From contig JBGUGD010000024.1 of assembly GCA_041697335.1 (NCBI GenBank), positions 1 to 11,395 of the forward strand: DNA of 11,395 nt. Reading direction: 5' to 3'. This DNA comes from Vampirovibrionaceae bacterium NZW_1234. GTDB lineage: Bacteria; Cyanobacteriota; Vampirovibrionia; Vampirovibrionales; JAGQHJ01. Both the position numbers and the translations under genes were made by a program. Below, piece by piece: positions 1-11,395 of this stretch (position 1 is the first letter of the stretch; every line of letters starts with the position of its first letter). The notes beneath the pieces are model-generated. The model was not told the origin of the DNA, did no database searches, and worked only from the letters and a program-made list of their open reading frames with translations.

Positions 1-1
1 A

Positions 2-292
2 GTTCTTAAGCCTATTACTACTCCACTTACTCCCAGTATTAATCCATCGCCTGGAGAGTGGTTGTATGAATGCCAAAGTTGTTTACAACGTTTCCCAGAG
101 AGTAACTTGATACCCACCTCTTGCCCCAGCTGTAATGAAGAATTGGCTTATATAGAATTAATACCTGTACCAACATATTTATCAGAAGGAAGAATTTTCA
201 ACTTCAGTGGTTCGGAAATCACCTTATCTGCCACATGTAGTAATAGTCACACAATCTACCGTGTGAAAGCACTACCTACAGAAAAAGTCTAA
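2..292 (+). CDS. Partial (5'-truncated by window) Cys-rich hypothetical protein, putative zinc-ribbon
   Basis: The frame is open from position 2 (VLKPITTPLTPSINPSPGEWLYECQSC...) to TAA at 290-292. It contains CQSC, CPSC and CSNSH motifs and is followed 46 bp later by a co-oriented ORF. Confidence 0.55.
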   Translation, partial: VLKPITTPLTPSINPSPGEWLYECQSCLQRFPESNLIPTSCPSCNEELAYIELIPVPTYLSEGRIFNFSGSEITLSATCSNSHTIYRVKALPTEKV

Positions 293-338
293 TTTTTGCA
301 TTGTAATTAAAGCTAAAGAGTAAGAGGCTTAGATTGGA

Positions 339-1496
339 ATGACAGCGCCTAATATATATTTATCTGACTTTTGGTCCATTGTGGATGCTGGGAGTCGCAA
401 GTTACGCCTTGAAAAGATCTTAAAAAACACTCAGGCTCATACAGCTTTCCTGGATAGCTTGTTACTGCATAACAAAATCCTTATCCCAACTCAAGAGTAT
501 TTGGAATTATTGGTCTTATTAAAGCTGTATGGTCAAAAAAATATTATTAACTTGTTACAAAGTGACATCGTTCAATTCATCAGGTTAAAAGGTTCTTATG
601 CTTATAGAAAAGGCAGAGGGTTGATGGCATATTATACAATAGACAATAAGCAAAGACAACCGCATCCTTTCGCAGCTGATACCGAGGATGTCCTTACTGC
701 TCTTTCCCAATACATGCTTAATCAACATTCAATGATGCCTCTTGATAGCCGATTGTGTTCTTTAATACTAGAGAAGACGATTGAAGTAAGCGCAGCAACA
801 ATAGAATCAGAAATATGGCAGCGAACAATAAGCGATATCCAAAACAACCTAAACTGTTATCCTGAATTTTGCAATATACCAGATTTGGTAAATCTTCCTA
901 GTATCTCTGAAGCTCAAATCTATCTTATAGGTGACGAAACAGCAGGTATAGAAAACCCCTTAGTAATGAGACTATTAGAAATGTCAGTTGCTCAAACCGA
1001 ACTCCTACTTGCCAAAAAGGGCGCTGCTTCAGACTTTTCAATTGGACGAGGTTATGTTCGGCAACTACTAAACAGAGTCATTGATACTAGTTATAATACT
1101 GCGCTAACCGAGCTATTCAAGCTAAGTGAAATACCTGACTTATTACCTCTTATCAATTGTGGTCAAGTTCAATTAGAGCAAATAATAAAATTACGGGAAT
1201 CTTCATCAGGGAAGGGCTTTAGAGAATGGTTCCATATAAATTGTCGACATTCATCAAGCGAGAATATCCAAAGAGAGTATATTCAGTTATTAAAAAGTAT
1301 TCCTAACGTTAATTCTAATGGCGGCAAATTTAACAGATGCCTGTTTGGGCTTGCTGTATCTGCCATACCTTATGTTGGCCCACTTTTAGGCGTATTATAT
1401 AACGTAATAGATTACTTTAAGACTGAGGAGCTGGTGAACGGAAAATCTCCTCAGCTTTTTTTGCAAAAATTAGAGGGCCTTTCCATTGGTGAATAA
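339..1496 (+). CDS. Hypothetical protein (385 aa), AT-rich accessory gene
   Basis: Long ORF in AT-rich DNA with an AGAGG/GGA-type RBS upstream and a hydrophobic C-terminal segment (LFGLAVSAIPYVGPLLGVLY). I recognise no family with confidence. Confidence 0.75.
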   Translation: MTAPNIYLSDFWSIVDAGSRKLRLEKILKNTQAHTAFLDSLLLHNKILIPTQEYLELLVLLKLYGQKNIINLLQSDIVQFIRLKGSYAYRKGRGLMAYYTIDNKQRQPHPFAADTEDVLTALSQYMLNQHSMMPLDSRLCSLILEKTIEVSAATIESEIWQRTISDIQNNLNCYPEFCNIPDLVNLPSISEAQIYLIGDETAGIENPLVMRLLEMSVAQTELLLAKKGAASDFSIGRGYVRQLLNRVIDTSYNTALTELFKLSEIPDLLPLINCGQVQLEQIIKLRESSSGKGFREWFHINCRHSSSENIQREYIQLLKSIPNVNSNGGKFNRCLFGLAVSAIPYVGPLLGVLYNVIDYFKTEELVNGKSPQLFLQKLEGLSIGE

Positions 1497-1579
1497 CTCA
1501 CAAAGAAAGCAGATAGAAGTTTTCTAAAAGTTTGCTGTGGACCAGACACGAAATCGCAGCAACATCGCCACCTAGGGGC

Positions 1580-1667
1580 TTTAGGACTGTTACGGGTAGG
1601 CGGATTTATCGGGGGAGGGGTCGTAGCGGAAGGGGATGCCGTGGCGGGCGAGGTAGCTGGCGACGGC
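1580..1667 (-). repeat. 88-bp direct repeat copy A: detached duplicate of the 3' end of the 2620..2916 gene
   Basis: tttaggactgttacgggtaggcgg...gaggtagctggcgacggc matches 2619..2706 with 2 mismatches (ac vs gt at 1592-1593). It translates as AVASYLARHGIPFRYDPSPDKSAYP-stop. Confidence 0.95.
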
Positions 1668-1748
1668 ATCGCTAGGGTATCAGAAAAGGGTTTGCTTCAC
1701 AACTTAGTGGCCATACAAGCATTTCCCCAACGACGCGCACCAGAAAGG

Positions 1749-2381
1749 CTAACTGAAAAAGTGGAGGTAGTTTAAGACGGAGGCGGTTTTGAGGGGGGGT
1801 TCGTTCATGTTGCGGGTGATGCCTTTGGCCTTCAGGGACTGGATGTAGGTTAGGCCCTTCCCGGTGAGGGTTATCTGATCTTGCGTGGCACGCGATCGGG
1901 TCACCTGCTCTTCGGGGTTCGGGTGGTATTGCTTCAACCAGCCGTTCTCGGCCATGCGCTTCAGCGTGGTGTTCAGGCTGGACAAGCGCGGGTGCCACAA
2001 GGAATTGACGTCGATGACCGGCGGGTTCTGAAAGATGGCCCGGCCCACAGAACTCGCCCCGGAGAGGAGTCGCTTGAGGACCGACAACGGCCGCCAGGTG
2101 GGTTTGCCCTGGGGTACAGCCTCTGTTGGAGGCGGCGGGGTTAACTGCGCCTGATGCCGTTCGCCCAGCTGCAACATAAAAGATCGGTCGATGGCAATTT
2201 CGTCCTTTAAGCCTTGCAATTCGTCGGCGTTCATTTTGGTGACATCTACCAGCGGGGCCAACGCGACACGCTCGGCATCCACTAAATCCAATATTTCATA
2301 GGCCCGTACTCCCACCGCAGAAGCAAACCGAACGTTCTGCACCGGACGCGGACTGGCCGCGTGAACCATCCCAATTCTCAT
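1749..2381 (-). CDS. Hypothetical protein with C-terminal winged-helix-like (MarR/PadR-type) segment
   Basis: The ATG at 2381 is preceded by GGGAG; the ORF track uses GTG at 2399. The C-terminal SSLNTTLKRMAENGWLKQY...ITLTGKGLTYIQ fits a recognition helix plus wing with the LTxxG pattern. The N-terminus carries a VRFA motif. Confidence 0.65.
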   Translation of the reverse strand: MRIGMVHAASPRPVQNVRFASAVGVRAYEILDLVDAERVALAPLVDVTKMNADELQGLKDEIAIDRSFMLQLGERHQAQLTPPPPTEAVPQGKPTWRPLSVLKRLLSGASSVGRAIFQNPPVIDVNSLWHPRLSSLNTTLKRMAENGWLKQYHPNPEEQVTRSRATQDQITLTGKGLTYIQSLKAKGITRNMNEPPLKTASVLNYLHFFS

Positions 2382-2442
2382 CGTATCACTCCCACCCACA
2401 TTACATTCCTATCAGGGCCTAATAGTAAATCATTATAAAAAG

Positions 2443-2498
2443 AATAACAAGGGTTTGACTTGTTATTTTAACATTCAGTAATTATCGAATGTTAAAAT
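2443..2498. promoter_or_regulatory. Two overlapping perfect inverted repeats upstream of the wHTH-like gene; TATAAT on the minus strand at 2432-2437
   Basis: aataacaag(2443-2451)-7 bp-cttgttatt(2459-2467) and attttaacattc(2465-2476)-10 bp-gaatgttaaaat(2487-2498). Confidence 0.55.
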
Positions 2499-2618
2499 TC
2501 CGAGCCAAAAAACCGGAGCGAAAACGTCACCCTGTGCCTTGCTTGACTGGAGCCGTTGCCAAAGGCCAGGCATCGGTGTGAAGGACCATGGAGGGCATCA
2601 ACACGACGCAAAGAAGAG

Positions 2619-2706
2619 TTTAGGACTGTTGTGGGTAGGCGGATTTATCGGGGGAGGGGTCGTAGCGGAAGGGGATGCCGTGGCGGGCGAGGTAGCTGGC
2701 GACGGC
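2619..2706 (-). repeat. 88-bp direct repeat copy B (3' end of the 98-aa CDS)
   Basis: Matches 1580..1667 at an offset of 1039 bp, with 86/88 identity. Confidence 0.95.
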
Positions 2707-2916
2707 GCCGTCATCGCGGGGCTCGCATTTAAACGTCACGTCGCCTTTGGCTTTGCGGGCGGCGTTGCGAAACAGGCTGTCCGGGGTGGTGTACTCGGGG
2801 TAGCCTTCGGCCTGGGCCACATAGATGGCGGCCGGTTGCGGGTCCTGCACCGTGGCCCGGGGCAAGCGCTTGCCTTCGAAGGTAAAACTGCCTTGGAATC
2901 GTACCGATGGAATCAT
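2620..2916 (-). CDS. Small hypothetical protein (98 aa, MIPSVRFQGSFTF...)
   Basis: ATG with GAGGAG upstream. Its N-terminus and C-terminal pattern resemble the 9456..9749 protein. Confidence 0.7.
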   Translation of the reverse strand: MIPSVRFQGSFTFEGKRLPRATVQDPQPAAIYVAQAEGYPEYTTPDSLFRNAARKAKGDVTFKCEPRDDGAVASYLARHGIPFRYDPSPDKSAYPQQS

Positions 2917-3236
2917 TGTTTTCGCCGATGCTCCTCGTGTTTCTGAAACGGACAGGGGCTGCCCCCCGAATCAAACGTGTCCCAAACCCTGGTGGAGCCC
3001 AGGGTCGATGTTGGGAAATATGATAGCACCGACATGGCGTTAGAATGAAGCTGATGTCCTTCCGGTTTATGCACTGGTGGCGAACACCGAATTGAAGTGT
3101 GGACACGAAGACTTAGCCTAGCAGTTAACTTGCCCGAGCGGGTATTATGCTACACTGTGAGTTCACCATGGCAAACCAGCATATGGGTTCAGACTCTCCC
3201 CCACAGGCTTAAAAAAAGGACGAGTAGGACGATTCC

Positions 3237-3962
3237 ATGACGAACCTTCTATTACAGCCCGAAACCTATTTCAGCTTACTGAGCTTAACACTGCTTGAAA
3301 TTGTTCTCGGTATCGACAACGTTATTTTTATTTCCATCCTGGCGGGCAAGCTGCCTGACGAGCAACGTGACAAAGCCCGCAAGATAGGTCTGGTTGTGGC
3401 CCTGGTTGGACGTTTATTGCTGCTTCTCAGTATTGTCTGGCTGGCCAAACTGACAAAGCCACTGCTCTACCTGGGCACCATCATCACCCTATCCGGCAAA
3501 GACCTCGTTTTATTATTGGGGGGCCTCTTTCTCATCATTAAAAGTACGCATGAAATTTACGAAAAAGTGGAGGCGCCGCAGCACGAGAGCATCCTCGCCT
3601 CACCCAAAGGGTCTTCGTTCGCCAGTATTATTTTGCAAATCATTGTGATTGATATGGTTTTTTCGCTTGATTCCATTATTACGGCCGTTGGGCTTGTCAA
3701 GCATATCGGGATTATGGTAACCGCCATCTTGATTTCTTTAGGCTTGATGCTGGCGGCCTCGAACATGATTGGCGGATTTATCGATCGCCATCCTTCCATT
3801 AAAGTCCTTGCGCTGAGCTTTTTATTGATGATTGGTACGATGTTAACCGCTGAAGGGCTTCATTTTCATTTTCCCAAAGGGTATGTTTATTCCTCGCTGG
3901 TGTTTGCCTTATTTGTCGAGTTTATCAACATCAGGGTCCGCACGAAGACGGCACGAACATAG
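3237..3962 (+). CDS. TerC family integral membrane protein
   Basis: Hallmark motifs LEIVLGIDNVIFI and DMVFSLDSIITAVG, multiple TM helices, and an AGGA RBS. Confidence 0.93.
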   Translation: MTNLLLQPETYFSLLSLTLLEIVLGIDNVIFISILAGKLPDEQRDKARKIGLVVALVGRLLLLLSIVWLAKLTKPLLYLGTIITLSGKDLVLLLGGLFLIIKSTHEIYEKVEAPQHESILASPKGSSFASIILQIIVIDMVFSLDSIITAVGLVKHIGIMVTAILISLGLMLAASNMIGGFIDRHPSIKVLALSFLLMIGTMLTAEGLHFHFPKGYVYSSLVFALFVEFINIRVRTKTART

Positions 3963-4007
3963 AGATGACATTGCAGGGTGCTCTGTTGGCATGCGCGTCA
4001 AAATTCG

Positions 4008-7000
4008 TTATTCAGGCTGGTGGATCGGTAATCTAAAAAAGAATGTCGCGCCGCGGCCTTCGTCGCTTTCAACGGCGATGCTGCCCCCATGCAGCTCCAC
4101 CAGTTCCTTGGTGAGCGCAAGGCCTAAGCCCGTGCCTTCGTGGTATCGGGAGGACGAGGTATTGATTTGATAAAATTTCTGAAACAGTTGAGCCGCCTTG
4201 TCCTCCGGGATACCCATACCCGTATCCTGGACCTCGCACTGCAACCACTGGTTATCGTCCGACCGGGACACCCAGACGTGAACCTCGCCTCCGGGACAGT
4301 TGAATTTAATGGCATTATTGATGAGATTGACAAAGATCTGCTTGAGTCTTGCCGGATCGGCATCAATGGACGGGAGTTGGGGTTGGAGATGGAAGGATAA
4401 CATCACCTGCTTTTTATGGGCCAACTCGCCCATCATGGATCGAACGGATTCCACCAGCGGCTCAACCGCAATATGCTCTATGCTCAAGGCCATTTTGCCC
4501 GCTTCGACTCGGGACACATCCAGCAGGTCATTCACAATGTCCAGCAAATGACGACCACTGGCGCTAATATTGTCGGCGTATTGGGCCTGTTTGTCAGTTA
4601 AGGCCCCGGCCATCCCTTGGACCATCATTTGCGAATACCCGATAATGGCATTGAGGGGTGTCCGCAGCTCATGAGACATCATGCCCAGGAACTCACTCTT
4701 CTTGCGGTTGGCCTCTTCGGCTTCTTCCCGGGCTTTCTGCTCGAGATGATAAAGTTCCGTCTGGTAGAAGGACACGCCAATCTGGATGGCAAGGTCCTGT
4801 AATACTTCCAGCTCTTCATCCGTCCAAACACGGTCTTTATAGCATTCTTGCAGCGTAATGACGCCGTAAGGGTTGCCTCGGAAACGGATGCCTGTTCTGA
4901 GGATGGCGCTGGTGCAGTACTTGTTGATTAAAAGCTCCTCAAACAGATGGATGTAGTCTTCTATCTCTTCTGCCGGCATATCGTTACTACAGGGGAGCTC
5001 AAACATGCGCTGCTTTAAATCATTCCGGTAGTCCTCGGCGTTGTTGAAACGCTGCGTGCGCATGGCTTGTTCAATCGGCAAATCCCGGCTCAAGGCCTTG
5101 AGAATTTTCGGGGGGAAATCCGCGACATCGATGACCGGAACATCGGGATCCCGATAATACTGGCCCGAAACGGACAAATTAAGATAATTGTCCGTCTGGA
5201 CATAGCGCACAATATAGGCTCGCGCAACCCCGAAGAACGCGCCGATTTCCGTGGCGATTTCGTCGAGCAGCGTATCGATTTCAAAGGTCTTGTTCATGAT
5301 TTCGGCAATGCGCCGCATTAAACGCTCACGCTCATAACCTTTGGTGAGGGCGAGTTCCGCCAATTTTCGATCGGTAATGTCAACGCAAGAACCGACCAGG
5401 CCATACAGTTCGCCATTGGGTAAAACACTGAGGGCGCCTGACGTTAGAAACCAACGGAATTCCCCATTCGCCTGCTTCAGACGCTGCTCCAGTGTATAGG
5501 GCGCTCTTTGTGCGATGGCGTTTGCAACGGTTTGCCTGACCGAGTCCAATTCGTCCGGGTGTACATAAGCCGCCCACGTATTATCCTGAAACTCGTCGAA
5601 GGTGGTCCCGAAAAATGACAGACCCGCCTTGTTGAGGTACGTCATCCTGAAATCCGGATCTAATGTCCAGACAATGTTGGGCGAGGCATCCGCAATGGTG
5701 CGAAAACGCGCTTCGCTTTCTTTGATCGCAATTTCCGCTTTCTTGCGCTCGGTCAAATCCTGCATGGAACCAATCATACGCACAGGCTTACCCTGTTCAT
5801 CGTGCAAAACAAAGCCACGATCATACACAAACTTGAACCCCCCATCTCCGGTTAAATACTTGTATTCATCGGCCCAGTGCACTTGCCCTGAATCAATCAC
5901 GGCGTGGAGGCCCTGAATCACCCGGTCCCGATCTTCCGGATGGAGATGCTCCACCCACCAGGAAGCATTTGAATCCACGTCCTGTCTTTGATAGGAAAAC
6001 AAGGCATAAATGCCCTCGTTCCAGGTGATTTGATTGGTTAGCAAATCCCAATCCCAAATCGCATCCTGGGTTGCCTGGCTGACCAGTTTGAACCATTCAT
6101 TGTTTCTCTGTAACGTCTGTTCCACATGCTTGCGATCGGTGATGTCGGTATAGGTGCCGAAGTATCCGATAAATCGGCCATCGGGCGTTAAACGGGGAGC
6201 CCCGACAGCAAGCATCCAGCGATATTCCCCATCGGCCCGGAGAAAACGGTATTCCTCGCGAATCGGGAGTTGATTCTCGAAGGCGTGTTTAAACGCGGCT
6301 TCGAATTTGGGGGCGTCTTCAGGATGAAGCGTGCAGAGCCAGCCAAGCCCCGTCAATTCCTCCAGTTTGCGGCCCGTAAACTGAAGCCAGGGTTTATTGA
6401 AATACACCGCATTGCCGGTTTCATCGGCCATGGCCATATAGATGGGGGCAGTATCGGCCAGATTCCTGAACCGCAATTCACTTTCCAGCAGCTCTTGTTC
6501 GGCTTGATTCCGTTGCGTGACATCGCGAGTAAAGCAGCGCGTGTGGATCAAACGATGGTTTTCCACATAAACGCTTGACGTGATCTGTACCAGCTTCATG
6601 GAGCCATCCTTGCACCGAAGGCGCGCTTCATAGTCCACAAGAGGCTCCTGGCGGGCGAATCGGGACAGGATATCCGTGACGACCGCCTCATCACCATGGA
6701 ATTCCGCAATATGGTGGCCGATGTATTCCTCGGGAGAGTAGCCCAATAACTGCAATACAGCCCGGTTTGCCCGGAGGATCATGCCGTCAGGTCCAACCCA
6801 GTGCAGACCTAAAGATGCATTCTCAAAGAAGTCCATCAGCATCGCTTCGTTATGGCGTGACGCTTCTTGTGCAGGGTTTTGTTCGGCAATGTCGCGCACC
6901 GTCACCGTGAACAAGGGGGCGCCCTCGGCGGGGACCTGGCAAATGGTCACCTTACACATCAATTCACTGCCGTCTTTGCGCAAGACAGATGTTTCAAGCT

Positions 7001-7346
7001 GGTGAGTCTGGTTCGGGCCTTCATCGGTTCCCAGGCCCGAAGCGAGACTCCTGTAGAAGGCTTTTCTGAACTGTTCTGGGAGAATCAACTGGGCCAGGTC
7101 CTGCCCCAGGGTCTCTTCTCGGCTATAGCCCAAAAGCCACTCCGCCGCCGCATTCCAGTCCATCACTTTCCCCTGGTGATCCAGGGTGCTTATGGCATCC
7201 AGAGACGGCCTAAAGCTCTGCCACCCCGCATCCGGGAAGTCAAAAGCCGATGTACTCAAGTTAAGTGCGCGCATGTGCTGGTTCATTTCGCCACTGCCGG
7301 GAAAGGGTTCCGACGTTTTACCTGCTTTTTCCTGATGAATGGTCAT
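4008..7346 (-). CDS. Cytoplasmic multi-sensor histidine kinase (5 PAS/PAC, GAF, HisKA, HATPase_c)
   Basis: Repeated PAS/PAC signatures (N.A...LLGYS, HPED/HPDE, DITDRK), a GAF-end motif WTDEELEVL, H-box SHELRTPL, N-box NLINNAIKF, and G-boxes DTGMGI and GTGLGL. No TM helix or receiver domain is evident. Confidence 0.95.
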   Translation of the reverse strand: MTIHQEKAGKTSEPFPGSGEMNQHMRALNLSTSAFDFPDAGWQSFRPSLDAISTLDHQGKVMDWNAAAEWLLGYSREETLGQDLAQLILPEQFRKAFYRSLASGLGTDEGPNQTHQLETSVLRKDGSELMCKVTICQVPAEGAPLFTVTVRDIAEQNPAQEASRHNEAMLMDFFENASLGLHWVGPDGMILRANRAVLQLLGYSPEEYIGHHIAEFHGDEAVVTDILSRFARQEPLVDYEARLRCKDGSMKLVQITSSVYVENHRLIHTRCFTRDVTQRNQAEQELLESELRFRNLADTAPIYMAMADETGNAVYFNKPWLQFTGRKLEELTGLGWLCTLHPEDAPKFEAAFKHAFENQLPIREEYRFLRADGEYRWMLAVGAPRLTPDGRFIGYFGTYTDITDRKHVEQTLQRNNEWFKLVSQATQDAIWDWDLLTNQITWNEGIYALFSYQRQDVDSNASWWVEHLHPEDRDRVIQGLHAVIDSGQVHWADEYKYLTGDGGFKFVYDRGFVLHDEQGKPVRMIGSMQDLTERKKAEIAIKESEARFRTIADASPNIVWTLDPDFRMTYLNKAGLSFFGTTFDEFQDNTWAAYVHPDELDSVRQTVANAIAQRAPYTLEQRLKQANGEFRWFLTSGALSVLPNGELYGLVGSCVDITDRKLAELALTKGYERERLMRRIAEIMNKTFEIDTLLDEIATEIGAFFGVARAYIVRYVQTDNYLNLSVSGQYYRDPDVPVIDVADFPPKILKALSRDLPIEQAMRTQRFNNAEDYRNDLKQRMFELPCSNDMPAEEIEDYIHLFEELLINKYCTSAILRTGIRFRGNPYGVITLQECYKDRVWTDEELEVLQDLAIQIGVSFYQTELYHLEQKAREEAEEANRKKSEFLGMMSHELRTPLNAIIGYSQMMVQGMAGALTDKQAQYADNISASGRHLLDIVNDLLDVSRVEAGKMALSIEHIAVEPLVESVRSMMGELAHKKQVMLSFHLQPQLPSIDADPARLKQIFVNLINNAIKFNCPGGEVHVWVSRSDDNQWLQCEVQDTGMGIPEDKAAQLFQKFYQINTSSSRYHEGTGLGLALTKELVELHGGSIAVESDEGRGATFFFRLPIHQPE

Positions 7347-7664
7347 TGAATTTGTCTGTTAGACCCGTAAAGGCTTCTATAAAAAGGGAATACAGCATTT
7401 TCCACTTTGATTGTCACAGAAAGCTACCCGACCGTCTATTAGACAGGTGTTTATTTTGTTTTTATCTTGATTACATTTATTACAGCAACAAACCGCCCCG
7501 TATCATTCGCCATAAGATGGTGAGGATTTCTGAACCCAATGAATCTTCAGTCCTGACGCCACTCCAACAACCATTCTCTAGGAAAGCCCAACCAGACATC
7601 GACAACAGAGGCAACAATCCACCAGATTGACCCAGATGGATGACAGTCAGCCCCTATGCATGGC

Positions 7665-8510
7665 TTACGTCTTGTCAAGAAAATACAGGTTGGAGTAGGT
7701 CTCCGAAGCAACAACCTCTGACAACGAATTCACCACAGGGTTAAAGCGGAGTAACTGCTGTGCACGATCAGAAAGAAGACGCTTTTGCTCTTGCGGAATA
7801 AAGATACGAAGCTGTGGTCGCTGATGTCGGGCACAGTTATACCCGACCACCACCATGGGCCGAGGCTCCGCTGTGGTATTGGGTGTTCCGCGATGCAGGG
7901 CTCTGACATCCCGGATCATAACATCCCCAACAGACATCACTAATGGAACCAACTGTGCTTCAGCCTGGCCGGATCGAACCCGATCCTGACATTCGGTATC
8001 CGTCAGCAGATGCGTCCCCGGCGCGATCTCGAATGGGCCATTTTCCAACGTCACATCCACCAGCGGAAAATTTACAGCAAACTGAAATGGGCGAACCGGA
8101 TCCGCATCCGGCATATCTGGCGAACATTGCAACATGTCCCGATGAATCACCTGATAATCGGAACCTTGTAATGGCGTATCGGTAGCCAGCTCAGGCATGA
8201 CGATGTCTTCTTGTGCCAACTGTTCAATAATCGCTAGAATATCCGGATCTTCATAGATAGCAGGATCGGCAAACGGCGGGATAAACGGTAAGGAAATATA
8301 GTATCGATTCGGGCCACGAGCTGACGCTGTGCCATCTTGAATGCGTTCGTTGAGCAACGGAAGAAATTGACGCTTCCACTCGGCTAACACATCGACAGAA
8401 AAGTGATGCGGCAAAATACAATAGCCGTCCTGCAACACCTGACTGATAAAAGCCTGATGCTGCTCGGCAGTATACCGGCCTTCTTGAGTTCGGTTCAATA
8501 GATTCGCCAT
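7665..8510 (-). CDS. Phytanoyl-CoA dioxygenase (PhyH) family Fe(II)/2-oxoglutarate dioxygenase
   Basis: QDGYCIL, an HxD motif (QVIHRD), PLVDVTLENGPFEIAPGTH and a distal His in LHRGTPN...R. AAGGA RBS upstream. Confidence 0.88.
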   Translation of the reverse strand: MANLLNRTQEGRYTAEQHQAFISQVLQDGYCILPHHFSVDVLAEWKRQFLPLLNERIQDGTASARGPNRYYISLPFIPPFADPAIYEDPDILAIIEQLAQEDIVMPELATDTPLQGSDYQVIHRDMLQCSPDMPDADPVRPFQFAVNFPLVDVTLENGPFEIAPGTHLLTDTECQDRVRSGQAEAQLVPLVMSVGDVMIRDVRALHRGTPNTTAEPRPMVVVGYNCARHQRPQLRIFIPQEQKRLLSDRAQQLLRFNPVVNSLSEVVASETYSNLYFLDKT

Positions 8511-8764
8511 GGCTTCGTCCTTGCTCGATAAAGCGTATTTAATGCTAATCCATATTGCGCTGAAAGAAAAATTTCGGCCTAATTCTGTTTTAAACGGAGC
8601 TTTTCATCCGATTTTTCAATCGGTTCTCTATCCAAACACAGCAGAGATTTACCGTAACAAACCCAACTTCTCAAAAACGCCCCTCCACCCAAACTCGGAT
8701 ATAGAGTGGGCCCAACAGGATTCGACTGACAACCAAGGGATTATAAGATCTATATTTTTAATTA

Positions 8765-8865
8765 GGGTTTGCCCCGGCCAGACTGGTCCATAGCCCTTGC
8801 TGAGCCGAGCGGCGAAGCTTAGGGATAGCGATGGCAGTAACATCGCTGCTGAACGGATTTTAAGT
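8765..8865 (-). repeat. Degenerate tRNA-Leu(UAA) 3'-half fragment, copy 3, interrupted by a 44-bp insert
   Basis: gggtttgcccc-ggccagact[8785-8828]cga--tggcagtaacatcgctgctgaacggattttaagt aligns to 9782..9841 with about 4 substitutions, small deletions and the insert. Confidence 0.85.
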
Positions 8866-8922
8866 TTCTTGAAACGAGGCTATTTTAACGCCTTCAACAC
8901 AGGAAGATTAGATATCCATTCA

Positions 8923-9354
8923 TTAACTGTTTATCTTCGATTCCAGTTTGGCAAAATCGATAAACGGATTGTAGGTTGGTATTTCTGCCACAAAGTTCTT
9001 GTATCTTTCGGCGTTTTGCCCTCGCAGATCAGCCGTAATCGTTTTTCCTTGCTCATTCAAATAATCCACTTGATCCATTGGTTGGTTATGCAACACAGTG
9101 AGAAACCCTGTTTGGGAAAACACATCACTCGGGGTTAACGATTGTCTTTGTTTGACTTCAGCAATAAGATCGCTTTCGGTCACCAACACATCCTGAAAAG
9201 GAGCTTGTTTATCGCCTGTAGCCGCATGTAAAATACCAACGGGTTTGCCAGATTGCACATGACCACTTACCAGTGTTTCAATCTCGTGGAACGGTTTACC
9301 CAAAAGGGGGATTCTTGCCCCGAACCGTATTGAACCTATCATCATCATCCTCAT
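8923..9354 (-). CDS. Hypothetical protein (~143 aa, ...GSIRFGA...), cassette 2 cargo
   Basis: The ORF fills almost all the space between tRNA fragments 2 and 3. There are AGGA/GAGG RBS candidates and several possible Met starts (MRMMM). Confidence 0.75.
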   Translation of the reverse strand: MRMMMIGSIRFGARIPLLGKPFHEIETLVSGHVQSGKPVGILHAATGDKQAPFQDVLVTESDLIAEVKQRQSLTPSDVFSQTGFLTVLHNQPMDQVDYLNEQGKTITADLRGQNAERYKNFVAEIPTYNPFIDFAKLESKINS

Positions 9355-9382
9355 TTCCTAACAATCCAACCCTAAATAAAAT

Positions 9383-9442
9383 GGGTTTGCCCCGGGCCAG
9401 ACTCGAACTGGCACCGACATCGCTGCCAAACGGATTTTAAGT
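9383..9442 (-). repeat. tRNA-Leu(UAA) 3'-half fragment, copy 2 (att-like)
   Basis: 60 bp, 59/60 identical to 9782..9841. Confidence 0.93.
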
Positions 9443-9455
9443 TCGTTTTAAAAAA

Positions 9456-9749
9456 CTACCTTAACTCATAACCTGCAGGGAGATGGGGATTGGTAATATT
9501 TTTATCTTCTTCAGGCGTATTTTTTCGGAAAGATAAAGTTGATAGATCTACCATGTCAAAAATAGCATTGGCGGCAGCTTTATCTGCTTGATTCTGGACT
9601 TTCAGTGTAATGGTATCCTCTTGCTCTTGTAGAGCATAGTTACGAACACCTTTAAAGATATAAAGTTGCTTTTCCAAGTTCTCACGCTGGAAGCTTGGAA
9701 ATCTGGAAAAAGTAAATACCCCGCTAAAACGTACCGAAGACAAATTCAT
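9456..9749 (-). CDS. Small hypothetical protein (97 aa, MNLSSVRFSGVFTF...), cassette 1 cargo
   Basis: The ATG at 9749 has a GAGGG RBS. The ORF-track start at 9851 runs through the tRNA fragment and is rejected. The stop lies 13 bp before the next tRNA fragment. Confidence 0.75.
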   Translation of the reverse strand: MNLSSVRFSGVFTFSRFPSFQRENLEKQLYIFKGVRNYALQEQEDTITLKVQNQADKAAANAIFDMVDLSTLSFRKNTPEEDKNITNPHLPAGYELR

Positions 9750-9781
9750 ATTGATTTTTCCCTCAGGCTGCTCTGAATAAG

Positions 9782-9843
9782 GGGTTTGCCCCGGGCCAGA
9801 CTCGAACTGGCACCGACATCGCTGCCGAACGGATTTTAAGTCC
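9782..9843 (-). repeat. tRNA-Leu(UAA) 3'-half fragment, copy 1 (att-like; not a complete tRNA)
   Basis: The minus strand reads GGA-CTTAAAA-TCCGT (anticodon TAA), a long variable arm CGGCA-GCGA-TGTCG, T-arm GCCAG-TTCGAGT-CTGGC, acceptor 3' strand CCGGGGC and discriminator A, then AACCC. There is no D-arm or 5' acceptor strand upstream. Confidence 0.93.
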
Positions 9844-10055
9844 ATCGTCACAAAGCCATTCTTGTACTTTTGTGAAGCGGTTAAAACCCTCTGACCAGTT
9901 CAATACTTCACTTTTTAGGGTAAAGTCTCACCGAAGGCTGTCTGTCCAAAAAATGAGACTCGAGTCTCACTGGTAGACGTGACAGATTAAGGATACTACA
10001 GTCCCCACATGGCCCGCTAGCCTGTCGCTTCATGTCACAAGCCATACTGTAGTAT
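9843..10055. repeat. Cluster of short direct/inverted repeats next to the att-like fragment (candidate integrase arm/accessory sites)
   Basis: A perfect 16-bp palindrome tgagactcgagtctca (9954-9969); agtctcac at 9924-9931 and 9963-9970; a 10-bp inverted repeat atactacagt (9993-10002)/actgtagtat (10046-10055); and an imperfect direct repeat gtcacaa(a)gccat at 9847 and 10034. Confidence 0.6.
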
Positions 10056-10073
10056 AAGTTTCGCTGATTAGAG

Positions 10074-10427
10074 CTACTTTTCTTGAGAAATGGCGGCCAA
10101 CATGGCCTCCAGACGAGGCAAAGTTTCAGGCAGGACAGTGGAAGCCGTCACCCAAACACGCTTCATTGAGACGCCAAGGTACTCATGGATAAGGAAATTC
10201 CGGAAAGCAATGATCTGAGGCCAAGGAATCTCAGGGTATTTGTCCTGAAGTGGTTTTGGTATCTTGTTAGCCGCCTCGCCAATCACTTCAAAGCACCGGA
10301 TAACAGCAAAGATAGTCCGTTCATCGGCCAGAAACTGCTCTTCAGTATAGCCCTCCAGAAACTGGCCGACTTTACCAGCATACTCCAGCATGTCTTCCAG
10401 GTAGGTTGCTGGGTCCCGTTTTGTCAT
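10074..10427 (-). CDS. hepT: HEPN-domain (DUF86/HepT-like) RNase toxin
   Basis: Contains EVIGEAA, IPW, and the RX4HxY motif RNFLIHEY. It overlaps the upstream nucleotidyltransferase gene by 4 bp (ATGA). Confidence 0.88.
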   Translation of the reverse strand: MTKRDPATYLEDMLEYAGKVGQFLEGYTEEQFLADERTIFAVIRCFEVIGEAANKIPKPLQDKYPEIPWPQIIAFRNFLIHEYLGVSMKRVWVTASTVLPETLPRLEAMLAAISQEK

Positions 10428-10738
10428 AGCTCAATGGCCTCTGGCAGAATGTATTTTGCCAAGCGCGGCTTCAGGGCTGATTTTTCAACCAGATCCACCT
10501 TACAGCCCAAGGCTTCCTGCAATCTGAGCTGGATTTCAACAAACTCAAAAGCACCGATCTTGTCAGATTCGGCTCCGGGGCGAAACTGAATCAGCAAATC
10601 GACATCACTGGCAGGAGTGGCATCTTCCCGGACCCATGAACCAAATAAAGCTAGCGACTCAATGGGCCATACGGATTGAAGCTGCCGTTTAAGGCGTCTC
10701 AACTCTTCAATCAGTTCTTCTCGGTTATGGAATGTCAT
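10424..10738 (-). CDS. mntA: Minimal nucleotidyltransferase (MNT) antitoxin
   Basis: GSX10DXD motif (LFGSWVREDATPASDVDLL), KVDLV, and a GAGG RBS. Confidence 0.88.
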   Translation of the reverse strand: MTFHNREELIEELRRLKRQLQSVWPIESLALFGSWVREDATPASDVDLLIQFRPGAESDKIGAFEFVEIQLRLQEALGCKVDLVEKSALKPRLAKYILPEAIEL

Positions 10739-10764
10739 TTTATAGACCTCTTTTGTATATCATT

Positions 10765-11394
10765 TTAAGTGATCTCCATAGCAGAAACAGCCACATCATA
10801 AGAAACACCAATGGTCTCAAAGTGTTTCTGTCCGCAAGCAATCTTTTCAGCCTCTGGAAGCCTGAGCTTTAGCTGGTCCTTAGTGGCTTTGGTTTCCCGA
10901 ATCATATAGACGATATGGCCGTTCTGCTTTAAGATCGCCCAATCCGGGTTATAGTCTCCAATTGGGGTTGGCACACGGAACCATGCGGGCAGTTTAATGA
11001 AATATTTGACGTTCTGCATGGTTTCAAGGTCTTCAGCAAACTTCTTTTCAACCATTGAGTCATACATGATGTAGTTATAGACTGACTTTTCGGTGGGAAC
11101 GATCTTGTCCTTAGCGAACTCTAGCTTATGTTCCTCAGTCCGGAAGAGAGACATTTCATAGGAGATTTCATTCAGTTTCTCGTACTGAATACCCTCAATC
11201 ACCAGATGGTGAAGGACTTGCTGAATTTCTTTCACCACCGCATCCATAAACCGCTGAGGATTTACCGTAAAATCATCCAAACGGCCTGAGCGAGACAAAA
11301 CCTCAAAAATGGTTCGCCGGGTCAGCTCCACCCTGCTTTGAACGTAGGTCAGAATGTCGGGTAGCTGAAAAGCCGTAACGGCCTCACTGGAATC
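10765..11394 (-). CDS. Type III restriction-modification Res subunit, C-terminal endonuclease part (partial; start outside window)
   Basis: The frame is open to the window edge (DSSEAVTAFQLPDILTYVQSRVELTRRTI). Motifs DSxxEKKFA, KLPAWFRVPTPIGDYNPDWAI and ETK fit the PD-(D/E)XK nuclease of Type III Res proteins. Confidence 0.87.
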   Translation of the reverse strand, partial: DSSEAVTAFQLPDILTYVQSRVELTRRTIFEVLSRSGRLDDFTVNPQRFMDAVVKEIQQVLHHLVIEGIQYEKLNEISYEMSLFRTEEHKLEFAKDKIVPTEKSVYNYIMYDSMVEKKFAEDLETMQNVKYFIKLPAWFRVPTPIGDYNPDWAILKQNGHIVYMIRETKATKDQLKLRLPEAEKIACGQKHFETIGVSYDVAVSAMEIT

Positions 11395-11395
11395 G

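Follow-up and report, generated by a model that had tools for sequence, protein, structure and literature searches.

The window analysed here is the whole 11.4-kb contig C31 (11,395 nucleotides) of a Melainabacteria-like metagenome-assembled genome (MAG) of 41 contigs and 3.7 Mb. We read it, with a probability of about 0.5, as the far end of an array of insertions placed in tandem in that genome's sole native tRNA-Leu(UAA) gene, with two integrase-less units, A and B, followed by a larger island, X. The anomaly is real; it represents a known type of insertion hotspot at miniature scale and not a proven new gene-capture system. Its unusual aspect is the small size of the units.

The array is marked by three copies of the 3' half of tRNA-Leu(UAA), all on the minus strand. 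Each covers the gene between its anticodon loop (CTTAAAA) and its discriminator base, with an AACCC trailer (5 to 6 nt) added; the loop cores lie at 9840, 9441, and 8864 and the tRNA ends at 9787, 9388, and 8770. Copy 3 (9781..9848, minus strand) comprises an anticodon-stem-like ATGGA at 9845-9841, the core CTTAAAA from 9840, the tRNA end at 9787, and an AACCCC trailer to 9781, and copy 2 (9382..9441, minus strand) has its core from 9441, its tRNA end at 9388, and the trailer AACCCA. Copy 1 (8765..8864, minus strand) is decayed and its T loop is broken: 47 nt (8785-8831) stand in place of 5 T-loop nt, one acceptor-strand C is deleted (1 nt), and the variable arm carries 4 substitutions. A repeat search, which placed the copies at 8832-8884, 9409-9461, and 9808-9860 (spacing 577 and 399), confirmed the three direct copies reported in a first-pass annotation made from the sequence alone. 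It also returned a 76-nt pair (9380-9455 versus 9779-9854) with 89% identity. The periods of 399 and 618 given in that annotation hold for distances between 3' ends; between anticodon cores the second one shortens to 577, owing to the damage in copy 1. Copies 2 and 3 are 97% identical over 63 nt and show one T/C difference (TTTGG against TTCGG). A comparison of copy 3 with the tRNA-Leu(UAA) of G004, which is intact there, likewise gives 97% identity, over 66 nt; G004, the nearest relative, belongs to the same family and another genus.

The 5' half that matches these fragments lies on another contig of the MAG, C16, at positions 59151-59189, and is identical to the 5' half of the G004 tRNA-Leu(UAA). 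When it was joined in silico to copy 3, ARAGORN called an 86-nt tRNA-Leu(taa), and joined to copy 2 it again gave a tRNA-Leu(taa); with copy 1, no tRNA was called. Within the window, neither ARAGORN nor Rfam detected a whole tRNA, and no further copies of either tRNA-Leu(UAA) half were found in the assembly. These results support the view that recombination in the anticodon loop left the repeats behind as attachment-site scars. The 47-nt insert of copy 1 and the intergenic pieces have no other match in the genome, the insert folds no better than its shuffles, and there are no inverted repeats of at least 20 nt in 7500-11395. A group I intron of tRNA-Leu(UAA) was considered and dropped, as there was no Rfam match and the units are flanked by duplicated halves. 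We also observed a fourth fragment, missed in the first-pass annotation, 22 nt past copy 1. This is a decayed 3' half of the tRNA-Met(CAU) type (8707..8748, minus strand), which extends from the anticodon loop, here CTTATAA, to the 3' end, aligns with the tRNA-Met of G028, and has 80 to 90% identity to relatives.

Between the fragments lie two units of simple construction. Unit B (9442..9840, minus strand; GC 0.38) measures 399 bp from core to core; in it, copy 3 is followed by 37 nt of spacer that include GAGGG, then by ORF B, and then by 14 nt of tail. Unit A (8865..9441, minus strand; GC 0.42) measures 577 bp from core to core, and here copy 2 leads through a spacer to ORF A, with 58 nt of tail after it. 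ORF B (9456-9749, minus strand; 97 aa) and ORF A (8923-9354, minus strand; 143 aa, or 139 aa from the ATG at 9342) are each the sole ORF of their unit, co-oriented with the tRNA, and each is an orphan. The description of each interval as nearly one co-oriented ORF thus stands, as does that of a minimal unit of one att copy plus one ORF, which is essentially what each unit is. Also upheld is the statement that the units lack an integrase: no match to PF00589 was found on C31, units A and B included. The two units share no more k-mers with each other than shuffles do and have no common motif besides the tRNA half, and as this half is all that they share, there is no sign of arm-type binding sites. 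No similarity of either unit to island X was found, and tblastx of the units against relatives' islands and the rest of the genome gave no match. Where the native gene has ACGGA in the 5' strand of its anticodon stem, a partial imitation stands just left of each core: unit B has ACGAA, unit A has AAGAA, and X has ATGGA. Relatives' islands show this feature as well.

ORFs A and B carry a coding-like codon signal. Shuffled units rarely gave ORFs this long (11 of 5000 for B and 3 of 5000 for A), and in both cases the codon score is the highest among the six frames, at 0.181 bits per codon for ORF B and 0.167 for ORF A. This codon signal is in frame and about 1 SD or less from the genome mean, and GC3 is low. 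Neither ORF matched a family in Pfam, PHROG, NCBIfam, or PADLOC. A word search of 5.8 billion proteins returned only ORF B itself, and in a search for longer relatives of it none of 54 candidates scored; ORF A likewise found only itself, both in the word search and when 1.84 billion representatives were scanned in full with phmmer. ORF B has an Atlas recognition value of 2998, leads from the ESM Atlas for ORF function are weak (all under 0.9), and AlphaFold2 run with no alignment gave low-confidence models, with pLDDT values of 51 for ORF B and 46 for ORF A. Because neither ORF has a second copy anywhere searched, movement of the units is not demonstrable by comparison.

To the right of the units is the right arm of island X (9841..11395, minus strand). 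It contains a hairpin (GTGAGACTCGAGTCTCA followed by a T run; about 9950-9973), HepT (10074-10427), MNT (10424-10738), and a type III restriction endonuclease of which only the C-terminal part is present (10765-11394), since the gene runs off the contig; the three genes were assigned by matches in Pfam, NCBIfam, and PADLOC. Only two sites in the 3.7-Mb genome have the palindrome GAGACTNNAGTCTC, one in this arm and the other at C16:59244, which places one near each presumed end of X. On C16, the native 5' half at 59151-59189, which ends in GGACTTAAAA, constitutes attL of X and is followed by island DNA that is not tRNA, whereas attR of X is copy 3, which is also the left end of unit B. This island DNA encodes a complete tRNA-Leu(UAA) with CCA (C16:59304-59389; ARAGORN, and 56.8 bits by Rfam) and a 387-aa tyrosine integrase (HTH plus Phage_integrase). 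The search with PF00589 yielded other tyrosine recombinases in the genome too. The core common to X and its site is 10 bp, GGACTTAAAA, and the tRNA gene is not rebuilt by X. The native tRNA-Leu(UAA) gene is split, with its replacement supplied by island X, and the genome has no intact native gene. The first-pass annotation had pointed to an intact tRNA-Leu(UAA) and a tyrosine integrase beyond the window; the integrase, the 5' half, and a replacement tRNA are indeed on C16, but the native gene is in two pieces. We infer the link between C16 and C31, which is not assembled. An intron-containing tRNA-Leu(taa) called by ARAGORN on C5 was examined as a second gene and rejected, with no Rfam match to a tRNA or an intron. 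As the X attP is core-only, a design other than that of the units, the X integrase is perhaps not what moved them, and the enzyme that moved units A and B may be a different one.

Similar arrangements occur elsewhere, in line with the suggestion that arrays of tRNA fragments and ORFs might be sought in other places. In this genome, contig C39 carries an array at tRNA-Phe, a tRNA gene that is intact there, and has no match to the integrase family PF00589. One unit of this array measures 1225 bp and contains a single ORF of 286 aa; another, of about 3 kb, has a UvrA-like ORF as its only one. Both end in a Phe 3' fragment. In the relative G046, tRNA-Leu and a decayed 3' half enclose a 766-bp unit whose one gene is a complete Hypoth_Ymh with a full-length domain (profile positions 3-119 of 119). 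In all five one-gene units (A, B, the two Phe units, and the G046 Ymh unit), ORF and tRNA have the same orientation. Of 49 genomes of the order searched for displaced Leu(UAA) 3' halves, 5 had them (G000, G024, G034, G046, and G048), and among 37 intact tRNA-Leu(UAA) loci inspected across the order, just 2 had any downstream repeat, only one of them short. Among the 15 larger ORFs scanned in the G034 and G046 islands (11.5 and 12.7 kb), none belonged to an integrase family, and for this reason integrase loss seems common here. A simple age order fails in G046, because there the inner fragment is decayed and the outer one perfect. In G004, a tRNA-Phe fragment was seen 14 nt past tRNA-Leu.

On the tandem-insertion reading, the recombination site would be the anticodon loop, with the core CTTAAAA, and units A (577 bp) and B (399 bp) would be att-bounded, integrase-less elements, each consisting of its own tRNA 3' half and one ORF. 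By the standard mechanism of islands in tRNA genes, an arriving unit would combine with the native 5' half to give a functional tRNA again and would push the earlier 3' half outward. The likely order starts from copy 1 as the original 3' half, followed by A with copy 2 and then by B with copy 3. The last arrival would be the large, defence-type island X, which shared the 10-bp core only, did not rebuild the gene, and brought a replacement tRNA-Leu(UAA) and an HTH-fused tyrosine integrase. Units A and B most likely entered by way of a tyrosine integrase from another element, and in principle could leave alone or together with X, in the manner of CIMEs, by accretion. As long as its unit adjoined the tRNA, each ORF would have been transcribed from the tRNA promoter by read-through. 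The Met fragment beside copy 1 and the Phe fragment in G004 are left unaccounted for by this explanation.

We compared the locus with public reads and genomes. Logan contigs bridge much of the array at 100% identity, covering 8536-9002 (left flank, copy 1, and ORF A), 8986-9412 (ORF A and copy 2), 9383-9621 (copy 2 and ORF B), and 9654-9826 (ORF B and copy 3). Since 9827-10174 has no Logan cover from the source organism, the join between copy 3 and the X arm is that of the MAG assembly only. tRNA sequences common to abundant other organisms pile up at 9794-9845. The Logan contigs of 4 runs contained no joints or variants, but at a depth of only 2-5x this does not argue against circles or against variation. 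Metagenome contigs scanned for exact patterns gave 0 matches, and the scan of genome contigs gave 73 loci, of which only L093, on a G004 contig, is from a relative; the remainder are tRNAs, proteobacterial and others, that have this T arm in common. G004, of another genus, has different content past its tRNA-Leu, and in the left flank a PhyH gene is the sole syntenic match to it. The proposal that the units move, circularise, vary, and are captured in trans thus found no backing in second copies of the ORFs, in the metagenome scans (0 matches), or in joints at 2-5x.

With contigs assembled from a metagenome, one may ask whether the array is a product of assembly or binning, the repeated tRNA halves having produced a chimeric contig or C16 and C31 having come from different organisms. 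The MAG is in 41 contigs, the window is an entire contig, and foreign tRNA sequences accumulate at 9794-9845, all of which would fit. However, separate Logan contigs at 100% identity bridge the successive pieces from the left flank to copy 3, and a single tRNA of the nearest relative is matched by copies 2 and 3 together with the C16 5' half, and we regard an artefact as highly improbable. It is somewhat unlikely, in our estimate, that A and B are leftovers of multi-kilobase, integrase-bearing islands, in which the ORFs are a surviving gene or a chance fusion and the units were never mobile at this size. Such remnants would agree with units that lack an integrase, with the decay of copy 1, which bespeaks an old array, with orphan ORFs and their poor structure models, and with the lack of population variation in low-depth contigs. 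The G034 and G046 islands, with no integrase family in the ORFs scanned, are further in keeping with this, and degenerated elements and scattered partial tRNAs in islands are described in the available portion of a preprint on tycheposons (10.1101/2020.12.28.424599). Against this, all five units keep exactly one near-filling ORF, every one of them co-oriented with the tRNA, and the gene in G046 has its full-length domain. No pseudogene debris was seen, neither C31 nor C39 has a PF00589 match, and tblastx from the units gave no hit in relatives' islands or in the rest of the genome. Moreover, random deletion would rarely leave both att junctions and the stem-mimic cores intact.

A dedicated integron-like platform, in which tRNA 3' halves would serve as attC-like sites and cassettes of att plus ORF would be serially captured and reshuffled in trans and expressed from the tRNA promoter, appears to us quite unlikely. 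The geometry of att, spacer, and ORF in units of 0.4 to 3 kb is what such a platform would produce, and co-orientation in five of five units, two arrays in one genome with one more in G046, and Met and Phe fragments beside Leu sites with similar loop cores point the same way; the array has 3 promoter-like sites against a shuffle mean of 2.6, which is no excess. On the other hand, no dedicated integrase adjoins the arrays, no cassette was found twice, no variation or circles appeared in the 2-5x contigs, and a downstream repeat is present at only 2 of 37 intact tRNA-Leu(UAA) loci in the order, one of them short. The integrase on C16 is that of X, and it scores 37.2 bits against the integron-integrase model TIGR02249, whose cut-off is 265. 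With this score, and with repeats that are tRNA halves and not attC, the integron-like label given in the first-pass annotation is not supported. A broader proposal, that the tRNA genes of this lineage act as cassette platforms, we consider unlikely. Circles of about 0.4 to 3 kb (a tRNA half plus a promoterless ORF) would be inserted serially in the anticodon loop by a Xer-like tyrosine recombinase acting in trans, expressed by read-through, and reshuffled or exported alone or with an island. Instances of it would then be the Leu and Phe arrays together with the unit in G046, and the Met and Phe fragments would reflect cross-use of similar cores.

As it stands, the locus is mainly an extreme miniature case of a known process. 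If units down to 399 bp in size were indeed inserted and removed in trans, tRNA hotspots would trade single genes and not only whole islands, which would amount to a fine-grained route of gene flow, for example for defence genes, in poorly sampled bacteria, and to a simple natural design for site-specific insertion of single genes. The locus defines the sites, a candidate integrase, and the expected junctions, and this makes the idea testable.

The known systems nearest to the locus include tandem islands of the Islander type in tRNA genes, along with CIME accretion, additive flexible islands, and tycheposons. Islander-type islands share with the present locus, as far as the available descriptions go, a tyrosine-integrase target in a tRNA gene, restoration of the gene by the insert, displaced 3' fragments as direct repeats, and stacking. 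The repeats at the unit ends here start at a canonical sublocation, the anticodon loop, and the C16 5' half restores tRNA-Leu(taa) in silico with copy 3 or copy 2, a gene that in the present genome is split by X. In those descriptions, however, such islands carry their own integrase and are usually several kilobases or more, whereas the units here are 399 and 577 bp, integrase-less, and of a single ORF. Islands in tRNA and tmRNA genes were reportedly treated by Williams in 2002.

CIMEs, known from accretion-mobilisation of the ICESt1/ICESt3 type, are kilobase-sized deletion derivatives of ICEs or IMEs that share att-flanking sequence with their helper and are excisable in principle, alone or as a composite, by a neighbour's integrase. 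Units A and B resemble them in being flanked by att sites, in lacking recombination and transfer genes, and in lying in tandem with an integrase-bearing element at one site. They differ in that neither X, nor any relative's island, nor other sequence of the genome showed similarity to them, and the attP of X is unlike theirs.

Additive flexible genomic islands of Alteromonas are, in the accessible part of their description, hotspots at tRNA and tmRNA genes that hold varying numbers of added gene cassettes marked by partial tRNA repeats (PMC4898812). These cassettes vary between strains and recur nearly identically in other species, according to the same text, whereas the units here are of a single ORF and no second copy or variation was found. 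Tycheposons of Prochlorococcus, as presented in the available portion of the preprint, integrate at island tRNAs and include remnants and tandem elements separated only by a partial tRNA (10.1101/2020.12.28.424599); they carry integrase and replication modules, and units A and B carry neither. With tRNA-gene cassettes marked by partial tRNA repeats already in print, in the parts of these two sources at hand, the label of an undescribed system that the locus had been given is too strong.

Like integrons, the array has small, promoterless, co-oriented single-ORF units with one recombination site each, stacked at a fixed site that bears a promoter. Unlike integrons, it has no IntI, attC, or attI, its sites are double-strand tRNA gene halves, and it is not a member of that family. 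Island X has a parallel of its own in the tRNA-dependent lysogeny of actinobacteriophages, which in the available section of its account is described for mycobacteriophages, with attP and attB sharing a core of about 10 bp in a tRNA gene (PMC10865867). X, and X only, is like these in its short core, in leaving the tRNA not rebuilt, and in bearing a same-isotype tRNA, and differs from the systems in that account by residing with defence genes in a Melainabacteria-like MAG and by being known here from sequence and not as a phage. It documents, outside phage hosts, a case in which a tRNA gene is broken by an element that itself supplies the substitute.

The window is contig C31 of MAG G000 in its full length (11,395 bp). 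A repeat search found three direct repeats in the window, with start-to-start distances of 577 and 399 bp, as well as a 76-nt repeat pair with 89% identity. On the minus strand, all three copies correspond to the 3' part of a tRNA-Leu(UAA) gene. Each begins with the anticodon loop (CTTAAAA) and the 3' side of the anticodon stem, continues through the long variable arm and T arm, and closes with the 3' side of the acceptor stem, the discriminator A, and an AACCC trailer. The loop core starts at 9840 and the tRNA ends at 9787 in copy 3, at 9441 and 9388 in copy 2, and at 8864 and 8770 in copy 1 (all minus strand). Copies 2 and 3 share 97% identity across 63 nt. Copy 3 has the same level of identity, 97% across 66 nt, to the intact tRNA-Leu(UAA) of genome G004, the nearest relative and the sole same-family one with a match. 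Copy 1 is damaged in three ways: in its T loop, 47 nt (8785-8831) take the place of 5 nt, a C is absent from its acceptor strand, and its variable arm carries four substitutions. The 47-nt stretch occurs once in the genome, and shuffled versions of it fold equally well. The three 3' halves claimed by the first-pass annotation are thus borne out, as is its period of 399 bp; its other period, 618 bp, becomes 577 bp by core register because copy 1 is damaged. ARAGORN and Rfam found no whole tRNA in the window.

Two further features of the window deserve mention. A decayed 3' half of the tRNA-Met(CAU) type, its loop now CTTATAA, lies at 8707-8748 (minus strand), 22 nt past copy 1, and is flanked by a 7-nt inverted repeat (ATATAGA/TCTATAT); a whole tRNA matching it is absent from the assembly (3.70 Mb in 41 contigs, 94.75% complete). 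An 88-nt direct repeat confined to the window (1580-1667 and 2619-2706, 98% identical) bounds a 1,039-bp segment with a GC content of ~0.6, versus 0.37 in the adjoining DNA. The 216-aa ORF inside it had no family match, and the segment may be another insertion or duplication unit.

The best-supported view is that the tRNA-Leu copies stem from successive site-specific insertions into a single tRNA gene. Identity among them begins at the anticodon loop, a classic site of crossover for the tyrosine integrases that target tRNA genes, and ordinary tDNA islands restore their target gene by bringing their own copy of its 3' half. Because the whole 3' half is present, not the core alone, each unit must have brought its own copy. 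In addition, the sequence immediately left of each core, at the unit ends, is a partial mimic of the anticodon stem's 5' strand. There the native gene has ACGGA; unit B (399 bp, between copies 3 and 2) has ACGAA, unit A (577 bp, between copies 2 and 1) AAGAA, and island X, a presumed large island reaching into the right part of the window, ATGGA, with similar sequences in the islands of four relatives (G034, G046, G024, and G048). This mimicry is as expected if both junctions of every unit arose by site-specific recombination. Units A and B showed no similarity to island X, the relatives' islands, or the rest of the genome, and they had no motif in common above shuffle level. They contained no integrase match, in agreement with the first-pass annotation.

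Also as described there, the two intervals contain a single ORF apiece, both on the same strand as the tRNA: ORF B (97 aa, 9456-9749) and ORF A (143 aa, 8923-9354). An equally long ORF arose in 11 of 5,000 shuffles of unit B and 3 of 5,000 of unit A. Scored with a codon table from 1,181 long ORFs of the same genome, both ranked at the top of their six frames (ORF A, 0.167 bits per codon; ORF B, 0.181; genome mean for 100-codon pieces, 0.28, SD 0.12). GC3 was low (0.41 for ORF A, 0.32 for ORF B), and the GC content was 0.42 in unit A and 0.38 in unit B, versus 0.51 in the left flank. Neither ORF matched the Pfam, PHROG, NCBIfam, or PADLOC family libraries or had a relative among 5.8 billion proteins, and for ORF A a complete phmmer search against 1.84 billion representatives was likewise negative. 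Structure models of both were poor and Atlas leads weak. The two are probably foreign orphan genes. The runs containing the stretch were hot-spring or microbial-mat metagenomes, available as contigs only, at 2-5x depth; separate small contigs among them confirmed four array junctions, and no alternative joints of the array were seen at that depth. Two exact patterns scanned against JGI metagenome contigs gave 0 matches.

An intact tRNA-Leu(UAA) and a tyrosine integrase had been predicted beyond the window. A whole tRNA and an integrase do lie on another contig, C16, where the native gene is split. Its 5' half (C16:59151-59189) equals the first 39 nt of the G004 tRNA-Leu(UAA) at every letter and ends after ...GGACTTAAAA, followed by unrelated DNA. 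About 150 bp downstream is the whole tRNA (C16:59304-59389, 1.6 kb from the contig end), the only tRNA-Leu(taa) in the genome that ARAGORN calls without an intron; it encodes its own CCA, and its sequence is unlike the window copies throughout. Past it lies an ORF of 387 aa that combines an HTH at the N terminus with a Phage_integrase domain. It falls under every specific NCBIfam cut-off and most resembles Xer recombinases. Joined in script to copy 3 or copy 2, the 5' half gave an 86-nt tRNA-Leu(taa) by ARAGORN; joined to copy 1, it gave no tRNA.

The palindrome GAGACTNNAGTCTC occurs exactly twice in the 3.7-Mb genome, 55 nt after the C16 core and ~110 nt before the copy 3 core. Genome-wide, a near-identical hairpin, GTGAGACTC(G/A)AGTCTCA, is found only at window positions 9950-9973, where a T run follows, and at C16:59242-59260. 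We infer from sequence that the C16 end and the right part of the window belong together as opposite ends of a single island X, and the hairpin at these presumed ends could be a terminator or protein-binding site. Island X would have entered the native gene at a common core of 10 bp, dividing it in two, and would bring a replacement tRNA. Its C16 portion (C16:59151-60636; 1291-2776 of locus L004, G000:C16:57861-60886) has its own promoter, the whole tRNA-Leu(UAA) with CCA, and the HTH-fused tyrosine integrase, and its genes in the window are a type III restriction endonuclease, MNT, and HepT.

One-gene units were also seen at other tRNA sites. On contig C39 (locus L139, G000:C39:23000-28600), tRNA-Phe(GAA) (C39:28022-28097) is followed by a 1,225-bp unit (GC 0.36) with one 286-aa ORF, a Phe 3' half (26841-26802), a ~3-kb unit with one UvrA-like 881-aa ORF, and a partial Phe fragment; C39 had no integrase match. 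In G046, from another family of the same order, one complete Hypoth_Ymh/TIGR02391 gene lies 28 nt after tRNA-Leu(UAA) in a 766-bp unit (locus L026, G046:C25, 13449-14255). The TAA anticodon of a decayed Leu 3' half, located 766 bp from the core of that tRNA itself, serves as the gene's stop codon. In PADLOC the gene weakly matches PD-Lambda-3_B and Aga_HEPN. Another 11.9 kb follow, closed by a perfect 53-nt repeat. In all five one-gene units (A, B, two Phe units, and G046), the ORF has the same orientation as the tRNA. Among 39 loci taken around Leu(UAA) matches in the order, 37 have an intact tRNA, and just 2 of these (G034 and G046) have a downstream repeat within the 0.2-14 kb covered. The genome of the window also has displaced fragments of Val, Ile, and Pro tRNAs.

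Several other tRNA arrangements were observed. Two tRNA-Ile(GAU) 3' fragments (G000:C22:187-1138 and C15:431-506) lie 931 bp apart with a ~23-nt trailer in common; the interval has no clear ORF and holds a ~55-nt repeat in two copies. Just past the first Phe fragment on C39 is a borderline tRNA-like element (L139:3719-3790; Rfam tRNA, 29.2 bits) with a mismatched acceptor stem. In G004 (locus L021, G004:C165, ~5238-5300), a tRNA-Phe(GAA) 3' half lies 14 nt after the intact tRNA-Leu(UAA), making this the second Leu site with a half of a foreign tRNA next to it. It is identical to the 3' half of the tRNA-Phe on C39, CCA included, and is followed by two large ORFs, the first resembling DNA methyltransferases and the next, by eye, DUF262-like. 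In G016 (locus L109, G016:C7, 5959-8688), a CCA-encoding tRNA run (Ile-UAU, Phe, Ile-GAU) and a tRNA-Val without CCA lie just upstream of tRNA-Leu(UAA); the run looks foreign.

Alternatively, units A and B might be remnants of random deletion. We consider this less likely, as five units show the same geometry, with one gene that is flush with the unit and co-oriented with the tRNA. Under serial site-specific insertion, the two inserts would be extreme miniatures, consisting of att plus one ORF without an integrase, and the last insert would be the large island X, breaking the tRNA gene and replacing it. The decay pattern in G046 shows that histories more complicated than this are possible, such as composites moving as one. 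The first-pass annotation had gone further and proposed an integron-like cassette array. Its observation is confirmed and its description of the geometry is fair, and its interpretation is supported in part: integron membership fails, and a dedicated platform for cassettes bounded by tRNA halves is quite improbable.

Integrase-less, att-flanked elements (CIMEs) and their accretion are familiar from streptococcal ICEs. The array described here is a miniature form of known tRNA-hotspot insertion. For the additive flexible islands of Alteromonas, gene cassettes are reported to join at tRNA hotspots, where a partial tRNA repeat betrays them (PMC4898812); for tycheposons, tandem elements with partial tRNAs between them are reported, plus remnants (10.1101/2020.12.28.424599). 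Keyword searches of open-access literature returned no title or abstract describing sub-kilobase, single-ORF, integrase-less units. Finally, the proposed design of island X matches the "tRNA-dependent lysogeny" reported for actinobacteriophages (PMC10865867), and island X would be a look-alike outside that group.
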